Origin: a virus
Direction: 5' to 3' (one strand)
DNA length: 64,000 bases
Virus record (IMG/VR): IMGVR_UViG_3300036391_000001
Location: 7,563-71,562 of that record
In this document: piece by piece, positions 1-64,000 of the stretch
How positions within the stretch are numbered: the stretch's first letter is position 1
How the letters are laid out: every line of letters starts with the position of its first letter
Made by a program: the position numbers and the translations under genes
The notes under the pieces: model-generated
Databases searched by the model: none
What the model was told of the DNA's origin: nothing
What the model saw: the letters and a program-made list of their open reading frames with translations, nothing else

Positions 1-5
1 GCGTT

Positions 6-404
6 TTGGATGTCTCGTTTTTGCCGCCTGGGGTTGATATCCAAGTCGAGACGATCAACACCTCTGAAGCCCTTGCTGCTGGGGATTTCATAAACATCTA
101 CGATGCAGCGGGAACAAGAACCTGTCGTAAAGCCGACGCTTCTAATAGCCGCATGGCACACGGTTACGTGCTGGCAGCGGTCAGCTCAGGGCAACCTGCC
201 ACGGTCTATAAAACGGGCAAGAATTCGGGGCTGAGCGGTCGAACGCTTGGAACACCTTACTTTCTGAGCGCTGTAACAGCAGGAACCTCAACGGCTTCAC
301 CTTCTGCTTACCCAACGGCTCAGATCTTGCAAGTGCTAGGCTATGCCGACTCTACAACTTCAATTTTGTTTGAATTCGATCAGCCTGATTATCTTGATGC
401 CTGA
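6..404 (+). CDS. Phage structural protein (tail/capsid-decoration-like); true start may lie outside the window
   Basis: Small G/A/T-rich beta protein coupled to the tail-fibre gene; frame is open upstream of the TTG. Confidence 0.55.
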   Translation: MDVSFLPPGVDIQVETINTSEALAAGDFINIYDAAGTRTCRKADASNSRMAHGYVLAAVSSGQPATVYKTGKNSGLSGRTLGTPYFLSAVTAGTSTASPSAYPTAQILQVLGYADSTTSILFEFDQPDYLDA

Positions 405-1309
405 TGACCTACTACCCGACGCTAGTTAATGGATTGACACGGTGGCGAAAAGCGATCGCCGCTTCGTTGGGTGTAGCCGATGCTGACAAGCTGATCAAGA
501 CTAATTCCAGCGGGATTCTAGATGAAACCCTGTTGCCCATTTATCCTCTCAGCTTGATTGAGGGATTAGATCTGAGGATGGATGATAGCGGCAATCCGAC
601 CTATCTCAAGTTTGGGGCAGGTGTCGCTACTGTTTTGTCGGGCACAACCCGATACTTGGCAAGATCATCTGGCATCTTTTACAAAAATCTGGCTGCAACT
701 TGGAGTGCAGGAAGCAACAATGGTGGTAGGTTTGTGGCGACAGCCGTTGCTGCAAACCAGACATGGCACTGCTTCATTATTCGCAATCAGACAACCAAGG
801 CGATCGACTTTGGCTTTGATTCTTCGTTGACTGGCGCTAACGTACCGAGCGGCTGGAATGCGCGGATTATTGGCTCAATCATGACAGATGGATCGGCGGC
901 GATCCGCGCTTTCACTCAGGTTTGGGATACGGTCTACTGGAAAGACGAAGTTCAGGATTATCGTGCCTCCCTCGGAACAACCGCGACGGCGATTACCCTA
1001 ACCGTTCCTAGTGGCATGGCTCTAGAGGCGATCGTTAGACTTGCCTCTGGTTTGCCCACTTCGCCAAATACTAATGCAATTCTCTTATCTTCTTATTCCA
1101 TGACCGATGTAGCTCCAACCAGATTGGGTGGTGGAGCTGCATCGGTGGAGTCTGCTTACGTGGCGGGTGGGGTTGAGTTTGAGGCTTCAGTAGTGGAAAG
1201 AATTCTCACATCTGGACAAAGCATTAGAGCCAGGGCATCCTTCGGTTCCTATATTCATTTTCCGAGAATTGCGACAATCGGCTTTGTTCATCCAAGGGGG
1301 CAAGTCTAA
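404..1309 (+). CDS. Tail fibre-like protein
   Basis: WHCFII...DFGFDSS...P.GW..R.IGSI.TD...I..F.Q pattern typical of phage fibre domains. Confidence 0.65.
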   Translation: MTYYPTLVNGLTRWRKAIAASLGVADADKLIKTNSSGILDETLLPIYPLSLIEGLDLRMDDSGNPTYLKFGAGVATVLSGTTRYLARSSGIFYKNLAATWSAGSNNGGRFVATAVAANQTWHCFIIRNQTTKAIDFGFDSSLTGANVPSGWNARIIGSIMTDGSAAIRAFTQVWDTVYWKDEVQDYRASLGTTATAITLTVPSGMALEAIVRLASGLPTSPNTNAILLSSYSMTDVAPTRLGGGAASVESAYVAGGVEFEASVVERILTSGQSIRARASFGSYIHFPRIATIGFVHPRGQV

Positions 1310-1758
1310 TGGTCTGGGTACAAATTGTTGATAACGTATCGATCGGTTTTGCTAGAAACTACCCACCATCAGAGCTTGATGGATCTTATGAAGCTAACTG
1401 GATGGAGGTAGCCGAAACTGATCCTAGAGTTGAGGAAGCGCTGAATTATAGAGCGCCCGAACCGCCTCAGCCTAAATGGGACTTGTTTCGACAAACGCTC
1501 GCTCTTGATCCGGGCGTGAAGCGGGTTGTCACCACGAACAGCCTCACCATGTATCACTTCAATCAGATCACCGCTTTACTCTGGCAGGTAGGGAATAATC
1601 CGGGAGTGCTGACCGAAATTGGAACACAGTGGCATTTCATCATGGAGATTGAACCCTTGACTGAGGCAGAACGAATAACCATTAACAATGGACTCGCTCA
1701 ATGTCTCATGCCGTTTCGATTATCGGGAAAAAATGAGTTTGTGTTGGAGTTAGCCTAG
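1309..1758 (+). CDS. Putative tail-fibre assembly/chaperone protein
   Basis: Coupled directly downstream of the fibre gene; size and position only. Confidence 0.4.
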   Translation: MVWVQIVDNVSIGFARNYPPSELDGSYEANWMEVAETDPRVEEALNYRAPEPPQPKWDLFRQTLALDPGVKRVVTTNSLTMYHFNQITALLWQVGNNPGVLTEIGTQWHFIMEIEPLTEAERITINNGLAQCLMPFRLSGKNEFVLELA

Positions 1759-1764
1759 CTACTT

Positions 1765-2001
1765 GTGATCTTTCGATTTACCCATGCTCACGCCCAGGCA
1801 CCGCAATAGATTCAACGTTTCTGTATAGGGGCGATTTTCTTTGATCTGCCGCTCAACCGTCTCGATCCGCTGCTGATTACGAGGACTGGCGATCGCCTGA
1901 CATGGAACACGCTGAGCGACTTTATGGCTCAAGAATTGGACTATCTCAAAGCCGCTCTAGTCGGGACTGGATTCGATCCGGCGATCGTTGATTTGCCTTG
2001 A
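1765..2001 (+). pseudogene. Possible 78-codon ORF broken by an in-frame TAG at 1807
   Basis: GTG 1765 to TGA 2001 in one frame with a single internal stop. Confidence 0.3.
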
Positions 2002-2022
2002 TCTAGTTCAGCGTGAAAAGCT

Positions 2023-2124
2023 CCGATCAGTTGCTTCAGACTGCAACTACTCAAACTAAAAACGGCTGAAACTCCTGATATTTCGTCACTGTACCAGTTC
2101 GCTTAGTCTAGTGAGTTAGTCCAA
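2023..2124 (+). other. Putative site-specific recombination locus, copy 1 (degenerate left arm)
   Basis: AGTTGC-TTCAGACT-GCAACTACTCAA plus three downstream blocks shared with 3584-3709. Confidence 0.55.
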
Positions 2125-2500
2125 GCTTTTGGGCATTTTCAGAGGACGGCGATCGTATTTGTCATCGGAGTTAATGTACCCTGAAAACTTGATCGCCTTT
2201 CCTGAATTTTTATGGATGCACCGCAAAACACATTTGAAGCGATCGGCATTGGCAGCACGGCTCAGCTCACACAGAGGCAACGGGCAGCGGCGGGGATGTT
2301 TGTGTTTATAGGTGCTGCTCCTGTCCCTTTACCTAGCCATAGAGGAAGTGATAAATTAAGGATGAGACATACAGGATGATCAAAAAAAGGATAGAGCCGC
2401 TCGCCCCCATCCTTCAAGGCTTCTTGGCTAAATAGAGAGCCTTCCCGGCTGCACGTCGTACAGAGATTTCCTAATTGAAGCTTTGTTTCTGGAGGTTCAT

Positions 2501-2884
2501 ATGTCTAGAATTCTGATTGTTGATGATTTTTTAGATAGCCTCTTATTTGTAAAAGCACTTTTAGAAAGCGAAGAATATACCGTAGATATTGCCACTAGCG
2601 GTTTTGCAGCGCTCGACCTACTTGAGGAGTTACGTCCTGATGTTGCCCTATTAGACATTTTTCTGTCCGACATGATTGGCTATACCGTCGTTGAACGCAT
2701 TCGCCAAAATCCGGAGCTGTCTGAAACCCGTGTCGTGCTAGCAACTGCCTCATCTGTTCTAGATAAGTCCGAGGCAATGGCATCGGGCGCTGATGCTTTT
2801 TTGCGGAAACCATTTGACTCAGACCAGCTCTTAGCGATCATCAAAAAGCTGTGTAACCAAAAGGCTAAGGGGGTAGAGACATAG
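2501..2884 (+). CDS. Stand-alone response-regulator receiver (CheY-like)
   Basis: ILIVDD, LLD (phosphoacceptor Asp), AT/A, FLRKP motifs; GGAGG RBS before ATG 2501. Confidence 0.92.
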   Translation: MSRILIVDDFLDSLLFVKALLESEEYTVDIATSGFAALDLLEELRPDVALLDIFLSDMIGYTVVERIRQNPELSETRVVLATASSVLDKSEAMASGADAFLRKPFDSDQLLAIIKKLCNQKAKGVET

Positions 2885-2999
2885 GGAAAAATCTCTTCAC
2901 TCTAGCTCTGCAGCCTGCACCAATGTGATGACGTGAGAAGATACCTCAAAGTCATAGTATGTGAATAATTACCCATAAGCCATCAGTAGGTCTTTTGCT

Positions 3000-3371
3000 A
3001 TGGAAAATTCACATCCTTGCTACATCTTGGTTGTAGATGATTTAGCAGACAATTTGGTATTGATAAAAACTCTTCTAGAGGCAGAAGGGCACAGAGTAGA
3101 TGTTGCAGATAGTGGCGCTCTGGCTCTGGCAAAAATTGAAGCTTCGCCCCCAGATCTAATTTTGCTTGACCTGATGATGCCAGACATAGACGGCTTTGAA
3201 GTAACTCGGCGGCTTCGGCAAAATGACCAGTTCTCCTCTGTTCCAATCTTGATAGTTACGGCTGATCGGATTGTAGAAGAGGAACAAGGGTTGGAGATTG
3301 GAGCCAATGGCTTTATCCGTAAACCTGTTGATTTTGATGAGCTACTAAAGAAGGTTGAAGCGTTTTGTTAG
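3000..3371 (+). CDS. Stand-alone response-regulator receiver (CheY/DivK-like)
   Basis: ILVVDD, LLDLMMPDIDG, VTA, FIRKP motifs. Confidence 0.93.
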   Translation: MENSHPCYILVVDDLADNLVLIKTLLEAEGHRVDVADSGALALAKIEASPPDLILLDLMMPDIDGFEVTRRLRQNDQFSSVPILIVTADRIVEEEQGLEIGANGFIRKPVDFDELLKKVEAFC

Positions 3372-3430
3372 GCAAGACTTCTCCTCAAGTATTACTACAG
3401 GTCAGAGTGCGATCGCCCCTCTCCTAAGAG

Positions 3431-3463
3431 AAACCCCTTAGAACTTGATGTTCTAAGGGGTTT
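3431..3463 (+). terminator. Hairpin terminator after the receiver genes
   Basis: AAACCCCTTAGAAC-TTGAT-GTTCTAAGGGGTTT, perfect 14-bp stem. Confidence 0.7.
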
Positions 3464-3583
3464 AGTGTGTTGTGCTCAGACTGTCATGGGGTCGAGCTGA
3501 GATACGTTTAAAATAGTGCCACGGATCTTGAAAATGCTCACTATGCTTGCATTCTAGCCGTCAACTTCCCTAGTAGTTAATAT

Positions 3584-3709
3584 CTTGAGTAGTTGCTTTA
3601 AAAGGCAACTACTCAAGCCTGAACCCTATATTTTCGGTTGGGGTGTGTGCCAGTTGGCTAACGAGAGATGTAGTGTTTCAGGTTTTGTAGTGAGCATACT
3701 ACAGTCCAA
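3584..3709 (+). other. Putative site-specific recombination locus, copy 2 (perfect 13-8-13 core at 3584-3617)
   Basis: CTTGAGTAGTTGC-TTTAAAAG-GCAACTACTCAAG followed by blocks collinear with copy 1. Confidence 0.6.
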
Positions 3710-3853
3710 TCCTAGTCCAGTGATGTAGTACGCCTTGCACTGTGACAGTTTGCAGTTGACAGCGACGCTTGATTTGCGCTAGTCGATCGCGCCCTTAAAA
3801 TCCGCAGAGGGTTGGGGATTTGGGAACTCTGAAAAAAAGAGCTTTGAACTTCC

Positions 3854-6670
3854 ATGTGGACGATCGCTAATCCTCAGCTGACCACTTTGACCCGCCCTGG
3901 CACCGGAGCAATTTGCAGCGTGGCCCTCAATCAATCGCTGGTACTCACCGAAGTTGATTTTGATGCAGACTGGCGATCGGCTGGCGTGGTTGCCAATCAT
4001 GATCCGGTTAGTGTGCTGCTGGCAGTGGATGGAGATGTGATCGAGATTGCAGCTGAGTCTGAGCTGGTGGGTGCAACTGCTGTGATTGTCGAGGGCAGGG
4101 TTTTCACGATCGCCGCTGATTTGGACAATCCCCAAGAAGGCGAGTTCACGCCCATTTTTGCCGACTCTGCTGATACCGGAAAGCTCGGCATTCAGCCTTT
4201 AAAACAAATTAGGTTGCATACGACCCAACCGATCGCGGGTAAACCTGCGGCGATCGTGGCTCAAAAGAAGCGCCCATCCATCCCAACCAACCTGGCAGCG
4301 CCTAATATTCTGGACGCGCTCAAAGGGTTACCGATCACGGGCAAGTTTAATTGGAGCCTCAGCATCGAACAGCATCCTAGCGGCAGCTTGCAGCTTGCCG
4401 TCGATCGCCCTCACGTCAACCAAGTGCGCGATCGGCTCAAGAAGGGCACCGAGCTAGAGGTTTTAGGGATTGGTTTCAGCGTTTCCAATATTCAAGAAAA
4501 GCTAGAAGTCGAAGGCTATTACACGGTTTCCGTTTCGCTCACAGGCAAGTGGGCGAAGCCCCAGTACAATGATCCGGCGTTTCTCCATACCCCTCGTCGC
4601 CGCAACTCACAGCAGCTCAACAATGAGCCACAAATTGATTCAGAGTGTGGAGTTGCGCCAAACTCTATTCCACCCTTGAGGCAGCGCCCTCGCTGGGTTT
4701 CAATCCCAGAATTAGCCTCTAGAGTCGGCGTGATGTTTCAGCCGACCCGTGGAGCAACCAATGTTGGAACGACTACCAGCCTTCGCAATCTGTCAGGCGC
4801 TTGGGTTGTTGAAGTTCCACCGGACACCCCTCGCGATGCGGCACGGGCCTGGAGCGCTGATGTTGTTCAAATTGCTAGGCTGCACGGCTCGATCTTGGAT
4901 TGGAGTCATGCGGGTAAAGTAACCACTCAGGCGATCGAAGCAGGACGGCTTTGGAATTATCAGGTCGAATCGCTCAACACCACCTATCAGGGCGATACGC
5001 TTCACTCGCCTAACCATAAAGGCTATGCCGCTGAATTCAAAAATGCTCAGCTAACGGGCACATTTGTTGCTGAGAACCTGATCATCAATTCCGATAGGCG
5101 GAAGGGTTTGCCTCAAGCCAAATGGAAGCCGCGCACTCCCAAAAAGGTAACACTGCGATCGGGCGATCTGACCTATGCCTCACCTCCTAGCACGGTCAAG
5201 TTCATCCGCACGATGAGCCAGAATTTTGACGCATCGGGTGACACAAAAACGCTGCATATCACTACGACGATCGACGGTCAGCCGTTTGAGGAGATTGAGT
5301 ACATCTATGGCTTCAGATTCCAGGCTGAAGATGTGTTTACATTCGATCTGATCGTTAATGCTGGGGTCTACTACACCGAACCAAAAGATTTTTGGGGCGT
5401 GGTTTCCTACAAAAAGAAGGTTTACCGCTACGACAAGAGATATGGGTTTCCGCTGGGCCATGTCACGAAAGGATGGAAATATCTACGGTTCAAGCAGGAA
5501 AGCGATGAGCTGGAGACGCTAAAGCTGTTTGACCCCAACGACCCGATCGACCAGCTCAGCCGCGATCTGTATGTGTTTGAGAAAGTCCCCATTGTGGAGC
5601 GTAGCCTAATCAATAACGTTGCCTTCCGGGACTATTATGCTGACGCTGAAGAACAGTCGGCATGGGTGCCCTACAAGCATTGCAACCCGGACGGCACAAG
5701 TGAAACTCGCTACGTGATTGATCCAACCTGGGCACCGACCTGTTTTGCGATCGGCGATCTGACCTACAGCTCATGCTTCAATGTGAAGCCCAACCCAGAC
5801 CTGATACCGGGTGAGATTTATGAGTATGCTATCAACGACATCCCACCCAAACCGTTTGTGATTGCTGGAGATGAATCGATTACCAAGAAATCAATCCGGC
5901 TGCGACCTGCCCGACCTGCCGGAATCAACATCCCGCCACTGACTGCGGATCAGTCGGCTATTCTGTTCGATCGCTTCACTGAGCGCAATCTGCAGGATTC
6001 AGCCACCAACAACTACAACAACAAAGCTGTGATTGAAAGCTTTGCTGAAAACGAAGGACGACCTAGCCCAGTGAGCCGCAAACCGTCACTGCTGGAGAAA
6101 GTTGATCCATCTCAGGATCAGGCGAACAAAACCAGTACACTCAATTCGACCACGCATCAAAGCATCCGCTTCACCGTTTGCACTCCCGGCTATACCTGGA
6201 GCGATCCGGTAAATGGCAGCGTGAGCAACGGGCAAGCTCACACTCTAGACTTTGCCTTTACAGCGGTGAAAACTGACTTGAGGCTGCAAGATATGCAGCA
6301 GTCGGTTCAGCATTCGTTTGACGTGCCTTTCAATGGAGCGCTGCGACCGCTCGATCGCATTTCCCTAACCGCTCAGGGTGAAAATCATTCGGTGATCGTC
6401 ACCAGCGTTTCCAATAACCTGACGATCGAAGGACGCTACGGCAAAATCCCAATCATCACCTGGGAGCCAACGCAGGTTCAGGCAGGAATCGATCGGGAAA
6501 TCCCGGTAGTGCTTTATAAAACGCTGCTACCTGCCCCTCCCCAAGGTCGTCCTCAGCCTCAGCCTCCAGCAGAGCAAGACCCCAAAGCTCCTAACAACCC
6601 TTATCCGTGGGACATCACGCACCAACAGCTTTTAGGCAAAATCTCCCCTCGTTCAAGAGGTAATTTCTGA
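3854..6670 (+). CDS. Large phage tail/baseplate-associated protein (938 aa), family not recognised
   Basis: Long ORF in the tail region, beta-rich, Pro-rich C-terminus. Confidence 0.5.
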   Translation: MWTIANPQLTTLTRPGTGAICSVALNQSLVLTEVDFDADWRSAGVVANHDPVSVLLAVDGDVIEIAAESELVGATAVIVEGRVFTIAADLDNPQEGEFTPIFADSADTGKLGIQPLKQIRLHTTQPIAGKPAAIVAQKKRPSIPTNLAAPNILDALKGLPITGKFNWSLSIEQHPSGSLQLAVDRPHVNQVRDRLKKGTELEVLGIGFSVSNIQEKLEVEGYYTVSVSLTGKWAKPQYNDPAFLHTPRRRNSQQLNNEPQIDSECGVAPNSIPPLRQRPRWVSIPELASRVGVMFQPTRGATNVGTTTSLRNLSGAWVVEVPPDTPRDAARAWSADVVQIARLHGSILDWSHAGKVTTQAIEAGRLWNYQVESLNTTYQGDTLHSPNHKGYAAEFKNAQLTGTFVAENLIINSDRRKGLPQAKWKPRTPKKVTLRSGDLTYASPPSTVKFIRTMSQNFDASGDTKTLHITTTIDGQPFEEIEYIYGFRFQAEDVFTFDLIVNAGVYYTEPKDFWGVVSYKKKVYRYDKRYGFPLGHVTKGWKYLRFKQESDELETLKLFDPNDPIDQLSRDLYVFEKVPIVERSLINNVAFRDYYADAEEQSAWVPYKHCNPDGTSETRYVIDPTWAPTCFAIGDLTYSSCFNVKPNPDLIPGEIYEYAINDIPPKPFVIAGDESITKKSIRLRPARPAGINIPPLTADQSAILFDRFTERNLQDSATNNYNNKAVIESFAENEGRPSPVSRKPSLLEKVDPSQDQANKTSTLNSTTHQSIRFTVCTPGYTWSDPVNGSVSNGQAHTLDFAFTAVKTDLRLQDMQQSVQHSFDVPFNGALRPLDRISLTAQGENHSVIVTSVSNNLTIEGRYGKIPIITWEPTQVQAGIDREIPVVLYKTLLPAPPQGRPQPQPPAEQDPKAPNNPYPWDITHQQLLGKISPRSRGNF

Positions 6671-6858
6671 TGGACTTCACCCGCCGCACCTTAGATGAAC
6701 TGGTAGCCTTGCAAGAGGCAATCTATCAAGCCCAACAGACCTTGATTGAGGTACAGAACGCTGGCGCTCAGATCAGCATCACACCACCGAAGCAGAACAC
6801 GATTATTCTGAGGGTAGGCGGATCAACAACGAACGGGCGATCGGTGAGGTTCCAATGA
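6670..6858 (+). CDS. Small hypothetical protein
   Basis: Overlapping start/stop with both neighbours. Confidence 0.55.
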   Translation: MDFTRRTLDELVALQEAIYQAQQTLIEVQNAGAQISITPPKQNTIILRVGGSTTNGRSVRFQ

Positions 6859-7514
6859 TGACTGATTTAACTGACAAGCAAAAAGCTGTGAACTGGGAAA
6901 CTCTAAAGCACATCGAAATGGTGATGCAGCTTTTAGCGACGATGCAGAATGAGATTGCTCGTCGGATGTTCAGTCACGATCGCTCAAAGCTTACCTCTCC
7001 AGAATTGGAGATGTTTGAGCAGTTTACAGATAAATTGGCTGGGCTAACTTACGGCAGCGAAGAATATGAAGCCTGTCGTCAAGAGATGCTGAAAACGGCT
7101 CTAGGTCATCACTATGAAAACAATAGGCACCATCCAGAGTTTTTTGTAGACGGCGTTGAAGGTATGAACCTAATCGATTTGATCGAAATGGTTTGTGATT
7201 GGAAAGCTGCTACACTTCGACACAATGATGGCAATATTTTCAAAAGCATTGAATACAATGCCAATCGGTTCGGACTCTCTCCACAGTTAGTCAAGATCAT
7301 TTCCAATACCGTGCCTCTTCTACATAGTGTTTACGGCAGAAAAACGCAAAAACATCTAAATGACTACTGGCACTGTCTAGCTTGCGGGGCAGGAGACATG
7401 GAAGGAAACTTCTGTTGTATGTGTGGAGCAGGAAAGCATGATTTTGATGCCGTGCTAGAACCCTTGCCTTCGATCGATGAAATGGCTGGGATATTGAAGG
7501 AGAACAAAGGGTAA
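6855..7514 (+). CDS. DUF5662-like (HD-type metal-binding) phage protein with C-terminal Zn ribbon
   Basis: HDRSK, HHYENNRHHPE, EMVCDW motifs; CxxC...CxxC tail. Confidence 0.7.
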   Translation: MMTDLTDKQKAVNWETLKHIEMVMQLLATMQNEIARRMFSHDRSKLTSPELEMFEQFTDKLAGLTYGSEEYEACRQEMLKTALGHHYENNRHHPEFFVDGVEGMNLIDLIEMVCDWKAATLRHNDGNIFKSIEYNANRFGLSPQLVKIISNTVPLLHSVYGRKTQKHLNDYWHCLACGAGDMEGNFCCMCGAGKHDFDAVLEPLPSIDEMAGILKENKG

Positions 7515-7554
7515 TAAGCAGGTTATTACCCTTCGCCCCTCTGGGTATACTACG

Positions 7555-7636
7555 TTTAGTCGTTCTTCCTCCTTTGGGGTGACTAGGTTAAGTTGCAAAA
7601 AGCCTGCCGAGATTGATACCGATGGCAGGCTTTTTG
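7555..7636 (+). ncRNA. Candidate small RNA with anti-SD loop and terminator
   Basis: TATACT at 7546; TAGTC/GACTA stem with CTTCCTCCTTT loop; AAAAAGCCTGCC/GGCAGGCTTTTT terminator at 7597-7635. Confidence 0.4.
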
Positions 7637-7697
7637 CTGAGCTTCAAACGCCGATCGCCCATTGGGAACTGTAGGGACGTAGCTCAACAGCGCCCCA

Positions 7698-10600
7698 ATG
7701 AGAATCCAGTTTGCTTCCGGCTTACCTCAACTCCCTTTTAGTTCAGACAATCTCAGCGTGATCAGCGGCTCTACAACCACCGCCCGATCGCTCTACTTTG
7801 CCATTCTGGGAGAGAACCCGGCAGGATTCAACCTGCTCAGCTCTATCATTCCGGCGACTATTGGCGTGGGTGCAGGAGTAACAATCACCATCCCCACCAC
7901 AGCGCACCCGGCAGGTTCGTTTTGGCAAAACTACATCATTGCGGCATCCACCACGAACACCCCTAGCAGTCTCGTTCAACTTGCCAAAATCAGCGCGATC
8001 GACATCGATGGCAACCCCCGCACCCTGCCCTTGAGCATCACCCTGGATGAAGAGGAGATGTTTGCCTTATCCAGCACGATTGCCACTCCAGACCCACTCC
8101 CAGAATTGCCCCTCAACGGAATGCTGAGAGCGATCGCCTCTCTCAGCGGCAACGTGTTTGAGTACGATGAGAACTCATCGCTGCCTCCCAATGACCTGAC
8201 GGTGATTGCGGCGATCGCGGGTAACTGGGTCTACAAACCCGGCAACTTTTCCAGCTATGTTGAGCTAACAACCGATGGCGGCGGCTGCGATCGACCCTTA
8301 GCCGACATCCCTAGCACCCTGCAACGTGCCCCCCGCTACAGCCCTTCCGGCGCGGCTGGCACGAAGCGAACGTTTTGGATCGTCAATACGGCTGAGGAGG
8401 ATATTCCGGCTGGCTTGCGAGTTAAGGTCATCGTCTCAGTTGATGGTGCAGCTCAGGACTCTGAATTTGATGGGCTGTTGGCAGTGCGCTTCAAGGGTTA
8501 CGCCAACACGGTTACAGGTGCATTAAGGACGCTCGACGGCGACGGCATCGAATTCCCAAACCTAAACATAGAGCGGGATTACCAAAGCGGCAAATCAGAC
8601 CTTATCCTGCCTGACGACCTGGCAACCAACGAAGCTTACACGCTGGAAATCTACCCAAAATTCAGCCTGATTGCTGCACAAAATAAGGTTGCAGACGGCT
8701 CCCTCATCTCGATTGCTCTTGACCTGTTTGAAGAGGCTGGTGTTTACAGTGAGCTGGGTCAAGCGCTGGGTGACTGGCTCTACCCTACCGACGATCGCGG
8801 CTACATCGTTCCTGATGATGGGCTTGCTGCCATTGCCCTAAAGCGATCGGGCATCGTTGCCTCGACTAGCTTCCTCAAGGTGGGCGCATCCCCGCTCTAT
8901 GAACTGGATATCAACACAGCCAACCAGAAAGCGGCAATCAACGGCGATGGAGCAATCTATCTAAGAGATGGCGACCTGCAACCCGCCGAAGCACTCAGAG
9001 CGATTCTAGGCACCGTTGCCGGGGACAGCTATGCCTCTGCCTGGAGTCTGCCTGTCACGGTTAGCGGCACCCAAGCGGTTCAAATTACCTGCACCTATCC
9101 GAGCAACGGCACCACTGCCACGATCCGAGCGGATTACCCCGATGCAATCGCCGGAGTTACAGGCAAGGCTAAATTCAACCCCCCGCTGGTGACTCTGTTC
9201 TTGACGGACGGCACGGAGATCCGCCGCTTTGAAGGGTTCAGCGTGGTAGATGGCGCGACACAAAACTTTTTAATAGACAATTGGAACTCTGGGGTTCTAA
9301 TTGAAGATTTGCCTGATCCGGCTGCAAACTTTAGCCTGTTTCGCCCAGAGGGAGCGACCGCGATCGCCACTGCAACAGGCAATATTCCGGTAGGCGAAAT
9401 TCAGGCGGCATTCTGTTTTACCTACACAGGCGAATCCCTCACCAGCATCTCTCATGCTGAAGCTGACGGCTGCATTCACGAAGCCAAGCTTACCCTGGCA
9501 GAAATGGAAGCGGCTGCCCAGAGCTGGAGTACACCCGTTGCTGAGAGTGGTATTGTCGATATCCCACAAGGGGCGATCGTCGCATGGCAAACCCGGCGCA
9601 CCACCAGCGGCAAGCCGATTGTCTATAGTCCCGTGTCAACAGCAGAGCATGATGGGGTGAGCGTATGGAAACCCGCCTACAAGCTGGATTCCGACCCTGG
9701 CAGGTGGCTCGTCGATAACACTCAAAAAGTGTTGCTCACGGGCGAGAATCCCCCGACCAGCGGCGACGGCAGCGAAGGAGACATCTATCTCCAGATCGCT
9801 TCACCCGACCTGTTGATCTGGCATAAGGATACGGCTTTGGATTGGGCGCTCGTCCAAACCATCACCGCACCCACGGGCGCACCAGGGCAAGCCTATACCA
9901 ACACTACGGCAGCATTCATTCAGCCAGCAGTCAACGCAACCGTCACAGTCTCGCTCGCGGCTGGGCAGTGGATCGCGACAGGTGCAACGGTATTTGTGGA
10001 ATCGGCTGGATATTATCAAGTCGTTACCCCCGGCTCAACCAGCGTCGTGCTACGAAATCTAGGATACAGCGCCAATGCTGCCCCCTCAACCAACATCTTG
10101 ACCAATCGTAAGATCAGCGCATCCGGCACCGCTGGGGCAACCGGATCGATCTCAGATGCCGATCGCCTCATTCTCAACCTGATCAGCACACCTCCAACCG
10201 TTGCCGTCGATCAAATGGCAGTGTTCAATCAGGGCGAAAAACTGAAGCTGCGTAAGGCTTCTGATGGGGTGATCCAGACGATCGCAGTTCTAGAAGCCCC
10301 TCAGACCTTCACCAAAGCTCAGTCAGTTCGGGCTGTCTCGCTGACACCTGGATCAACAGTGGCGATCGATGCCACGTTGGGCAATACTTTCGCTCTTAAT
10401 GTCAGTCAAACAACCTTAATTAGTAATCCCACGGGCTTGATTGATGGCGGCGTTTATTATCTGCGGCTGAGGCAGTCGGGAGCGGGTAGCTATGCAATCA
10501 CGTTTGAGGATGCCTGGGTATGGGAGCTAGACACCCCTCCTAATCTGGTTACGGCTGCTGATCGCCTTTGGGTGATTGAAGCCAACTCAGACGGCTCTAA

Positions 10601-11270
10601 CCTCTACGCCAGGGCGCGAGGATGGTTCACAGCTCCACCACTGCCGATCGCTTACTGGACGTTGGATGACAGCAGCTATGCCGATTCGATCAACGGCTAT
10701 GATCTCTTGGCTGAAAGTGGAGCGCTGATCGATATCGTTGATGGCGCGGCAGTGTTCACGGCTGCGACTGGAATTAACAGCATTCTCTACACATCTGAAA
10801 CTGAGCTGAAATTCACAACTAATCACGCTGATGATGAGCAGTATCCACCACAGAGGGATTGGCGGCTTGAGTTCAAACTAAGCTATAGCAACGCAGGTAG
10901 CGAAGATCTGCTGATCGCTCATACTGGCGATCTGTTTGGTAACGATGATGATTGGCGGGTGTATTTAGACGCTGGCGGAATTTTGAATTTTGGAATTGTG
11001 ACTACTGGAGGGGAGGGGAGCAACTTTGAATATTTAGTAAGCACAGTTGCGATCGCCCCTAATACCACGTCCAGCATTGTGCTGGCTCTAGATGCCACTC
11101 TTGGAAAAACCAGCCTAAGCATTGATGGCGTTTTAGTAGAGCTAACGCTGACTAATGTAGCCGTTGCGCCAAGCCTTGAAATCTTCAAATTAGCGTTCGG
11201 TCTAGACTACACCGCCACGGCTGGCAGTACCCTAACCCTGGACGATATCAAACTGTTCTTCCCCTCTTAA
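7698..11270 (+). CDS. Large tail/receptor-binding protein with C-terminal LamG/ConA-like domain
   Basis: 1190 aa, G/T/A-rich; PIAYWTLDD...ADSING start of a LamG-like module; GAPG/GTAGATG linkers. Confidence 0.6.
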   Translation: MRIQFASGLPQLPFSSDNLSVISGSTTTARSLYFAILGENPAGFNLLSSIIPATIGVGAGVTITIPTTAHPAGSFWQNYIIAASTTNTPSSLVQLAKISAIDIDGNPRTLPLSITLDEEEMFALSSTIATPDPLPELPLNGMLRAIASLSGNVFEYDENSSLPPNDLTVIAAIAGNWVYKPGNFSSYVELTTDGGGCDRPLADIPSTLQRAPRYSPSGAAGTKRTFWIVNTAEEDIPAGLRVKVIVSVDGAAQDSEFDGLLAVRFKGYANTVTGALRTLDGDGIEFPNLNIERDYQSGKSDLILPDDLATNEAYTLEIYPKFSLIAAQNKVADGSLISIALDLFEEAGVYSELGQALGDWLYPTDDRGYIVPDDGLAAIALKRSGIVASTSFLKVGASPLYELDINTANQKAAINGDGAIYLRDGDLQPAEALRAILGTVAGDSYASAWSLPVTVSGTQAVQITCTYPSNGTTATIRADYPDAIAGVTGKAKFNPPLVTLFLTDGTEIRRFEGFSVVDGATQNFLIDNWNSGVLIEDLPDPAANFSLFRPEGATAIATATGNIPVGEIQAAFCFTYTGESLTSISHAEADGCIHEAKLTLAEMEAAAQSWSTPVAESGIVDIPQGAIVAWQTRRTTSGKPIVYSPVSTAEHDGVSVWKPAYKLDSDPGRWLVDNTQKVLLTGENPPTSGDGSEGDIYLQIASPDLLIWHKDTALDWALVQTITAPTGAPGQAYTNTTAAFIQPAVNATVTVSLAAGQWIATGATVFVESAGYYQVVTPGSTSVVLRNLGYSANAAPSTNILTNRKISASGTAGATGSISDADRLILNLISTPPTVAVDQMAVFNQGEKLKLRKASDGVIQTIAVLEAPQTFTKAQSVRAVSLTPGSTVAIDATLGNTFALNVSQTTLISNPTGLIDGGVYYLRLRQSGAGSYAITFEDAWVWELDTPPNLVTAADRLWVIEANSDGSNLYARARGWFTAPPLPIAYWTLDDSSYADSINGYDLLAESGALIDIVDGAAVFTAATGINSILYTSETELKFTTNHADDEQYPPQRDWRLEFKLSYSNAGSEDLLIAHTGDLFGNDDDWRVYLDAGGILNFGIVTTGGEGSNFEYLVSTVAIAPNTTSSIVLALDATLGKTSLSIDGVLVELTLTNVAVAPSLEIFKLAFGLDYTATAGSTLTLDDIKLFFPS

Positions 11271-11272
11271 CC

Positions 11273-11458
11273 ATGAAACGCCTTATCGATCCGTTCCTCT
11301 CTCGTTTCCGCTGGTATCGCCGCGCCCGTGGCGGCGTTTGGGCGTGGGTACACAATCTGAATACAGGGAAGCGATCGGGCTGGGTTCGGCTCGCTGATCA
11401 CCTTCCTCTCTTCCCCTATCCAACTCCCGGCATTCGCGAAGTGGAGCGGCATCACTAA
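11273..11458 (+). CDS. Small basic hypothetical protein
   Basis: Tightly packed between two tail genes. Confidence 0.45.
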   Translation: MKRLIDPFLSRFRWYRRARGGVWAWVHNLNTGKRSGWVRLADHLPLFPYPTPGIREVERHH

Positions 11459-12522
11459 TGCGTAGCTTTGAGGAACTGGAAGCCAAGCTCAAGGAAGTCC
11501 AGGCGCATTACGAGAATCTGGCGATCGGCGTTGGGGGTGGTGCAGTAGGCTCTACGGCATCATTCACTCTAGAGCAGCCGTTGAATGGGGTGAATACCGT
11601 TCGAGCAACCTGCTTCACGCCATGCCCACCAGGGCGATCGCAGTTGTTCAAAGATGCAAACGGCTCTTGGTATGCGATCGGTTCAAACGCTGCGGTTCTG
11701 CAAAGCATTGAGATCGCCCAGAATCGAAGGCGTACGGCTCAAGAACCGACTCAGCCTATACGGTTTGCAATGTCAGTATCGGTTTATTCCGGATCGCCTT
11801 TCGATGCAGGTCAAGGCGTTGTTTCTCTGTTGGGCGCTAAAAATGATTCGTATGTAATCGTTGAGGGCAGACCTTACCTAGTGATGTCTCGAACTCAAAC
11901 AAGCGTGGTTATTGATTCCGAGGGTGTTCCTGTCATAGTTGATGATCAGGGGGAGCAGGGCTTTAGTTCTCCGATTCTCTCTGCTGATAAAAACGGTACA
12001 GTATACGTCGATTATCAAACGTTCGACAGTCAGCGATCGCAGGGTGGCTATGCCCGGTATAACTATCATTTTCGGATCAATGGAGGGGTCGTTAGCGCTC
12101 TGAGCGAGTCCCCTTCATGGCGTGGTAGCTTGGTCAATGGCTTGCTATCGAGCGATCTTGAGATTGATCCTGATTCAAACGCTTGCGTGAACTATTTTCG
12201 GACAATCCTGTACTCCAATATTCAAGATCGCAACGTTTGGACTCTCTTCGGATTTGACACCGATCGCGGCAGACTTGCGGGTGAACTAGGGTTTCCTGGA
12301 GGATCAAACCGACTGAATGACAACGCAGTTTTGAACCATCTCAAAACTAATACGCTCCGCACAACAGCAACGATCTCAAGACTCCAAACAGAGGGCGATC
12401 GCTGTTTGACGGCTAGTGGTGGCACCCAAACTGAGCTGAGGAAATTTGACCTGCCAAGAATTCGATGGGATGTGCCGGAAGGAGCTAACGCAATCATCAC
12501 TTTTGCGGCGATCGCTTATTAA
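11458..12522 (+). CDS. Tail-associated hypothetical protein
   Basis: 354-aa ORF in the structural operon. Confidence 0.5.
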   Translation: MRSFEELEAKLKEVQAHYENLAIGVGGGAVGSTASFTLEQPLNGVNTVRATCFTPCPPGRSQLFKDANGSWYAIGSNAAVLQSIEIAQNRRRTAQEPTQPIRFAMSVSVYSGSPFDAGQGVVSLLGAKNDSYVIVEGRPYLVMSRTQTSVVIDSEGVPVIVDDQGEQGFSSPILSADKNGTVYVDYQTFDSQRSQGGYARYNYHFRINGGVVSALSESPSWRGSLVNGLLSSDLEIDPDSNACVNYFRTILYSNIQDRNVWTLFGFDTDRGRLAGELGFPGGSNRLNDNAVLNHLKTNTLRTTATISRLQTEGDRCLTASGGTQTELRKFDLPRIRWDVPEGANAIITFAAIAY

Positions 12523-12643
12523 CAGAGGGCGAGCTTTGCAATCGATCGCCCTTCGGTTGGGCACACTGAAAGCAACGCCTGCCCCTGCGACTTGGGGATG
12601 TCCATTTGGAATGCTAAACATCCTTTGAGGCAGGTAAAGTTTT

Positions 12644-13015
12644 ATGCCCACTAACATCAATTGGTCACGTCCGTTTTCTGAAGCGGCTGAAGTCAAAACC
12701 AGCGCCGTGACTCACGCCCTAACCGTTTCGGGTGGCAAGGCAATTATCGACGTGACGGCTACGGTCAACGCAGCTACCAAGATTCTTGAGCGGATCATTC
12801 TCACTCCTAAAGCCAGTAATACAGGCACAACCCACACCGTTAAGCACCTGATCTTTTCGGGCGGCTCGGATTCTGTTTATGTCAGCGCCACCAACCCAGC
12901 CGACTCAGTTGCCACCAACGCTGCAACGGCTGTAGAAACCGTGCTACCTGACACGCTCAACCTTGACAGCTTCTACACGGCTGCTGGCGTAGGACGCACC
13001 GACCCAACTCCTTAA
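12644..13015 (+). CDS. Putative structural protein
   Basis: T/A/V-rich ORF before the putative tube gene. Confidence 0.45.
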   Translation: MPTNINWSRPFSEAAEVKTSAVTHALTVSGGKAIIDVTATVNAATKILERIILTPKASNTGTTHTVKHLIFSGGSDSVYVSATNPADSVATNAATAVETVLPDTLNLDSFYTAAGVGRTDPTP

Positions 13016-13074
13016 GCCCGATCGCTCGGCTATTCACCAAGCCATTCATTAAGCTTTTTATCCAATAGAACACT

Positions 13075-13893
13075 ATGGCTAACGCAATTCTCGGATTCCG
13101 CACAATTAACAAGTGCTTTTTGCACCGCTACGTTTTTGAAGGCTCTCCAGCCGTTCTCACGCCCAAACCCATCTCCCTACTGATTCCGCCCAGCATGGCT
13201 GAAATCGATCCAGGGATTACGATCGTTGACATCGATGGTCGCACCGCAAACGGAGCCATGCAATCAGCTCTGACCTACAAAGACAAGATCATGCCGAAGT
13301 TGAAGCTTAGCTTTGACGTGGGTGGCCCCGAACTTGAGCAGATGATCCACGGTCAGGTGGTGAAGTCTTACACCAACGTTGTCTCTGCCGTCTTGTTTGA
13401 ATTTGAAGCCACGACCCAAACCTTTGCCGCACGGGAACCGGGCGAGCATGGCTATCAGGTCACAGCTCAAACCGATGGGGCAAACTCAATGGTTTACTAC
13501 ACCGATCCGCTGACTAAGCTATCGGTCGCTTTGACAGTCGTTGCCGCCAATCCTATCGGCAATCAGATCGTCATCGGCGAACACCTGGCGCTAACCGTTT
13601 CCCCAGAGCTGGCAGCAACAGGTTATCCGATCTCTGGTCGGGTCAATGCAGTGGTTCCTTCTGCTACGGCAATGAGCAATAAGCAAATGGGGCTTGTAGG
13701 CGTGTTCCTAACGGGCATCTACCATGACCAGACCGTGAAAACCTTCAGCGCTCGCTACTGCTCCCTCGACTTCGGCTCTCAGCTCAGTGCTGACGGTAAG
13801 CGATCGGTCAACCTCCGAATCCTGCCTGATGCCAACTGCCGATCGGGTCTGGGTTGGGATGTTGAGGATGTGCCACTGCAACTGGTTGCTTAG
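13075..13893 (+). CDS. Putative major tail (tube) protein
   Basis: Size, beta-rich composition, position before chaperones and tape measure. Confidence 0.5.
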   Translation: MANAILGFRTINKCFLHRYVFEGSPAVLTPKPISLLIPPSMAEIDPGITIVDIDGRTANGAMQSALTYKDKIMPKLKLSFDVGGPELEQMIHGQVVKSYTNVVSAVLFEFEATTQTFAAREPGEHGYQVTAQTDGANSMVYYTDPLTKLSVALTVVAANPIGNQIVIGEHLALTVSPELAATGYPISGRVNAVVPSATAMSNKQMGLVGVFLTGIYHDQTVKTFSARYCSLDFGSQLSADGKRSVNLRILPDANCRSGLGWDVEDVPLQLVA

Positions 13894-13937
13894 AAGGCGA
13901 TTGGGGAATACTCTGTGTATGGTGGGTTATACGAAAT

Positions 13938-14687
13938 GTGAATGTTTTTCCCGTTGGAGCGGCAGAGCAATCCAGCGGGATTTTTAATGCAAACGAACAT
14001 GGGCGATCGGGCACTAATAAGCTGTTCGAGTTAGATTCATGCCCCATGTACGAGCGCGTTGACTTCTTAGACGGCACATTCCTAATGGTTTGCCTTCCGC
14101 TGGCACGTCATGCCCTGATTAGCGCTTATAGACAAGAGTTGCGATCGAACCTGGAAGGGATCGGCTATTGGGTACCCTCAATGGATTCAACTTTGTTCGC
14201 CACATGGGGCATTTACTACACCCAAATATCGAAGCTCATGGAACCCGCTTTTGATGCGGCTGCCATGACTCCCGATTCCCGGCACAGGTTTTTCATTTGC
14301 TCTACCCCAGTCGAGCGTAATGGGGAAATGTTTGTCGGCTTACCACAGCTCGATCTGCTGCTGGGCATGGGCTACCCTGAACCTGTCACAGTCGATCGCC
14401 CCAATCAGAATAAGGGCATCGTTCATATCACATCAGGCGATCCAGCCCGTGACCTGCTGGCAGACTTGCTGATTATGTTTAAGGATCAGGCATTGCCACT
14501 GAGCGATCGCTATTCCTTCGATTACCTCAACAAGCTTGTTCTACAAACTGCACAGCGTAAAGATCCTGAGCTACAGAAGAAGCTGCAAGCCGAAGCCGAT
14601 AAAAAGCGGTTCGAGCAACTGAACGCCGGAGCCGCTGTGAGGGAACACTATCGGAGAATGAATATCGTAGTCCCAGACGATTTTTAA
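13938..14687 (+). CDS. Putative tail assembly chaperone
   Basis: Position between tube and tape-measure genes; start uncertain. Confidence 0.4.
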   Translation: MNVFPVGAAEQSSGIFNANEHGRSGTNKLFELDSCPMYERVDFLDGTFLMVCLPLARHALISAYRQELRSNLEGIGYWVPSMDSTLFATWGIYYTQISKLMEPAFDAAAMTPDSRHRFFICSTPVERNGEMFVGLPQLDLLLGMGYPEPVTVDRPNQNKGIVHITSGDPARDLLADLLIMFKDQALPLSDRYSFDYLNKLVLQTAQRKDPELQKKLQAEADKKRFEQLNAGAAVREHYRRMNIVVPDDF

Positions 14688-14688
14688 T

Positions 14689-14943
14689 ATGCCTCAGTTC
14701 AGAAAGAAGCCCGTTGTAGTTGAAGCAATGCAGTTTACGGAAGATTCAAAGAATCAAGTATTCAACTTTGTAAGGTGCAGTTGTCATGCTGACTTTATAG
14801 ACGGAAAGCCAGTTCTAAAGATCGAGACTCTTGAAGGTAGCATGACCGCAAGTTTAGGCGACTGGGTTATCAAAGGAATAAAAAACGAGTTCTATCCATG
14901 TAAGCCCGATATCTTTGAAGCAACTTACGAGCCAGTCTCATAG
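14689..14943 (+). CDS. Widespread small phage protein (FRKKPVVVEAMQF...GDWVIKG...FYPCKPDIFEATY family)
   Basis: Recognisable conserved motifs; more AT-rich than neighbours. Confidence 0.75.
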   Translation: MPQFRKKPVVVEAMQFTEDSKNQVFNFVRCSCHADFIDGKPVLKIETLEGSMTASLGDWVIKGIKNEFYPCKPDIFEATYEPVS

Positions 14944-14962
14944 ACTCATCAACGCTAAAACC

Positions 14963-15487
14963 ATGCAACCCTTTTCAGTCACGCTTCGCGATAAAACCTA
15001 TACTGCCTCTGACCCCACCTCTCGCGAGATGCGGGTGCTGGCATCCGTCTTTTTTAAGGGTGAATCAGAGCGCGATCGCATTCAGTCGCTGATGGATTCG
15101 ATCAGCGGTAGCAATCCGTTTGAGTTTGACCTGAACGACCCCAACGACCTGCAACGGGCAACGGTTGTACTAATCGTGCGGATGGACAGCCCAGCTGTTC
15201 AGGCAAGCCTAGCTCATGTGCTGCGATCGCTCTTTCCCGACCTGCCTGAGTCTCTGGTGAACCATCGGCTCATCTACGCGCCCAACGGCGAGCAAGAGGT
15301 TAAAACCGTTTGGAAGTTGGACGATGATGAGGCTCCCGCCCTGGTTTTAGAGGCATTGAAGCATCTTCAGGCTGAACATGACTTGCAAAATGAGCAAGAT
15401 GCAAAGCTGTGGACTGAGAAGGCTGAACCTCAAGGCTTTGCCGTAGCCGCCAAACCCAAGCGCACCCGCAAGCTGAAAGCCGCATAA
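14963..15487 (+). CDS. Putative tail assembly chaperone
   Basis: Immediately upstream of tape measure; ATG 14963 is the likely start. Confidence 0.45.
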   Translation: MQPFSVTLRDKTYTASDPTSREMRVLASVFFKGESERDRIQSLMDSISGSNPFEFDLNDPNDLQRATVVLIVRMDSPAVQASLAHVLRSLFPDLPESLVNHRLIYAPNGEQEVKTVWKLDDDEAPALVLEALKHLQAEHDLQNEQDAKLWTEKAEPQGFAVAAKPKRTRKLKAA

Positions 15488-15588
15488 ACAAGTTTCCTCC
15501 CTGTTGTCTGTTGGAGCTGGAGCGTTTCTCGCCTCAGCTCTTTTTTTGGGCAAACTGAATTCATAAGCCTGCCCTGGCTCAAACTGGG

Positions 15589-18500
15589 ATGCCCGTTCGG
15601 GATGCGATCGCTTCACTCATCCCACGGGCAATCATGGCACTTAACCCGATTAAGCTTGTTGTTCAAGCCGTCAATCAAACACAGCCGATCGTCAGTGAGA
15701 TCGGCAAAAATCTGGACGGGCTGAAAGCTCAGGCAGCGGCAGTTGGAGAGAGATTTGAGCTGATTCGCAAGCAGGCGGGCTTCGGCTCATTGGATAAAGA
15801 GATTTCCTTGCTGGCAAAGTCGCTAGGGAAAACCTACAAGGAGGCTGAGCAGCTCTCCAAAGGGCTGGGTCTGAGCAGTGACCAGATTCAGAAAAATATC
15901 AAGGCAATCAAGGAACTCTCAGCCCTCAAGCTTGACCCTAAGCAGATTTTTGAAAAGCTCAACAAAGAGCTGGGGACAACTGAGGAGCAATTTAATAAGC
16001 TCCATGCCGCTGCCAATGGCGACGGCGGCGGTGGAAGGAAGGGCGGCTTTGGCGGTTTAGGAGGGGCGATTAGCAGTGCCGCTGGCGCAATGGGCACGTT
16101 TGGGCTTGCCGTCCAGGGCGCTCAGGCAGCGATGGCAATCCTGTCGAAGAACTTTGATCAGGTGATTGGGCAGAATATTCGCCTCAGAGAGCAGATTCAG
16201 TCCACCGCGATTACCCTTGCCTCTAAGCAGGATGTGCTGATCAACGGCAAGATCGAAACCGATCCTAGAAAGGCGATCGATGCTCTGCGCCCGATGATCA
16301 AGGAGCAGATCGACAAGCTTGCCGTTGATGCAACCAGCCTCAGCGGGGTGACTAGCACTGATCTGATTCCCAGTTTTCAGGCGGCATTAGCGGCTAGCGG
16401 TCGGCTGAAGCTTGGTAATCAGCAGGGCGCGGGCAAGGATTCAGCCGATAATGCCCGACAGCTCACGACGCAGCTCACGGCTCAAGGGTTGATGCTAGGG
16501 CGCGATGCAGGGCAAATCACCAACGATATTTCCCAAATCACGGGCGGTAACATTGACCCTCAATACAACGCCCTTGCTAAGTTCCTCAACCTAAATAACG
16601 CCAGAGTTGCCCAACTTTCCTCAGAAGGGAAGCTGATGAAGTACATCGAAGAGCGGACTCAGGCGGCGGTTGCAGGTCAGGCACAGCTAGCAGAACAGTG
16701 GAAAGGCGCGACCTCCAATATTCAGGAGTATGTCCAGCTCATTACCCGTGATTTTGGCGGACCACTGTTAGACGTGATGCTGAAGCCGATCGTCAAACTT
16801 GAGCAATCCCTCAAAGGGCAGCTTGAGAATATGCGCACCTTTGCCAAGGGTGCAGGTGAGGCGATCGGCGGTGGCTTAATGCAGGTCTGGAGCCTGATTG
16901 ACCAGGCAATTGATGGGGTGGGCGCTGTCTACAACAAAAACCTGAAGCAGATCAGCGGCTTTATCAATGATGCGGTTCAAGCGGGTTCAGGTGCATGGGA
17001 ATGGCTTAAACAGGCGGCTACAGATGTCTGGGATTACCTCACTGAGCAGGTCAAGAGCCTAGCGCCCGATCTGCAATCAATGGGCGCTGAACTGCAAAAA
17101 AACTTTATGCCCGTCTGGGAATATCTAGTGCAGGTTCTGCCACCCGCACTGGAGAAGATCGGCAACTTTCTGAAGGCTGGAATCATTGGGCTGATTGCCT
17201 ACATCGTTCAAGGGCTTCGCAACTTTACAACAACAGTGAAAATCATTGCCCCACTGTTGAGTGGGATAACGACCACGCTGGTAATGGCTATCGACGGTTT
17301 CAATATTTCCGTAGAGAAGGCACAGCAAACCGTCGCATCCTTTATCTCGATCGCTTCTAAAATCCCCGGCGTTAGCGCCCTCATCGGTGATCCAATCAAG
17401 GATGCCGCTGAAGCATTGGACTCTCTCAGTCGGGCAAGCACACAGCTTGATACCCAATCCCTGAAAACCCTGGATCAGGTGAATGCGGCAAAGGCTCAAG
17501 GGACTAACCTCAGTGCTGAGCAGCTTAAGAAAAACACTCAAATTGCTGAACTTGCCAAGCAGCAGATTGAAGCAATCGATCAGCAGATTGCCTCAGAGAA
17601 AGAACTTGCCGTCTTCACTCCAGAGCAGAAGGCTAAGCAGCAAGCCGATATTGCGTTTCAAGAGAACCGCAAAAAAGCGCTTGAGGAAGCGTTAAAGGGA
17701 TTAAAGATTCAATCTGAAGAGGAAGCCAAGGGAACCGCTAACGTTACCACCCAAAACAGGAAGCTGGATGATAGGGGAACGATTATCAAGCAGCTTGCTG
17801 ATAAGGCGAAAGCCTTTCAGGAAGCACTAGACAATCCAATTGACCAGGCAGCGGCGATCGAATCTGCTAAACAGTTGATGGCGGTGACTCAGCAGCAGAT
17901 TGACGCGGGAGCCATCACCGCGCAACAGGGTGAGGATAGGCTGAAGGCGATCGCCAAAAACGCCGGACTCGACATTGAAACCCGGCAAGCTGCTGAGAAG
18001 GCGATCACCGGGATTCGTAAGGGTGAATTAGAAGTCCAGAAGCAGAACATCGCTACTCAAATCGCTGAGGTTGAAGCGAAAGTTAAATCGGGTAATTTGG
18101 GTGAGGTTGAAGGGGCAAAGCAGCTCACGGCTTTGAAGAAGAAGGAGTTAGATCTACAGCTCAAAGATGTAGACGACGCGATTAAAACTGAGCAAGACCT
18201 GATCGCTAAAGGTGGCGGCAGTAAAAAGGTTCTGGCTAAGTTGCAGAACGATCGTAAGGGCATTGTCGCTCAGCAGGTTAAACAGGAAACCGAAGGCGAG
18301 GAATCGATCCAAGCCGCAAGAATGGCTGTGCTAGAACGCGCCCAGAGGAAGGCGATCGATACAGCTAAACAGTCCGAGATTGAGCGTAACAACGCCAATC
18401 AGGAGTTGCTGAATAAGCATGAGATCCGGCAGGTTGAATTCGATCGCCGCCGCATCATTAACCAGCGCTCAACCATTGAAACCGAGCTGCAAAACGAGAA

Positions 18501-19848
18501 AGACAAGCTTGCCGCCCTGGAAGCCGCGCCCAAGTACGATGACCCGGCAAAGGAAGCCGAACGGCAAGCGAAGATCCGCGCCTCTAAGATTCAGCTCTCT
18601 CAACTCACCGGGCAGCTCCTACAAAACGAATACGAACAGCAGCAAGCCAACCTACGGGCACTGGCTGAAAAGCTCGATCGCGAAGTTCAAGGCTTGCAGA
18701 ACCGCACCCATGAACAGACTTTAGGCTTAGAAAAACAGCAGCAGGTTTACGACGCGATCACCCGATCGATCGAGCAGCAGAAAAAGCTGATGGAGGAACA
18801 GCAGAACCTTCGCAAAGCCCAGACTGATGCCGTGCTGGGTGAGTTGAACGTTATGGAACAGATTGCCCAAACGGAATCGGAGAAACGCCGCTATGCTCGC
18901 GCTGAGGAAGCGATTAAGCTGCGAGCGCTGAAACTTCAGCATGAGGCAGAGCTAACTAACCTGAAGATCCAGCAGCAACAGACCGAGCTTGCCCGTGAGC
19001 GCGAACAGATTGAGCTGCGGATGAAGAAGCTTCAGAATGAGGCTGACATCGCCCAGAAGGAAGCTAACTTGCAAAAAGCTAAGGCTGATCCCACATCAAC
19101 CCCTGAAGTCATCCGAGCGGCTGAACTCGATCTCAAGTCATCTCAACAGCAAGGCGGCTTTTTGGTGCAGCAGGAAACCCTGCTGGCGCGTCAAGCTGGA
19201 TTCGATCGCCAATCCTATGCCCTTCAGGAAAACGCCCTACGCACCCGGCAGGGCAGTGAAGACCTACAGCAGCAGTATGCCTTTGCCAACACGCTTCAGG
19301 GCAGCCAGAGGGCTAACGCAATGCGGCAGCTCCGTAATCAAATTGCCGGAAACTTTGGCGCAACGGGGGATAACAGCCGTCTTGATTTCCAAGCAGGTCT
19401 AGAATCCCTGGTTAATCAGACGGCTAATGATGCCTTCGGCACCCAGAAGCGCAACTTAGGCGGCAATAGTGCGACGATCGCCCAAAGTCTGCTTAGTGAG
19501 GCGGGTTTGAGCAATCCGAAGGGTAAGGCAATTGCCTCTAGGATCGGGCAACTTCAGCAGCTCGATCTATCCGGCAGCCTGAAAAGCGAGCTGAACTACA
19601 CCCCACCCCAACCGGGGGCGATCGAAGCCAGTTCGGACTCACTAGGGCAAATCCTGACGGCAGTAACAGAGATCGCCAACAAGTTTGGGGATTTAGACGC
19701 GCTGGTGCAGATCGATCAATCCAATCAAATCATCAACCAATTCCAGGGCGGCGGCTCTCCGTCTCGCTCAGATATGAACCGCGTTGACGAGCAAATGCTC
19801 AGCATTCAATACGACCTGCTTCAAAAAATACGGCAACGCCAAGGCTAA
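15589..19848 (+). CDS. Tape measure protein
   Basis: 1419 aa, Ala/Gln/Lys/Glu-rich coiled coil, Gly-rich N-terminal segment, hydrophobic mid-section. Confidence 0.88.
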   Translation: MPVRDAIASLIPRAIMALNPIKLVVQAVNQTQPIVSEIGKNLDGLKAQAAAVGERFELIRKQAGFGSLDKEISLLAKSLGKTYKEAEQLSKGLGLSSDQIQKNIKAIKELSALKLDPKQIFEKLNKELGTTEEQFNKLHAAANGDGGGGRKGGFGGLGGAISSAAGAMGTFGLAVQGAQAAMAILSKNFDQVIGQNIRLREQIQSTAITLASKQDVLINGKIETDPRKAIDALRPMIKEQIDKLAVDATSLSGVTSTDLIPSFQAALAASGRLKLGNQQGAGKDSADNARQLTTQLTAQGLMLGRDAGQITNDISQITGGNIDPQYNALAKFLNLNNARVAQLSSEGKLMKYIEERTQAAVAGQAQLAEQWKGATSNIQEYVQLITRDFGGPLLDVMLKPIVKLEQSLKGQLENMRTFAKGAGEAIGGGLMQVWSLIDQAIDGVGAVYNKNLKQISGFINDAVQAGSGAWEWLKQAATDVWDYLTEQVKSLAPDLQSMGAELQKNFMPVWEYLVQVLPPALEKIGNFLKAGIIGLIAYIVQGLRNFTTTVKIIAPLLSGITTTLVMAIDGFNISVEKAQQTVASFISIASKIPGVSALIGDPIKDAAEALDSLSRASTQLDTQSLKTLDQVNAAKAQGTNLSAEQLKKNTQIAELAKQQIEAIDQQIASEKELAVFTPEQKAKQQADIAFQENRKKALEEALKGLKIQSEEEAKGTANVTTQNRKLDDRGTIIKQLADKAKAFQEALDNPIDQAAAIESAKQLMAVTQQQIDAGAITAQQGEDRLKAIAKNAGLDIETRQAAEKAITGIRKGELEVQKQNIATQIAEVEAKVKSGNLGEVEGAKQLTALKKKELDLQLKDVDDAIKTEQDLIAKGGGSKKVLAKLQNDRKGIVAQQVKQETEGEESIQAARMAVLERAQRKAIDTAKQSEIERNNANQELLNKHEIRQVEFDRRRIINQRSTIETELQNEKDKLAALEAAPKYDDPAKEAERQAKIRASKIQLSQLTGQLLQNEYEQQQANLRALAEKLDREVQGLQNRTHEQTLGLEKQQQVYDAITRSIEQQKKLMEEQQNLRKAQTDAVLGELNVMEQIAQTESEKRRYARAEEAIKLRALKLQHEAELTNLKIQQQQTELAREREQIELRMKKLQNEADIAQKEANLQKAKADPTSTPEVIRAAELDLKSSQQQGGFLVQQETLLARQAGFDRQSYALQENALRTRQGSEDLQQQYAFANTLQGSQRANAMRQLRNQIAGNFGATGDNSRLDFQAGLESLVNQTANDAFGTQKRNLGGNSATIAQSLLSEAGLSNPKGKAIASRIGQLQQLDLSGSLKSELNYTPPQPGAIEASSDSLGQILTAVTEIANKFGDLDALVQIDQSNQIINQFQGGGSPSRSDMNRVDEQMLSIQYDLLQKIRQRQG

Positions 19849-19851
19849 ATC

Positions 19852-20379
19852 ATGGAAGACTACGCTTTCTATAAACGGATTTTGATTGAGTGCAGCACGA
19901 CTATCAAAAATCAGCATCCAGCCGTTGCCGCTGAGATGTTTGAGGTGATCGGCTCTAAGACCTACCTGCGGTTGTTGGTCGATCGCCGTAAGTACACCCC
20001 CATTGAAGACGAACTAAAAACCGACTACATTTTTACAGGCACCGGGACGATCGCACCTGTGGGAGTCTCCAAGCGTGGCTTTGATGCCGTTTGTGATTAT
20101 CCTGATGCTGAAGTTCTAGGGCTAGTTCGACATCTAGCGAAGGCTTGCACCTCTGCCAATCTGCGGCAGTTTACCCCGATCGAAGTGCTGGATTTCTTGG
20201 CAGAACTTGACCCGATTCCGGCTAATCGGCGCGTCCTCAATGGCGAGTTCTACACCCGCTGGCTAGGGCGGATCATGTCGATTCAGCCGAAAGGGTTTGG
20301 GGTGGGCTTTGGATCAGCGCTCTATGGAGAGGGGTTCTCGCTGAAATTCAAGCAGGGCGATCGCTCTTTGAGCCTGTAA
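19852..20379 (+). CDS. Putative distal tail protein
   Basis: Directly follows tape measure. Confidence 0.4.
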   Translation: MEDYAFYKRILIECSTTIKNQHPAVAAEMFEVIGSKTYLRLLVDRRKYTPIEDELKTDYIFTGTGTIAPVGVSKRGFDAVCDYPDAEVLGLVRHLAKACTSANLRQFTPIEVLDFLAELDPIPANRRVLNGEFYTRWLGRIMSIQPKGFGVGFGSALYGEGFSLKFKQGDRSLSL

Positions 20380-20496
20380 GTACGTACGTTCCCTGAAAGC
20401 TTTGTGTGAAGTGGCACTTAAACAGAGTAGAAATACTTGAGGGGTTCGGCATGTCGCTTTAATAGAATGAAGCCACCGCCTCACTTTCAAGCTTCT

Positions 20497-20796
20497 ATGC
20501 ATATCATCTCCGGTTCGGCTTACGCACATCCTCAGAGAGAGATTGGCATCTGCGGCGTAGCGCTGTTGGTTGCCATTCGCAGTTTACGGGTCGATCGGGC
20601 GCTGGGCATTGCGCGGCTCAATCGTGAAATTGACGGCTTATCACGCTACCCTGAACCCGAAATGCGACGGATCGCTCAACTGGCAATGTCGTTTCTTTCC
20701 CCTGCGGATCTTGCCATGCTGCGAGAGGTGCAGAGCGAGGTTGAGTTCGGCGTGCTGTCCGGCGCAGCAGACGATAACCGGGTGTTGGCGGCATGA
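20497..20796 (+). CDS. Hypothetical protein
   Basis: ORF whose stop overlaps the next start. Confidence 0.45.
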   Translation: MHIISGSAYAHPQREIGICGVALLVAIRSLRVDRALGIARLNREIDGLSRYPEPEMRRIAQLAMSFLSPADLAMLREVQSEVEFGVLSGAADDNRVLAA

Positions 20797-21140
20797 CAGA
20801 TCTTCATCAGCTACCCCAAGCGATCGCCCAAATCCAGCGTCAGGCATTGGCTCAAGAGGGTGAGATCCGATACCTCAAAGCCACGCTGACCACCTTTGAT
20901 CGGGAAATTGAAGGGACGATCGCCTTCGATCCTGAGCTGAAGAACGAGTCTCAGCGCAAGGCAAAGAAAGCTGAATTGCAGGCTGAAGAGGACTATCAAG
21001 CGTTATCAATTAAGCTGCAACGCGCTCAGGATGGGCTAATTGAGCTACAAATCGAATCAGAGCTGTTGAGATCTCAGCTCTCTATTTTAAAGCTGGAGAT
21101 GCGTGGGGCGATCGCTCGACTGGAAGCTGAAGCCGCGTAG
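20793..21140 (+). CDS. Coiled-coil hypothetical protein
   Basis: Heptad-rich 115-aa ORF. Confidence 0.6.
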   Translation: MTDLHQLPQAIAQIQRQALAQEGEIRYLKATLTTFDREIEGTIAFDPELKNESQRKAKKAELQAEEDYQALSIKLQRAQDGLIELQIESELLRSQLSILKLEMRGAIARLEAEAA

Positions 21141-21203
21141 CCAGACGCAAACGGACTGAGGCGATCGGGCATCTTAGGGGCATCGCGCTTCATCCCCTAT
21201 CCA

Positions 21204-21485
21204 ATGAATCAGCCTACAGAATTTCCTTGTCCAGAAACCTGCCCTAATCGCAAAGCCACCGGGCTAGATCTGTTTGGCTGGCACGTTGACCCGCTAGAGC
21301 TAGTGCTACATGGCATGATCCTAATCTGCCTGGGCATCCCAGCCGCCAGGGCATCAGTAAAAGAAGACTTCGGCATAGAGCAAGGGCTGAAGTGGCTAAC
21401 CGCGATCGCTGGGGCCAGCACCCTGATCCGCATGAGTCCGACCGATCGCATTGATGCTTACCTGAAGCTCAGTGGCAAGGGTTAG
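21204..21485 (+). CDS. Small membrane protein (possible holin)
   Basis: Two hydrophobic stretches, basic C-terminus. Confidence 0.35.
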   Translation: MNQPTEFPCPETCPNRKATGLDLFGWHVDPLELVLHGMILICLGIPAARASVKEDFGIEQGLKWLTAIAGASTLIRMSPTDRIDAYLKLSGKG

Positions 21486-21491
21486 GCTAAT

Positions 21492-22202
21492 GTGGAGCAT
21501 CCTAACTGGCTCGATAGCCTCATCAAATGGATTAAGAAAAGTCTGGGATTCAAGTCAAGCGATCGTCCAACGGTGGAAATCCTTGACGAGTATCACGCAG
21601 ACGGAATCAGCGTATTTCAAATTAAAGACGGCAGCATACCCGGATGCTGCGACCTCTGGCGAATTGATAGACACCATGAACGAATCCGATTTTTCATCTG
21701 CTGCATCAATCTCCGATCTCTACGAGCCGACCTTGCTCTCATGGGAGGCAGCAGCACTATCGCAAAGTCTGGGGGCGGGGGATTGGTTGGAAATCTCAAC
21801 CAGCAGATGCAGCAGCAGAGCGCCATTGCCGCTTCACATTATTGGGTGTCCGGTTGGAGCAAGACTGTTAGCAGTGTGGATAGTAAAGGTAGACCCTATC
21901 AAACTCAACGCACTAGCGGCGTTCAGCTTGTGGCTGTTGATCTTCAAGGTGCTGCTGACCAGTTTGCAGGAGACAAGTATATCAAGCGCTTTGCTTGGAA
22001 GATTATCAAACAACTTGCCGCCAATGATTTCAGAGAACTGGAACACCACCGCACCTGGCAAGGCGCGGTAAAAGCGATCGATTGGGTGCAGTGGTTGACG
22101 GGTTTGGCTCAAAGTAAAGGCGGCATTGATCCGAACCACAATTTGCAGCCCTTGAAGCCCGATTGCAGGAAAATAGGTGATCGGCATCGGATGGGCAGCT
22201 AA
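21492..22202 (+). CDS. Hypothetical protein
   Basis: 236-aa ORF, Gly/Gln-rich middle. Confidence 0.55.
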   Translation: MEHPNWLDSLIKWIKKSLGFKSSDRPTVEILDEYHADGISVFQIKDGSIPGCCDLWRIDRHHERIRFFICCINLRSLRADLALMGGSSTIAKSGGGGLVGNLNQQMQQQSAIAASHYWVSGWSKTVSSVDSKGRPYQTQRTSGVQLVAVDLQGAADQFAGDKYIKRFAWKIIKQLAANDFRELEHHRTWQGAVKAIDWVQWLTGLAQSKGGIDPNHNLQPLKPDCRKIGDRHRMGS

Positions 22203-22270
22203 CGGAGCAAAACCCGGCAGGGCAAAACTCCTGAACCTGAACCCTAAAATCTAAGGTCTGACAACATCTA

Positions 22271-22343
22271 TTTTGCGACATTCAGTTTTGAGACATTCAC
22301 AAAACAAGGCATAGCCAGTTATCGGCAAAAGTTTTACGACATT
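22271..22343 (+). repeat. Three TTTTRNGACATT direct repeats upstream of the recombinase
   Basis: TTTTGCGACATTCA 22271, TTTTGAGACATTCA 22286, TTTTACGACATT 22332. Confidence 0.6.
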
Positions 22344-22396
22344 GGGGCGCTGCAATCGCCCCATAGCCACCGGGCACTCTGGGAGAATCCTAACCC

Positions 22397-23272
22397 TTGT
22401 TTCCCGTGTCCTCACTTGCCCTTGCATCCCAAATCAGTCCAGCCGACCTTGAAGCCGATCGCCGTCTGATTGAGATGTGGCTGCACGGGCGACCGCTTTC
22501 AACCCAGCGCACCTATCGAGCCACCATCAAGCCGTTTCTGGGAGCGATCGCTACTCTCAAGACGGTGACACTAGAAGAGGCGCAAGCCTATACTTCCAGC
22601 CTTTCGGACAAGTCCAGCGCGACTCAGGCGCACGCAATCCGGGTCCTCAAGTCGCTGTTTCGCTATGCCCATGAAACGGGCTACCTGCCTTTCAACGTCG
22701 CAATCCCGCTGAAATCTCCCAAGATTAAGGACACTTTGGCAGAGCGCATCCTAGAGCCTGTAGAGGTATTGCGCCTGATTGATGCAGTCAAGCAAAGCCC
22801 ACGCAACCACTTGATGCTTTACCTCACCTATGCGTCTGGCTGTCGGGTAGATGAGCTGGTGGGTTTGAAATGGCGCGATGCCAAACGGCGATCGGACGGT
22901 GGGCAAATCACGATCTTCGGCAAAGGCGGCAAAACCCGCACGGTTAACCTGCCCGCAAAGGTTTGGCGATCGCTCTCTCAGCATCAGCCTGACCCATGCA
23001 GCCTGGATGATCCGATCTTCGTTAGCCGCAAGGGTGGGCACATTACGCCGCGTCAGGTGCAGCGCATCGTCAAGCAAGCGGCTGAGAAGGCGGGGCTGTC
23101 TCCAGAGATTTCGCCTCACTGGTTGCGCCATGCCCACGCCTCTCACGCAATGGACGCGGGTTCACCCATGCATGTTGTCCAGAAAACCTTGGGGCATACC
23201 AGCCCAGCCACGACCGGGCGCTATCTGCATGTGCGTCCAACTGAATCATCTTCCAAGTATCTACCGCTTTAG
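22397..23272 (+). CDS. XerD-like tyrosine recombinase/resolvase
   Basis: YASGCRVDEL (R), GKGGK (K), HWLRHAHA (HxxR), LGH, Y catalytic motifs. Confidence 0.93.
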   Translation: MFPVSSLALASQISPADLEADRRLIEMWLHGRPLSTQRTYRATIKPFLGAIATLKTVTLEEAQAYTSSLSDKSSATQAHAIRVLKSLFRYAHETGYLPFNVAIPLKSPKIKDTLAERILEPVEVLRLIDAVKQSPRNHLMLYLTYASGCRVDELVGLKWRDAKRRSDGGQITIFGKGGKTRTVNLPAKVWRSLSQHQPDPCSLDDPIFVSRKGGHITPRQVQRIVKQAAEKAGLSPEISPHWLRHAHASHAMDAGSPMHVVQKTLGHTSPATTGRYLHVRPTESSSKYLPL

Positions 23273-23485
23273 CAGCATCGGATACCAGAGTCGCGATCGC
23301 CGCCCAGCGCTATAGGTATAGTAGACCTTGCCATCAGCTCGGAGCAGGTTGAGATGGCGTAGCAAAATAGTCCTGGTGATACCCATTTCTTTATGCAGCG
23401 CCGGGATATTGCTTCCCGGTTTGCTGATAACAGCATCTAGAATTTGCCGCGATCGCTCTGACGTGGCACAGCCTCTAGGTTTCAT
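23261..23485 (-). CDS. Small winged-HTH protein
   Basis: Helix-turn-helix then beta wing pattern (LLRHLNLLRADGKVYY). Confidence 0.55.
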   Translation of the reverse strand: MKPRGCATSERSRQILDAVISKPGSNIPALHKEMGITRTILLRHLNLLRADGKVYYTYSAGRRSRLWYPMLLKR

Positions 23486-23952
23486 CGATGCCCAAGTACA
23501 GGATCTCTAAACACCAGCAGCTTGATCCGGCAAGGACAGACCACATCGACAATCCAGATATGGGACTGCTGACCTTGGGGCTGCTGAAGCGGGGCGCGAG
23601 GGTTGCCCGTGCTAATATTGCCGCTGCGTTCGATCCCAGAAAAGATGCTGCGACGGTTGATATGCCGACCGACTTGAGGCAGCAAGCTATCTAAATTCAT
23701 GCCCATGCCGATCGCCCATTGGCAAGCTTGCCAGTAGTCGGAGAAGCCGCCGCTGGCAAAGAAAGTGCAGTTCAAGTACAGCTCTGATGGCATCTCGCCG
23801 CTGCTCAAATCTTGAGGGGTAAGGATGGCATAGCGCTCACCGCTGAGCGGGTCAGTGCTGCGGAAAGGGGTGGGCAGGTCAAGCGATCGCACCAAGTGAG
23901 CATGAACCTCTAAAGCAATCTGGTGAGCAGCTTCGGCGTATTTGCTAGACAT
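23482..23952 (-). CDS. Putative tail terminator/neck protein
   Basis: Member of the minus-strand operon headed by a gp10-like gene. Confidence 0.35.
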   Translation of the reverse strand: MSSKYAEAAHQIALEVHAHLVRSLDLPTPFRSTDPLSGERYAILTPQDLSSGEMPSELYLNCTFFASGGFSDYWQACQWAIGMGMNLDSLLPQVGRHINRRSIFSGIERSGNISTGNPRAPLQQPQGQQSHIWIVDVVCPCRIKLLVFRDPVLGHR

Positions 23953-24370
23953 AGGGGAATGGCGGCGGGATAGTGACGGGTGGAATGGGCGGAAACTCAA
24001 CAGTGATGGCTTGGGCAATGCGGAAGTCGAGCGTTCCGAAGGTGTCCGCGTCTTTGATGCTTTGGCCCTCTAGTTCGCAGTCCAGCTTATTGATGCCATC
24101 AGGCGCGATCGCCCAACCTCCCTCGGTCGCTGAATAGAGATCGAGCCAGCGACGATTCACCTGGCAAGAGTAACGATGGGCGCTGACCTCTTCGCCTGAC
24201 TTGAGGTTCCGAGGTGTCACGCCCAAATCCACAGCACTATTGATTTGCACCTCGATCCAATCCTGCCCAATTGGGCGGAAGTAGAGCCGGGTCTGAAGGA
24301 ATCCGAGGCGGCGATCGATCCGAGAGAGGCGATCGTCTACCTTGCGAAGCCGCTGATTCACGTTGGGCAT
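23945..24370 (-). CDS. Putative head-closure/neck protein
   Basis: Size and operon context only. Confidence 0.35.
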   Translation of the reverse strand: MPNVNQRLRKVDDRLSRIDRRLGFLQTRLYFRPIGQDWIEVQINSAVDLGVTPRNLKSGEEVSAHRYSCQVNRRWLDLYSATEGGWAIAPDGINKLDCELEGQSIKDADTFGTLDFRIAQAITVEFPPIPPVTIPPPFPYV

Positions 24371-24466
24371 AAGAAAGGGGCTGAACAGCCCCCAGGAACC
24401 ATCAGCCCTAATATGCCCAATAAAAAACCCGCGCAGTCGGCGGGCTTCGGGTGGGTGGTGAACGAT

Positions 24467-25204
24467 TTATGCTGCGGGCTTCTTAGCAGCAGTTTTTGTG
24501 GCTGGCTTCCGAGCCGTCTTGGTTGCCATTCTCTTAGCGACTGGCTTTGCGGCTGGAGCTTCTGCACCATTGACCTCTGGGGTAACTTCTGCGATCGCCT
24601 CAGTTGTCCCCATCCCAGCGATCGCCATTTCCAGCTTTTGCCGCATCAAATTTAGAGAATCTTTGATGGCAGACTCAGGCAAAACGAACCGCCCCTGGCT
24701 ATAGCGCCATGCGGATTGGGGTACCGCTTCCAAGATCAAAGAGCCGATCGCATCGTCTGATTGCTGCGTCACTTTCTGAACCTGCCTTAGCACCTCTTCA
24801 AAGGTTCCTTGTGTCGATCGCCCACTCTTTGCTGCGCTAGGTGCCTTAGTCTCTGTCTTGGTTTCTGTGCGCTCCAGGGTTGCCGTTGCCATAAGATCTT
24901 CTCCAATCGCATTTAGATCCGATTCTAGGTCAATATTCGGCAGAACGCATAAGAGTGAAGACTCCCACACTTTTTCATCGCAGAACCAGATCGAAATTTG
25001 GGATGTGCCCGTAATGCAGTAGACCTGCTCTTCTAAAGCACTGTCACCCAGCAAGAGATCGACCTCCGCCTGATAATTGCAGTAGATCTTCAGTTCATCA
25101 TCCATAAACAAAAGGGTGGTGAACTTTGTTGCCTGCACTTGTTGGCGAAGGCGCTCAAGCTTCATCTGGCAAAGGATAGCGATGTCTTCCGAGGTGAGTT
25201 CCAT
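24467..25204 (-). CDS. Hypothetical protein with basic Ala/Lys/Pro C-terminal tail
   Basis: 245-aa ORF ending KPATKTAAKKPAA. Confidence 0.6.
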   Translation of the reverse strand: MELTSEDIAILCQMKLERLRQQVQATKFTTLLFMDDELKIYCNYQAEVDLLLGDSALEEQVYCITGTSQISIWFCDEKVWESSLLCVLPNIDLESDLNAIGEDLMATATLERTETKTETKAPSAAKSGRSTQGTFEEVLRQVQKVTQQSDDAIGSLILEAVPQSAWRYSQGRFVLPESAIKDSLNLMRQKLEMAIAGMGTTEAIAEVTPEVNGAEAPAAKPVAKRMATKTARKPATKTAAKKPAA

Positions 25205-25207
25205 ACT

Positions 25208-25549
25208 TTAAAGTTGGTTGAGTGCTTGGGTGATTTGAGCTTCGATAACGGCTTCCAGCTTGCTGCTGTCTTCGGCGGCTGGATTGACCAAAGGATTGCC
25301 TTGCAGAGAGCGATTGCGATCGGGTCTGGCATTCGGCGCGGCTAGAGGGTAGTGATTGATGCGGTAGTCTACGGGGCTAGCAACAGTCACTTCAAGGCTG
25401 TCGGGGGTTGCCCGTTGGACGATCGCGTAGGACTCTCGCAAGCGACCCGATTGCACTTGAACGTGTTCGCGGATGTCGGTCAAGGCGATTTCAGCGACTT
25501 GGTTCAAGCCTTGCGCGATCGCCCCATTAATCTGCTGTTCTAAGTCCAT
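25208..25549 (-). CDS. HK97 gp10-like neck/tail-completion protein
   Basis: V.VQSGRLRESY motif resembling the P.xTG.LR.S signature. Confidence 0.6.
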   Translation of the reverse strand: MDLEQQINGAIAQGLNQVAEIALTDIREHVQVQSGRLRESYAIVQRATPDSLEVTVASPVDYRINHYPLAAPNARPDRNRSLQGNPLVNPAAEDSSKLEAVIEAQITQALNQL

Positions 25550-25708
25550 TCGCCTTGCCTCTAACCATTGCCCCTAGACTGCCCAGAGGCTAGTGGTTTT
25601 GCTCGATTGGGCAATCTGAAGTACAGACGGCTGCCCAGTCGTCAAAACGCACCCTAAGCCAGCTACAGCGCCAAAGTTGGCGGCTTTGCTGCATACCTCC
25701 ACAAAAGT

Positions 25709-25813
25709 TCAGTAGAGCTACTTAAGAACGACTCAAGGCATGGAACACCCCGCACGATCGCCCTCTCGCCTGACTCCAGGCGGCTTCAGACCAGACCCCT
25801 CAGTAGAGCTACT
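25709..25813. repeat. Two 14-bp direct repeats TCAGTAGAGCTACT upstream of terS
   Basis: Copies at 25709 and 25800 with internal AGTAG/CTACT dyad. Confidence 0.65.
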
Positions 25814-25818
25814 CAGTT

Positions 25819-26583
25819 GTGCCTAGAAAGTTTGAGCCAGAGAAACACTGTGGAGCGATCGGCAAGAACGGTCAGCCTTGCACCCGCCCCAAAGGATCGG
25901 CAACCGATCATCCCGGTGAGGGCTGTTGCTACCTGCATGGGGACGCGGCGATCGTGCCTGTTGATGTGCCTGTGGAAGCGATCGCTGAGGTGGTCGTTCC
26001 CATCGCTGTCCGCCATCCCAACAAAGCCAGACCCGCCAATCAGAACGCGGTCAAGCATGGGCTATATGCCAGAGTATTGACGGGCGCGGCGGCAGTGCGG
26101 TTTGAGGCAGTGCAGCAACATGATCCGGCTTCCATCCTGCGAGAAAGTTTCTGCATGGTCCATGCCCGTGCCCTAGGGCTACTGGAAGGAGAGGGCAAGT
26201 TCGATCGCCAAGCTCAGACCGTTCTGGAAGCTTGCACCGTGCTAGTTGAGGCAGGGGAGCTGTCCGAAGATTTTGTCAAAGAGCTGGAGCTGCGGCTCTT
26301 GAATCTGGACATTGAGCGCCTTGCCCGTATCCTCAACAGCACGGTCAACCTGGCAAATGCGGCGGTATTTCATGAGCGCATGGGCAATTTGCAGCGGCAA
26401 TACGATCGCCTGATGGGATACCTGCAAGATTCGGTGAGATTGGGCGATCGCTCTATTAAGGAGCTGGCACTGCAAGCGATTCAGGAGCTGAAGCTTGAGG
26501 CAGGATTGCCGCTGGAGGAGCTAAATATGGCTTTACAGGCAATTCAGGAGGTTAAATCGGGTGAGGATGAGGAAGAAGCTTGA
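25819..26583 (+). CDS. Putative terminase small subunit
   Basis: N-terminal CGA..K.G.PC...C..HG Zn motif and NQNAVKHGLYA signature common in terS-like proteins. Confidence 0.7.
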   Translation: MPRKFEPEKHCGAIGKNGQPCTRPKGSATDHPGEGCCYLHGDAAIVPVDVPVEAIAEVVVPIAVRHPNKARPANQNAVKHGLYARVLTGAAAVRFEAVQQHDPASILRESFCMVHARALGLLEGEGKFDRQAQTVLEACTVLVEAGELSEDFVKELELRLLNLDIERLARILNSTVNLANAAVFHERMGNLQRQYDRLMGYLQDSVRLGDRSIKELALQAIQELKLEAGLPLEELNMALQAIQEVKSGEDEEEA

Positions 26584-26633
26584 ACTTCCGTACTACAATT
26601 GCGCTTAGCGTAGAGTTTAGGGGACTTCTGGCT

Positions 26634-26909
26634 ATGAATAAGGCGGAACTCGTGACGGCGATCGCCACCAAGACGGAATTTAGCAAGAAAGATATTGATT
26701 TGGTGCTATCAGCGGCGATCGAGGCGATTCAGGGCGCTGTTGCGGCTGGAGATAAGGTGACATTGGTAGGGTTTGGGAGCTTTGAACCGCGTGAGAGGGC
26801 GGCTCGTGAGGGGCGGAACCCTAAGACCGGAGAGGCGATGCAGATTCCAGCGAATACGGTTCCGGCATTTTCGGCAGGCAAGCAGTTTAAAGATCTGGTG
26901 GCAAGATAG
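26634..26909 (+). CDS. hup: HU family DNA-binding protein
   Basis: MNKAELV...GDKVTLVGFGSF...AREGRNPKTGE...PAF signature. Confidence 0.96.
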   Translation: MNKAELVTAIATKTEFSKKDIDLVLSAAIEAIQGAVAAGDKVTLVGFGSFEPRERAAREGRNPKTGEAMQIPANTVPAFSAGKQFKDLVAR

Positions 26910-26935
26910 ATTTTCCTTCCAAATAGATGTCAGAT

Positions 26936-26964
26936 AGCGCTTCTCAGGTCAGGGGCGCTTTTTT
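26936..26964 (+). terminator. Hairpin plus U-tract after hup
   Basis: AGCGCTTCT...AGGGGCGCT followed by T-run. Confidence 0.5.
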
Positions 26965-27020
26965 GCACGTCGCAAAACGGAGATGGGCACTGTAGGGATG
27001 TTGAAACCGATCGCCCCTCT

Positions 27021-27887
27021 ATGCCCCGTATTCAAACCGACTGGCTACCCACAGAACAATTAATGACCGCCTTTCACCCGCTGAACCCGATTCAGCATGA
27101 GGTCGAGGGCGATGTAAAGGATTTGGCGCTCTCGCTGTTGGAGGGCGGCTGGGTTGAGCCGATTACCCTAAATCAGCGCAATGGGCGGCTGGTAGGCGGA
27201 CATGGGCGAGTCGAGGCGGCGAACTGGCTCTTGCAGCAGTCTGAATCGTGGTTCGAGCATCGCTGGCAGCTATGGACGGCACATCACGAGGGCGGCGTAA
27301 GCGATGAAGAGCGTTTCACCGCAGAGTATTGGCAGAAGGCGCTAGTGCTAATGGTGGATCTGAGTGAGGCAGAGCATGAGGCAATGCTGATCCGCCTGAA
27401 CGACACCGAGAGCCAAGGCAAGGACGACCCGGAGAAGTTGAAAGCGCTGCTAGGACAGCTCCCCGGCAGGTTAAAGCAGCTAGCCGGGTATAGAGAGGCG
27501 ATAAGTGCTTCACACCCACAAGTGACCGCCCCAGAACCCCAGACCACCGAAGACTTTCAGGACAAGCAGCGGTTTGAAGCAGCAGGAGCGATCGATTATC
27601 GCGTCGCCGATGCACCGGAGCCAGACACGGCAGAGTATGCCAGTGGGGACGTGACAGAGTATGACGATCCGGATCAGGCGGGTGAATGGATTGAGGACGA
27701 AGAAGAGGATGAGCCTATTGAGCCGAAAGCGCCGCCGCCTGTGAGGGCTTTGTCGGTATCGCTGACCTGGGCACAGTGGAAGCTTTGGAATACCTGGAAG
27801 CGTGAGAACGATATCTCCAAGGATACCGATGCGTTTGTTAAGGGGCATGATGCCTATCAAGTTGTGGAGGAACCCGCCGATGCCTGA
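27021..27887 (+). CDS. ParB/Srx N-terminal domain protein, paralogue 1
   Basis: NP..H...L..SL..GW..PI..N...GRLVGGHGR motif; acidic linker. Confidence 0.82.
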   Translation: MPRIQTDWLPTEQLMTAFHPLNPIQHEVEGDVKDLALSLLEGGWVEPITLNQRNGRLVGGHGRVEAANWLLQQSESWFEHRWQLWTAHHEGGVSDEERFTAEYWQKALVLMVDLSEAEHEAMLIRLNDTESQGKDDPEKLKALLGQLPGRLKQLAGYREAISASHPQVTAPEPQTTEDFQDKQRFEAAGAIDYRVADAPEPDTAEYASGDVTEYDDPDQAGEWIEDEEEDEPIEPKAPPPVRALSVSLTWAQWKLWNTWKRENDISKDTDAFVKGHDAYQVVEEPADA

Positions 27888-28056
27888 ACTGAGCTTAGAA
27901 CAGTGCTTTGCGCTAGCGCACTTAGAGAAGGAATGCGAGCAAATGACGCTCGATCAAATCCGCGATCGCCTGATTCAGACCTACGAGCGCACTTTGCGAA
28001 TGGAAGCACAGTATCGCGCTGCGCTTAAGAAACAGTGGGGGATTGGCGATGCCTAA
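27880..28056 (+). CDS. nblA: NblA phycobilisome degradation protein
   Basis: MPELSLEQCFAL...MTLDQIRDRL...YRAALKKQWG matches the NblA LSLEQxF and Y..LLKxQWG signatures; 58 aa. Confidence 0.85.
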   Translation: MPELSLEQCFALAHLEKECEQMTLDQIRDRLIQTYERTLRMEAQYRAALKKQWGIGDA

Positions 28057-28966
28057 GAAACCGGAGATCCTTTATAAGACCGTCACTGAGCTGATGGCGC
28101 GGCATCACGAGGATAATCCTCGCGTCCACGGTTGGGATGCTGATTTGCCCAAATTGGTCAGGAGTCTCCTATTCTCAGGCTGGTGTGAGTTGCCCTCCTA
28201 CAACGAGAATAACGATCGCCTCATCGGGGGGCATGGGCGCGTCATGGCGGCTGAGTGGATGATTCAGCAAACGAAGGCTTGGTATGAAGAGCAATGGCAA
28301 TCCTATCTAGCCGTCAATCCTAGGGGCAGCAAGAAGGATAGAGAGCGGTTTGACGCGGGGTACTGGCTAAAGGTGCCTGTGCGGGTGAATCGTCTGGATG
28401 ACTCGCTGCACAAGGCAATGATGGTGCGGCTCAACAACCCAACCAGCCGGGGACGCACTAAGGAAGATATGAGGACGCTGCTCCTGTCGCGGCTGACTCC
28501 AGCGGCTCAAGACATTGCCATTCCCGACCCGGAACGCCGATCGCGGCTATTGGGGGCGATCGCCACTAAACGGGCTGAGGGTGCAGATGCTGAGGTGATC
28601 GAGCAGCAGGAACAGGCTGAAGGGATGGCGCGGGTGCAAGAGTCGCTAGCGGGTTTCGTGCCGCAAGAACCCAGTGATGCACCGCCCTCAGCTTTTGCGC
28701 CTGTGGCAAATCCCCAGACCTCTGCGGATTTGGATGCAGCCATTGATCCGGAGCCAGTCATTGAAGAAGGCGGGGCGCATTACAACGAAGATCCGGAGCC
28801 GGGGAAGAAGAAAGCGATCGCTTACCCACTGGCGATCGTGCTGTCGAATCGGCGCTGGCAAGAGTTTGAGGCTTATAAGGCGGCGATCGGGGTAGTCAGT
28901 GACCAGGTGGCGTTCCTCAAGGGCCATGTCGTATTTAATCAGAAAGAGGAAGAAGGCGATGAGTGA
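28049..28966 (+). CDS. ParB/Srx N-terminal domain protein, paralogue 2
   Basis: DNPRVH...LVRSL..SGW...YNE...RLIGGHGR; shares ERF.A.YW and FxKGH motifs with paralogue 1. Confidence 0.82.
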   Translation: MPKKPEILYKTVTELMARHHEDNPRVHGWDADLPKLVRSLLFSGWCELPSYNENNDRLIGGHGRVMAAEWMIQQTKAWYEEQWQSYLAVNPRGSKKDRERFDAGYWLKVPVRVNRLDDSLHKAMMVRLNNPTSRGRTKEDMRTLLLSRLTPAAQDIAIPDPERRSRLLGAIATKRAEGADAEVIEQQEQAEGMARVQESLAGFVPQEPSDAPPSAFAPVANPQTSADLDAAIDPEPVIEEGGAHYNEDPEPGKKKAIAYPLAIVLSNRRWQEFEAYKAAIGVVSDQVAFLKGHVVFNQKEEEGDE

Positions 28967-30191
28967 GAGTCTGAGTGTGTTTTGGGGTGGGCTGTTCAAC
29001 AATGCCTGCATCCCTCTAGAGATGAGCTTGAATTGGTGCAGTATGGGCTGCTCTTACTGCTTTGCCAATCTGAACAGCCCTGATCGCACGGGCAACATGA
29101 GTCAGATCATGGGGCTGATTAGCCAGTTTCAAGAGAAGAACACTTACGCGGCGGCGCTGCTGCGATCGGGTTATCCCGTTACCCTTTCCAATCATGTCGA
29201 TCCGTTTGCCGACAGCAATTCCCGTCAGGCGCTCGTCATTCTGGAAACGATGACCGAACTGGGCTTGCGCTACTCAATTCAAACCAAGTGCGGTAAATCG
29301 GGCTATGACTTTCTGAAGTTTGCATCGCCAACGGTGTTCTATATCTCGATCGCCACCATGGATGAAGAGGTGCTGCGGCGTGTCGAACCCGGTGCGCCAT
29401 CAGCTAAAGAGCGGTTCAAGTTTATTGAGGCGGCGCGAGCTGCGGGGCATCGGGTTTGTGTAGGCATTAACCCGGTGGTGCCGGAATGGATTGGCGATCC
29501 GAATCCCCTATGCAAAACGCTGGCTAGTATTGGCGTAGAGAGCGCCTGGGTGCAGCCGCTGCACTTGAGCTGTCATCATGTGGACAACATGAGCGATCGC
29601 GAGAGAGCGGCAATGGGTGAAACCGTTCTGAAGCGAGGGCGCAGGTTCCGCAAAGACCTGGAGATGAAAGAGGCTTGCACCCGCACCCGTGACGCAGCGG
29701 TTGAGCATGGGCTAGAGGTTTATGACGCGCAGCAGCGAGAGCGATCGGATTACTTCAGACCCTACAAAGAGACGTATCCCAAGACTTTCCCGCTGGTTCA
29801 GGACTTTGTAAACCACTGTTATGACAAGGGATTAGCTCCGAATGATCCCATCTACTTTGAAGATTGGCGAGACTTTATGCTGCCTCAGCTTCCGGCTGGT
29901 GTGCATCCGCTAAGGAACCACTTGGGAGCGGTGCAGTATCAGCAGTTTTGGCGGAGCGATCGCAACGATGAGATCCCGCGCTACATGACCTATGAGACGT
30001 TTTTGGAGATTACCTGGAATAACCATGACATCGTGTTTCATCCCTGCCATGTGGGCTGCTTCACGCTAGCAGGGGGCGCTAAGAATGAAGAGGGCAAGTA
30101 TCCGCTGCATCTAGACGATAACGGGCGCTATATCCTGCTGTTCCGTCCAGACGGCTGCTATGAGCGTGCTGCTGAGTGGGAGATGTGGTGA
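28959..30191 (+). CDS. Radical SAM protein, SplB/COG1533-like family
   Basis: CSMGCSYC (CxxxCxxC); DPF; IQTK; SIATMDEEVLRRVEPGAPS..ER motifs. Confidence 0.88.
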   Translation: MSESLSVFWGGLFNNACIPLEMSLNWCSMGCSYCFANLNSPDRTGNMSQIMGLISQFQEKNTYAAALLRSGYPVTLSNHVDPFADSNSRQALVILETMTELGLRYSIQTKCGKSGYDFLKFASPTVFYISIATMDEEVLRRVEPGAPSAKERFKFIEAARAAGHRVCVGINPVVPEWIGDPNPLCKTLASIGVESAWVQPLHLSCHHVDNMSDRERAAMGETVLKRGRRFRKDLEMKEACTRTRDAAVEHGLEVYDAQQRERSDYFRPYKETYPKTFPLVQDFVNHCYDKGLAPNDPIYFEDWRDFMLPQLPAGVHPLRNHLGAVQYQQFWRSDRNDEIPRYMTYETFLEITWNNHDIVFHPCHVGCFTLAGGAKNEEGKYPLHLDDNGRYILLFRPDGCYERAAEWEMW

Positions 30192-30311
30192 TTCTTCTCG
30201 TTGGCTGACTCACTAGACGCATAGCAATTGAGCGATCGCTGTGCTGCATCCCCCTTTAAAGACTCTGATGCACTAACCACTTTGCGCTTTTGCATCCTGG
30301 TTGCCCTCTAG

Positions 30312-31637
30312 CTAGTCTTTCAATCCAGCGGCATCTGTAATCACTGTTCCAATAGAATTCGCAAAGAACTCAGGCGGCAGACCGCAAGCAAGACCAAAAT
30401 TCAAGCACAAATGCAACCAAAGAGTATCTTCAGTACCAATAAATAGTCCCTTTTCCTCGTCCTTAGGAAATCGTACATAATCCCTCATAAGCACAGGTAA
30501 GCCTAGCTGTTGAACGTGTTCTCCCCACGAGTCGAAGTCGTAGAACGGTACATGCCTCCACACACCATTAAGTTCTAATGCCACCTGAAAGTCAGTCAGG
30601 CTTGTTGTCTCACCAAGCCACTCCAGATAGTAATTCGCCAAAAAAGCAATCGTCAGCCAGATTGTGCCGACATTAAAGAATTTGAGGCTTGTATGGTGTC
30701 TACCACCTTTTATTTCAAGTCGATCAAGAATTTGCTGACGCACTATGGGTGAGCGAATTTTTGAAAAATCTTGCAGTTCAATTTGAGATAATGGGATAAA
30801 GATTTTTGCCCTACCGAGCGAGTCAAGCTCCATGGTGAGCGAGTGAAATGCTTCGTTCTGAATATTTGTGAGTCGGAGTACCACAGAGCTAGGAGTTGGA
30901 TGGGCCGCATTAAACGCTATGTTTCCTGATATTGTTGTCGCCTCAGGATTACTAAATAATGGAATCTGAATTGCTTTTTCGCTGGCTTTGAGTAAACCTT
31001 CAATTACCGATTTAGAACGTACATCAGGATGGTCAGTTAAGCCTAAGGGATATGGAGAAATATAGATTTTCAACCAACCATCCTCCTCAGCATTGCTGAA
31101 AGTGCGATCATCTTTTGAAAATCGTGCAAATTGTTTTGAAACTTCTTTTCCTCGTTCAACAAGCTGATCCACGGCATAACGACTCGATTCTGGTATGGGG
31201 TCAGAAGAATCATGAGTACGTCGATATAATCGTCCATCTCTTGTAATGAACGGAGTCTCCTGTTTATCAGGAATATGTACGACAAGCACTAAATTTCCGG
31301 TATCGAGCGTAATGACCTGTGGAAAAAAGACAGGCACCGGATCAATATGGTGCTTAACCAAATCGCGAACGACTGAGATTGGATCATGACAGGATGCAGG
31401 GTCAAAGCCGGAGACTACTGCTGCAACATTATGCTCATCAGTCTTGATCCCTACGATGTACCAACCACCATAAGTATTTGCAAGGGATGCCAAACTTCGA
31501 CCTATCTTTGTTGAGTTCGGCATCTCCCCTTTGTACTCGACGTAATAGCCTTCCGCTACTTGCCGTGTAATTAAGGTCTGAAGATCCTCAGGCTGAAGTG
31601 GTTCTCCAACTGCTTTGTCAAAAGGGTTATAGCTCAT
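30312..31637 (-). CDS. Schlafen/AlbA_2 domain protein (putative defence moron)
   Basis: EGYYVEYK...SLASLANTYGGWYIVGIK...R.H N-terminal motif; AT-rich; no HIP1 seen. Confidence 0.82.
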   Translation of the reverse strand: MSYNPFDKAVGEPLQPEDLQTLITRQVAEGYYVEYKGEMPNSTKIGRSLASLANTYGGWYIVGIKTDEHNVAAVVSGFDPASCHDPISVVRDLVKHHIDPVPVFFPQVITLDTGNLVLVVHIPDKQETPFITRDGRLYRRTHDSSDPIPESSRYAVDQLVERGKEVSKQFARFSKDDRTFSNAEEDGWLKIYISPYPLGLTDHPDVRSKSVIEGLLKASEKAIQIPLFSNPEATTISGNIAFNAAHPTPSSVVLRLTNIQNEAFHSLTMELDSLGRAKIFIPLSQIELQDFSKIRSPIVRQQILDRLEIKGGRHHTSLKFFNVGTIWLTIAFLANYYLEWLGETTSLTDFQVALELNGVWRHVPFYDFDSWGEHVQQLGLPVLMRDYVRFPKDEEKGLFIGTEDTLWLHLCLNFGLACGLPPEFFANSIGTVITDAAGLKD

Positions 31638-31875
31638 GTAATAAAGTGTCTAAAGGGCACTGAGAAATCTGTCGTCAAACATAAAGACGTTAAATATCGC
31701 AAGATTTGCAACTGCTCTAAATCGATCGCCCTCCTATTCACTGCATTTTGACCTTAATGATAGACGAGGAGACTTTGTATGTCCGCTCTATGCCTTGCGT
31801 AGCTAGGGCAGCTAAGGAACTTTGGGGGGATTGCTCTTGAGGTTTTGGGCATCATAGACCTAGCAACCCAAATGA

Positions 31876-31928
31876 GACTCCTAATGTCGAGTGGTTCGCT
31901 GCAATATCTCGACTAAATTCTAGGAGTC
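31876..31928 (+). promoter_or_regulatory. 5' leader hairpin sequestering the Shine-Dalgarno of the 31933 gene
   Basis: GACTCCTA(31876)/TAGGAGTC(31921) outer stem, GTCGAG/CTCGAC inner stem. Confidence 0.55.
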
Positions 31929-31932
31929 CAAA

Positions 31933-32367
31933 ATGGAAGATTTGATTTGTATTCAGCAGAGCAACGGCGCTCAGGCTAGCAGCGTTGATGTCACCGCTAA
32001 AGAGCGGGTTTTGGCAAACGGCGCACGCGCTTACCAAGCAGTTGACAATGCTACGGGCGGCAACAGCGATCGCGGCAGAAACTCTGGCTTTTCTTCCTTC
32101 AGCCGGACTGCCAATCGAATCACTGGAAGCGCTGCAAAATCGCAGGAATCAGCGGCTAAGAGCCTCCTGACTCGCGCTCAGCGTCAGATGCAGAGCGCAA
32201 CAGGCGCTGCGAAAGATAAGGCTAGCAAGTTCTTGGCGAAAGCTAAAGCTAAAGCGGCAGACACCTTTACTGCACCCGTCAGCGCAGCGCGATTGGTTAA
32301 TTCCAAGTCCAAGAAGTCTCAGGCGGGTAAGCGCACGACCTCCAGCCGGGTCAAGCAAGCCGCGTAG
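31933..32367 (+). CDS. Basic Ala/Ser/Lys/Arg-rich low-complexity protein
   Basis: AGGAG RBS, strongly biased composition, hairpin and U-tract downstream. Confidence 0.7.
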   Translation: MEDLICIQQSNGAQASSVDVTAKERVLANGARAYQAVDNATGGNSDRGRNSGFSSFSRTANRITGSAAKSQESAAKSLLTRAQRQMQSATGAAKDKASKFLAKAKAKAADTFTAPVSAARLVNSKSKKSQAGKRTTSSRVKQAA

Positions 32368-32605
32368 TTTAACTTCTCTCCTCACACACCAAGCCTCGAT
32401 CGCGGTTATCCTGATCGGGGTTCTTTTTGCCCCTAAACGGGTAAGGTTCGGTTGACTTGGGGTAGTACCTAAAACTCTGTAAGGACGGTTTAGAGGGGGT
32501 TTTAGAGGGGTGTAGAGAGATGGAAAATAGGGAGATTAGAGGTAAAGAAAACCCCGATCCTGAGTACCAGAATCGGGGTTGTACACCACAACTTGAAGAG
32601 GCAGC

Positions 32606-33700
32606 TTAGCCTTCAACTTCCTCCACTTCAGCCTCACGTTCGATGTCCACCACAATCCGATCGCTCTCAAAGCATTTGCGGAAGGCGGCAGAGTGAGAGG
32701 GATTATTGGGAGTCCAAAACTCATGCAGTAGACCGCTCTTGAGGGCGATCGGTTCAGAGAACATCATAGGACGTTCCAGGATCACCCCCCAGACATCACC
32801 ATTGCCAGCGGCGGCAGAGATCTCGGCAAGGCTGACCGGATAGCCGTGAACCTCTGCCTGGTAGTCTTCTTCCCAAGTTGCCGGGGTGTACTTTTTCACT
32901 TCCTTGATGAAGGCATAGCCCAGGATGCTGTTCATAGGTGCATCGGTGCGATCGATCTCCAGATCTCGCAATCCTTTCATCATCTGATCTTCCAGTTCTC
33001 CAGAAACTTCGGTGGCATGGATGATTAGATAGCGCCCTTCAAACTCGCTGACATCTTGGGAGTAAGGAATCATGCTAGTGATGGCACAAACCGCCTCAAA
33101 CGCCTGATCCGGACGCAGGGATACTGCGACGGCGCTCTTGATTTCATCCAGACTAATTACGTGATTGGGCATAGGTGTTTTGACCTCTCCTGCTAATTGC
33201 TTGAGCAGCTGCACCGTTGCCTCACTGCTTTCAGGCTCTAGCGTACCCACTTCAGGATGAACCCTGATAGGACGGGTGAAAGGAACGATCGCGTCTTTCG
33301 GTTCTGGCGCAGGGGCAACCACGGGCGATCGTCGTTCATCCGGCATCACGGGGTACCGCTCAACACCAGGTGCACTAAACGTATAGCGGAATGTGTCGCT
33401 CGTGAACTCAATGCCAGTAGCGATCGCGTTGATCCAGACCTGCTCACAAGTCCTAGCGACTGCCCTTAGCCATTTCTTAACTAGGTAGAAGGGACACAAC
33501 ACTTCAAACGTTGTAGGCTCAGGAGGAAGGACGATCCGCTTCCATCTGCCATCCAGGTTGTAAGCGGCGATCGTCGTTTGTTTACCGTCGCAGATGATAC
33601 GGACGCAGCTCATTGCCTCGTCGTGTATGCGGAGCTTGGATTCGGAAGGGACGATCGAGTTGAGCTGCTTGAAGGCGGCGTAGAGCGCTTTGGCTTGCAT
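32606..33700 (-). CDS. Single beta-clamp-like domain fused to an ASCH-like domain
   Basis: N-terminus follows the DnaN domain I pattern; C-terminus has the SLRP..A, LIIHA, ILG..I..V, W..LERP..F..PI pattern. Confidence 0.55.
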   Translation of the reverse strand: MQAKALYAAFKQLNSIVPSESKLRIHDEAMSCVRIICDGKQTTIAAYNLDGRWKRIVLPPEPTTFEVLCPFYLVKKWLRAVARTCEQVWINAIATGIEFTSDTFRYTFSAPGVERYPVMPDERRSPVVAPAPEPKDAIVPFTRPIRVHPEVGTLEPESSEATVQLLKQLAGEVKTPMPNHVISLDEIKSAVAVSLRPDQAFEAVCAITSMIPYSQDVSEFEGRYLIIHATEVSGELEDQMMKGLRDLEIDRTDAPMNSILGYAFIKEVKKYTPATWEEDYQAEVHGYPVSLAEISAAAGNGDVWGVILERPMMFSEPIALKSGLLHEFWTPNNPSHSAAFRKCFESDRIVVDIEREAEVEEVEG

Positions 33701-33729
33701 GATGGGGAAGGTTGGTAGGGATTATGTTG

Positions 33730-33762
33730 ATACGCGCCCCTAGTGCATCTAGGGGCGCGTAT
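33730..33762. terminator. Perfect 14-bp hairpin between ardC and the clamp-ASCH gene
   Basis: ATACGCGCCCCTAG-TGCAT-CTAGGGGCGCGTAT. Confidence 0.55.
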
Positions 33763-33767
33763 TTAGG

Positions 33768-34673
33768 CTATGCAGCTTCGGCTTGCTCGATTAGCCCTGC
33801 ATTGGTCATCAGGAAGGTTGAAGCTTTTTGAGCGGCTGAAGCGGCTTTAAAGAACGCTTTGTTATCACCCTTTAAAGCTTGTAGCCAGTTGTCTAGGTAG
33901 CTAGCATGGTTCTCAATCTCAGACTCAATCCCCAACTCATTGCAGACAAACGCCGCGCCTAGTTCAGCGATCAGCTCTTCAAAAGCGTAGGACTGAGAGC
34001 CAAACCGACCGGAGAGATCGCGATCGCAGCGGCTGCTATGACCTGTCCAGTGAGTTAGCTCATGGATCAGGGTTGCGTAATAGGTAGCGGCGCTGGTGAA
34101 GTCTTCAAACTTTGGCATGGCGATCGCATCGCTAGAAGGGCTGTAGCAAGCCACATCACCCAAGTGTTTGACCGTGGCTTTCTGGGTTTGGATAAAGGAT
34201 TCTGCATCCATCCGACGAGAATCTGGATTAGAACCGGATACAGATTTGAGGTGTTCTGACACCTTGCGATCGGCTTCAGAATCATCTAGACAGGCAATGT
34301 TGAAGACCTGTAGCCACTTAGCAGTGCCGAAGAATTCCTTTTCGGTAGAACCATCCTCTAGCTTGGTTTCTTTGCAGACGGTACCGCCCCAACGAAGCCA
34401 GGTGGACTTAGACCCTTTACGAACCTTCCAGCCCATCTCAGAAGCTTGTGAGAAGCCGATAAAGTAGGGTTGCTCATAGTCATAGGTCATCATGTCGATC
34501 GCGCAGAGTAGCGGGTTAATGCCCCGATAGGTATGACCTGAGATCAGATTGCCGTAGGGAACAGAGTGCCAGGGCTTCACCCAAGGTTTAACGCCTTGCT
34601 CCATCAACTGAACGATCTTGTCGGTAACGATCTGAAACTTGTCGGCAGCTTGCTTTTTGGTTTGTGCTTTCAT
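33768..34673 (-). CDS. ardC: ArdC family ssDNA-binding antirestriction protein
   Basis: PWVKPW, YRGIN, GW.VRKGSK, VFN, HELTHWTGH, YAFEELIAELGA, HASYLDNWL. Confidence 0.93.
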   Translation of the reverse strand: MKAQTKKQAADKFQIVTDKIVQLMEQGVKPWVKPWHSVPYGNLISGHTYRGINPLLCAIDMMTYDYEQPYFIGFSQASEMGWKVRKGSKSTWLRWGGTVCKETKLEDGSTEKEFFGTAKWLQVFNIACLDDSEADRKVSEHLKSVSGSNPDSRRMDAESFIQTQKATVKHLGDVACYSPSSDAIAMPKFEDFTSAATYYATLIHELTHWTGHSSRCDRDLSGRFGSQSYAFEELIAELGAAFVCNELGIESEIENHASYLDNWLQALKGDNKAFFKAASAAQKASTFLMTNAGLIEQAEAA

Positions 34674-34754
34674 GGTGGTTAATGCTTGTCGTGATTGGTG
34701 AGCAGGGAGGCGATCGCCGAAGCCGTTGGAAGTTGCGGCGATCGCTGTAGAAAT

Positions 34755-35186
34755 CTATCTCATGCCTTGAATGAACAGGGTTGTAGCGATCGCCCGAAGT
34801 TCTGAGGGATCGTCTATTAGCCCTTGCATCTGCTGCTGGGCTGTCTCATAGCAGAATCGGAAGAACTTAGCGGACTGCTCAACATCGGCGGCGATCCGCT
34901 TCTTCGCCTGGTTAAGGGTCAAGGCTTCTTTGCCAGTAGCGGGAGCCTGGACAACTTCGGGAGCTGCTTCATAGGCGGCAAGCTTGAAGCCTTTACCGTC
35001 GTTGATGACCTGGACTTCCTGACCTTTCTTGAGTTGGGAAATCTCGCTGTCTGGATTACCCCAGAGCTTGATTTCTTCCCCACCGTTAGTGGGAGTAAGA
35101 ACGACATTGACGCGATCGCCGTACTGACCTGGAAAGACTTTACCTGCGGGGAACTTGACCTTAGCGGTGGTGAGTGTGAGTGCCAT
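34755..35186 (-). CDS. Hypothetical protein (possible OB-fold ssDNA-binding)
   Basis: Beta-rich N-terminus, AIATTLFIQ C-terminus; in the ardC operon. Confidence 0.5.
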   Translation of the reverse strand: MALTLTTAKVKFPAGKVFPGQYGDRVNVVLTPTNGGEEIKLWGNPDSEISQLKKGQEVQVINDGKGFKLAAYEAAPEVVQAPATGKEALTLNQAKKRIAADVEQSAKFFRFCYETAQQQMQGLIDDPSELRAIATTLFIQGMR

Positions 35187-35258
35187 TGTGATGAGGGTTG
35201 TGAAGGGTGGTAGGAAGCGATCGGGATGCCAGTTAACCGCCACTGGCAGGATGAAGCC

Positions 35259-35471
35259 TTACTCGATTCCGGTAAGCTCGATTACTTCGCTGACCCAAAT
35301 ATTGAAGTGAACTGAATCCTCATAGAGGTGAGAACCTAGAGCAAACATCGCCCCCATCTCTTGCCACTTAACCCGGTAGTGAAATCCTTTGGTGGTTCGA
35401 TCGAAGCCTACGATCGTTCCTAGCCAGCCTTGTTGGGTAAGAATCTTGGTGCCGTTAGAGATAGGTTTCAT
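35259..35471 (-). CDS. Small hypothetical protein
   Basis: First gene of the leftward operon, RBS-like GGAG upstream. Confidence 0.55.
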   Translation of the reverse strand: MKPISNGTKILTQQGWLGTIVGFDRTTKGFHYRVKWQEMGAMFALGSHLYEDSVHFNIWVSEVIELTGIE

Positions 35472-35519
35472 TTGATTAACTCCGGTAGTGGTTTGCTTGT
35501 TTCTCTATATCCCTAATAT

Positions 35520-35572
35520 ATCCCGGATAGATATGGGAGTAATCCGTGATTATACCGATATTTATCCGGGAT
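35520..35572. promoter_or_regulatory. Inverted repeat operator in the divergent promoter
   Basis: ATCCCGGATA (35520) and TATCCGGGAT (35563). Confidence 0.5.
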
Positions 35573-35614
35573 GTTTATGGGTTACAATCGGGAAAACAAA
35601 ACGAGCTTTACGCC

Positions 35615-35851
35615 ATGTCAGATCCTGAATATCCACCAGGCAAGCATCCTGCCTCGCTGCAAAACCTAGCTAAGACCTCTAGACCCGGTAGAAGCCAGAG
35701 CTATGGCGAAGCCAAGAAAACCCGCGAAGTGAGCATCACCGAAACGGGCTGGGAGGGAGTTAAAACACTTGCCCACGAGCTGAACTGCAAGAGCGTCAGT
35801 GAGTTAATTGAGCGGCTGGGCAGACGGGAGCTGCACATCACTGAAGAGTGA
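35615..35851 (+). CDS. Ribbon-helix-helix-like regulator
   Basis: REVSITETGWEGVKTLAHELNCKSVSELIERLGR beta-alpha-alpha pattern. Confidence 0.65.
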   Translation: MSDPEYPPGKHPASLQNLAKTSRPGRSQSYGEAKKTREVSITETGWEGVKTLAHELNCKSVSELIERLGRRELHITEE

Positions 35852-35907
35852 CGCGATCGACCTTCTGACGCGGGGAACTGTAGAGCTGTCGCGCTCCATA
35901 GCCGCCC

Positions 35908-35985
35908 ATGCTTGAAACCATCGTGATCTCGCTCTACATCCTCTCGGTTTGCGTCCTAGCCGATCGCTTCACTAGGAGCGCTTAG
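35908..35985 (+). CDS. 25-aa hydrophobic peptide coupled to terL
   Basis: MLETIVISLYILSVCVLADRFTRSA; TAG overlaps the terL GTG; conserved motif 35 nt upstream. Confidence 0.35.
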   Translation: MLETIVISLYILSVCVLADRFTRSA

Positions 35986-37472
35986 TGGGACATTGGGCGG
36001 CGCTGCTGCAGGATGAAATTGACTTGCGGCGGCAGGTAGAGGCAGAAGCTGACGTAGGCTGTACGCTGTTTGAGAAGTTCTCGCCTAGACCGGGTGGGCA
36101 AAGTCGGTTCTTTGAGTTCGCGCCGATCGCCAGCACCGAGCCGATGGATACGCGCTGGCTCGGCTTGATTGGGGGCATCGGATCAGGTAAGAGCCATTGC
36201 GGGGCAGCCTGGTTCTGTTCTCGGATGCTGCTTGATCCAGATAGCCGGGGGCTGGTCACAGCCAATAGTTATGGGCAGCTTGCGAGATCTAGTCTGATGA
36301 CGCTGGCTGAGATTTGTAGAGACTTCGACATTCCGCTAGAGCCTTGGGTAAGTGGCTCTGTGGAAGATACGGCGTTAGCGATCGCCAATCGTCAGCGCTG
36401 TTACATTGGCGAGGATCGGGCGTTTGTCTATGTCCTGTCGCTCAATGCGTTTATGGGCAGAGTGCAATCAGCACGGGGTTTACAGGTGAGAACCTCGTGG
36501 ATTGATGAGGGAGCTTATGCAGGTGAAAAATCGTTTCAGACGCTGGATGGAAGATTAGGGCGTGGACCCGGATTTCTCAAAGGGCAAGGGCTGATCACCT
36601 CATCGCCCAACGGCTTTAATTGGATTTACGATCGCTTCGCTGACCCCAACAGAGCTGCTGAACTCAAGGTTCTGTATGTGATGTTTTCTTGCTCAACCCG
36701 TGACAATGTGGAGTCGCTGGGCGAAGACTATGTGCAGTCGCTCGAAGCCAACTACACCGATGAGCTTGCCGCTCAGGAGCTTGAGGGTGCGTTCATTAAC
36801 ACCACTACTGGACGGGCTTACAAATACTTCGATCGCGCCAAACATGCGATGCAGGGTGAGGATGCTGAGATCCTGTTCTATGACCCAAATCTTGACCTGC
36901 ACGTTAGCTTTGACTTCAACTACAGCCCTGCAACTTGCACCTTGGCCCAGGTTCGAGGGAATGAGGTGCATTTCTTCAAAGAGTTTTTCGTGATGGATTC
37001 AGACACTTGGGAGATCACGTCGATGGTAACGGAGGCGATCGCTCAAGGCAAACATCAAGCAGAAATCTATATCTATGGCGATGCGTCAGGTTCGGCGCGA
37101 ACGGCGGTGAGTCGCCAAAGCAATTGGGACATTGTGTTCAACGGCTTTAAAGACATTGGCTACCACCTGGGCTTAGGTGGCAGGCTGCATCGGCGATTCG
37201 CTAAGGCGAACCCGCCCGTGAAGAACCGAATCAATAGCTGCAACTGCCTGTTCAAGGCTAATCGCGTGTATGTGGATTTGGAGCAGTGCCCAGAGCTAAC
37301 GAAGGATTGGGAAGTGGTGGGCATCATTGAGGGGGAGCTGGACAAAACAGACCCGCTGCGAAGTCACTTGTCGGACGCAGCGGGTTATTTGATGCATACG
37401 CTCTTTCCCTACAAGAATGTGGCGATCGAGCTGCGGGGGAATCATGGGGCTGTTAAAGGGATTGCAGGTTAG
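35985..37472 (+). CDS. terL: Terminase large subunit
   Basis: GGIGSGKS Walker A, WIDE Walker B, SSPNG coupling motif, C-terminal nuclease SFDFN, YGDASG, HLSDA. Confidence 0.93.
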   Translation: MGHWAALLQDEIDLRRQVEAEADVGCTLFEKFSPRPGGQSRFFEFAPIASTEPMDTRWLGLIGGIGSGKSHCGAAWFCSRMLLDPDSRGLVTANSYGQLARSSLMTLAEICRDFDIPLEPWVSGSVEDTALAIANRQRCYIGEDRAFVYVLSLNAFMGRVQSARGLQVRTSWIDEGAYAGEKSFQTLDGRLGRGPGFLKGQGLITSSPNGFNWIYDRFADPNRAAELKVLYVMFSCSTRDNVESLGEDYVQSLEANYTDELAAQELEGAFINTTTGRAYKYFDRAKHAMQGEDAEILFYDPNLDLHVSFDFNYSPATCTLAQVRGNEVHFFKEFFVMDSDTWEITSMVTEAIAQGKHQAEIYIYGDASGSARTAVSRQSNWDIVFNGFKDIGYHLGLGGRLHRRFAKANPPVKNRINSCNCLFKANRVYVDLEQCPELTKDWEVVGIIEGELDKTDPLRSHLSDAAGYLMHTLFPYKNVAIELRGNHGAVKGIAG

Positions 37473-37645
37473 GGCGCGGTGCGCCACTCGATCGCATCTA
37501 GATAGGGAATGCCAGCGGCTTCGGCGGCTTGGCGATCGCTTCCTGTCTAGGCTTCTCAGCACTCCGTTCTCCATTGCATCAAACTCACATGAAGAATCTG
37601 ACGATTCGATATACTTTGTGAGAACCAACTACAAGTTGAAGGTGC

Positions 37646-39097
37646 ATGAGAGACTTATTTTCCTGGAGACTTCGTCTATCTGAAGCTGAGGTTTCAAAGC
37701 TGTGGGAGAGCGCCATTTTTGTCTTTGATACAAACTTTCTCCTAGATTTATATCGGTTATCGCGCAAAACTACTAACGATCTTTTAACGATATTAGAGCG
37801 TATTCAAGACAGAATTTGGATACCTTATCAAGTGGCTGACGAGTTCTTTAGAAATCGAGAAGCCACTATTGACTCAGAAGCAAGGTCTTTTGAAAAAGCA
37901 TTATCAGAACTGGAAAGCTGGAAACTTCAACAACAAAAATTTGGTAATCTTAGAGACAAACTCAGCAGCGCAGGAAGGACAATAGCTGCTGAATTAGTGT
38001 ACTTCCTGAATGGACAAGAGAATTATCTTGACGAGCAAAAGCGTTATCTTGATGCAGTTGATGAGTTAGTAGAAGCCTCTCGAGAAAAAATTAAACAGAT
38101 TGAGAGCGCTCATTTTCCGCTCAATGCAGATGAAGATCTTATTTTAGATAAGATCCTCTTGCTATTTGACTCGAAAGTAGGAAAAGCCTTTGATGACAAG
38201 GCTTTACAATCCTTATACAAGGAAGCCGACGAAAGATACGACCAATTAATACCTCCTGGCTATTGCGATGTCACAGACAAGAAGGGTAATGAAAAATACG
38301 GGGACTTTATTCTTTGGAAGGAATTACTAAACTTTGCAAAACAGGAATCCCGGCCAATTATTCTTGTGACCAGTGAAAAGAAAGAAGACTGGTGGATTAA
38401 ACAACAAGATGGAAAAATTAAATCTCCACGTTTAGAATTGCGTCGCGAGTTCCAAGAATATGTGAACCAGCCATTTTGGATGTATCGAACTGGGCATTTT
38501 CTTAAAGAGGCTAAGGAGAAGCTTGAGATTGAGATTGATCCAAAATCGATCGAAGAAACGGATGCAATTGCCGATATTGAGTTAGTTGACGAAAAAAGGC
38601 GTGACACTTTAAGGCAAGTAGCTGAGCATATAGTGTTAAAGCAGCTAGGAGGCCCTAGTGCTGCCATTGAACAGATACTTGAGAGAACAAGGTTGCCGAA
38701 CGCTGAAATGTTAGAGCAGCTAGGAGGCGCTAGTGCTGCCATCGAACGGATGCTTGAGAGAACAAGGTTGCCGAACGCTGAAATGTTAGAGCAGCTAGGA
38801 GGCACTAGTGCTGCCATCGAACGGATGCTTGAGAGAACAAGGTTGCCGAACGCTGAAATGTTAGAGCAGCTAGGAGGCGCTAGTGCTGCCATCGAACGGA
38901 TGCTTGAGAGAACAAGGTTGCCGAACGCTGAAATGTTAGAGCAGCTAGGAGGCACTAGTGCTGCCATTGAACGGATACTTGAGAGAACAAGGTTGCCAAA
39001 CGCTGAAATGTTAGAGCAGCTAGAGTTGTCTCATAAACCTCAAGTGAGAAGCGAAAAACCGAAACCTGAACAGGAAGATCCTTCTCTTGATAGCTAA
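37646..39097 (+). CDS. PIN-like domain protein (DUF4935-type) with C-terminal 25-aa tandem repeats
   Basis: FVFDTNFLLDLY, IPPGY.D, GDFILW, SEKKEDWW motifs. Confidence 0.82.
   Translation: MRDLFSWRLRLSEAEVSKLWESAIFVFDTNFLLDLYRLSRKTTNDLLTILERIQDRIWIPYQVADEFFRNREATIDSEARSFEKALSELESWKLQQQKFGNLRDKLSSAGRTIAAELVYFLNGQENYLDEQKRYLDAVDELVEASREKIKQIESAHFPLNADEDLILDKILLLFDSKVGKAFDDKALQSLYKEADERYDQLIPPGYCDVTDKKGNEKYGDFILWKELLNFAKQESRPIILVTSEKKEDWWIKQQDGKIKSPRLELRREFQEYVNQPFWMYRTGHFLKEAKEKLEIEIDPKSIEETDAIADIELVDEKRRDTLRQVAEHIVLKQLGGPSAAIEQILERTRLPNAEMLEQLGGASAAIERMLERTRLPNAEMLEQLGGTSAAIERMLERTRLPNAEMLEQLGGASAAIERMLERTRLPNAEMLEQLGGTSAAIERILERTRLPNAEMLEQLELSHKPQVRSEKPKPEQEDPSLDS
38641..39023 (+). repeat. 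In-frame 75-bp tandem repeat, 5 copies plus a partial copy
   Basis: Units start at 38641, 38716, 38791, 38866, 38941 (QLGGxSAAIERxLERTRLPNAEMLE). Confidence 0.97.
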
Positions 39098-39443
39098 CAA
39101 GCCTTGATGCATTAGAAAAGAATTTCTGTTAGCTACCCCACCACGTTCCGAAGAGTGGGGATGAGGACGACCCTTAATTGAAGCCTTACCAAGGGTGGGA
39201 GGTTTGAGAGAACTCACCTAGCTGGACACTTCTAATTAGTAAGAAGCGTTTTGATGGTTCTTGCCTACATCAGGGCTAGGCGGAATTTTGGGGCGGCAAT
39301 TGCCGAGAACCGCAAAGCACCTAACGGTGCAGATCTGATAATTGCCAACTCATCTGAAGCAATTTTGAATCGAGGTCAACAGGCGGCTCTGGCAGCAGCT
39401 TTAAGTAGCCGAGGGAGCGGCTGCAATAAGCGCCATCGTTTCA

Positions 39444-39812
39444 CGGCGATCGTCCTTTTGAGTATTTGCATACGATGAGAATAAGACGATCGGGTTGCAT
39501 CCACACATCATGTTTGACACATGACCAACTGCGATCGACTCTAGCCCTGGTACTGAATGATGAAAAGAGCAATCGCCCTACTAGAGAGCGATCGCGGTTG
39601 GTCACAGGATTCTAGAAGGGCAAGGGTCTAGCGGCTGCTACGAGTGCCATCATCTCGCGTCTATCCCAGTACCAGTTCCACAGGCTTTCACGGGTGCCCA
39701 CGAGGGTTTTACCGGGCATTGCCATCTCGTAGAAGCGAGGGTTGCACGGGTTCTGGGTGATGATGCCGCCGACGCGAGCGTAGATGGTGCGCAGCTCTTC
39801 CAGAGTAGGGAG
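39444..39812 (-). repeat. Repeat A, left copy (inverted relative to 50038-50404)
   Basis: About 370 bp alignable by eye, covering the 3' part of the 39612 gene and its downstream region. Confidence 0.9.
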
Positions 39813-40013
39813 GAAGGCATCACGATCGATGATGCGGCGGTACTTGTTCAGAAGCGAGTCTTCAGGGGCGATCGCGTCTGCCTGCTGCTCGATGTGGGCA
39901 TTGAATTCAGCTTGGGCGATCGTTTGAGTGTCGAGGGTGCGACCGGAGCCGCGATCGACTGGGGTTAAATCCGCAGAGGTTGGGGATTTGCGATCGAGAG
40001 TTTGGTTTAACAT
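39612..40013 (-). CDS. Hypothetical protein (intact copy of gene A)
   Basis: ORF; its C-terminal half recurs as a pseudogene at 50036. Confidence 0.65.
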   Translation of the reverse strand: MLNQTLDRKSPTSADLTPVDRGSGRTLDTQTIAQAEFNAHIEQQADAIAPEDSLLNKYRRIIDRDAFLPTLEELRTIYARVGGIITQNPCNPRFYEMAMPGKTLVGTRESLWNWYWDRREMMALVAAARPLPF

Positions 40014-40093
40014 GGGCGTAATCCTGTAAAGGGTTGATTTAGAAGGGGCGGCGAACTTTCCACGGTGTGCCGCCCTCTCTATTAACAGTATAC

Positions 40094-40151
40094 TCAAATC
40101 AATTTGATGTAGCAATATTTAATTTGATATTTTACAAATTAATTTGATGTA
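40094..40151. promoter_or_regulatory. Operator repeats AATTTGAT(G/A)T at 20-bp period
   Basis: Copies at 40101, 40121, 40141; partial CAAAT/ATTTG dyads. Confidence 0.7.
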
Positions 40152-40185
40152 ATATAGGGAGTAGAATTCAAATAGAGGTAGCCTA

Positions 40186-40443
40186 ATGGTGATGAGATTG
40201 GTAACTCCATTGAAGGTAAGCTTTGGACAGTGGCTCAAATTAATGCGCGATCGGCTCGATCTCCCTCAAGCCAAGATTGCTGACGCGCTCAGCGTTAAGG
40301 CTCAGACCGTTTCCAATTGGGAAAATGGGAAGTCAATCCCTAGCTTGACTCCAGAGCAAACTAGAGAACTTTGCGACCTGCTTCAGGTCAATCTGAATAC
40401 TTTGGCAAAGGCTTATAGAGGAGAGGTTGAGATCAATGATTGA
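40186..40443 (+). CDS. XRE-family HTH regulator (left module)
   Basis: LPQAKIADALSV..QTVSNWENG..P. Confidence 0.9.
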   Translation: MVMRLVTPLKVSFGQWLKLMRDRLDLPQAKIADALSVKAQTVSNWENGKSIPSLTPEQTRELCDLLQVNLNTLAKAYRGEVEIND

Positions 40444-40485
40444 TCTTCAGCTTTCTAACTGTGGTTTTTTAGTTTAGGAGTAGAC

Positions 40486-41127
40486 ATGAAAGTATTGCGT
40501 GAGCTGAAGCTGATTGGCAGTCCTGGCGAACAAGAAAAACTGATAGATGCAATTGAGCAGCACCTTTCCAACGGGTGGGTTAGAGACAGGGAGAAGGAGG
40601 CTAAACTCAAGTCTTTAACTGCATATAAATACATAATTTTTACTTGTTCGGAAACGGTGACTAGACCCGCAGTGGAACTAAGCCTCACGTCGGACGAAAA
40701 TAACTATTTGTACTTATGCACCATTACTCCTAGAGACATTGGAGACTTAAGCAAAGATGCTTATAACGCCATCCTGGAAGAGTTTCTAACTCAGTTTATT
40801 GAACCCGCAACACAAGCTCTGGACATTCAGGTCATTACAACGCCTGAAGACCGCAGTTTTGAAACTTCCATGAGCCATGAAATGTCTCAATTATTGAGAC
40901 ATTTTTCTAGTGCAGCCAACAAGTCATCCAGCGCAGGACATCCATCAGACGAAAAAAGGTTCTTTGGCTTTATCATCCAGGCTCATAGCGAGGGAGCACT
41001 ATTAGACGAGGCTGAGCTAAGAGGCTTACTTGTTGAGGACGGATGGCCTGAAGTAAATGCCCAGAATCTTTCGTCCAAGTATCGCTTTGGACGGGATTTA
41101 CTCAATCAAGCTGCAAGAAAGGAGTGA
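40486..41127 (+). CDS. Hypothetical moron protein
   Basis: AGGAG RBS; no HIP1 seen; ANKSS..GHP.D..RF motif. Confidence 0.7.
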   Translation: MKVLRELKLIGSPGEQEKLIDAIEQHLSNGWVRDREKEAKLKSLTAYKYIIFTCSETVTRPAVELSLTSDENNYLYLCTITPRDIGDLSKDAYNAILEEFLTQFIEPATQALDIQVITTPEDRSFETSMSHEMSQLLRHFSSAANKSSSAGHPSDEKRFFGFIIQAHSEGALLDEAELRGLLVEDGWPEVNAQNLSSKYRFGRDLLNQAARKE

Positions 41128-41134
41128 AATTACA

Positions 41135-41488
41135 GTGAGTGAGCTAGATGACATTAAAGCAATCCTGCGACAGGTAGCAGAGAATCAGGCTACCCAGCAG
41201 CGGCAGCAGCGCACCCAGCAGCAGATAGAGCAGCTTGCCGCTTAAGTACAGGGAACGATTCAGGAAACCGCTTCAGACGTTGTATCCATGATCGGCTCCC
41301 TAGCGCATGACATGGATGCCCTATCTTCCAACGTGAACGCTTATATCGCGCAATCCACAGCATTCCTAGCGGCTGAGCAGCGCGATCGCTCAGAGTTCCG
41401 GCAGCAGATGGTAGGTCTGCAAACCGAGACGCGCAATATCTTGAGGGAGCTGGCAGATTTAAGGCGATCGCAGGGTACAGATAATTAA
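41135..41488 (+). pseudogene. Coiled-coil gene split by TAA at 41243
   Basis: Track ORFs 41057-41245 and 41288-41488 share a frame; Gln-rich context suggests CAA>TAA. Confidence 0.6.
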
Positions 41489-41672
41489 CGAGTTACAGCC
41501 GCACAGAACAGTAGTCTGAGCCGCTGGAAACTATGCGAAGAGACGGTTTTACAGGCGCACAAGTTGATGTGCTTGCGATCGCAGGTGACTTGGACAGACG
41601 GAGCAGTAGCAAGCTATCGGGATTTTTGGGCTAATCTTCCCAATAAATAACCGAGTTGGGAGAAAGTATTAA
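41467..41672 (+). repeat. Repeat B, left copy (inverted relative to 49277-49483)
   Basis: About 205 bp with long identical runs, e.g. TTTTACAGGCGCACAAGTTGATGTGCTTGCGATCGCAGGTGACTT. Confidence 0.92.
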
Positions 41673-41802
41673 CAAGTTACAACCGTGCAAAAAGGCAGTC
41701 TGAACCACTGGAAGCTATGCAAGGACGCGGTTTCACAACCGAGCAGAACGCTGCACATCACAACAAACCCCGCGATCCTGAATGCGATCGCGGGGTTTGT
41801 TT

Positions 41803-42087
41803 TTAAATATCGTCTGGAGCCTTGCCCTGCTTCAATCGACTAATCGACAGTTTTAGTTTCTCGTTAACTAGCTGCTTGTTTTCGTATTCAACCTCTACGG
41901 ACTCTTCCTGGAGAAGCCCAGGCAAGCCCCGTTCCACCGCCATGCGGATCATTGTGGCGCGATCAACATTTCGACGCTCTGCAATCTCTTCCAGCCTTCT
42001 CAAAGCAGGCTTGGGCAGGCGGAGCGAGATTTGCTCCATGTTGTCATCTTTTGGCGGCATGGTCACAGGGTCTTGTTTTGGATTCAT
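41803..42087 (-). CDS. CopG/RHH-family regulator
   Basis: EQISLRLPKPALRRLEEIAERRNVDRATMIR. Confidence 0.8.
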   Translation of the reverse strand: MNPKQDPVTMPPKDDNMEQISLRLPKPALRRLEEIAERRNVDRATMIRMAVERGLPGLLQEESVEVEYENKQLVNEKLKLSISRLKQGKAPDDI

Positions 42088-42247
42088 TTTACTCGCCTCT
42101 CTTGTCACAAAATTCAGATAAATCTCATTAAAGCAATTTTTGAATCCCACTTGAACCTCACTTGGGATTTATGTGCTATTTTTTGTTTAGTTGCTCCACC
42201 GGACTCAAACCGGAATCCGGAGCGGAATCTGTTTTCAGTCCGGCACC

Positions 42248-42493
42248 ATGCAGACCGAAATTGTCCAAGACGACTGGAGTAGCGAGGATTTGCGGCGCGA
42301 GCTGCTGATCTGGGCAAACATCGAACTGAAGCGATCGCAGTTCTATCTATGGCTGAAGCACGCCTATATCAAGCCGCAACAGCCAAACGTTTACACGGAT
42401 AGCGATCGAGCTAAGTTGCTAAGATTTGCCCACCTGATGCAACGCTATCGCAGCCTCAAGCTTGCCAGCAAAAAACTCTACGAATCCTTATAG
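42248..42493 (+). CDS. Small DNA-binding (MerR/Xis-like) protein
   Basis: Short helical ORF, VYTDSD..KL pattern. Confidence 0.45.
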   Translation: MQTEIVQDDWSSEDLRRELLIWANIELKRSQFYLWLKHAYIKPQQPNVYTDSDRAKLLRFAHLMQRYRSLKLASKKLYESL

Positions 42494-42502
42494 GAGCCAA
42501 AG

Positions 42503-42970
42503 ATGCCTACAGAACAAGAACAGCAAATGTTTGAGCAATTGCACGGAAAGCGACCCGAACTCAAACGCCCCACCCACCCGACCACAGCCCGATCGCCCCA
42601 CCAATCCAAGCCCAGCGACAGCGCCCAGGTCAATCAAGTGCGCCAGCAATCCCAAAGCGCGATCGGACTTGCCAGCCAGGGCATCATTGGCAGCTCCGGC
42701 GAATCTTTGCAAAAGCTAGATCAGCAGCTATCCCGCTTTGAAGATCGCTACGTCACCACCGTGCAGCAGCGCATTGCTGAAGTTCCTGCCCGAATTGAGG
42801 CAAAACTAGCCGCCGCATTGACTTGGGGGCAAGAAGGGATTGACCCGCTAGATGCGCTGTTCGCTGAGCTGGAGGCCTGGGATGTTGCTGAAGTCAGCAG
42901 CATTGACCAGTTCTTGTTTGGAGAGAAGGCGCTCGCGTCCCTGCCCACCTCACAGCAGCTTTCGGAATAG
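42503..42970 (+). CDS. Coiled-coil hypothetical protein
   Basis: AGGAG RBS, Gln-rich. Confidence 0.6.
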   Translation: MPTEQEQQMFEQLHGKRPELKRPTHPTTARSPHQSKPSDSAQVNQVRQQSQSAIGLASQGIIGSSGESLQKLDQQLSRFEDRYVTTVQQRIAEVPARIEAKLAAALTWGQEGIDPLDALFAELEAWDVAEVSSIDQFLFGEKALASLPTSQQLSE

Positions 42971-43050
42971 TCCACAAATTAGAGCCAGTCCCGACTTTGC
43001 ACGGCTGGGGCTGGCTGTTTATCCACTAATACCACTCAGAGGATTTTTCA

Positions 43051-43545
43051 ATGCTAAGCGAAAGCGATCGCGCCCATCCAGACACCAAGCCCAGGCCCCG
43101 TATGGATTTTGGGGCAGTCTTCGACGACGAAAACGATCGCTCTGACACGAGACAAGCAGCCCCACATGATTCATGGGCGATCTTGATTGGGCTGGAGGCT
43201 CTAACAGCAGAGCAACAGAAGGATATAGGGTTTTTGTTTGAGGAGATTAAGCGAGTCTCTGTCTTGGAATTAAAGGTTGAGCGCTTGGATAGCACGGTCA
43301 AGACACTCGAAGACATTCTGGACAATAGCGACAAAAAAGCAATTCGGATAACGACCCGCCGCTATCAGGTCAGCGAGTTCATGCGGTTCATCGGCATGAC
43401 AGCTCTAGGTTTTACTGCGGTTCTGTTCGTCGGCTCTACTCTGTCCGGCGATCGCCTTCAGAAGGATGAATATGCCCAGACTGCCGTACTCGCTGGACTG
43501 ACAGCAGTTACAGCAATGTCGATCGGCTTCAACTTGCAGGATTGA
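43051..43545 (+). CDS. Membrane protein (coiled coil plus two C-terminal hydrophobic helices)
   Basis: FIGMTALGFTAVLFVG and AVLAGLTAVTAMSIG. Confidence 0.65.
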   Translation: MLSESDRAHPDTKPRPRMDFGAVFDDENDRSDTRQAAPHDSWAILIGLEALTAEQQKDIGFLFEEIKRVSVLELKVERLDSTVKTLEDILDNSDKKAIRITTRRYQVSEFMRFIGMTALGFTAVLFVGSTLSGDRLQKDEYAQTAVLAGLTAVTAMSIGFNLQD

Positions 43546-43642
43546 GCCAGTCATCTCATCCTCCAAAATAAAGCAGGGCTGAGCAACGCCCAACCCCGCC
43601 AATACATTCGTGCCCACATTCTAACTGTTTGGAGGATGCCCG

Positions 43643-43996
43643 ATGCTACGACTCATCACGATCGCCGCCGCTGCCCTGGGCGCTGCCATTGCTGGAAGCA
43701 ACTTCTTTACCGATTTCACCAATCACAAGAACTGGCGTAGCTTCGGGCAGTACGAAGTGATCACCCAATACGATGCAGGATTCTATTCAGCCTGTGGAGC
43801 GCTTTTAGGAGGAGCGATCGGACTCAGCGTTGAATTGGCGCTAACCCGCTACTTGATTTACCGCAATAGCGACAGACTTCGCCGCGAACTGCTTCAGATG
43901 CGAGATTTACCCGGAGTCACGCCTGAGCAACAGCAAGCGATCGACCTCACCCTTGCAGGGATTGCAGAAAACAAAGCCAGAGCCATAAGAACATGA
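43643..43996 (+). CDS. Membrane protein (two hydrophobic helices)
   Basis: LITIAAAALGAAIAG and GALLGGAIGLSVELAL. Confidence 0.7.
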   Translation: MLRLITIAAAALGAAIAGSNFFTDFTNHKNWRSFGQYEVITQYDAGFYSACGALLGGAIGLSVELALTRYLIYRNSDRLRRELLQMRDLPGVTPEQQQAIDLTLAGIAENKARAIRT

Positions 43997-44637
43997 ACCT
44001 CAAAGCGGTCATCTTGCTCCCGTTGGTGGCAGCGGCGGGCATCACGATTTTTGCCACCAGCCTCAGACCTCAGATTCCTAACCTCAATATCGCCGTTCCC
44101 GGTGCAGCCGTAGCCTCTGCACCCCAACCGGAAGGGCAGCTTGCCAGTCCTGTGCTCACCAAAGGCGAAGACAAATCACGGGTTGCTGTGGCGCGGGATG
44201 CTTACCTTGACAAGGCGATCGACACCATTGATAGCCAGCTTGCAAACATTGTCTGCACCCGCAAAAACCTCTACCTGAGCCAAGCTCAAGAGTGGAGCCG
44301 TCAAACCGGAGGCAGTACCGAAAAGTGGCTACTCGATCGTCTGGATGTCCTTAAGAGCGATCGGGCTAAGAATCCTAATGCTTTCACCGGGCTGGATGGC
44401 AGTACCGACCAATTCACTTACAGCAAGGATTTCAGCCTAGATGCCTTAGCGCTGATGACCGCTCTGCAAGAGCAGTATCGCGGTGAGGTCAACAGGGGCT
44501 GCGTGACCAACTTTGCCACCAGCTTTCAGGAGCTAGACAAGTTTCAACGCGAAGCCCAGACCTATCGGGCATTGCTTGAACAACGCCAGCAGCAGTTCAC
44601 AGAAGCGTCAGGAGAGGGTAATGGTAGCAATCAATAG
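43993..44637 (+). CDS. Exported/membrane-anchored protein
   Basis: N-terminal signal-like segment AVILLPLVAAAGITIFA. Confidence 0.65.
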   Translation: MNLKAVILLPLVAAAGITIFATSLRPQIPNLNIAVPGAAVASAPQPEGQLASPVLTKGEDKSRVAVARDAYLDKAIDTIDSQLANIVCTRKNLYLSQAQEWSRQTGGSTEKWLLDRLDVLKSDRAKNPNAFTGLDGSTDQFTYSKDFSLDALALMTALQEQYRGEVNRGCVTNFATSFQELDKFQREAQTYRALLEQRQQQFTEASGEGNGSNQ

Positions 44638-46015
44638 CGACCGACAATCCAAAGGGCGCAACGCCATGACCTCTATGTTTGGTGCTGCTTTGAGTCTGTG
44701 GTTTCTCAACGCTGCCTACACCAGCCCAGCCGCCTTCATCATGAGAGCGTTTCTGTTCTTGTCTGGCTCTGCGGTGCTAAGCGCCTCAGTGCATCGGACA
44801 GTGAGGCACAGGCTTGGCCCTCAAGATTTCTGGGATGGCATTACCGAAGTGTTGGCAGATGATGTTGCAGCTACCGGAACGCTGCTATTGAAGTCAGCCG
44901 ATCGCGCTACTGCACCACTTGACCGGATTGTGTACGATCGCCTCCCAGCGTCAATTCAGCGCAGTTTGCCTCCCGCGTCGGTAGGTGATACCGCCTGGTT
45001 TGAGCAGGTTGCTTTCTGGCGCGACTCTAAGTTCATTTTTGGGCGCAAGGGCACAGGTAAATCGGTGCTGATGGGCTATGAGTCGTGGGTCATCAAGTCT
45101 ACAGATCCAGAGGCAATGCTGTTTGTTCTAGATCCTCACCTGGATGCTGAAAGTTTGTGGTTTGGCGGAAACTCTGAACTGATTAAAGCCCATTGCTACA
45201 AGTCCATTCAAGACTTTGCCCGCATCTTTGACCTGGTTGCCTCTGAGCTGGATGACCGCAAGACTCAAGGCGATCGCCGCCGCCCATTATGCAAAATTAT
45301 TGCGGATGAGTGGGAGTCCATTATCAATGGCTTTGCCAGCTTACCCGCCCGGTTTCCAGAGGGTGACGATCGCCATGATGAAGCCGTAAAGCTATCGGTC
45401 TATGCCGAAAAGATTCCAGCGATCGCCGCGTTCATTCAGGATGAAGGGCAAAAGTTTCAGGTGGAATGCACGATCGGCGCTCATGGAGGCAAAACCAAAC
45501 GATCGGGTATTGACTCAGACATCCTGCTTCAGATGCACTGGATCGCCTGTGATGACGCGCTGACTATGCCCAATACGCCTTTGCTGCAAGTGGTCAAAGG
45601 CGAGGCGCAAAAGCTAGAAGCCAATCGCCGTCGTCTGCTGCCTTACGCGGGTGAGCATCAGAAGTTTGCAGGAACCGCTATTCTGCGGTGCGTCAAGTCC
45701 AGAAGCAAAACAGAGCCTTGCCTAAAAGCGGTTGGGCTGCCCTGGATTGACTTTGAAGGCGCTGAGGTGATGGCGATCGCGCCTGAGCCAGTAGACGCTC
45801 ATGTGGCAGACGCTCCTCAGTCAGAAGAAGAGGCTTGGCTGCAAGAAAATCGGGCGAAGCTAGTCGAGGTTTATCGGTCTGGCACGACCTCTCTTCGCAA
45901 ACTTTGCGAGACATTTGATGTCGCCAGAGACAGTCGAAAGGGCAGATTGATTGCTGACTTTCTTCAGCAGATGAGAGCGATCGATGATGCCGAGCTTGAG
46001 CCAGATGCCGCATAG
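44621..46015 (+). CDS. Membrane-anchored FtsK/HerA-superfamily P-loop ATPase with C-terminal HTH-like domain
   Basis: Two N-terminal hydrophobic helices; GRKGTGKS Walker A; VLDPH; IIADE Walker B; C-terminal SLRKLCETFDV helix-turn-helix-like segment. Confidence 0.75.
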   Translation: MVAINSDRQSKGRNAMTSMFGAALSLWFLNAAYTSPAAFIMRAFLFLSGSAVLSASVHRTVRHRLGPQDFWDGITEVLADDVAATGTLLLKSADRATAPLDRIVYDRLPASIQRSLPPASVGDTAWFEQVAFWRDSKFIFGRKGTGKSVLMGYESWVIKSTDPEAMLFVLDPHLDAESLWFGGNSELIKAHCYKSIQDFARIFDLVASELDDRKTQGDRRRPLCKIIADEWESIINGFASLPARFPEGDDRHDEAVKLSVYAEKIPAIAAFIQDEGQKFQVECTIGAHGGKTKRSGIDSDILLQMHWIACDDALTMPNTPLLQVVKGEAQKLEANRRRLLPYAGEHQKFAGTAILRCVKSRSKTEPCLKAVGLPWIDFEGAEVMAIAPEPVDAHVADAPQSEEEAWLQENRAKLVEVYRSGTTSLRKLCETFDVARDSRKGRLIADFLQQMRAIDDAELEPDAA

Positions 46016-46040
46016 GCAAAAACGGCACTTTTAGCGCTTC

Positions 46041-46168
46041 CACCACCACCACCACCAGCGCGACCACGAAAAATCAGTACTTTCAGCCCTCAAAGTGGTC
46101 GCGTGGTCGCGCTGGTGGAAGCGCATTTCGACCACAAAACGCGACCACGACCACCCCAACGCGACCAC
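46041..46168. repeat. Cluster of (CG)CGACCAC / GTGGTCGCG repeats with a perfect 17-bp inverted repeat
   Basis: CCACCAGCGCGACCACG 46052-46068 / CGTGGTCGCGCTGGTGG 46102-46118; further copies at 46095, 46129, 46140, 46148, 46160. Confidence 0.9.
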
Positions 46169-46190
46169 TTTCTACCGGAGTTTTAAAACC

Positions 46191-46445
46191 ATGACAGACC
46201 TAATTGGTAAAGTTTGCCTTGTACTCGTGACCATAGGACTGCTCTCTACAGGCATCACCCGATGCTCGATCGATTTGGAGAATGGAGCCAAATTTATGCG
46301 AGGTGTTGGTGGCTCCATGCTGGGCACAAGTAACCCAGAAATCGGCGGGAACTGTGAGGACGGCGTTTGTGTTGAAAGCGGTCGTCCGACTCAGAGCTTC
46401 GATCGCCCTAGGCAGCCTACTCAATTCAATCAACCCAGCCGCTAG
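46191..46445 (+). CDS. Small membrane/exported protein
   Basis: GGAG RBS, N-terminal hydrophobic helix. Confidence 0.6.
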   Translation: MTDLIGKVCLVLVTIGLLSTGITRCSIDLENGAKFMRGVGGSMLGTSNPEIGGNCEDGVCVESGRPTQSFDRPRQPTQFNQPSR

Positions 46446-46458
46446 GAGTAAACCAGCA

Positions 46459-46698
46459 ATGCAAGCGATCGAATTTCTTCAAGGATTTGGATGGATTTGC
46501 GTTGCTGCCTACTGCCTCAATGGACTGGGATTAGTGCCTACGTCCTGGATTAATGCAGCTCAGTCCAGGGCGGGTATCCCGGTTGAAGCAGTGAGCAGCC
46601 CTAGCCCGTCATCTAGCCCAGTCCCATCGGCAACACCCAGCCCAACCACGACACCGCAGGAGTCATCAGGTGACAAGCAGTTCAGCACCCAGCAATAG
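46459..46698 (+). CDS. Small membrane protein with Ser/Pro/Thr-rich tail
   Basis: AGGAG upstream; hydrophobic N-terminus; SPSPSSSPVPSATPSPT. Confidence 0.6.
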   Translation: MQAIEFLQGFGWICVAAYCLNGLGLVPTSWINAAQSRAGIPVEAVSSPSPSSSPVPSATPSPTTTPQESSGDKQFSTQQ

Positions 46699-48028
46699 CG
46701 CAATTGTTAAGTATGGGGCGATTCAGCCCCATGTCCATGACACCTATCGCCACCGCTGGGGTTTTGATGAGGATGAGGACTTTGCAGCAGAAGATGCACG
46801 AGAAGCCTATGAGCAGTCGGTAAACTGGCGATCGCCCAATGCTGCTAAATCAGCGGCGTATCAGGCAGGGCGAGGCACAAGGGAGGCGATCGGTAGTGCA
46901 GCCGCCGCAATTCAGGCTTTGGAATACACTCCGCCACAGTGGATAGGTGATGTTGCCGCCGCTGAGCTGGAGGGCATCAAAAAAGAGTTGGCACGACAGA
47001 ACAGATTGGCTCATCGGCAGGTCTACAGTAAGCTTCTGTCGTGGAATACCTATTCGTTGGGCTTAGCGCTGCTGACTATGGGCACTGTGAATGTATACAT
47101 GGCGCTAGCAAGTCAGTTCAGCCTGCCTCTCGGTCAGTATGCCGATCGCGGCTTTGTGGGCACAACTGATGCCGTCTACACAAAGGAAATCAAAGAGGGA
47201 GATAACATCAACGGCTACACCGTGACCAGTGGCTTTGGAGAGCGAGATGCACCGGACACGAATCAAGGCAAGGGATCGAGCTTCCATGAGGGCGTTGACC
47301 TAGATACCCCAGAAGGCACGAACCTCTACATGATTGGCGAAGGCGGAACGGTTGAGTGTGAGCAGCAGCCAGAGGGGGCTGGTACCTATGCCATCATCAC
47401 CCCTAAAGGATTGCCTTACACCTTCAAGGCAATGCACCTGAGCAAATGTGAGGCGGGTGAGTACCAGACAGGCTTAGCGTTTGGGCAAACAGGCAACACG
47501 GGAAACTCATCAGGCGCTCATCTCCACTGGGGGATGTTCAAAGATGGTAAGGCGATCGCCCCCACCGAAGGCTATCTCTGGTGGGCGTTAACCGGGAACG
47601 CGCCGAAGCCGCATGGAGGCGCTTTGGCTGAGACTGGATTCGACGGCGTGGATGACTTTGCTAAGGCGATCGCCCAACAGGAAAGCGGCGGCGATATTAG
47701 CATCGTCAATTCGATCGGCGCGATGGGAAAGTATCAGTTCATGCCCGATACGCTGGACTCTATCTCTCAGTCCTGCTTTGGTCGGCAAGTCAGCCATGAT
47801 GAATTTCTAGCCAGTGAAACAATGCAAGATCAGGCGGCTAAGTGCTATTGGCAGCCTGAAATCAACAAAGTACAGCAAGCAACCTCCGACCCGGTGCAGC
47901 AGTGTCGAATGATGGCAAGCTACCACTACTCAGGCGATGCTGAAGCCTGGGACAGTAATGCTAGTCAGGTCGATGCTCCAACTATTGCGGATTACACAAA
48001 GCAGGTTTGTGGCAAGATTCAAGGTTGA
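46670..48028 (+). CDS. Peptidoglycan hydrolase: TM anchor, M23 peptidase, lysozyme/transglycosylase-like domain
   Basis: TSGFG, HEGVD (HxxxD), HLH; AIAQQESGG...GAMGKYQFMP. Confidence 0.9.
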   Translation: MTSSSAPSNSAIVKYGAIQPHVHDTYRHRWGFDEDEDFAAEDAREAYEQSVNWRSPNAAKSAAYQAGRGTREAIGSAAAAIQALEYTPPQWIGDVAAAELEGIKKELARQNRLAHRQVYSKLLSWNTYSLGLALLTMGTVNVYMALASQFSLPLGQYADRGFVGTTDAVYTKEIKEGDNINGYTVTSGFGERDAPDTNQGKGSSFHEGVDLDTPEGTNLYMIGEGGTVECEQQPEGAGTYAIITPKGLPYTFKAMHLSKCEAGEYQTGLAFGQTGNTGNSSGAHLHWGMFKDGKAIAPTEGYLWWALTGNAPKPHGGALAETGFDGVDDFAKAIAQQESGGDISIVNSIGAMGKYQFMPDTLDSISQSCFGRQVSHDEFLASETMQDQAAKCYWQPEINKVQQATSDPVQQCRMMASYHYSGDAEAWDSNASQVDAPTIADYTKQVCGKIQG

Positions 48029-48047
48029 AGGTTAAAGGAAACTTCTG

Positions 48048-48275
48048 ATGAGATATTTCACTCAAGCTGAAGCAGATGAGATCGCAGTACTTGCGGCAAA
48101 GGCACAAGGAATCGCAGATCAGATATCGGGCACACTTAGAAAGTTGAAGCAGTGTTCACCTGACAGCCAGCAGTGGAACGAGATTGATCAGAGATACCAC
48201 CTGCTAAGAGCAGAGTACTTTGAGGTTAGCGATGCCATACATGCTATTAAGGAGCGGGTGGAGTCTGAGGACTAA
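48048..48275 (+). CDS. Small helical hypothetical protein
   Basis: AAGGA RBS, 75 aa. Confidence 0.55.
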   Translation: MRYFTQAEADEIAVLAAKAQGIADQISGTLRKLKQCSPDSQQWNEIDQRYHLLRAEYFEVSDAIHAIKERVESED

Positions 48276-48337
48276 CAGTTCACAACATAACCCCCCACGA
48301 TCGAAGCGCGATCGCGAGGTTTTGTTTTGAGTCTAAA

Positions 48338-48868
48338 CTAGCTGGCAGTTTTTGTTCGCTTTGAAGCACTAGCCTTCGCCCGTGCTTCAAAGCTCGGAAA
48401 GTTAATTATATTAGCAGAATTCTTTGCTGCCTCCCAAACCTCATTCACAATATCGATTAACGGCGGAATGACAATCAGGACATACTGCCCTAAGTCTTTT
48501 TTCTTCTTGCTGGCGACTTTCAAAGCTTTTGGCATCTGTTCATGAAAGTCTGCCCAGTCTGTTCTCACCCAGAAAGCTTCTTCATCAATGACCACAATTT
48601 GCTTGTCTCTCAGGGTGTCATCAAATCCGCTCTTGTCCAAAAATTCAATGATTTTTTTGACGGTTTGAAGAGAGGCTTGCTGTCTAAGATTTTTGATGGC
48701 TCGAATCTCTAGAATTTGCTCCCAAGTGTAGAGTACCGTTGGTTTTTGAGCAGATCCTACCCGTTCTGGAATGATAAGGTTTGCTCTTTCCAGGTATTGC
48801 AGACGATTGGACGTGGTTCCTGTAAGAGCCAAAGTTTCTTGTCTAGTAAAGCCCTCAATGAGACTCAT
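48338..48868 (-). CDS. MerR-type HTH regulator
   Basis: FTRQE..ALTG.TS.RLQYLE...LI.P...LYTWEQILEIR.I. Confidence 0.8.
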   Translation of the reverse strand: MSLIEGFTRQETLALTGTTSNRLQYLERANLIIPERVGSAQKPTVLYTWEQILEIRAIKNLRQQASLQTVKKIIEFLDKSGFDDTLRDKQIVVIDEEAFWVRTDWADFHEQMPKALKVASKKKKDLGQYVLIVIPPLIDIVNEVWEAAKNSANIINFPSFEARAKASASKRTKTAS

Positions 48869-49045
48869 GGCTAATTCTGCAAAATATAAACGTTGATTGA
48901 CTCAGTAAATTTACTATTCATATATAAAGAAAATGTGAGTTTACGTATTCTTTCTAATGAAATTTAGAATACGTTCAGGTTAGTGTAAAGGCATGAGTTA
49001 GCTGATACCTAGCTCATGCTCACCTTATAACCTCTAGGAGGTCTT

Positions 49046-49174
49046 ATGTCAGGACGTAAAACAGGCGCGAAAGCAGCACAGGCTGCATCTAAGGTGCTTC
49101 GGAGCAAAACGGCTGGCAAGGCGGCTAAAACTGCTGCTGCGTCTGCCTTATCTCAACGGGCACCTAAGAAGTAG
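49046..49174 (+). CDS. 42-aa basic peptide (absent from the ORF track)
   Basis: AGGAGG RBS; MSGRKTGAKAAQAASKVLRSKTAGKAAKTAAASALSQRAPKK; terminator follows. Confidence 0.8.
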   Translation: MSGRKTGAKAAQAASKVLRSKTAGKAAKTAAASALSQRAPKK

Positions 49175-49201
49175 TTTACCCGGTTAGGGTGACTACTTAA
49201 C

Positions 49202-49241
49202 AGTTAAGCCCCTTGATCCAATGCGCTCAAGGGGCTTAACT
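49202..49241. terminator. 15-bp hairpin terminator
   Basis: AGTTAAGCCCCTTGA...TCAAGGGGCTTAACT. Confidence 0.7.
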
Positions 49242-49276
49242 ATGTCTGTAAAAGATATTGCCCTTCTGGCAGTCTA

Positions 49277-49483
49277 TTAATACTTCCTCCCAACCCGGTT
49301 ATTTATTGGGAAGATTAGCCCAAAAATCCCAGTAGCCTACTACTGCTCCGTCTGTCTAAGTCACCTGCGATCGCAAGCACATCAACTTGTGCGCCTGTAA
49401 AATCTATCTTTTCATGTGGCTTCCAGCGGCGCAGACCGCCTTTCTGTGCGGCTGTAACTCGTTAATTATCAGTACCCTGCGAT
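49277..49483 (-). repeat. Repeat B, right copy
   Basis: Reverse complement of 41467-41672 with scattered substitutions. Confidence 0.92.
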
Positions 49484-49659
49484 TGTTTGATTGTGAGAAT
49501 TGCAGCACCAAGCGCCTGCTCTATCAATCCGATAGCACGAGTTTGATAACAGTTCGTTGGAGACGCTCTGACAATTGCGCTGATCAATGATTGAGCAGCA
49601 CTCCTTATTTCAGGGTAATCGTCAAGGCGATCGGCTGGTTCGGTTGGGTTGGTGGTCAT
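49462..49659 (-). CDS. Small hypothetical protein ending SQGTDN
   Basis: Same C-terminal SQGTDN as the 41135-41488 gene. Confidence 0.6.
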   Translation of the reverse strand: MTTNPTEPADRLDDYPEIRSAAQSLISAIVRASPTNCYQTRAIGLIEQALGAAILTIKQSQGTDN

Positions 49660-49892
49660 GGGTTAGGAAACTCTCTAGCGTCGCAGCCAAACAGATCACA
49701 AAGCGTCTTGATCTGCTGAATTGAGAACGCTGGCTGCTGAGTGCCATTCTCCCAAGTGCTTATGGTTTGCCGGGTCACGCCAAGCTTTTGCCCCAGCTCA
49801 GCTTGACTTAGCTCAATCATGCGCCGCTGCATTCCCAGCCACGCACCAAACTTTGGGGGGTTCATTTGTCCAATCGTTAATTGGGTTGTCAT
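49656..49892 (-). CDS. XRE-family HTH regulator (right module)
   Basis: FGAWL...R...LSQAELGQKLGVTRQTISTWENG..P. Confidence 0.9.
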   Translation of the reverse strand: MTTQLTIGQMNPPKFGAWLGMQRRMIELSQAELGQKLGVTRQTISTWENGTQQPAFSIQQIKTLCDLFGCDAREFPNP

Positions 49893-49936
49893 GTCAATCT
49901 TATTTTACCTATTCCAGATTAATCTATCATAAATAC

Positions 49937-49974
49937 GACAGATTGACTTGACATATGACAGATTAACTTGACAT
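49937..49974. promoter_or_regulatory. Operator repeats GACAGATT(G/A)ACTTGACAT at 20-bp period
   Basis: Copies at 49937 and 49957. Confidence 0.75.
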
Positions 49975-50035
49975 CCTGATTACTAGGAAAAGCGGCTCGC
50001 CGACCAAAGTTAACCGTTTTTCCCAAGACAAAACC

Positions 50036-50237
50036 CTTTCCTACCTTAGAGGAGCTGCGAACCATCTACGCCCGCGTTGGTGGCATCATCACCCAAAACC
50101 CTCGAAACCCTTGCTTTTACCAGATGGAGATGCCTGGAAAGACGATCGTGGGCACTCGTGAAAGCCTGTGAAATTGATACTGGGATAGACGCGAGATGAT
50201 GGCACTCGTAGCAGCTGCCCGTCCGCTGCCCTTCTAG
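50036..50237 (+). pseudogene. Truncated copy of gene A with two TGG>TGA stops
   Basis: FPTLEELRTIYARVGGIITQNP...RESL*N*YWDRREMMALVAAARPLPF vs the intact 39612 gene. Confidence 0.88.
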
Positions 50238-50404
50238 ACCTCTCATGACTACCGCGATCGCTCTCTAGTAGGGCGATCGCTCTTTTCATCATTCAGTACT
50301 AGGGCTAGAGTCGATCGCCGCTGCCATGTGCCAAACATGATGTGTGGATGCAACCCGATCGTTTTATTCTCATCGTATGTAAATAATCAAAAGGACGATC
50401 GCCG
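50038..50404 (+). repeat. Repeat A, right copy
   Basis: Reverse complement of 39444-39812. Confidence 0.9.
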
Positions 50405-50466
50405 CAACCTTCCACGGAAAAGCGATCGCCCTCACTACTCAACCAGCAATTGAGATATCTACCATC

Positions 50467-51000
50467 ATGGCACTACTTTCGCCCGTCGAGATTTCTGTGA
50501 CGATCGCTACAGCGACCGTCAACCTTGCACTTCTAATAAAATGGCAGCAAGCCGAAACTAGGATTCAGCAGCTAACCGTCTGTCCTAGCTACGGATGCTT
50601 GACTAGACAAGGTGTTGATATAGAGTGGAAGCGAAGACACGATCGCCCTCCCAAGCCCAGTATTGTTTTCTTCGACATTGATGGCATGAAAGAGGCAAAC
50701 GCCAAGTGGGGTTACGCTGAGGTCGATCGCCGTATTTCGAGCGTAGTCTCTCAAATTCGCAGCAGTGAGCTAGTAACACTGGGGCGCTATTTTTCGGGTG
50801 ATGAGTTTGTCATTATTTGCTCAAAGTCCGAAGCTTATGTAACTGCGAATCGCATCTGCAAAGCCTTTGCCGACCAAAGCATGAGTGCCACGTTTGCGAT
50901 CGCCCCTTGCGTCTCCGCATCGCTTGAAGAGTGCGTCAGACCCGCCGCTGATGCAGTGCAACTGGCGAAGCTGCAAGGGCGGCGCGGGACGATTAATTAA
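50467..51000 (+). CDS. GGDEF-domain protein (SGDEF variant)
   Basis: FFDIDGMKEAN.KWGY..VD; GRYFSGDEFVI; no RxxD I-site. Confidence 0.85.
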   Translation: MALLSPVEISVTIATATVNLALLIKWQQAETRIQQLTVCPSYGCLTRQGVDIEWKRRHDRPPKPSIVFFDIDGMKEANAKWGYAEVDRRISSVVSQIRSSELVTLGRYFSGDEFVIICSKSEAYVTANRICKAFADQSMSATFAIAPCVSASLEECVRPAADAVQLAKLQGRRGTIN

Positions 51001-51051
51001 CCCGCAATTCCCCTAACAGCCCTCGAATTCCCCCGAAGCTCGATCGCCCCT

Positions 51052-52707
51052 TCAACCTGCATTCAGTTCAAGCTGTTCACCCTCCCTTTCAATGTGGCGT
51101 GCAGAAGATTTTAGGACACCTGCAACTAAGGGCAAGCCGAGTCTAGTCTTGCCCTCTAGCACCTCTTCAATGGTGACAATCTGAATGCGGGGGGTGTCTG
51201 TATTGAACGACTCAGAATGATATAGCCCACAAGCCTTTGCCTCTTTCACCATTGCCTGTGTTGGCGGCTTGAGGGTGAGGAAGACTCCCAGCTCAGCGTT
51301 CTCTCGGCTGATTGTGCCAAACAAATCTCGAATGTCTCTAGAGTCAACCTTTCCCGACTTTACTTGGAAGATGACGCGACCAAACTTTTTATCAGTGATT
51401 GGAAAGAATCCCCACCCATCAACGCCCTGGTCTGCTCCCTTCTTCTGATTGATGGCGGCGCGGTTACTGGAGTAGGTCAGCACCGCCCATTTCTCAAACT
51501 CTTTTCGTAGCCGATCGTCTTTTTTGAGTGCCAACGCCTCAGCCGATTTTATGTCCTTGGGGATGCCTGTAAGCTTAAGCGAGTCCGAACTCACTACCTG
51601 AGCACCATGAGTGTCCTCTAGACGCTTCAGAATGAGGCTGATGCTTTGGTAGGTGATGTCGATGCCAATCCACTGGCGATCGAGCTTCTGGGCGACCGCT
51701 ACAGTCGTTCCGCAGCCACAGTAGGCATCTAGTACAACATCCCCTACGTTGCTACTTGCTTGGATGATGCGCTCCAGCAAAGCTTCGGGTTTCTGAGTGG
51801 GATAGCCGAGGCGTTCTTTATCATGTGCGCTTAAAGATGGAATGTCATCCCAAACATCAGATGTAGGAACCCCAGGCATTTCATCTAGGTAGCGCTTGAG
51901 TTGGGGTCGTTTGGATTTGCTATCTGGATACCAAATCCTGCCTTGAGCATCTAGCCCTGCCATTGTTTCCTTGGAATACCGCCAGCCGTTAGATGGCGAT
52001 AGAAATCCCTTCCATTCGTACATCATGTTTGGGCGAGGACTAGGGCTAGTCATGTCAGATAGCCGATAGCAGCGACCAGCCACGTCTGTGTGACGATAAA
52101 AGTCTTTAATATATTTCTCAGAGTAAGGAGAATATTGAACATTAAAACAATGTTGATTGCTCTTGGCGTAAAGAAAGATGATGTCGCTTGTAGAACCGTA
52201 TCGGCGTTTTGCGTCATTATGACCGTTGGTTCTTTTCCAAGTAATCTCGTTCTTAAAATCTCCGCCTTGTGAGCAGAAAACAGAGTCTAGAACCAACTTC
52301 AGATAGTGGCTAGACGTGGGATCGCAGTGCAAATAGAAGCTACCAGTAGGCTTGAGAACGCGATGAATTTCAGCAATTCGTAGGGTCATGCTGATGAGGT
52401 AAGCCAGCAAGCTACTTGCGCCCAAAACGTAATGCAGACCGATGATTAGGTCGATCGTCTGCTTGGCGAAAATCCCTCGATTGTTCTCTACGATTTCTTT
52501 GTAGCCGTTGATGGCTAAATCGTCCCAGTTCCAAGTATCAACAAAGGCTTGAGCCTGAGCTGCATCTTCTTTGCCAACGTTGTTGTAGATCTGGTTGTAA
52601 TTTCTTTTGGAGTTGAAAGGTGGATCGATGTAGCACAAATCCACCACTTCATCTTTGATGTGCTTCCTAAGAACTTCGAGGCTATCACCGTAATACAAGC
52701 GATTCAT
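51052..52707 (-). CDS. N6-A/N4-C DNA methyltransferase with C-terminal Mrr-like domain
   Basis: DPPFN motif [20 protein letters not shown]; GADQGVDG...IFQVKSG. Confidence 0.9.
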
Positions 52708-52892
52708 TTTTGAGCATCTTTAGATTAATTGGCACAAAGCTCCACGCCATTTCTCAATGGCAAAGCTGGGCTAAAGCGTGATTCTGGGTCACATCTTTTA
52801 GCCGAAGCGCAATATTGTTAGGCGTAGATTACAAAGTTCTGATTTTGACTGTTAGAGACAAATTCCCAGACCGTTAAGGATTAGACTACCGA

Positions 52893-53240
52893 CTACTCGC
52901 CGCCTGGACGTTCACTTGCAGCTCTGCCACCACACTGCGAACCATCCGAAGCGATGTCGCTGCCCACCTGACAACCGCCGCTTCCAGCACTGCCGCCGCT
53001 GCCTCCAGAAGAGCTGCCTGAGCTGCCACTTGAGCCTTCAGGGTTGGTAGAGCCGCCGAGGCGAAAGGGCAGAAAAGTGTAAGGGCTGTTGGTACTACCG
53101 CTTTTGCTATGAACAGCAGATGATAGAGCCGCATCCCAATGATCTACGGGTTCTTCAGCAGACTGAACGGAGATAGGCAGTGCTGAAATGACCAAACTGA
53201 AAAGAGTTGTGGCGATCGCCAGATGGAAAATTCTCTGCAT
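52893..53240 (-). CDS. Secreted small protein with DxASDGSxCGGRAAxxRPGG motif
   Basis: Signal peptide, Gly/Ser linker, conserved Cys motif. Confidence 0.7.
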   Translation of the reverse strand: MQRIFHLAIATTLFSLVISALPISVQSAEEPVDHWDAALSSAVHSKSGSTNSPYTFLPFRLGGSTNPEGSSGSSGSSSGGSGGSAGSGGCQVGSDIASDGSQCGGRAASERPGGE

Positions 53241-53474
53241 AACCCTGTGGTTTCTCGTGGAACGATTCCCTCAGAGTGCCCAGAAAGGAGTTGACAAATC
53301 CCTAACCTTTTGCGATCGGTTGGGGATTTGCTCTACTGCCGCAACTGCCACCACATCCACAAGCCGATCGCACTAGCATACCAAACCAGCTCTAGGAGCG
53401 CGATCGGGCTGTCCCAAGAGCCGCCGTTGGAGAGTAGGGGAATTCCCAAGAATTCAGGCATTGGAGCGCTCCTG

Positions 53475-53717
53475 TTATCTGCTAATTACCTGAAGCACAA
53501 AGACGATCGCTCCCAGTAAGAGGTAGCTGATCATCACCCCTTTTGCCACTTGGTCGGAGATTCCAAAAGTCTTTTTGTCTCTCAGATCTTTTCGCAGCCC
53601 AACTACTTCCGTGCTGAGGTCTGTCATTACCTTACGAATTTCTTGCATCTCCTTCAGCAAAGGGTAGGGCTGCTGAGCTTGGGTCGGTAGTCTTGGTGTT
53701 GGATTTGCGGGATTCAT
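53475..53717 (-). CDS. Small coiled-coil protein with C-terminal hydrophobic helix
   Basis: VMISYLLLGAIVFVL; motif GGGCACTCTG 35 nt upstream. Confidence 0.6.
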   Translation of the reverse strand: MNPANPTPRLPTQAQQPYPLLKEMQEIRKVMTDLSTEVVGLRKDLRDKKTFGISDQVAKGVMISYLLLGAIVFVLQVISR

Positions 53718-53834
53718 TGTTACTCTCGTGGAACGATTTTCCCAGAGTGCCCGGAACGCCCAAAACAAGAGCCACTCCGATCGCTTTTCTGTTCCACGAG
53801 GAGGCGATCGGGGTGGCTGCGTCTATTGTGGCAT

Positions 53835-54209
53835 TTACCTTTTGGCGTGTGAAAAGTCAGGGCTGGCATCACCCAATTCCGACACGAAGCGCTCGGCTAT
53901 GGCCTGACCAATCACCGCTACTTGCTGAAGTGGCATCAGTTGAACCTGTCTAAGGATCTTATCCACCTCACCCTCTTCAAATTCAGGCATTTTATGCCCA
54001 GTCAGATATTCAACCAATCCTTCAATGGTATATCCCGCTCTCGTAGCGATCTGAGCAAGGTTCTTGGTGTCTGGCATAGTCTCACCTTTTTCCCACAACT
54101 GCACCGCTGTTGAGGAGACACCTAGAAGCTTCGCAAATTGCCGCTGGCTCATCGAACCACGAGCCAGCTTGACCACCTTTATCAACCTCTCCCTTGTTTC
54201 TGAGTCCAT
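53835..54209 (-). CDS. XRE-family repressor (cI-like)
   Basis: MSQRQFAKLLGVSSTAVQLWEKG..P. Confidence 0.88.
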   Translation of the reverse strand: MDSETRERLIKVVKLARGSMSQRQFAKLLGVSSTAVQLWEKGETMPDTKNLAQIATRAGYTIEGLVEYLTGHKMPEFEEGEVDKILRQVQLMPLQQVAVIGQAIAERFVSELGDASPDFSHAKR

Positions 54210-54275
54210 ATATGCAAGTGAACTAGCCGCATTACAAGCTTACTTGTCAAGACTGGCACCTGCAATCGGCTCAAT

Positions 54276-54572
54276 CTATCCAGGAGGGATGGAGCCGTGG
54301 CATTCGTATTTTTCTCCCTCATTGATCTCGTGTTGCGTTTCTTTACAATCCGAACCTTGCATTAACCCATAAAACACTGCGCGTTGCTCGTAACTCAATG
54401 CATCAACGACTTTGAACAGCGTGTGACTCAAGAAATCTATCCTTCCATTGCGAAATCTGCTGAGTTGATATGGATCAACTCCCGATCGTTGCGCCAGGTC
54501 AACAGCCTTGAGCTTAAACGTTGATATGACAAAGTTTAGAGACTCTCGATGATCCATAAAACACAACTCCAC
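54276..54572 (-). CDS. HTH protein (XRE-like)
   Basis: LKAVDLAQRSGVDPYQLSRFRNG. Confidence 0.75.
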   Translation of the reverse strand: MELCFMDHRESLNFVISTFKLKAVDLAQRSGVDPYQLSRFRNGRIDFLSHTLFKVVDALSYEQRAVFYGLMQGSDCKETQHEINEGEKYECHGSIPPG

Positions 54573-54606
54573 GACCCAACAGGAACCCCCCGATCGTCTA
54601 AAACTC

Positions 54607-54934
54607 TTGCGAAAGTACGCAATGAATTTCTCGGCAAGTGAGATATACTCGATCTGAAATTGCGTACTAAGGCAAGCGCCTCATGAACCGAACAGATGAC
54701 TTCCTTTGGCTCAAACTCAATGACCTAAAGAAGTTGACCGGAATCAGCAATTACCAATGGAGTCGCTGGTTCAACGGTATGGAAATGACCGAGCGATCGA
54801 TTAATCAGATCGCTGAAGCATTCGATATACGACCATCTCAAGTCCTGGACTTGGTTAATGAGAGGCGGCGAATTACTAGCTTGCGTAATAACGCAATAGA
54901 ATTACCGCAAAAAATTGATTGCGTTTAAGCGCAA
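54607..54934. promoter_or_regulatory. Four TTGCG-N6-CGCAA palindromic operators
   Basis: 54607, 54660 (1 mismatch), 54881, 54919. Confidence 0.8.
54683..54928 (+). CDS. Cro-like HTH protein
   Basis: LKKLTGISNYQWSRWFNG; divergent from the repressor genes. Confidence 0.75.
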   Translation: MNRTDDFLWLKLNDLKKLTGISNYQWSRWFNGMEMTERSINQIAEAFDIRPSQVLDLVNERRRITSLRNNAIELPQKIDCV

Positions 54935-55037
54935 GCTATCCGATCGCAGCCCATAAAAATAAGCCGATTTCCCCTAAAAGAAATCAGCCAAAAAATCAGC
55001 CACTTAGCCTCTTCACGCCCTTGCAGCATCTCTAGCT

Positions 55038-55337
55038 ATGGCAACCACAGAGCATCTACCCTTAACCGCACAGCAACGCCAGATCCTCAGCTTCCTAGCC
55101 CAGAGTCGCTATCTCTACGATTTTCTAGATGCCAACCTGATCGGCAACTACCAGGAAGCCAACAGCATTTTGCCTCCAATCATTGCCCGTGGCTGGGCAG
55201 GTTGCTCCTTTGAAGAGGGAGCCATGCTCTATAAGCTCACAGACCTCGGAAGAGCCGCGCTGCAAAACGGGCTACAGCTCTCCGAGATGCCAACCCCCAC
55301 CCCGAATCCTTTCAGGTGGCTGGAAAATCGCCAATAA
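55038..55337 (+). CDS. Early hypothetical protein (winged-helix-like)
   Basis: Y.LTDLGRAAL wing motif. Confidence 0.5.
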   Translation: MATTEHLPLTAQQRQILSFLAQSRYLYDFLDANLIGNYQEANSILPPIIARGWAGCSFEEGAMLYKLTDLGRAALQNGLQLSEMPTPTPNPFRWLENRQ

Positions 55338-55381
55338 AAAACAGTCGCTTTGCTTTTCCGGGCATTAGGCGACTGTTTTTT
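55336..55381. terminator. Bidirectional hairpin terminator
   Basis: AAAAAACAGTCGC...GCGACTGTTTTTT. Confidence 0.65.
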
Positions 55382-55518
55382 AATTCCTTAATTCAATCCG
55401 CTTCTCAAGGGATTCGCAGTCCCAAAGAAGCCGCTCCAACCAATAGTCCGTAACCAGGCATTCGTAACTAGGCAATTCGTAGCCATCAATCCGAGCCATT
55501 CGCATCAGGACAAGCCCA

Positions 55519-55797
55519 ATGAAGCCGAAAGCCGATCGATTTCAACCCGACATGACCACAGCTAAAAGCCGCGCTTCATATCTATTTACAAGTGTAGTAC
55601 ATGGGATTCCGAACAAAACGTCACCCCAATCACCAAACCCCGCGATCGCGCTCAAAATCCGCCACCTTGCTCAGTTTCCTGGGCTAACCAACGTAGAGCG
55701 GGAGCTGGTTGCCTACTGGGACAGGCGCGGCTCCATCCCATCTCACCACTGGACATCCTTCGTCCACGTCTGGCGAAAGCATGGAGGGCAGCAATGA
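55519..55797 (+). CDS. Hypothetical protein
   Basis: Coupled to the next gene. Confidence 0.5.
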   Translation: MKPKADRFQPDMTTAKSRASYLFTSVVHGIPNKTSPQSPNPAIALKIRHLAQFPGLTNVERELVAYWDRRGSIPSHHWTSFVHVWRKHGGQQ

Positions 55798-55991
55798 ACG
55801 CCAAAGATCCAATCCCAAGAATCCGCTGCTGCTGCAAATGCCTCAAGCTCACCCACCTCTGGAAGCCTCGGCTGATTCAAGGCGGGAGAAGGCACTACAC
55901 GATCGCCGTTTGCACCCAGTGCATCAGCTGCATTCAGATTTCACGCTTACAGGAAGAGGCACATGGAAGAGTTGAAGAATTTATTGATTGA
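55794..55991 (+). CDS. Small Cys-rich (Zn-ribbon-like) protein
   Basis: CCCKC...CTQC. Confidence 0.45.
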   Translation: MNAKDPIPRIRCCCKCLKLTHLWKPRLIQGGRRHYTIAVCTQCISCIQISRLQEEAHGRVEEFID

Positions 55992-56346
55992 ATGGGCAGC
56001 GCTGGAGCCTACGCGGTGCTATCACCACAAAGATGATCTCTCGGAGGACTTTAGTGTTCACCGAGGCAAGACTCTCAACACGATTTGGGCAGTAAACCTT
56101 GGAGATATCAGCACGTCTGGGCTAGATACCCTTCAGGGAGCCATTCAGGAAGCGATCGCCTATCGGGGCTATTTATTCACCCTAGAGAGCGCTACAGACG
56201 GACTGCTCTATGCCAGGATTCGCGACAAGGTTTTTGCCAGCGGGGCAAAGGGCTGGTATGGGAAATCAACGGAAGGGGCGATCGCGCTTCTAGAGGCTTA
56301 TGTGGAGTGTTTGAAAGGGTTGGGGGTGTGGCATGAAAGAGCTTGA
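55963..56346 (+). CDS. Hypothetical protein, paralogue of 56333
   Basis: LQGAIQE and AIALL.AYV.CL shared with the next gene. Confidence 0.65.
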   Translation: MEELKNLLIEWAALEPTRCYHHKDDLSEDFSVHRGKTLNTIWAVNLGDISTSGLDTLQGAIQEAIAYRGYLFTLESATDGLLYARIRDKVFASGAKGWYGKSTEGAIALLEAYVECLKGLGVWHERA

Positions 56347-56740
56347 ACGCACTGAACACGAACTCCTTGAAAGCCTTTTGAAGGACTGCGCAGAACTGGA
56401 AGAGGGCGAAAGTTTCATTGCACAGACACCATCTGGAGACTTTGGTGTACAGCGAGGTGAAGAATTTCATACGGTTTGGGCAAAAAATCAACCCATTACC
56501 TGCATCGACATGGACGTGCTTCAGGGAGCCATTCAAGAAGAGAGATGGCTGATGGGTCACGAGTTCCTGATAGCCATATTCTCAGGCGGATATCATGCTC
56601 GACTCACACTAGAACGCAGTCAGGGTGAAACATCCTCTTGGGAAGCCAAAGCAGAGAGGGCAGCGATCGCGTTGCTAACGGTTTATGTGGCGTGTTTGAC
56701 GAGTGTTGATAGCGAGGAGGAGACTGATGAACGCTTATAA
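56333..56740 (+). CDS. Hypothetical protein, paralogue of 55963
   Basis: LQGAIQE, AIALLTVYVACL. Confidence 0.65.
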   Translation: MKELERTEHELLESLLKDCAELEEGESFIAQTPSGDFGVQRGEEFHTVWAKNQPITCIDMDVLQGAIQEERWLMGHEFLIAIFSGGYHARLTLERSQGETSSWEAKAERAAIALLTVYVACLTSVDSEEETDERL

Positions 56741-59700
56741 CCTGCAAGAAACAGCCTTAGAAGCCTCTAAATCAACTCCTTGTCCACTTTGCGGTCACGA
56801 TCACTACTGCTACTTAGTGCAGAACGATCGCGGTGACATCTTCAAAGCCATTTGCCAATGGACAGGCGAAGCTCCGGAAGGATGGGATAAGACAGGTGTT
56901 GCTAAAGACGGCAGGGGAAAGTTTGTCAGGCGAGGTTTTCAACGCTTTAAGCGGAAACACTACCCCGACTATGTGCAGCTCACGCCACAGGAGAAGTCTG
57001 ACATCCCTCAATGGAAGGACTACCTGCTGGGTATGTCAGGCGATCCGGCTCCCTTAGCCAAAAACGGTAAAGCCTACGAAATGGCGATCGATTATCTTTA
57101 CCCCGACGAACAGGGACAACCATCGGGCAAAGTAGTTCGCATTCAGTGGAGCGATCGCCGTCGCGCCTACGACAACAACCGAAAGACTAAGATGGTTCGC
57201 CCTTGGCATTGGGTACACCACACTGAGGGCGGTTTTTGGTCAGATCGGGGTAAGGGCGATAAGACATGGACGCTCTACCGGGAATCTGAAGCTAAAGAAG
57301 AGATTTTGCGGGGCGGTATTGTTTTTGCCGTTGGCGGTGAACAGGCAGTTGAAGCCTACCGAGAGCTGGGGCTAACGGCTACCACATGCCAGGGCGGAGA
57401 AGCCAACTGGCGAGAGATTGTTATCCGACTGAAAGACACCTTTGCGATCGCCAGAAGGGACGGGCTGAAGCCGATTTTGGTCATTCATCCAGACTACGAC
57501 CTGACTGGGGAAAGCAAGTTTGGAGAGCTACAGAGAGAGTGCGATTTTGCACGCGTTTCCGCCGTTTCTTTAGAGCCGCCTACTCTGTGGGCAGAAATGC
57601 CCGCCGGGGGAGACATCTGGGATCTAGTTCATCTCTCTGGATTGCCTCAAGACACTATTCTTCGCTCCCTAGAAACTGCCATTGATGAAGCGATCGATCA
57701 CCAAGAGAGCGAAATTGTCGCACGCCAGCAGCGCGATCGCTGGCAAGCTCCTGAGGTTTATAGAGGCGAGTTGGGCTATTGGAAGGAGACGAAGGAAGAG
57801 GGAGAAGTTGTTGGCAGGTTTTTTAAACCTCAAGCTGACTTTGACTTTCAGGTTGAACGCGAACTCATCAGCGAAGATGGCGGTGGTCTGGTCTTGCAGG
57901 TCAAGAGAGCAGACGAACCCACACAGCGCCGGGTTTTTCTCAAGTCGAGCGACTACAGCACCGTTCAAAAATTCACTGATGCACTCAAGCGCTCATTGGG
58001 TGGAGGGGTAGTTTGCAATTTATCGAGCTATTCACTTCAGGCATTAATCCGGGTAAGGCTGCATGAATACCGCATCACCCGACATGGCAAAGCCTATCGA
58101 TTGGTCGATCGCGTGGGGCAGCAGCCGGATGGAATCTGGGTGTTTAAGCAATCTCAGTTCACCAAAGACGGAGAACCTACTAAAGAAGAGCAGTCTCTCT
58201 GGGTCTGGAATCCAGAGATTACGGGCGATGATGCCCACTTCAGATCTCCGGTGATTGCTCCTCAAGACCCCCAGGCACTGCGAAACCTGGTGCAAACCAT
58301 GCACCGGGCTTTTGGCAGCAACTTTGCTCCCGCTCTTTTGACTCTGGGCTACGGCGCGGCTGGAATCCACTATCAGGAAATTCAGGAGAAGGAAGGCGCG
58401 TTCCCCATCCTCAATCTCTACGGCGATCCGGGCAGCGGTAAAACCACCGCCGCTGAATGCGCCCTATCCCTAGCAGGGCAGCAAAAGGAGGGCATGATGG
58501 TCGAAGTGTCCGTTAGTGCTGCTTACGAGCGTCTGAAGCTGGCAGGAGGGCTGCTGCACTGCTTAGACGACCCCAAGCGCGATGATTCGTTAGACGAATT
58601 CCTTAAGGGTTTCTACAACGCTAAGGCGAGGGTAGTTAGAGGCAAAGATAATTCAGGGTTTAACACCCAGAAACCCCACAGTCCGCTGATGGTCACTTCA
58701 AATCATGCTTGCGGTGAGAATAGTGCTGCCACTCAGTCGCGTCTAGTCCGACTGTTTTTCCCTAAAGTGCAGGATGGCGACGCGGCTGCATTTCGAGAGC
58801 TGCCGAATATCCAGGCGATCGCTTCTGGTTGCTTCACACAGATGCTGCAACTGGGCTATCCCGCACAAGAGGTGTATGCCCTAGAGCAGGAGCTAGCCGC
58901 CCAAATCCCCAATGCTCACCTACGAATTGCCAAATCTTTAGCCCTCTTGCTCTGCTATGCCATGAAGGTGGCAGAGCTGGCAGGCATCGACTCCGCCCCT
59001 CTAAAGCACTACGTTTTTGAAACGGTCTGCGCCCAGGTCAACGACCCCGACGAAAGCGGCGACAGCCTAAGAGACTTTCTTGAGAAAGTCTTCTCACTGG
59101 ACTCAGAAGCAAAAATCGGTGAATGGAATTGCCGCTGGATTGAGAAAAAGGAGGATGGCAGCCGAGCGTTGGCAATCTATCTGCCTGGAGTCTGGACAGC
59201 CCTCGACCGAGAGTACAAAGTTTCCTACAACCGGAAGATTATTGAGTCCTTGCTCCTGAGCAAGGGGTTGAGAAAAACCCGATCGAATTTTCATGCCGAT
59301 GAAGATCAGAGCCGCGCATACAAGCGGGCCAAATTAACGGCTGCTGACAGCAGCTTGGTCAATCCTCCAGAGCGAACCCAAAGATGGTCGTATGAATTGC
59401 CTGAGTCGCTCTTGAGGGAATACAGCGAAAAGAGTGGAAGCGAAAAAAGATCATCAAGATCATCAGAGCTTGAAAAAGAGCCTGAAACCCTTATGAGCAC
59501 TGGGGCTTTCTCTGATGATCTAAAAGATCATCAGAGATCATCAGAGATCATCAACCCCAGTCCTGATGATCTTTTGGATGGGGCTGATGATCTTTTGATG
59601 ATCGAAAAGATCATCAGCGATTGTCAGCCTCCAGAGCAGGTTTCAGCCTCTAAAACACCCTCTGATGATCTTGATGATCTAGAAAATGCAAAAGCTCAAC

Positions 59701-59942
59701 TGGCACATTCAGCACCCCAACTGGCACAGCCCCATTTAGACCCGATCGATCCCTCCGTTTTCGGTGCCGACTGTGAAGTGCTGGTCGGAGAGTACTGGGT
59801 AGGCGGCAAATACCTTCGAGAAACCAATCGGATGAGGATGTCGCCTCTAAATCGCACCTTAGAACCCACCCACAAGGTGCAAACCAAGGCAGGCAACATT
59901 GAAGTCACCGACTCGGAGCTGCGGAGGACTGATGCAACTTGA
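56727..59942 (+). CDS. Primase-helicase (Zn finger, TOPRIM, P-loop NTPase)
   Basis: CPLCGH..YC; AVGGE and DYD TOPRIM acids; GDPGSGKTT Walker A, CLDD Walker B. Confidence 0.88.
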   Translation: MNAYNLQETALEASKSTPCPLCGHDHYCYLVQNDRGDIFKAICQWTGEAPEGWDKTGVAKDGRGKFVRRGFQRFKRKHYPDYVQLTPQEKSDIPQWKDYLLGMSGDPAPLAKNGKAYEMAIDYLYPDEQGQPSGKVVRIQWSDRRRAYDNNRKTKMVRPWHWVHHTEGGFWSDRGKGDKTWTLYRESEAKEEILRGGIVFAVGGEQAVEAYRELGLTATTCQGGEANWREIVIRLKDTFAIARRDGLKPILVIHPDYDLTGESKFGELQRECDFARVSAVSLEPPTLWAEMPAGGDIWDLVHLSGLPQDTILRSLETAIDEAIDHQESEIVARQQRDRWQAPEVYRGELGYWKETKEEGEVVGRFFKPQADFDFQVERELISEDGGGLVLQVKRADEPTQRRVFLKSSDYSTVQKFTDALKRSLGGGVVCNLSSYSLQALIRVRLHEYRITRHGKAYRLVDRVGQQPDGIWVFKQSQFTKDGEPTKEEQSLWVWNPEITGDDAHFRSPVIAPQDPQALRNLVQTMHRAFGSNFAPALLTLGYGAAGIHYQEIQEKEGAFPILNLYGDPGSGKTTAAECALSLAGQQKEGMMVEVSVSAAYERLKLAGGLLHCLDDPKRDDSLDEFLKGFYNAKARVVRGKDNSGFNTQKPHSPLMVTSNHACGENSAATQSRLVRLFFPKVQDGDAAAFRELPNIQAIASGCFTQMLQLGYPAQEVYALEQELAAQIPNAHLRIAKSLALLLCYAMKVAELAGIDSAPLKHYVFETVCAQVNDPDESGDSLRDFLEKVFSLDSEAKIGEWNCRWIEKKEDGSRALAIYLPGVWTALDREYKVSYNRKIIESLLLSKGLRKTRSNFHADEDQSRAYKRAKLTAADSSLVNPPERTQRWSYELPESLLREYSEKSGSEKRSSRSSELEKEPETLMSTGAFSDDLKDHQRSSEIINPSPDDLLDGADDLLMIEKIISDCQPPEQVSASKTPSDDLDDLENAKAQLAHSAPQLAQPHLDPIDPSVFGADCEVLVGEYWVGGKYLRETNRMRMSPLNRTLEPTHKVQTKAGNIEVTDSELRRTDAT
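59448..59680. repeat. Iteron-like AGATCATCA/TGATGATCT cluster (candidate replication origin)
   Basis: Six forward and five reverse exact copies plus one variant within about 230 bp. Confidence 0.85.
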
Positions 59943-60192
59943 CCTGCTTACCTACCAGCCCAGCCCGGAAGAAATGACGATCGCCGCTAATCCTTCAAGC
60001 CCGGTTGCCCCACCCGCAAACCAACACGCGATTGCTTGGCAGGAGGCAAAAGCCGCCTATTACCTACGTCTGATGAGCCGCTTTGTGGGCACAGGACGCT
60101 TATCCACAGAGGTGAACCAACGCGAAATCAGTCGCCTATTTGCTATGCGCCTAGCTGCTCTAGAGGAACTCAGGAGGCTGCGAGGTGAATGA
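59932..60192 (+). CDS. Hypothetical protein
   Basis: Overlaps the primase stop. Confidence 0.5.
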   Translation: MQLDLLTYQPSPEEMTIAANPSSPVAPPANQHAIAWQEAKAAYYLRLMSRFVGTGRLSTEVNQREISRLFAMRLAALEELRRLRGE

Positions 60193-60349
60193 ACCCTGCC
60201 CCAAATGCACTGCCACAGAGACGATCGCCCTCATCGTTCCCGGCGGTGGCATCCAGACCCGGTGTGCAGAGTGCGATCGCTTCCTCTCATGGCAAGAGCT
60301 ACCCAAATCAATCAAGAAGAAAGGAGAAAAATAATCATGGTGGCAACTG

Positions 60350-60565
60350 GTGAAACGCGCAGAACTACCGCAAAACACCGAAGAGGGACGAAAGCTACTG
60401 GCGATCGTCAAGCAGTATCCAGGCATCACGACAGCTCAGATCATCTTGGAGACGCAGGGCAACCCGACAACGACCCGGCGAAAGCTCGATCGACTGGCGG
60501 GGCAGGGGATGTTGACTCGAACGGGGAAGCGACCGCACAAGTGGTATCTGAGGAGGCAGGGGTAG
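60350..60565 (+). CDS. Small winged-HTH protein
   Basis: PGITTAQI...TTRRKLDRLAGQGMLTR. Confidence 0.65.
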   Translation: MKRAELPQNTEEGRKLLAIVKQYPGITTAQIILETQGNPTTTRRKLDRLAGQGMLTRTGKRPHKWYLRRQG

Positions 60566-61941
60566 GCGGCTTCAGCGAGGGCGATCGCATCCGTGCCCAA
60601 TCTAATCGGGGTGAGGCGATCGAGGGCATCATCACCAGCCTAGGACGCACCTATGCTCAGCTCGACAACCATAAGAACCGCATTGCTCTTCTAGAAAGCG
60701 CTCAACTGGTTAAGGCTCAAGCTGTGCCAGAAGAGCTGCTTAGCTTAGTGGGCAAGGAGTGGAATGAGCAGGTTGATGAACTGCTAGAGGATCATCGCTT
60801 CTACAGCCTCAACGCCTGGTCTGGGGCAAAGCGATCGAAATCCCACACAACCTACAAGGGCTGGGATATCGGATTCCACAAGGATGCAGAGTTTGATATC
60901 ACCAAGGATGAGTACACCTGGTATGCCAAGCGGAAGGATCTACCACAGATAAAGGGCGATAAAGAAACCCTGGATTACTGCCATGAGGCGATCGACTCTG
61001 TAGAAGAGAGGCTGGCGGCGCTGGCTGAATGCTTGAAGGTTGACACGCTGACCGAGCTGTTGCAGCAGGTGGCTCAAGATTTTGAGGGCATGGCGATCGC
61101 CCCTTCAGCTCCTACGCATGAGCTAGCCACCAAACCTAGCGCCTTTGCCGAAGCCTACGAAGCCGAAGCGCAGCAGCTGGTCTGCCTCATCACCCTTGCC
61201 TCAGACATCAAAGCCGCCCACGGAGATTGTGAGCAAGCCCTGACGATCGCCCAGAGTGCTGAATCCAGCGCCCTGGAACACGGTCGGAGATGTGGCGAAC
61301 TGCTGCTAGCGGCAAAAGCGGCAAACGGGCACGGCGGCTGGGAGAAGTGGCGCAATGAGAATACAGGTATTGCTTCTAGTACAGCCAGTCTCTATCAGCG
61401 AGTCTACGAGCACTGGGATGAGATTCAGGAGTTGGAAATTACCTCGCTAAAGGGAGCCGATCGCCACTTCCGGGAAAGCAAAAAGCAGCTCAAGGCAAAT
61501 CCCCAGACCTCTGCGGAATTGTCAGCCTCCCCATCGCTGCCTCCAGTGGGCACCAAGCTAGAGGGCAGGAATGGAACCGTAGCTGAAGTCGTAACTCACG
61601 ATGGAGCGCTAGCGGTGGTTAACTCCAGAGACGGTGGCACCATGACTTCATCTCGCCTTACCGCCGGGGAGATCGGGCAGATATATCAGGCGGCTGCGGA
61701 GAAGGGCGATCGCTCGGAGGTGGCAGAGCTGGAGCAGTCTCAACCCAAAGCTAAGAAGGTCAAGGTTGGGCCTGGACATTTGAGGGCGATCGCCATTGAG
61801 CAGTCGTCTTCTGCCTTCAAGCTACTGAGTGGAATGAAAGGGAATTTGCCAGAAGAGGTTGACCTGATGGCTGTTGCCGACGCTTTGGAAGAGGCAATTA
61901 TGTCCGTTTTGGAAGAGCTGATTTTAGGGGAGGAAGGCTGA
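60541..61941 (+). CDS. DUF3102-domain protein (start uncertain)
   Basis: GELLLAAKA..GHGGWEKW..EN..I..STA.LY signature. Confidence 0.75.
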   Translation: MVSEEAGVGGFSEGDRIRAQSNRGEAIEGIITSLGRTYAQLDNHKNRIALLESAQLVKAQAVPEELLSLVGKEWNEQVDELLEDHRFYSLNAWSGAKRSKSHTTYKGWDIGFHKDAEFDITKDEYTWYAKRKDLPQIKGDKETLDYCHEAIDSVEERLAALAECLKVDTLTELLQQVAQDFEGMAIAPSAPTHELATKPSAFAEAYEAEAQQLVCLITLASDIKAAHGDCEQALTIAQSAESSALEHGRRCGELLLAAKAANGHGGWEKWRNENTGIASSTASLYQRVYEHWDEIQELEITSLKGADRHFRESKKQLKANPQTSAELSASPSLPPVGTKLEGRNGTVAEVVTHDGALAVVNSRDGGTMTSSRLTAGEIGQIYQAAAEKGDRSEVAELEQSQPKAKKVKVGPGHLRAIAIEQSSSAFKLLSGMKGNLPEEVDLMAVADALEEAIMSVLEELILGEEG

Positions 61942-62519
61942 TGGAGATTCGTATTATTTCGCTGCATCAGCCTTGGGCTTTGCTGGTAGCGATGAATTTG
62001 AAACGGTTTGAAACGCGAAGTTGGGCAACGCCCTACCGGGGCAAGCTGGCTATTCATGCAGCCAAGCGCTCAGTTGATTCGGATGGGTTTCTTCTGATCA
62101 GGAAAGCTTTTGAACTGGATGGCAGAGATTTTCAGCAAGAGCAAGGCTGGGTTGAAGGTCTTCAATTTGGCTGCATTCTGGCGATCGCTGACCTCACCGA
62201 TTGTCTGCTAATGGAGTCTCATCCCAAGATAGGAGCCTACTACGTTGAGCAAAATATCACATTGCACGCTCAAGGCAAGCCAAACGCGATCATCATTGAA
62301 ACCGCTTCAGACCTAGAACGCGCCGTCGGAGACTGGCGACCAGGGCGCTATGCCTGGAAGCTGGAGAACATTCGCCCGATCGCCAATCCCATTTACTACC
62401 GAGGCAGGCAGGGGCTAACCATCATTCGAGAGCCGATGGTGGTGCAGCAGATTGAGGAGCAGCTTGCACTAACCGATCGCATTGAGCAGCAGTTGCAAGC
62501 CATTAAGGAGGCGGTCTGA
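61941..62519 (+). CDS. ASCH domain protein
   Basis: ISLHQPWA, KRFETRSW, YRGKLAIHA, YAWKLEN..PI..P..RGRQGL. Confidence 0.9.
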   Translation: MEIRIISLHQPWALLVAMNLKRFETRSWATPYRGKLAIHAAKRSVDSDGFLLIRKAFELDGRDFQQEQGWVEGLQFGCILAIADLTDCLLMESHPKIGAYYVEQNITLHAQGKPNAIIIETASDLERAVGDWRPGRYAWKLENIRPIANPIYYRGRQGLTIIREPMVVQQIEEQLALTDRIEQQLQAIKEAV

Positions 62520-62520
62520 T

Positions 62521-62826
62521 ATGCCGATGACCTACGACGAAATCCTGACCAAGATTGGCACGAGCCAAATCCCGATCGAATTCGCCACTACGCCCGGTAG
62601 AGCCTTCATTCTCATTGCCCAGTTGCAGCTCGCTTTGAGATGTCCAGGTAACACGGGTGAAAGCGCAGCGATCGCACTCCAAATCATTGAGGGCTTAACG
62701 AACGCTATTTGCTTCCATATCCCAGAAGCCAGAGAGCTGATTGAGCAGGGTCAGAACCCTGCCTATGACGTGACGAGAGATTACTTTGAGGCTGAATTTC
62801 CGTCTAAGGGAGGCGATCGCTCATGA
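62521..62826 (+). CDS. Hypothetical protein
   Basis: LQLALR.PGN.G motif; operon spacing. Confidence 0.55.
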   Translation: MPMTYDEILTKIGTSQIPIEFATTPGRAFILIAQLQLALRCPGNTGESAAIALQIIEGLTNAICFHIPEARELIEQGQNPAYDVTRDYFEAEFPSKGGDRS

Positions 62827-63095
62827 GAGATTTTTCAATGCCCAAAAGTTCTTGTCCGTGGTGTGGGTACGAAATGGATGCTTGCACTGCTCCGTCTGGA
62901 CTGGACTCTCCCGGCCCTGGAGATTTATCGATTTGTATTCAATGCTCTGGATTTCTGGTGTTTGATGTAGCTCTAAAACTTCAAAAATTAGAGCCAGAAC
63001 AAGAGTTTCAGCTTGCCTTGAAAGATCCAGCAGCCTATGCAGAGTTAATGAAACTCCGATCGAGTGTTCGGGAGATTAAGGAGGGCACCCCATGA
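62823..63095 (+). CDS. Zn-ribbon hypothetical protein
   Basis: CPWCG...CIQC. Confidence 0.6.
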   Translation: MRDFSMPKSSCPWCGYEMDACTAPSGLDSPGPGDLSICIQCSGFLVFDVALKLQKLEPEQEFQLALKDPAAYAELMKLRSSVREIKEGTP

Positions 63096-63406
63096 GCCAA
63101 CCCCGCCTCTACAACACCCAAGCAGCCCCTCAAAGACGATCGCTCCTACCCGCCGCACAGCCTCAGCGCCCCATTCCTATGGATGCCAAGCTCTACAGCA
63201 TCAAGGAAGCCTCTCACCTGCTTACAGAGCGCTATGGCGAGGGTTATAGCGAATCGGCAATCCGTCAGCTCATCGCTAGCGCCGACTGGATAGAGGGCGT
63301 TCACTGGGCAGACAGGAGGCGGAAAGGTGGCAAGTATCGCCGCCCCAAGGTTTACCTAGAAGCTGTGCAGCGGTGGCAGGTCGCTAGAGTCAGCGATCGC
63401 CCCTAA
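63092..63406 (+). CDS. Excisionase-like HTH protein
   Basis: LYSIKEA...WIEGVHW.D.R...Y.RPKVYL; converges on the integrase. Confidence 0.7.
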   Translation: MSQPRLYNTQAAPQRRSLLPAAQPQRPIPMDAKLYSIKEASHLLTERYGEGYSESAIRQLIASADWIEGVHWADRRRKGGKYRRPKVYLEAVQRWQVARVSDRP

Positions 63407-64000
63407 TCTCTTAAAATCCTTTTCGCAACATCTAAATACACCTGATCACCTATCCATCTTCGATAAGTGATCAGGTGTATTTTCAATGAATGGCCCATTA
63501 AATGAGCGGCAACATCTGGAGGAATCGATCGCTCCACGGCTCTACGCGCCCAGCAATGGCGCAGATCGTAAGCTCTAAAGGGGATCGGATGATTAAGGAA
63601 AAACCTAGAAATCTTTCCCCCTAACTTGATATTCGATTCAGTCCCGTCGATCGTGATACCGGGCATTCTGGGCTTGTCTAATCCCCAATCGATCGCCCAT
63701 TGGGGTTGCAGAGCGACGGCATACCTACCTCCGGTTTTAGTTTCATCCTTCACTCGGATGTCTGGAAATTTCTCCAGATTGACGTGGAAAACCTCGTGAG
63801 GACGCAACCCATAGGCGGCAATCATGCCGTAGATCCAAGCCCATTGCGGCTGATGTTCCACTAGCCAGCCTCGCCACTGGACGATCGCCTCATCACTAGG
63901 CAGATCCCGCTGAGCAGCCGACATGAAATTGCTGTAGCTGCCTTTCATTCGCCGGATGCCTTCAGCTTCAAGCCCAGCAAACTTAGCTAGGGCTGCATAG
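63403..64000 (-). CDS. int: Phage tyrosine integrase, C-terminal catalytic part (frame open to the window edge)
   Basis: YGLRPHE, YDLRHCWA, LMGHS..IH..TY. Confidence 0.9.
   Translation of the reverse strand, partial: YAALAKFAGLEAEGIRRMKGSYSNFMSAAQRDLPSDEAIVQWRGWLVEHQPQWAWIYGMIAAYGLRPHEVFHVNLEKFPDIRVKDETKTGGRYAVALQPQWAIDWGLDKPRMPGITIDGTESNIKLGGKISRFFLNHPIPFRAYDLRHCWARRAVERSIPPDVAAHLMGHSLKIHLITYRRWIGDQVYLDVAKRILRD

What the first reader, a model, noticed from the sequence alone, without database searches (positions are those of the whole stretch)
2023..3709. Two receiver genes inside a cassette bounded by related multi-block recombination-like loci
Seen: 3584-3617 is a perfect 13-8-13 dyad (CTTGAGTAGTTGC-TTTAAAAG-GCAACTACTCAAG), the geometry of loxP/FRT-type tyrosine-recombinase sites. 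A second copy at 2023-2054 keeps the right arm and 8-bp spacing. Both are followed by three collinear blocks (CTGAA.C.CCT..ATTTTCG-like, TGT.CCAGTT.GCT.A, TAGTGAG...AGTCCAA). They lie in direct orientation around two HIP1-poor CheY-like genes and a terminator, just after the tail fibre. The spacers match only at the first TT, so exchange would need a heterology-tolerant recombinase. Inference: a dif-module/integron-like cargo-shuffling system, possibly served in trans by the 22397 recombinase or a host enzyme.
Basis: partly seen in the sequence, partly recalled or inferred. Interest (0 to 1): 0.72.

Follow-up and report, generated by a model that had tools for sequence, protein, structure and literature searches.

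The report
Dif-like recombination sites bounding a cassette
The two repeats around the pair of signalling genes are copies of a conserved cyanobacterial DNA site that lies opposite the replication origin in most complete genomes and marks exact gene-swap junctions on this strain's plasmids, so it is probably the so far unidentified chromosome-unlinking (dif-type) site of cyanobacteria, reused here to carry a gene cassette into a phage-like element.

Summary
There is a perfect 13-8-13 dyad at 3584-3617 and an imperfect copy at 2023-2054, both followed by related blocks.

They belong to a family of about 24 palindromes (GAGTAGTTGC, 7 or 8 bases, GCAACTACTC) on this genome's plasmid-like contigs. 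Pairwise homology between these loci repeatedly stops exactly at the palindrome.
- The left flank of site B is the end of a Tn3-family transposon.
- The right flank of site A, plus the whole cassette, recurs on another contig (C45).

The same core occurs about once per genome across cyanobacteria, together with a GGnTTTCAG block and a TGGACTA direct repeat. In 15 complete genomes not used to build my search model it lies at a median 163 degrees from dnaN (p about 5e-6). No dif site has been reported for cyanobacteria.

A conserved 389-aa lambda-Int-like tyrosine recombinase is the candidate enzyme. It is the only detectable tyrosine recombinase in some of these genomes. The window's own recombinase (22397) does not co-occur with the site.

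Verdict: the dif-module reading is partly supported. Recombination itself is inferred, not shown. The scan has reported similar dif-like modules in Bacillus, Priestia and archaea, but not in cyanobacteria.

The parts
2023..2054 (+). Site A: imperfect palindrome (left arm 2025-2034 GATCAGTTGC, centre 2035-2042 TTCAGACT, right arm 2043-2054). It is the left junction of the cassette.
   Evidence: Homology to C45 and C32 begins at 2039-2043 and runs rightwards only.
2055..2142 (+). Block P: the flank on the accessory side of site A. It holds CTGAAAC (2066-2072), TGTACCAGTTCGCTTAG, and a single AGTCCAA (2118-2124).
   Evidence: 87.5% identical to C45:21935-22014 and 80% to C32:2781-2882. Weakly alignable to 3618-3720.
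2212..2379 (+). Small conserved ORF (55 aa) at the head of the cassette.
   Evidence: ORF list. The DNA is conserved in the C45 and C58 copies. No Pfam hit.
2483..2884 (+). Receiver gene 1, a single-domain CheY-like protein. The likely start is the ATG at 2501.
   Evidence: Pfam Response_reg, E 3e-23.
3000..3371 (+). Receiver gene 2, a single-domain CheY-like protein.
   Evidence: Pfam Response_reg, E 5e-29. GC of 2483-3371 is 43.6% against 51.5% for the window.
3434..3463 (+). Terminator-like hairpin with a T run, closing the cassette.
   Evidence: Sequence. Conserved in C45:1709-1761.
3488..3583 (+). Relic of the left end of a Tn3-family element: a 38-bp terminal repeat starting GGGGTCGAGC (3488-3525) plus 58 nt of inner sequence, reaching up to site B.
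   Evidence: 82-84% identical to C59:3596-3723 and C53:18213-18340, and the identity stops at the palindrome. The C59 element carries a Tn3 transposase (PF01526, E 1e-147). Homology to C45 ends at 3483-3486.
3584..3617 (.). Site B: perfect 13-8-13 palindrome (centre TTTAAAAG). It is the right junction of the cassette and probably the phage-like element's own working site.
   Evidence: It matches the core part of the chromosomal-site model R1 (18.1 bits, E 4e-4).
3618..3730 (+). Accessory flank of site B: CCTGAACCC (3618-3626), GTTTCAGG (3675-3682), CATACTACAG, and the direct repeat AGTCCA-ATCCT-AGTCCA (3703-3719).
   Evidence: No other copy of this flank exists in the genome, so it is the element's own sequence.
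3854..6670 (+). Downstream gene of the phage-like element (938 aa, no family hit). It is context, not part of the cassette.

Best explanation
A and B are two copies of a short site-specific recombination site.

The site. Its core is two arms of 10-11 bp around a centre of 7-8 bp. In full copies the core is joined on one side by a GGnTTTCAG block and two TAGTCCA/TGGACTA direct repeats. The chromosomal member occurs about once per cyanobacterial genome and lies roughly opposite dnaN, so I read it as the cyanobacterial counterpart of dif. In this genus, extra copies sit on plasmids, inside a Tn3-family transposon and its miniature derivatives, and in this phage-like element.

How it works (inferred). 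A tyrosine recombinase exchanges strands at the boundary between the centre and the arm on the accessory side. This joins the left flank plus centre of one site to the right arm plus flank of another.

How the cassette arrived (inferred). The 1.56-kb cassette holds block P, a small ORF, two receivers, a terminator and a Tn3-end relic. It most likely entered as a circle, or through a cointegrate followed by deletion. The incoming site would have had the Tn3-end flank on its left and block P on its right. It would have recombined with the element's resident site, whose left flank is the phage sequence now next to A and whose right flank is 3618-3730. That produces hybrid sites A and B in direct order.

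Present state. B is perfect and keeps its accessory blocks, so it probably also serves to resolve multimers of the element. A has two arm substitutions and no direct-repeat pair, so re-excision is likely inefficient.

The enzyme (candidate only). A conserved 389-aa host recombinase with a lambda-Int-like three-domain fold. Its N-terminal domain could read the direct repeats as arm-type sites.

Shown: the sequence family, the junction pattern, the position near the terminus, and the fold of the candidate enzyme.
Inferred: recombination itself, which enzyme acts, and the order of events.
For: 1. Family. About 24 good copies in the genome. 36 of the 47 exact 10-mer half-sites occur as palindromes, and the remaining 11 match the number expected by chance.

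2. Junctions. 40 pairs of loci are homologous on one side only, with the break at the edge of the palindrome.
- B shares only its left flank with the Tn3-family element.
- A shares only its right flank, plus the cassette, with C45 (82.5% over 1287 nt).
- The chromosomal copy keeps the flank on its gene and direct-repeat side in three genomes of the genus, while synteny breaks exactly at the palindrome.

3. Centre. The centre follows the non-accessory flank. Three flank-X pairs are 7/7 identical and three flank-Z pairs are 7-8/8. It never follows the accessory flanks Q or P (about 20 pairs). This points to one fixed crossover point.

4. Neighbours. Flanking genes are unrelated cargo, in tandem, divergent and convergent arrangements.

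5. Conservation.
- GGACTA-N5-GGACTAAWTT is found in 85 of 401 genomes, nearly always once, with almost no hits for the control pattern.
- The aligned cores keep the inner TTGCG/CGCAA, while the outer arms are often not complementary. That is the behaviour of protein half-sites, not of an RNA stem.

6. Position. In 15 complete genomes outside the model's training set, the angle to dnaN has a median of 163.5 degrees (KS p = 5.5e-6). By genus, 8 of 9 exceed 135 degrees. Of all 27 measured chromosomes, 20 exceed 135 degrees. In one 7.87-Mb contig the site is exactly antipodal to dnaA-dnaN.

7. Enzyme candidate.
- Present in 294 of 401 genomes at 58-87% identity, and by my reading in 84 of the 85 genomes that have the repeat motif.
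- It is the sole tyrosine recombinase detected in G215. In G081 the single hit has the same size. In G033 it is the only one found.
- The catalytic residues R, K, R, H and Y are invariant.
- The model (pLDDT 84.6) matches XerA, XerH, IntI and Cre, and full-length lambda Int from model residues 7-11 onwards.

8. Literature. No dif site has been predicted in cyanobacteria (PMC3025954, PMC6416890).
Against: - No recombination product, circle or empty site was seen.
- A and B have different centres (4 of 8 bases shared), which ordinary two-step tyrosine recombination does not tolerate.
- GC skew and polar k-mers do not switch at the site in the one genome examined. Skew is weak there, and also in a Gloeobacter-like genome.
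- Several genomes place the site far from the antipode: 8, 30, 72, 78 and 90 degrees.
- No recombinase gene is linked to the sites. The tie to the 389-aa protein rests on co-occurrence and on matching architecture only.
- Only 11 of the 23 copies in this genome have a recognisable direct repeat. In plasmid and phage copies the repeat is inverted and lies further from the core than in the chromosomal type.
- The centre is found flipped in place between otherwise identical loci. This is a general property of hairpin-forming palindromes and does not need a recombinase.
- The C58 copy of the cassette has no site next to it.
Confidence: 0.6

Rival explanations
1. The palindromes are recombination sites, but for a recombinase carried by mobile elements rather than by the host. 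Candidates are the Xer-like proteins on contigs C59/C50 or C60/C17, or an enzyme associated with the Tn3-type element. On this view the sites are plasmid and transposon resolution sites. The single chromosomal copy would then be a landing pad or a relic, not dif.
For: - The C59/C50 and C60/C17 proteins score about 105-120 bits against the XerC/XerD models over most of their length.
- They are about 80% identical across families, so they travel on mobile DNA.
- One sits on C59 together with the Tn3-family element that carries a full site.
- The expansion of the site is limited to plasmid-rich genomes of one genus.
Against: - These recombinases are missing from many genomes that hold the conserved chromosomal site: G007, G013 and G033. 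G033 has no other tyrosine recombinase at all.
- None lies within 5 kb of a site.
- This view does not explain the conserved position near the terminus across families.
Confidence: 0.15
2. The palindrome and the direct repeats are operator sites for DNA-binding regulators, for example a global repressor of mobile-element genes plus a tandem-binding response regulator. The mosaic flanks would come from ordinary homologous recombination, or from selection at short conserved promoter modules, as with the promoter/stem-loop cassettes of T4-type phages.
For: - A and B both lie upstream of plus-strand genes.
- Direct repeats spaced 11 bp apart are typical of tandem-binding regulators (established knowledge).
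- Dispersed palindromic operators are known on plasmids such as RK2 (from memory, not tested here).
Against: - Several copies lie between convergent genes or just after 3' ends (C32:2873, C32:26282, C58, C80 and the chromosomal copies).
- The centre length varies between 7 and 8 bp.
- The breaks in homology sit exactly at the palindrome and keep the centre with one flank.
- One copy per genome near the terminus is not how a regulon looks.
Confidence: 0.1
3. The element acts as RNA. It would be a conserved hairpin (processing site, stabiliser or terminator) or a small RNA gene, with the repeats as its promoter. A and B would simply be duplicated untranslated regions.
For: - The stem is perfect in B and shows two-sided changes between lineages, for example AGTTGCG/CGCAACT against AGCTGCG/CGCAGCT.
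- The sites are intergenic.
Against: - In at least seven lineages the two arms are not complementary while each arm stays conserved.
- No T run follows the hairpin.
- No Rfam family matches, in the window or at six chromosomal loci.
- The position near the terminus and the junction pattern are not expected for an RNA element.
Confidence: 0.07

Closest known systems
dif (pdif) modules of Acinetobacter plasmids (PMC6449649)
   Same: There are many plasmid copies of a short site resembling the host's chromosomal dif. The copies bracket accessory-gene modules that turn up in different plasmid contexts. No dedicated recombinase gene sits nearby, so host enzymes are presumed to act.
   Different: The arms here are (nearly) palindromic, and the centre is 7-8 bp and variable. 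A and B are in direct, not inverted, order. Full sites carry one-sided accessory blocks. The host phylum had no known dif. One carrier is a phage-like element and another a Tn3-family transposon.
Chromosomal Xer/dif systems, especially the single-recombinase ones (XerS/difSL, XerH/difH, archaeal XerA/dif)
   Same: One short palindromic site per chromosome, near the terminus. A tyrosine recombinase of the Xer/Cre fold. The best structural matches of the candidate enzyme are XerA and XerH.
   Different: I see no sequence likeness to the bacterial dif consensus. The recombinase gene is not next to the site. The candidate enzyme has an extra N-terminal domain, and the site has direct repeats about 52 bp to one side. 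No FtsK-type polarity signal was detected.
cer/psi plasmid resolution sites (core plus one-sided accessory sequences; XerC-first exchange)
   Same: A core with accessory DNA on one side only. The crossover is inferred at the accessory-side boundary of the centre. Differing centres could be tolerated if only one strand pair is exchanged (from my own knowledge of cer and CTX-phage integration).
   Different: The accessory part here is short (about 100 bp) and consists of a direct repeat and a small conserved block. It is not ArgR/PepA-type binding DNA.
Lambda Int-type (heterobivalent) integrase with core-type and arm-type sites
   Same: The site has an inverted-repeat core plus direct repeats at a distance. 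The candidate recombinase aligns with full-length lambda Int, including its N-terminal arm-binding region.
   Different: The protein is a core housekeeping-type gene, not part of a phage. Arm repeats lie on one side only. Binding has not been tested.
Tn4430/Tn5401 TnpI internal resolution site of the Tn3 family
   Same: A Tn3-family element carries, between its terminal repeat and its transposase gene, an inverted-repeat core followed by direct repeats (C59:3596-6998).
   Different: The element encodes no TnpI, TnpR or TnpS. Its site is a copy of the host chromosomal site.
Integron gene cassettes (attC x attI)
   Same: Small cargo units are bounded by palindromic sites. The crossover is inferred at one fixed side, so the loop stays with one flank.
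   Different: There is no GTTRRRY core, no intI/attI platform and no array. The sites are short, often perfect duplex palindromes.

Membership tests
Xer/dif chromosome dimer-resolution site | Short palindromic core: two arms of about 11 bp around a centre of 6-8 bp. | tested here: met
   Arms of 10-13 bp with centres of 7-8 bp in this genome. The 37 aligned chromosomal cores keep the inner TTGCG/CGCAA.
Xer/dif chromosome dimer-resolution site | One copy per chromosome, close to the replication terminus. | tested here: met
   Nearly always a single copy. Median angle to dnaN is 163.5 degrees in 15 independent complete genomes, KS p = 5.5e-6. Exceptions lie at 8-90 degrees. dnaN is used as a proxy for the origin, and termini were not mapped.
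Xer/dif chromosome dimer-resolution site | Sequence matches the bacterial dif consensus or profile. | tested here: inconclusive
   I did not run a dif profile. Published profile searches found no dif in cyanobacteria (PMC3025954). By eye the core does not resemble E. coli dif, but that comparison is from memory.
Xer/dif chromosome dimer-resolution site | Strand-composition skew or polar motifs switch at the site. | tested here: inconclusive
   No switch within +/-200 kb of the site in one genome, and no polar k-mer stands out above control split points. Skew is weak in both genomes sampled.
Xer/dif chromosome dimer-resolution site | Bound and recombined by Xer-family tyrosine recombinase(s). 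| not testable with these tools
   Only a candidate was found: a conserved 389-aa recombinase with a Xer/Int fold and intact catalytic residues.
dif (pdif) modules | Multiple plasmid-borne copies resembling the host's chromosomal site. | tested here: met
   The arms of the plasmid copies are identical to those of the chromosomal copy at C80:56801. The C45 copy matches the chromosomal model over its full length (49.8 bits).
dif (pdif) modules | The same module occurs between sites in different replicons. | tested here: met
   The cassette, preceded by site plus block P, also lies on C45 (82.5% identity). A third copy on C58 has no site.
dif (pdif) modules | The module is flanked by oppositely oriented (C/D ... 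D/C) sites. | tested here: not met
   A and B are direct as judged by their accessory flanks. The arms themselves are palindromic and give no polarity.
dif (pdif) modules | Excised circle or alternative junctions can be observed. | not testable with these tools
Integron cassette / attC | attC with R''/L''...L'/R' boxes and a GTTRRRY crossover core. | tested here: not met
   The sequence of A and B does not fit this layout.
Integron cassette / attC | Adjacent intI, attI and cassette promoter. | tested here: not met
   The nearest tyrosine recombinase is 19 kb away and does not co-occur with the site. It scores far below the integron-integrase cut-off.
loxP/FRT-type site with a dedicated recombinase | Fixed 13-8-13 geometry. 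| tested here: not met
   Only B has this geometry. The family has conserved arms of 10-11 nt and centres of 7 or 8 bp.
loxP/FRT-type site with a dedicated recombinase | Recombinase gene next to its site. | tested here: not met
   No recombinase gene lies within 3.5 kb of any of 23 copies, apart from a mini-recombinase element 0.9 kb from C26:28103, and that is itself a separate insertion.
Tn3-family resolution site (res / IRS) | Lies inside a Tn3-family element, between the terminal repeat and the transposase gene. | tested here: met
   C59:3596-6998 and its miniature derivatives. The left flank of B is such an end.
Tn3-family resolution site (res / IRS) | The element encodes its own resolvase (TnpR, TnpI or TnpS/T). 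| tested here: not met
   The C59 element holds only tnpA. The genome has a single PF00239 match, and it lies elsewhere.
Heterobivalent (lambda Int-type) recombination site | Core inverted repeat plus arm-type direct repeats at a distance. | tested here: met
   The TGGACTA-N4-TGGACTA repeat lies about 52 bp from the core in chromosomal copies and 53-124 bp away in this genome.
Heterobivalent (lambda Int-type) recombination site | Recombinase with an N-terminal arm-binding domain that reads those repeats. | tested here: inconclusive
   The candidate has an N-terminal sheet-plus-helix domain, and only full-length lambda Int chains align across it. The domain was not folded or searched on its own, and binding is untested.

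The most novel reading that the evidence does not exclude
This palindrome family is the cyanobacterial dif, which has not been identified before. On this reading it is a composite site, a core plus one-sided arm-type direct repeats, acted on by a single, conserved, lambda-Int-like (heterobivalent) tyrosine recombinase instead of XerC/XerD with FtsK. In this genus, plasmids, a resolvase-less Tn3-family transposon and a phage-like element have copied the site. They use the host system both to resolve multimers or cointegrates and to swap gene modules such as the two-receiver cassette.
Probability: 0.42. Interest if true: 0.9.

Novelty: new variant of a known kind. Interest (0 to 1): 0.8.

Why it matters
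Published genome-wide searches predicted dif sites in nearly all bacterial phyla but in no cyanobacterium (PMC3025954), and a later genome paper repeats that none is known (PMC6416890). A concrete candidate site together with a candidate enzyme makes the question directly testable in model strains.

The site's layout suggests a different way of controlling dimer resolution: a core plus arm-type repeats, paired with an Int-like three-domain recombinase.

For mobile DNA, it would extend dif-module-type gene shuffling to cyanobacterial plasmids, to a Tn3-family transposon that lacks a resolvase, and to a phage-like element. It would also explain how signalling genes were placed among the structural genes of that element. 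A short, conserved, host-served site could also be useful for genetic engineering of cyanobacteria.

Tried and rejected
- Rfam: no family at gathering score in the window. Nothing relevant at E up to 1 at six chromosomal loci.
- Literature search for the arm sequences found only unrelated primers. Two searches for a cyanobacterial dif found only statements that none is known.
- The window's recombinase (22397-23272) shows no co-occurrence with the site.
- The C59/C50-type and C60/C17-type Xer-like recombinases are sporadic and about 80% identical across families, so they are mobile rather than housekeeping.
- Serine resolvases: one unrelated hit in the genome.
- GC skew over +/-200 kb around the site in one genome, and 20 samples around a second genome: too weak to use.
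- Search for polar 7- and 8-mers flipping at the site: no better than at control split points. An earlier version of that script timed out.
- Search for an 'empty site' in relatives and in viral contigs: the phage flanks have no relatives there.
- Single-sequence structure prediction of the 389-aa protein was too poor to use (pLDDT 45) and was replaced by an alignment-based model.
- The idea that the ~190-200-aa ORFs next to several palindromes are resolvases was wrong. They are unrelated proteins such as ParA, ExbD-like or an rve integrase, or have no family hit.
- The reading of the palindrome as abutted terminal repeats of an insertion sequence was dropped, because half-sites hardly ever occur alone.
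- Non-cyanobacterial exact matches (Bacteroides, Bacillales and others) lack the direct repeat and look like chance hairpins.
Full report
WHAT IS IN THE WINDOW
Positions 3584-3617 are a perfect 13-8-13 palindrome, site B. Positions 2023-2054, site A, keep the 8-base spacing and 12 of 13 bases of the right arm. Eight of the 10 bases of A's left arm match. The shared pattern gives 3 hits in the window against 0.06 expected, and none of 100 shuffles reaches that number.

Between A and B lie a small ORF, two intact single-domain receiver genes and a terminator-like hairpin. The blocks to the right of A and B align only weakly with each other (z = 2.6; 1 of 647 window segments scores as high). HIP1 is as rare in the neighbouring DNA as in the cassette. 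The receivers are poorer in GC than the window, 43.6% against 51.5%.

A GENOME-WIDE FAMILY WITH SHARP JUNCTIONS
The window is part of a 72-kb contig of a 6.4-Mb genome. The palindrome GAGTAGTTGC, then 7 or 8 bases, then GCAACTACTC occurs about 24 times. All but a few copies lie on contigs under 60 kb that carry partition genes, transposases and varied cargo. Of the 47 exact half-sites, 36 occur as palindromes, and the remaining 11 equal the number expected by chance.

When 600 nt on each side of every copy are compared, homology between loci again and again covers one side only and ends at the edge of the palindrome. With stricter scoring, 40 pairs are one-sided and 13 are two-sided.

For the finding itself:
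- The 128 nt up to and including B are 82-84% identical to the left end of a Tn3-family element. The full copy is C59:3596-6998 with a Tn3 transposase, and there are miniature copies on C53 and C26. The identity stops at the palindrome.
- From the right arm of A onwards, block P and the whole cassette are 82-88% identical to contig C45. There the site has a different left flank, and an insertion sequence has landed in block P.
- Homology to C45 ends a few bases before the Tn3 terminal repeat.
- The flank to the right of B has no other copy in the genome.

This is the pattern expected if a DNA circle or a cointegrate carrying 'Tn3-end / site / block P / cassette' recombined with a resident site of the phage-like element.

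WHERE THE CROSSOVER FALLS
Loci that share the non-accessory flank often share the centre exactly: three flank-X pairs at 7/7 and three flank-Z pairs at 7-8/8. Loci that share only the accessory-side flank (Q or P, about 20 pairs) never share it. This points to one fixed exchange point, at the boundary between the centre and the accessory-side arm. If only one pair of strands is exchanged, that would also explain how sites with unlike centres, such as A and B, can be joined. That step rests on what is known of cer and of phage integration at dif (my own knowledge), and I did not test it.

The centre also occurs flipped in place between loci that match on both sides. Hairpin-forming palindromes do this in general, so it says nothing either way.

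ACCESSORY BLOCKS
Of the nine perfect AGTCCA-N5-AGTCCA repeats in the genome, eight lie 53-124 nt from a palindrome. Allowing two mismatches, 11 of 23 sites have such a repeat within 150 nt, against 2.6% of random positions on the same contigs. A GGnTTTCAG / CTGAAAC block lies between core and repeat. B has all three parts. A has a CTGAAAC block and a single AGTCCAA.

THE CHROMOSOMAL MEMBER AND ITS CONSERVATION
In this genus one copy lies 68 nt after a beta-eliminating-lyase gene. In three genomes the gene side, which includes the direct repeat, is conserved, while synteny breaks exactly at the palindrome.

Exact copies of the palindrome with the repeat occur once each in several other cyanobacteria, next to unrelated housekeeping genes. 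Matches outside cyanobacteria lack the repeat and look like chance hairpins.

The repeat motif with its AWTT tail is present in 85 of 401 sampled genomes, nearly always once, and the control pattern gives almost nothing. An alignment of 37 such loci from many families shows four features in order:
- a core with invariant inner TTGCG/CGCAA-type bases;
- a centre of about five to seven bases;
- a GGnTTTCAG block;
- the repeat, about 52 bp from the core in most families and further away in some.

In several lineages the two outer arms are each conserved but not complementary to one another. That argues for two protein half-sites and against an RNA stem. No Rfam family matches.

POSITION ON THE CHROMOSOME
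In a 7.87-Mb contig of a Leptolyngbya genome the site is 3,936.7 kb from the dnaA-dnaN pair, and half the contig is 3,936.8 kb. In the first twelve chromosomes measured, the angles to dnaN were 180, 175, 138, 167, 172, 160, 78, 30, 152, 90, 144 and 128 degrees.

I then built a sequence-only model, R1, from the 37 loci. I searched it in 40 complete genomes that had played no part in building it and located dnaN in the 15 genomes that gave hits. The angles were 8, 174, 159, 136, 164, 150, 135, 177, 72, 172, 158, 177, 172, 164 and 173 degrees. The median is 163.5 degrees, and a KS test against a uniform spread gives p = 5.5e-6. Taking one value per genus, 8 of 9 exceed 135 degrees (p = 1e-4).

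Caveats: dnaN is only a proxy for the origin, related genomes are not independent, and there are real exceptions. GC skew and polar k-mers gave no usable signal. Published work states that no dif site has been predicted in cyanobacteria (PMC3025954, PMC6416890).

WHICH ENZYME
The recombinase at 22397-23272 is absent from relatives with many sites and present in relatives with none. Two groups of Xer-like proteins in this genome are sporadic and about 80% identical across families, so they are mobile.

A 389-aa protein encoded on contig C7 gives only a weak Pfam hit at its C-terminus, but other evidence makes it the best candidate:
- It is present in 294 of 401 genomes at 58-87% identity.
- By my reading of the tables it is present in 84 of the 85 genomes that have the repeat motif.
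- In the complete genome G215 it is the only Phage_integrase-type match. In G081 the single match has the same size. In G033 nothing else is found.
- The catalytic Arg, Lys, Arg, His and Tyr are invariant in 21 orthologues.
- An alignment-based model (pLDDT 84.6) matches XerA, lambda Int, integron integrase, XerH and Cre. Residues 92-389 form the usual two domains (Z 10-13). Only full-length lambda Int chains align from residues 7-11 onwards, which suggests an extra N-terminal domain of the arm-binding kind.

An Int-like three-domain enzyme and a site made of a core plus distant direct repeats fit each other. Binding has not been shown.

HOW I THINK IT WORKS
The site is a recombination site served in trans. 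Its chromosomal copy most likely resolves chromosome dimers. Copies on plasmids, on the Tn3-family element (which has no resolvase) and on this phage-like element would resolve multimers or cointegrates. As a by-product they would let DNA segments pass between replicons. The two-receiver cassette is one such segment. B is probably still a working site. A has two arm changes and lacks the repeat pair, so the cassette is probably now nearly fixed in place.

COMPARISON WITH KNOWN SYSTEMS
The closest system is the dif (pdif) modules of Acinetobacter plasmids. The differences are palindromic arms, a variable centre of 7-8 bp, direct order of A and B, one-sided accessory blocks, and a host phylum in which dif was unknown. 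It is not an integron cassette, nor a lox/FRT system with its own recombinase (see the membership table). Earlier reports of this scan describe dif-like module junctions in Bacillus prophage Tn3 relics, in Priestia plasmids and in archaea, but none in cyanobacteria.

LIMITS
Nothing here shows recombination happening. The assignment of the enzyme is by inference.

Noticed in passing
G000 contig C59:3596-6998 (locus L017); miniature copies at C53:18216-18772 and C26:13290-13843: A Tn3-family element with 38-bp GGGG terminal repeats and a 990-aa transposase but no resolvase gene. Between its left end and tnpA it carries a full copy of the palindrome plus direct repeat. Two non-coding derivatives of about 560 bp keep the ends and the site.
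   Followed up: partly
G000 contig C26:26469-27517 (locus L010) and C32:18177-19224: An element of about 1.05 kb with 150-bp inverted ends that encodes only a 200-aa catalytic-domain tyrosine recombinase. The second copy has an in-frame stop codon.
   Followed up: no
window 2212-2379: A 55-aa ORF upstream of the receivers whose DNA is conserved in the C45 and C58 copies of the cassette. It has no family hit.
   Followed up: no
G000 contig C45:22016-22206 and C45:1-429: An insertion sequence with 37-bp inverted ends (GGGTATGGCAACGATTCG...) has landed inside block P of the C45 copy. The contig ends are repeats shared with several other contigs, so C45 is probably a circular plasmid whose assembly broke at this element.
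   Followed up: partly
G000 contig C11:1129-1192: A palindromic element of about 60 bp inserted 55 nt from one palindrome. Copies lie on C32, C30, C36 and elsewhere on C11.
   Followed up: no
loci L036:6967-6994 and L038:4818-4845 (genome G003): Two loci that match on both flanks carry the 8-base centre of the palindrome in opposite orientation, a minute in-place inversion.
   Followed up: partly
G000 contigs C60:26474-27565, C17:1256-2347, C59:13697-14698, C50:16944-17987: Two pairs of Xer-like tyrosine recombinases that are about 80% identical to proteins in distant cyanobacterial families. This suggests widely shared plasmid or island backbones.
   Followed up: partly
genomes G311 (site 8 degrees from dnaN) and G298 (two copies, at 160 and 24 degrees): Exceptions to the terminus-side placement of the conserved site. 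One genome has the site next to dnaN, and another has a second copy near dnaN.
   Followed up: no
G000 contigs C26, C58, C59 (ORFs of 1400-1650 aa): The plasmid-like contigs carry several very large proteins with receiver domains. They cluster by sequence with the cassette's receivers, so two-component signalling genes appear to be common cargo on these replicons.
   Followed up: no

Follow-up and report, generated by a model that had tools for sequence, protein, structure and literature searches.

Two ParB-like proteins and a radical SAM enzyme (rSAM) encoded together in a cyanobacterial prophage may act as adaptor and effector in modifying phage DNA after replication, in a ParB-terminase-type locus where rSAM replaces the methyltransferase. 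We give this reading an even chance. If it holds, rSAM would be a new effector for a known modification locus; no paper linking ParB with a radical SAM enzyme was found in the literature searched. The genes lie at 25,819-30,191 of the window, by which we mean the whole 64,000-nt stretch analysed (positions 7,563 to 71,562 of IMG/VR record IMGVR_UViG_3300036391_000001). Its carrier is a cyanobacterial prophage, and the host is a light-exposed cyanobacterium. The features are as follows.

25819..26583, plus strand: 254-aa protein, putative terS (weak terS matches)
26634..26909, plus strand: HU-type histone-like DNA-binding protein, 91 aa (Pfam, PHROG)
26936..26969, plus strand: terminator-like hairpin, then a T-run (consensus scan)
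27021..27887, plus strand: ParB1, 288 aa (PHROG 620, custom ParB profile)
27880..28056, plus strand: nblA, 58 aa (Pfam PF04485)
28049..28966, plus strand: ParB2, 305 aa (PHROG 620, paralogy to ParB1, AF2 fold)
28959..30191, plus strand: radical SAM enzyme (rSAM), 410 aa (Pfam PF04055)
35985..37472, plus strand: large terminase subunit terL (PHROG 2, E 8.5e-34)

Three 8-nt start/stop overlaps link the ParB1, nblA, ParB2 and rSAM genes in series, an arrangement by which the four genes are translationally coupled. The ParB genes had been described as running straight into the rSAM gene, and the ParB2 and rSAM genes indeed overlap by 8 nt on the same strand. Overlapping each flanking ParB gene by 8 nt is nblA, which encodes a phycobilisome degradation protein (Pfam E 8.5e-9, cutoff 25 bits) and which the original prediction left out. 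It is absent between the ParB genes in the related loci L001, L193 and L194, and is unrelated inserted cargo, outside the ParB/rSAM module. The single packaging-linked operon first proposed is not supported on closer reading of the region. A hairpin (9 bp stem, 5 GC pairs by consensus scan) and a T-run follow the HU gene, so that two transcription units are probably present rather than one operon, although terminator-like sites in the region do not exceed the shuffled expectation in number and the hairpin therefore only suggests a break. In addition, terL lies 5.8 kb downstream of the rSAM gene, and the intervening block consists mostly of opposite-strand accessory genes (Schlafen/AlbA_2, clamp-like, ArdC). 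No methylase adjoins the module, as had been stated: the window has a single MTase-like ORF, encoded on the minus strand at 51052-52707.

The first gene had been named terS, and nothing beyond sub-threshold terS matches was found for it. All of these matches fall on residues 21-115 of the 254-aa product and cover ~50 aa there: PHROG 9231 and PHROG 509 are each hit with an E of ~1e-3, and NCBIfam TerS_not_xtmA gives 17.8 bits, for which the cutoff is 120. Its N-terminus is Cys/His-rich with an HGGxSTG-like segment, the protein also carries an 'NQNAVKHGLYA' motif, and an Atlas feature search placed HGGxSTG-domain clusters (0.90) above terS clusters (0.78). The gene is 9.4 kb away from terL. A 48%-identical orthologue occupies the same position in L194, and no match was found among cultured phages. 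The protein is a possible candidate for a small terminase subunit. The HU assignment, on the other hand, is secure (Pfam PF00216, Bac_DNA_binding, E 4.8e-33; PHROG 379, E 2.8e-35); in L001 the HU gene is instead placed directly upstream of terL.

The rSAM family comprises at least 328 clusters (E <= 1e-30; 50% identity clusters), seen solely in uncultured phages and prophages of at least nine phyla. ParB-N is the only gene family that tracks rSAM across these neighbourhoods. The predicted co-occurrence is conserved: when rSAM loci were dereplicated at 70% identity to 46 lineages, a ParB-N gene was found at position -1 or -2 in 32 and within three genes in 38. Among the IMG/VR loci, 57 of 78 had a ParB-N gene, which was at -1 in 39, and ParB immediately preceded rSAM in 17 of 26 prophage loci drawn from at least nine phyla. 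ParB is missing from the vicinity of rSAM in about one fifth to one third of the lineages, and none of the best 150 family representatives is a ParB-rSAM fusion. Terminase genes normally come after the module: a recognised terL lies within five genes of rSAM in 29 of 44 well-flanked loci.

What takes the place of rSAM elsewhere can be seen in the nearest ParB relatives without it. In this set of 73, 56 have an N6_N4 MTase as fusion partner, nine precede Mom and four precede a C5 MTase, and in these methylase/Mom loci terS and terL come next. Only 7 of 78 rSAM loci have a methylase or Mom within four genes. To judge from gene order, rSAM fills the slot that an N6/N4 methylase, a C5 methylase or Mom holds in these relatives. 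The ParB proteins of the two kinds of locus are closely related in their N-domains, that of the rSAM-linked L066 being 78% identical to those of Mom-linked L113 and C5-MTase-linked L114 and L115, and they differ in their tails. A profile of the rSAM-type tail matched proteins of rSAM loci (56 + 20) but nothing in 80 MTase/Mom loci; since the profile was built from rSAM-linked sequences, matches there are expected, and the informative part is the absence from the MTase/Mom set, which is biased towards one ParB subgroup. The ~45-aa C-terminal tail varies with the effector, the N-domain being common to all effector types. The equivalence of slot with methylases and Mom, together with the effector-specific tail, points to DNA as the target.

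The same neighbourhoods could arise if ParB and rSAM were uncoupled accessory genes with a common preference for inserting upstream of the terminase genes. Accessory genes are known to collect where the replication module meets the packaging module, nblA, Schlafen-like and ArdC genes have been inserted there in the window, and ParBs of this type are far commoner without rSAM (more than 587 loci). However, without coupling it is difficult to account for a tail that 76 rSAM-locus proteins carry and that is missing from all 80 MTase/Mom loci. ParB and rSAM also stay adjacent and in the same order on one strand down to 27% rSAM identity and across at least four families of downstream terL genes (PHROG 15, 2, 979 and gpA), and in the window the two reading frames overlap at their stop and start. 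We consider independent insertion very unlikely; across the loci compared, the ParB-rSAM linkage outlasts a changing phage backbone.

The two ParB-like proteins of the window are paralogues, as had been proposed (31% identity, E 2e-38). Both match PHROG 620 'ParB-like' (E 3.8e-15 for ParB1 and 1.4e-12 for ParB2), and custom profiles matched ParB1 at E 1.9e-41 for ParB and 4.1e-16 for the tail; PF02195 is matched by 16 of 48 aligned ParB family members and by neither window protein. ParB2 was modelled by AF2 with a pLDDT of 86, and its top 24 Foldseek matches (E from 2e-3) are all ParB, Noc, KorB or PadC N-domains, the best being CTP/CDP-bound N-domains of ParB, Noc and KorB. The N-domains of ParB1 and ParB2 are thus ParB/Srx domains (ParB-CTPase fold). 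Homologues of ParB2 form only five clusters among 5.8 billion proteins. Both paralogues carry an insert, an acidic linker and a ~45-aa C-terminal tail of the rSAM-linked type. The insert, ~33 aa that follow the GHGR helix, is indeed found in this small clade alone, as claimed, being confined to ParB1, ParB2, their orthologues in L001, L193 and L194, and P0055-P0059, but the 'H.AM..RLN' segment assigned to it is the ordinary ParB box III helix. The linker is poorly ordered, in line with the description, with pLDDT below 50 at residues 225-249 of the ParB2 model. The C-terminal '..AF.KGH' domain is present and conserved, but it is common to essentially all rSAM-linked ParBs rather than private to this pair. 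ParB2 retains the nucleotide-binding motifs (box I NPR, box II GGHGR, box III RLN), whereas in ParB1 the box I Arg is replaced (NPI, not NPR). Box I reads NPI or NPN in ParB1 and its three orthologues, of which those in L193 and L194 show 56% identity. With one member lacking the box I arginine and the other keeping it, the duplicated ParBs of this cyanophage lineage may act as an asymmetric pair.

For the enzyme itself, the CxxxCxxC signature reported from the sequence is confirmed, C27, C31 and C34 being invariant among 31 homologues; the motif reads C-S-M-G-C-S-Y-C, with an aromatic residue ahead of the third Cys. The protein matches Pfam Radical_SAM PF04055 at 40.8 bits (cutoff 29.5), its AF2 model (pLDDT 93.8) has a partial TIM-barrel fold, and radical SAM enzymes top every fold search. 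Residues 1-256 form a single-cluster core with a COG1533-like 'SNHVDPF' motif, and residues 257-410 form a C-terminal domain specific to the rSAM family, for which searches with the whole rSAM model turned up no match. The best named neighbour is Rv2578c (Swiss-Prot Foldseek E 4e-12, 20% identity). Against the NCBIfam equivalogs, rSAM scores 46.4 bits for Rv2578c (cutoff 430, E 2.6e-12) and 29.1 bits for PA0069 (cutoff 360), and it is only a distant relative of these COG1533 families. Y128 is invariant among the 31 homologues. Across the homologues we found neither of the hallmarks of radical SAM methylases, a second conserved Cys pair and a cobalamin domain, and for that reason rSAM cannot be matched to any chemistry known for writing on DNA. 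A related rSAM domain (E 3.4e-8) occurs in the AFDB inside an entry auto-named C5 DNA methylase, a putative fusion, since the name covers the whole entry.

The original prediction called the enzyme SplB-like and offered UV-lesion repair as one half of an either/or. The first description holds at the level of fold and superfamily, but no SPL sequence model matched: none of the SPL models (Pfam SPL PF20903, NCBIfam/TIGRFAM) hit rSAM at E <= 0.01, and a profile search of PDB sequences gave no SPL at E <= 1. In VIA-align, PFL-AE (Z 17.7) is tied with SPL 4fhc (Z 17.5, rmsd 3.5, 238 residues) as the best solved neighbour, and the Foldseek E of SPL (~1e-4) is comparable to those of many radical SAM enzymes. 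Because PFL-AE fits equally, the resemblance to SPL is one of core fold. Like SplB and the COG1533 proteins, rSAM has a single-cluster core, a similar fold and a 'DPF/DPY'-type motif after strand 2; it differs in scoring far below the family cutoffs (46 bits vs 430), in its extra 150-aa C-terminal domain and in its context, a phage with ParB as opposed to sporulation or SOS.

An SPL-type enzyme would directly repair a lesion that UV light or radicals had caused in phage DNA, with ParB delivering the enzyme to the genome. The tie with 4fhc speaks for this, as do the sub-threshold matches to Rv2578c, PA0069 and PHROG 9252 'DNA repair photolyase' (E 4e-5) and the light-exposed host; moreover, the Rv2578c promoter is LexA-bound and the gene LexA-regulated (PMC3381160), and SplB-like radical SAM enzymes occur in SOS-linked operons (PMC3765255). 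However, prophage hosts that include Synergistetes, Saccharibacteria, Methylococcaceae and Chitinophagaceae do not tie the family to light, and the 31 homologues contain no invariant Cys beyond C27, C31 and C34 that could serve as H-atom donor. With SPL models failing to match and DNA writers (methylases, Mom) holding the equivalent slot in sister loci, repair is the weaker half of that either/or, and we regard it as unlikely.

We also weighed a target other than DNA: a nucleotide, as for viperin; SAM itself; or a protein, be it activated as by glycyl-radical activases or a modified component of the capsid or packaging machinery. The association of rSAM with ParB and terminase would in that case stem from common timing or from a nucleotide bound by ParB instead of DNA targeting. 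Viperin and NifB rank after PFL-AE and SPL among the structural matches, ParB folds bind CTP or ATP (PMC12704722), rSAM stands beside terL without ParB in 7 of 44 well-flanked loci, and genes with an ADP-ribosyltransferase domain adjoin it in a few. Nevertheless, rSAM neighbourhoods contain no glycyl-radical enzyme and no recurrent partner besides ParB, activases and viperins are without the 150-aa C-terminal domain, and the methylase/Mom slot and the effector-specific ParB tail speak for DNA. This alternative, too, we judge improbable. In favour of the main reading, the nearest relatives of rSAM (SPL, Rv2578c and the AFDB domain) are DNA-associated.

Returning to the adaptor-effector reading, we envisage that ParB contacts DNA, and perhaps a nucleotide, through its ParB-fold N-domain, as the family of that domain would suggest, and that the short rSAM-specific C-terminal tail couples ParB to rSAM. 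The cluster motif and fold point to reductive cleavage of SAM at the single [4Fe-4S] cluster, and the 5'-deoxyadenosyl radical so formed might alter a base in double-stranded DNA after replication, before or during packaging. DNA is proposed as the substrate from gene context, and action on DNA being packaged from gene position. The earlier assignment of ParB as DNA-side partner and rSAM as effector is in part supported, by the conserved co-occurrence, the methylase/Mom slot and the effector-specific tail. A more tentative proposal, which we put somewhat below an even chance, is that these enzymes would be the first radical SAM family to act as a 'writer' on double-stranded DNA, recruited by a ParB tail and placing a novel carbon-centred, non-methyltransferase base mark on phage genomes before packaging.

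In DpdA/DpdB and DndB-type systems, a ParB-fold protein is likewise a nucleotide-binding accessory to a DNA-modifying enzyme. Their effectors, however, are a transglycosylase and a sulfur-insertion machinery, and they belong to cellular defence islands, not to packaging-proximal phage loci; we know of no sequence relationship between them and the module of the window. ParB-terminase loci with methylases have been predicted to modify DNA during packaging (Iyer/Aravind, PMC4738411), and ParB-N6_N4 MTase fusions have been described (PMC12704722). The 'ParB-terminase large subunit' loci share with the rSAM loci as a family the type of ParB N-domain (up to 78% identical), the site just upstream of terS/terL and the predicted purpose of marking phage DNA around packaging. 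They differ in that the effector here is a separate-gene rSAM and the ParB tail is distinct; in the window, moreover, duplication has given two ParB genes and 5.8 kb separate the module from terL.

A functional parallel with experimental backing is 5mYOX176/ParB176, in which a phage thymine dioxygenase requires its cognate ParB homologue on double-stranded DNA, with the N-domain and the C-terminal domain both needed (O'Toole et al., PNAS 2026, PMC13229309). As in the window, the gene for a short phage ParB homologue, which has a domain of the nucleotide-binding type at its N-terminus and a further domain at its C-terminus but lacks an HTH, adjoins that of the enzyme. That system is a post-replicative base modifier with cognate-specific pairs and terminases as frequent neighbours (PMC13229309). 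Its effector is an Fe(II)/2-oxoglutarate dioxygenase, whereas ours is a radical SAM enzyme, of which the paper makes no mention; ParB dependence is experimental there and proposed here, and the likeness carries no claim that the tails are akin. The activation of a DNA-modifying enzyme by a ParB fold was shown only recently, in that work.

What is new here is a sizeable uncultured rSAM family in a known ParB effector slot, with a ParB that bears a family-specific tail. Phage DNA modifications have been a source of many tools and of defence and counter-defence mechanisms, and new chemistry has come with every new class of effector. The two-gene ParB/rSAM system is a directly testable candidate for a new DNA modification, and its exchangeable ParB tail offers a concrete hypothesis for how adaptors select and activate effectors. 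The module also bears on the role of the orphan COG1533-like 'DNA repair photolyase' radical SAM enzymes. If rSAM proves to be a repair or non-DNA enzyme, its conserved coupling to ParB would still be informative; if it is a writer, radical chemistry would join the methylases, Mom and thymine dioxygenases among the effectors loaded by ParB.

The window, which includes an nblA gene, is a prophage-like element from a filamentous cyanobacterium; relatives of the element sit in Leptolyngbyaceae and Oculatellaceae genomes. Its radical SAM enzyme (rSAM) lies among the following features.

Features of the ParB-rSAM region of the window
25819-26583, + strand: 254-aa protein, terS label weak
26634-26909, + strand: HU (Pfam E 4.8e-33)
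26936-26959, + strand: terminator-like hairpin and T-run, after HU
27021-27887, + strand: ParB1, PHROG 620 'ParB-like'
27880-28056, + strand: nblA (Pfam E 8.5e-9)
28049-28966, + strand: ParB2, PHROG 620 'ParB-like'
28959-30191, + strand: rSAM, 410 aa, CxxxCxxC radical SAM enzyme
starting at 35985: terL (PHROG 2, E 8.5e-34)

At each of their three junctions, ParB1, nblA, ParB2 and rSAM have an 8-nt start/stop overlap (ATGCCTGA, ATGCCTAA and ATGAGTGA), and the four form one tightly coupled unit. The original prediction had joined the ParB and rSAM genes to terS and HU in a single operon, but the unit may be separate from the genes for the 254-aa protein and HU. The terS label itself was the weak point: matches to three terS models reach only E ~1e-3 and cover a single short motif, 9.4 kb separate the gene from terL, an Atlas search favours 'HGGxSTG-domain' clusters, and the protein has no match among cultured phages (INPHARED). 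Between rSAM and terL is a 5.8-kb accessory block, mostly on the opposite strand (Schlafen/AlbA_2, a clamp-like gene and ArdC).

Within the unit, nblA is cargo. ParB1 directly abuts ParB2 in three homologous loci (L001, L193 and L194), nblA being present in the window's copy only, and the gene is flanked by near-identical 8-nt overlap junctions at 27880-27887 and 28049-28056 (gATGCCTGA and gATGCCTAA). Given these junctions and the abutting arrangement elsewhere, nblA looks like a recent insertion between ParB1 and ParB2 that kept their translational coupling.

Downstream of rSAM, beyond the minus-strand Schlafen/AlbA_2 gene (30312-31637), positions 31933-32367 (+) encode a basic, low-complexity, Ala/Lys/Ser-rich protein of 144 aa. 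A homologue directly follows the rSAM gene in L001 (L001:9571-10125); no family match was found for this protein, which might be DNA-associated or a virion component. The window has a single DNA methyltransferase-like ORF, at 51052-52707 on the minus strand, with similarity to the N6_N4 type (E down to 1e-12). It lacks a ParB domain and lies 21 kb away from the module, on the strand opposite to it.

The CxxxCxxC motif of rSAM is invariant, and the AF2 model is of high confidence (pLDDT 93.8). The description 'SplB-like' holds for its fold neighbourhood and fails as family membership, since no SPL/COG1533 threshold was approached (46 bits vs a cutoff of 430). The best solved-structure matches were tied between pyruvate formate-lyase activase (Z 17.7) and spore photoproduct lyase (Z 17.5); viperin-like or glycyl-radical-activase readings of the enzyme have a low probability. 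A PDB sequence search with the rSAM profile returned spurious phosphatase matches only. Of the named relatives, Rv2578c comes closest (Foldseek E 4e-12, 20% identity); it is uncharacterised and LexA-regulated (PMC3381160). The C-terminal domain of 150 aa (residues 257-410) is conserved across the family; fold searches of the whole model gave nothing specific for it, and an Atlas feature search with these residues gave no usable match. Having a single cluster motif, and lacking both a second conserved pair of Cys residues and a cobalamin domain, the family does not resemble a known rSAM methylase. Neither class A (RlmN/Cfr) nor class B (cobalamin) nor methylthiotransferase chemistry was retained, since the family lacks any other invariant Cys and any extra cofactor domain.

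Long forms of rSAM are due to intein insertions. In the L001 enzyme (L001:7917-9536, 70% identical to the window's), a ~129-aa mini-intein sits exactly before the third cluster Cys (..CSY/C-intein-N/CFANLN..), with a free-standing HNH_3 gene just upstream. The homologous protein P0096 has a ~343-aa intein at the same site, and another, the N-terminally truncated P0127, has a matching intein C-terminal junction (..N/CFANLN..). Thus, the catalytic motif of the family has been repeatedly occupied by inteins.

The family comprises 53 clusters at 90% identity in a word-indexed search and 328 clusters at 50% identity in an exhaustive search (E <= 1e-30). None of 50,697 cultured phage records holds a member; in INPHARED, the window DNA had no nucleotide match and a protein search with rSAM found distant archaeal-virus genes only. 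We sampled neighbourhoods in 80 IMG/VR loci and 26 loci from species-representative genomes, calling ORFs by a simple longest-ORF rule; the hosts belong to Cyanobacteria, Blastocatellia, Chloroflexia, Chitinophagaceae, Chlorobiota, Betaproteobacteria, Methylococcaceae, Saccharibacteria and Synergistetes. When neighbouring ORFs were clustered, one family alone tracked rSAM, a ParB-N protein of ~200-250 aa that was present in 57 of 78 IMG/VR rSAM loci and immediately upstream in 39. Upon dereplication at 70% identity, ParB was at -1 or -2 in 32 of 46 rSAM lineages and no more than three genes away in 38, so the predicted co-occurrence is indeed conserved. Downstream of rSAM are terS, terL and a portal gene. 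The neighbouring terL genes come from at least four unrelated families (PHROG 15, PHROG 2, PHROG 979 and gpA), and we conclude from this that the ParB-rSAM pair moves as a unit between phage backbones, just ahead of the packaging genes. That ParB and rSAM are merely co-located at a hot spot for accessory genes seems to us quite improbable. A search for Rosetta-stone evidence found no ParB-rSAM fusion among 204 retrieved proteins.

One Leptolyngbyaceae MAG carries a ParB-rSAM pair on each of eight separate contigs (L087-L092, L099 and L108), with rSAMs 44-47% identical to the window's and contexts that are similar, not identical; either the element is multi-copy or the bin combines several phage variants. 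In some loci without ParB at -1, genes with ADP-ribosyltransferase domains (ART/ADPrib_exo_Tox) lie beside or near rSAM (L002:9248-9916, L068:7020-7787 and L004:10378-12201), and these may be head-packaged effector domains or functionally linked.

ParB1 and ParB2 are true paralogues, as predicted, and align at 31% identity from end to end (E 2e-38). Neither reaches the Pfam ParB_N threshold, and PF02195 is matched by 16 of 48 aligned relatives; both window proteins match PHROG 620 'ParB-like' (E 3.8e-15 and 1.4e-12). The top structural matches of the ParB2 AF2 model (pLDDT 86) are the N-domains of nucleotide-bound ParB, Noc and KorB. The insert of ~33 aa that had been noticed in both proteins is real; it follows the GHGR helix, is well folded in the model, and is private to a small clade, which holds the two window proteins, the orthologues of these in L001, L193 and L194, and a handful of proteins from metagenomes. 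These three loci keep the whole ParB1-ParB2-rSAM trio. The arginine of box I is lost in all ParB1 orthologues and retained in those of ParB2, a pattern that fits a putative asymmetric pair. In the acidic ParB1 linker (window 27500-27700), first taken as disordered, the stretch DKQ.FE...DYRV...P.PDTA.Y.SGDV..Y is conserved in L193 and L194 (56% overall identity), and looks like a short linear interaction motif, not mere spacer. Among cultured phages (INPHARED), ParB1 had a single marginal match, a methylase gene.

We queried IMG/VR with a single subgroup of the ParBs linked to rSAM, which biases the comparison set towards one ParB lineage; the set is non-dereplicated. The query yielded >587 loci, and the best 80 of these contained no rSAM. 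ORF calling gave a ParB ORF in 73 of the 80. Its ParB domain was fused to an N6_N4 DNA methyltransferase in 56 and the ORF was followed by a Mom-family protein in nine and by a C5 cytosine methylase in four, while no effector was found in the other four. Here too, terS and terL were downstream. Among rSAM loci, a methylase or Mom gene lay within four genes in only 7 of 78. Since these enzymes are fused to or next to the ParB relatives and are rare near rSAM, rSAM takes the position where a DNA base-modifying enzyme is otherwise found. The repair of UV lesions by SPL-like chemistry, the other activity originally proposed, appears unlikely: the SPL signatures are absent from rSAM, the host range includes anaerobe-associated phyla, and the sister loci carry 'writer' genes. 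We rate action on a non-DNA substrate as equally doubtful.

The C-terminal tail of ParB varies with the effector. The rSAM-linked ParB of locus L066 is 78% identical in its N-domain and linker to ParBs linked to Mom (L113) or to a C5 methylase (L114 and L115), whereas the last ~45 residues are unrelated between the three types. Conversely, all rSAM-linked ParBs have one tail in common (PLAIVL - s....W...K - G..(S/T)D..AF..L), with N-domains as low as 15-25% identical. A profile of this tail matched 56 + 20 proteins from rSAM loci but nothing in the 80 methylase/Mom loci. The 'AF(V/L)KGH domain' reported for the window ParBs is present, and it is this rSAM-type tail. Its pattern of strand, helix, Gxx(S/T)D turn and helix, together with the AF2 secondary structure, makes it a possible ribbon-helix-helix; a PDB sequence search with the tail profile found nothing significant. 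A docking or activation element would be expected to look like this, varying with its effector. Among ParB relatives without rSAM (L113, L114, L115 and L124), N-domains are 68-78% identical and tails differ by the next gene: ParBs before a C5 methylase have a Cys-rich 'CPSCGYEW' tail, and those before Mom a different strand-helix tail. These differences suggest that exchangeable ParB tails, each specific to an effector, follow a general code.

'ParB-terminase large subunit' loci were described by Aravind and co-workers, who predicted that their methylases modify phage DNA during packaging (PMC4738411), and fusions of ParB-CTPase folds with N6_N4 methylases proved to be enriched in prophages in a 2025 survey (PMC12704722). 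In a 2026 experimental study, a thymine dioxygenase was activated on dsDNA by its cognate phage ParB homologue, which consists of an N-domain and a C-terminal domain with no HTH; activation is pair-specific and needs both domains (PMC13229309). The term radical SAM is absent from PMC12704722 and PMC13229309, and our full-text literature search found no paper on a ParB-rSAM pair in phages. In contrast to the known ParB-coupled DNA modification loci, the effector here is a radical SAM enzyme.

Drawing on comparative genomics and predicted structures, on which all our functional readings rest, we consider it about an even call that the module pairs a ParB adaptor with an rSAM effector, which would act on replicated phage dsDNA and alter a base in it. 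The adaptor would dock rSAM via its effector-specific tail, and rSAM would then modify the DNA; the DNA substrate, the docking, the stage at which this happens with respect to packaging and any specific chemistry are what we infer. The original prediction is thus partly confirmed in its observations (the ParB paralogues, their insert and the ParB-rSAM pairing, not the terS label or SplB membership) and partly supported in its interpretation. The module is of high interest for the field of phage DNA modification, and is tractable with two or three genes.

Follow-up and report, generated by a model that had tools for sequence, protein, structure and literature searches.

What can a single sliding-clamp domain do when it is joined to an ASCH domain and lacks the rest of its clamp? 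This question is raised by P0001, a 364-aa protein encoded by an uninterrupted open reading frame on the minus strand of a 64,000-nt stretch of viral DNA (the window, G000:C3:7563-71562). The source genome is 6.4 Mb in size and carries ~13 GCGATCGC (HIP1) sites per 10 kb, a density which we take to be the mark of a cyanobacterium. Contig C3 (72.3 kb) is one single prophage, with portal-like and capsid-like genes in its left part, genes for a tape measure, a terminase and a primase-like protein of 1079 aa, an integrase at its right end and a 14-bp direct repeat at both ends; the host's own dnaN sits on another contig, C1. The prophage, with the 14 bp as its att core, interrupts a type IV pilin-like gene within its 3' portion (ends of C3; L111, which covers C56:1-1500; L022; L023); this gene has a prepilin N-terminal motif, and its C-terminus is replaced by the prophage. 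Both att sites coincide with breaks in the assembly, as expected if excised prophage copies were present. A frameshift or assembly artefact as the origin of the short clamp portion was ruled out by five independent one-domain homologues and by the identical source contig.

We found no match to Pfam anywhere in P0001, and its N-terminal residues 2-131 matched PHROG_947 ('processivity factor') weakly (E 0.003). Two homologues, P0003 and P0008, exceeded the PF00712 cut-off, and a profile built from the six one-domain N-termini alone retrieved beta-clamp domain I in the PDB (best E 3e-5). The full-length AlphaFold model was of low quality in the linker and the C-terminal region; its domain I (pLDDT about 80-87) showed the topology of a clamp domain, with a helix at residues 3-13, four strands, a helix at 71-81 and three further strands, so that two helices lie on two sheets as in the clamp fold. 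It superposed on DnaN with a best rmsd of 1.8-2.3 A over about 121 columns. Residues 1-121 are thus a genuine beta-clamp domain I, and the first-pass annotation, which had read this region as DnaN domain I from the letters, was right on this point.

P0001 is nevertheless not a member of the DnaN family by its defining tests. It shares with DnaN (PF00712/PF02767/PF02768, TIGR00663) the fold and sequence of domain I, a three-domain clamp descent and the DNA-facing helices, but it has one domain instead of three and no match in NCBIfam, is fused to an ASCH domain and is only 14-20% identical to the domain I of the host DnaN; even its three-domain relatives score 79-131 against the TIGR00663 cut-off of 137.65. 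With domains II-III the peptide pocket (H175, L177 and M362-R365 in E. coli numbering, used for clamp residues throughout) has been deleted. Of the dimer interface, P0001 has the half that lies on domain I (I78/F106) and lacks the I272/L273 half on domain III, which bears out the earlier argument that a single clamp domain cannot form the normal dimeric ring. By inspection, we found no QL[SD]LF-like clamp-binding motif in P0001, and none is conserved in the alignment. A role as processivity factor was rejected for want of a pocket. The proposal of a clamp mimic or inhibitor therefore fails for a mimic that sequesters clamp partners, whose pocket lay in the deleted domains II-III, and survives in the form of interface capping, to which we return below.

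Stand-alone proteins resembling domain I may be common. By features, about 30 clusters of proteins of 101-129 aa in the ESM Atlas, mostly viral, are domain I-like (cosine 0.90-0.95; a lead), and in one of them 24% of members carry PF00712; possibly they form a wide class of single-domain clamp-like phage proteins. Separately, an IMG/VR contig carries a near-canonical dnaN of cyanobacterial type (L058:2-994, minus strand) about 7 kb from a relative of the radical SAM gene described below.

The C-terminal domain, residues 177-364, was modelled with a pLDDT of 91.9, and its top four structural matches among 48,161 chains were all ASCH domains: TRIP4 (Z 13.0), ZmASCH (12.4), ASC1 (11.5) and CXorf40A (10.7). 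A bridging homologue with an intact motif (PF04266-positive) aligned to it with an hhalign probability of 98.4. Structure prediction thus recovered both folds that had been proposed for P0001. Relative to known ASCH domains (TRIP4/ASC-1, ZmASCH, EOLA1 at Z 10.7 and YqfB at Z 6.9; PF04266), the domain shares the fold and a GR-x-x-I-H strand, but it is strongly acidic, has no Pfam match and, as the alignment to the bridging homologue shows, lacks the K, E and R of the G-K-x-x-[E/T/S]-x-R octapeptide; an isolated K persists in a few relatives, E and R in none. It is therefore ASCH by fold, a PUA-like barrel of ASCH type, and not by motif, and its description as degenerate holds. In ASCH proteins the octapeptide K, E/T and R are needed for ac4C hydrolysis, and K and E/T were required for catalysis in those tested (bioRxiv 10.64898/2026.02.27.708502; PMC6972931). 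Judged from its residues, the domain has lost catalysis, and an active amidohydrolase or nuclease was rejected on the loss of the motif.

H285 and W329 are invariant in 19 divergent sequences, and H228, P255, G261 and Y271 are nearly so; this conservation of His, Trp and Tyr suggests that a pocket has been retained. The domain carries a net charge of -19 (-13 to -22 across the fusions), and its pI is 4.1-5.1 in all members, placing P0001 within the lowest 1% of host windows. For the binding of nucleic acid or a modified base, the acidic surface and the conserved His/Trp/Tyr are thus opposite pointers. Between the two domains, Pro residues are enriched (13 in residues 111-178, compared with 14 in the remaining 296), in keeping with the Pro-rich linker noted at first pass; however, residues 135-176 of this stretch are more than a spacer, being conserved with an HPExGTLEP motif and a helix that also occur in the three-domain relatives.

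Table. Features of the P0001 gene, its surroundings and related loci. Positions are those of the window unless another locus is named.
Feature	Position	Strand	Basis or remark
P0001 gene, 364-aa clamp-domain-I / dead-ASCH fusion	32606..33700	-	ORF calling and homologues
Beta-clamp domain I, aa 1-121	33338..33700	-	PDB profile match, AlphaFold model, DnaN superposition, residue alignment
Block not aligning with L001 (about aa 18-103), flanks 83-94% identical	33392..33646	-	Swapped module
Linker aa 122-134 and pre-ASCH segment aa 135-176	33173..33337	-	Pro count, alignment, model
ASCH-fold domain, aa 177-364	32609..33172	-	Model, structural matches, conservation, charge
Intrinsic-terminator-like hairpin directly 3' of P0001 gene	32550..32580	-	
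14-bp GC-rich hairpin, no U tract, z -5.7, in ardC-P0001 gap	33730..33762	-	
ardC (Pfam ArdcN and MPTase-PolyVal)	33768-34673	-	Upstream of P0001 gene, 67 nt gap
Convergent gene, very basic 144-aa protein	31933..32367	+	
Two ParB-like genes and radical SAM gene (SPL/Rv2578c-like), ParB-terminase locus	27021..30191	+	Syntenic with fusion gene in phage family
GIY-YIG, middle domain (by eye PUA/EVE-like) and dead ASCH	L010:1474-2895	-	
GIY-YIG, middle domain (by eye PUA/EVE-like) and dead ASCH	L012:619-1869	+	
Intact and dead ASCH tandem gene directly upstream of GmrSD_N gene; RNase III-like gene also there	L112:195-3864		

The fused family comprises ten sequences, all except P0001 from metagenomic or sequencing-run assemblies. 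Five proteins (365-389 aa) share the one-domain architecture of P0001, and four (P0005, P0007, P0009 and P0020; 620-641 aa) carry the same ASCH-like domain after all three clamp domains. Wherever context exists, both forms occupy one slot, flanked by the ParB-ParB-radical SAM genes and the basic protein on one side and the large terminase on the other. Dead-ASCH domains of the same kind also stand alone (P0010-P0017 and P0019). No further copy of the fusion was found in the cyanobacterial genomes searched, in pattern scans for the C-terminal domain across viral and genome contigs, in ParB scans, by tblastn of INPHARED phages or in 400 genomes of the class; 60 related genomes gave weak matches to the N-terminal part alone, dnaN-like where read. 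The openly accessible literature that was searched described neither a clamp-ASCH fusion nor a single-domain clamp, and the fusion, although built from known parts, is undescribed there. On one metagenome contig (L014) part of a three-domain fusion gene lies inside an array of CRISPR-like repeats; the contig is probably a chimera that was joined through spacers matching the fusion gene, and L015 is similar by match position.

Relatives of the ASCH half keep other company. In two cyanobacterial genomes a GIY-YIG fusion ends in the same dead-ASCH subfamily; these proteins are candidate modification-dependent nucleases, of which PADLOC calls the GIY-YIG part alone. In P0018 an intact ASCH is followed by a dead ASCH in tandem. 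P0001, P0005 and P0018 had no match among the PADLOC profiles (2023 library). P0001 resembles PUA-superfamily readers of modification-dependent restriction systems (EVE-HNH VcaM4I, YTH-McrB, HTH-ASCH, HsdS-ASCH), in which a PUA-like barrel is combined with a separate DNA-handling domain, and its relatives are fused to GIY-YIG or lie beside GmrSD_N. It differs from them in being phage-borne, in having no nuclease and in having a clamp fragment as partner, and its base reading is a prediction. By analogy, if P0001 works at all, it would do so in the manner of a reader module whose partner positions it on DNA.

To place the one-domain form among its relatives, we compared trees of the two halves. 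In a domain I tree rooted with other DnaNs (120 columns, with a long branch to the one-domain clade), the six one-domain forms made a single clade (100/100) that was sister to P0005/P0009 (100/99), and a grouping of the four three-domain forms as one clade was rejected (p-AU 0.007). Nested among three-domain forms in this way, the one-domain clade is most simply read as the product of a single deletion of domains II-III, which from the alignment maps to the linker/pre-ASCH region. The ASCH tree disagrees (one-domain clade p-AU 2e-45): the ASCH domain of P0001 is 65% identical to that of three-domain P0005 and about 40% to those of other one-domain forms, from which we conclude that the two halves recombine. 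Repeated independent truncation, as the ASCH tree might hint, was rejected, the N-domain tree giving one clade and recombination accounting for the discordance. An exchange is visible against the nearest phage, L001, which is 79-94% identical in DNA over about 14 kb. The identity of the two proteins is 50-54% within the swapped block and 96-97% in the ASCH domain, with dS values of 1.2 and 0.4, respectively, indicating that domain I has been swapped between close phages. In another relative the same region is replaced (336 by 312 nt), with the same 24-nt difference as in L001; it is probably of the same lineage and was not counted as independent. A cyanobacterial donor of the clamp is plausible from a shared PLGG motif (support 72/82).

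Domain I is under purifying selection: between P0003 and P0004 its pN is 0.10 and its pS 0.78, and omega is 0.32-0.33 in two other pairs. This bears on whether domain I is a vestige that serves only as a folding or expression leader while the ASCH domain does all the work, as might be thought from the stand-alone dead-ASCH proteins and the long branch leading to the one-domain clade. However, selection on domain I is as strong as that on the ASCH part (82% compared with 76% identity between P0003 and P0004), and the domain is intact across six lineages that are 29-81% identical, so that we regard a mere leader as very improbable. P0001 as a whole is best explained as an early protein of the prophage, descended from a captured DnaN that was first joined to a non-catalytic ASCH domain and later trimmed to domain I.

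The residues of the three-domain fusions record intermediate stages of this reduction. In all four, M362-P363-M364 is replaced as a set, L177 is replaced as well, and the five residues preceding the domain III interface strand are missing. Mutation of I272/L273 weakens the DnaN dimer, and the pocket residues are needed for partner binding (PMC11139829). With their pocket residues lost, the three-domain fusions are unlikely to bind either polymerase or the delta subunit of the loader. The I272/L273 pair itself is deleted in the two fusions that are sister to the one-domain clade (P0005 and P0009), and in the lineage that unites them position 104 has changed from G/S to I/F and position 72 from A to F/H. 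P0001 retains Y106 and F108 and has a new F at 104; such large residues at 104 and 72 may fill the room of the missing partner.

One might suppose that six single domains assemble head-to-tail around DNA in place of the 2 x 3 clamp. Both edge strands and the complete fold are retained, the one-domain form replaces the three-domain form at the same locus, and the ESM Atlas look-alikes are many, stand-alone and mostly viral. Such a protein would be a naturally occurring sliding clamp of 6 x 1 type that arose secondarily from the 2 x 3 form and scans phage DNA with six ASCH readers. We think this quite improbable, however: the nearest three-domain relatives already lack the domain III dimer residues, so that ring closure was seemingly dispensable before the deletion, no loader pocket remains, and the other edge strand is less conserved (33% identity, with a W/F-K start in four of the six one-domain forms).

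The interface strand itself, 103-109, is better kept, with a mean identity of 47% against 14-26% for the two strands before it (Y106 invariant, F/L108, R/K105 in five of the six one-domain forms). Few parts of domain I are kept as well as its half of the dimer interface, which could mean that P0001 caps the host clamp. The last strand and second helix of its domain I would pair with domain III where that edge is free, on a single DnaN subunit or on a clamp opened by the loader, so that either ring closure is blocked or the ASCH domain rides on the clamp. The swap of domain I between close phages would fit a host-matched module, and phages do target the clamp: Twort Gp168 (PMC8565349) is, as P0001 may be, a phage protein bearing on the host clamp, but a small one that plugs the DNA channel and is not described as a clamp fragment fused to ASCH. 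Yet the kept interface residues are also core residues of the fold, the changes of G/S104 and A72 to F in the lineage that lost I272/L273 resemble self-capping, domain I has diverged far from that of the host, and it would have to compete with a host dimer of pM affinity (PMC11139829). We consider capping unlikely.

The DNA-facing side of the domain has moved in another direction. Seven cyanobacterial DnaNs have G/S/N at 76 and D at 77; each of the six one-domain forms has K/R at both positions. K/R also occurs at 15 or 16 in all six (S/A-L/I in the DnaNs) and at 80 in four of them (S in the DnaNs); P0001 is basic at 15, 76, 77 and 80. The net charge of domain I is 0 to +5 in one-domain forms and -4 to -7 in the cyanobacterial DnaNs. 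According to published residue roles, domain I supplies most of the contacts that beta makes with DNA (Q15, G23, R24, R73, R80), and DNA binding persists in a clamp that is monomeric (PMC11139829). The order of events, in which the pocket was lost, then the interface, then domains II-III, and the DNA face became more basic, points to a function that resides in domain I and is free of the ring.

We therefore favor, tentatively and at somewhat less than even confidence, a reading in which domain I is a ring-independent pad for gripping DNA, by which an acidic ASCH reader devoid of catalysis is brought onto phage DNA, probably for anti-restriction. A captured DnaN would first have been joined to a non-catalytic ASCH domain; the peptide pocket and then the domain III dimer residues were lost, and domains II-III were deleted once, leaving domain I. 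The latter would grip the DNA backbone non-specifically, with neither ring nor loader, and carry onto phage DNA an ASCH domain that by itself would be a poor DNA gripper. The His/Trp/Tyr pocket would bind a flipped or modified base without cleaving, most likely shielding phage DNA from, or competing with, modification-dependent restriction enzymes; a second possible purpose would be to read a mark set by the neighboring ParB and radical SAM genes. Of the suggested tether of a nucleic-acid-binding ASCH domain to replication forks, attachment to DNA through the DNA-facing helices thus stands, and the fork does not, since no pocket or clamp-binding motif remains.

Several lines of evidence bear on the ASCH domain as a reader. 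The same dead-ASCH subfamily occurs in the GIY-YIG fusions and near GmrSD_N (two cases only), and the structure of the top structural match, the TRIP4 ASCH, was solved with dsDNA. ASCH domains are predicted to read modified DNA (PMC4738411; PMC7641849), and ASCH fusions to HTH or HsdS have been interpreted as modified-DNA binders (PMC7641849), a prediction awaiting experimental confirmation (PMC11037411). Against the DNA pad, none of the six one-domain forms retains R73 and three of them lack R24, the fused family is small at ten sequences, the acidity of the ASCH domain would fit protein binding or DNA mimicry equally well, and the exchange of domain I between close phages is better suited to a protein partner that varies than to plain DNA.

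The last two points would suit a protein decoy or adaptor. The acidic dead ASCH would then have a protein ligand (one of host defence, an active ASCH or the neighboring basic protein), and domain I would be a module that varies with its partner, acting for instance as a decoy for loader subunits or for an immune sensor that touches domain I. Loader subunits do touch domain I (PMC11139829), the ASCH domains are uniformly acidic, and the domain trees are discordant. An intact ASCH is paired with a dead one in P0018, and one is encoded in the same prophage: a second ASCH gene in the replication region (window 61941-62519, plus strand) has K, E and R intact and is neutral in charge. The candidate basic partner is constant in position, with a basic ORF of 125-174 aa convergent to the fusion gene in 9/9 loci that reach it. 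Its product in the window is rich in Ala, Lys, Ser and Arg (net +16); across the nine loci the ORFs carry net +14 to +25 and their sequences diverge fast. However, L013, an intact-motif ASCH of the same subfamily, and a GIY-YIG-fused copy are equally acidic, so the acidity is older than the clamp fusion, and the gained basic residues of domain I are left unexplained. A decoy or adaptor is to us about as doubtful as the capping of the host clamp.

The shared slot places the fusion gene beside a candidate DNA-modification module, a ParB/ParB/radical SAM set flanked by a small-terminase-like gene and terL. As in the phage ParB-terminase DNA-modification loci (PMC4738411), the fusion gene lies between ParB-ParB-radical SAM and the large terminase; it differs from them in its opposite strand and in its absence from more distant loci. 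In 74 IMG/VR loci with a relative of the radical SAM gene, the DNA fetched (short for many loci) held no fusion gene, which argues against an obligate link, and obligate membership of the module was rejected on this ground; the radical SAM family was not found in INPHARED. Several other genes of the window were recorded in passing. A Schlafen/AlbA_2 gene (30312-31637, minus strand) and a gene (37646-39097, plus) whose 483-aa product has a C-terminal unit in repeat are both absent from the corresponding slots of related phages and are probable cargo or defence genes; an N6/N4 methylase is fused to an Mrr-like domain (51052-52707, minus), and there are a GGDEF-like gene (50467-51000, plus) and an HU gene (26580-26909, plus). 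In L001, nblA adjoins the ParB genes.

On the other side of the fusion gene, ardC was thought to be co-transcribed with it, and we consider this plausible; it lies on the same strand, and a hairpin, similar to one found in L001, stands in the gap. Among eight loci with upstream DNA, ardC lies upstream in three (the window, L001 and L004), and it is an accessory gene whose linkage to the fusion is not conserved.

The rarity of the family and the putative mechanism limit its significance. Even so, the fusions form a natural stepwise series, from a host-type clamp through a three-domain fusion with no pocket and then one with no interface to a single domain. The series shows that selection can favor a clamp domain even where ring, loader and polymerase play no part. 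The role of an isolated clamp domain, whether as DNA pad, clamp cap or hexamer, can now be tested with small proteins, and with the same proteins so can the reading of modified DNA by ASCH domains. If a 6 x 1 clamp were true, the stand-alone clamp-like phage proteins of 100-130 aa would be further cases. In any event, the family draws attention to clamp-like phage proteins of a single domain, a group that has had little notice.
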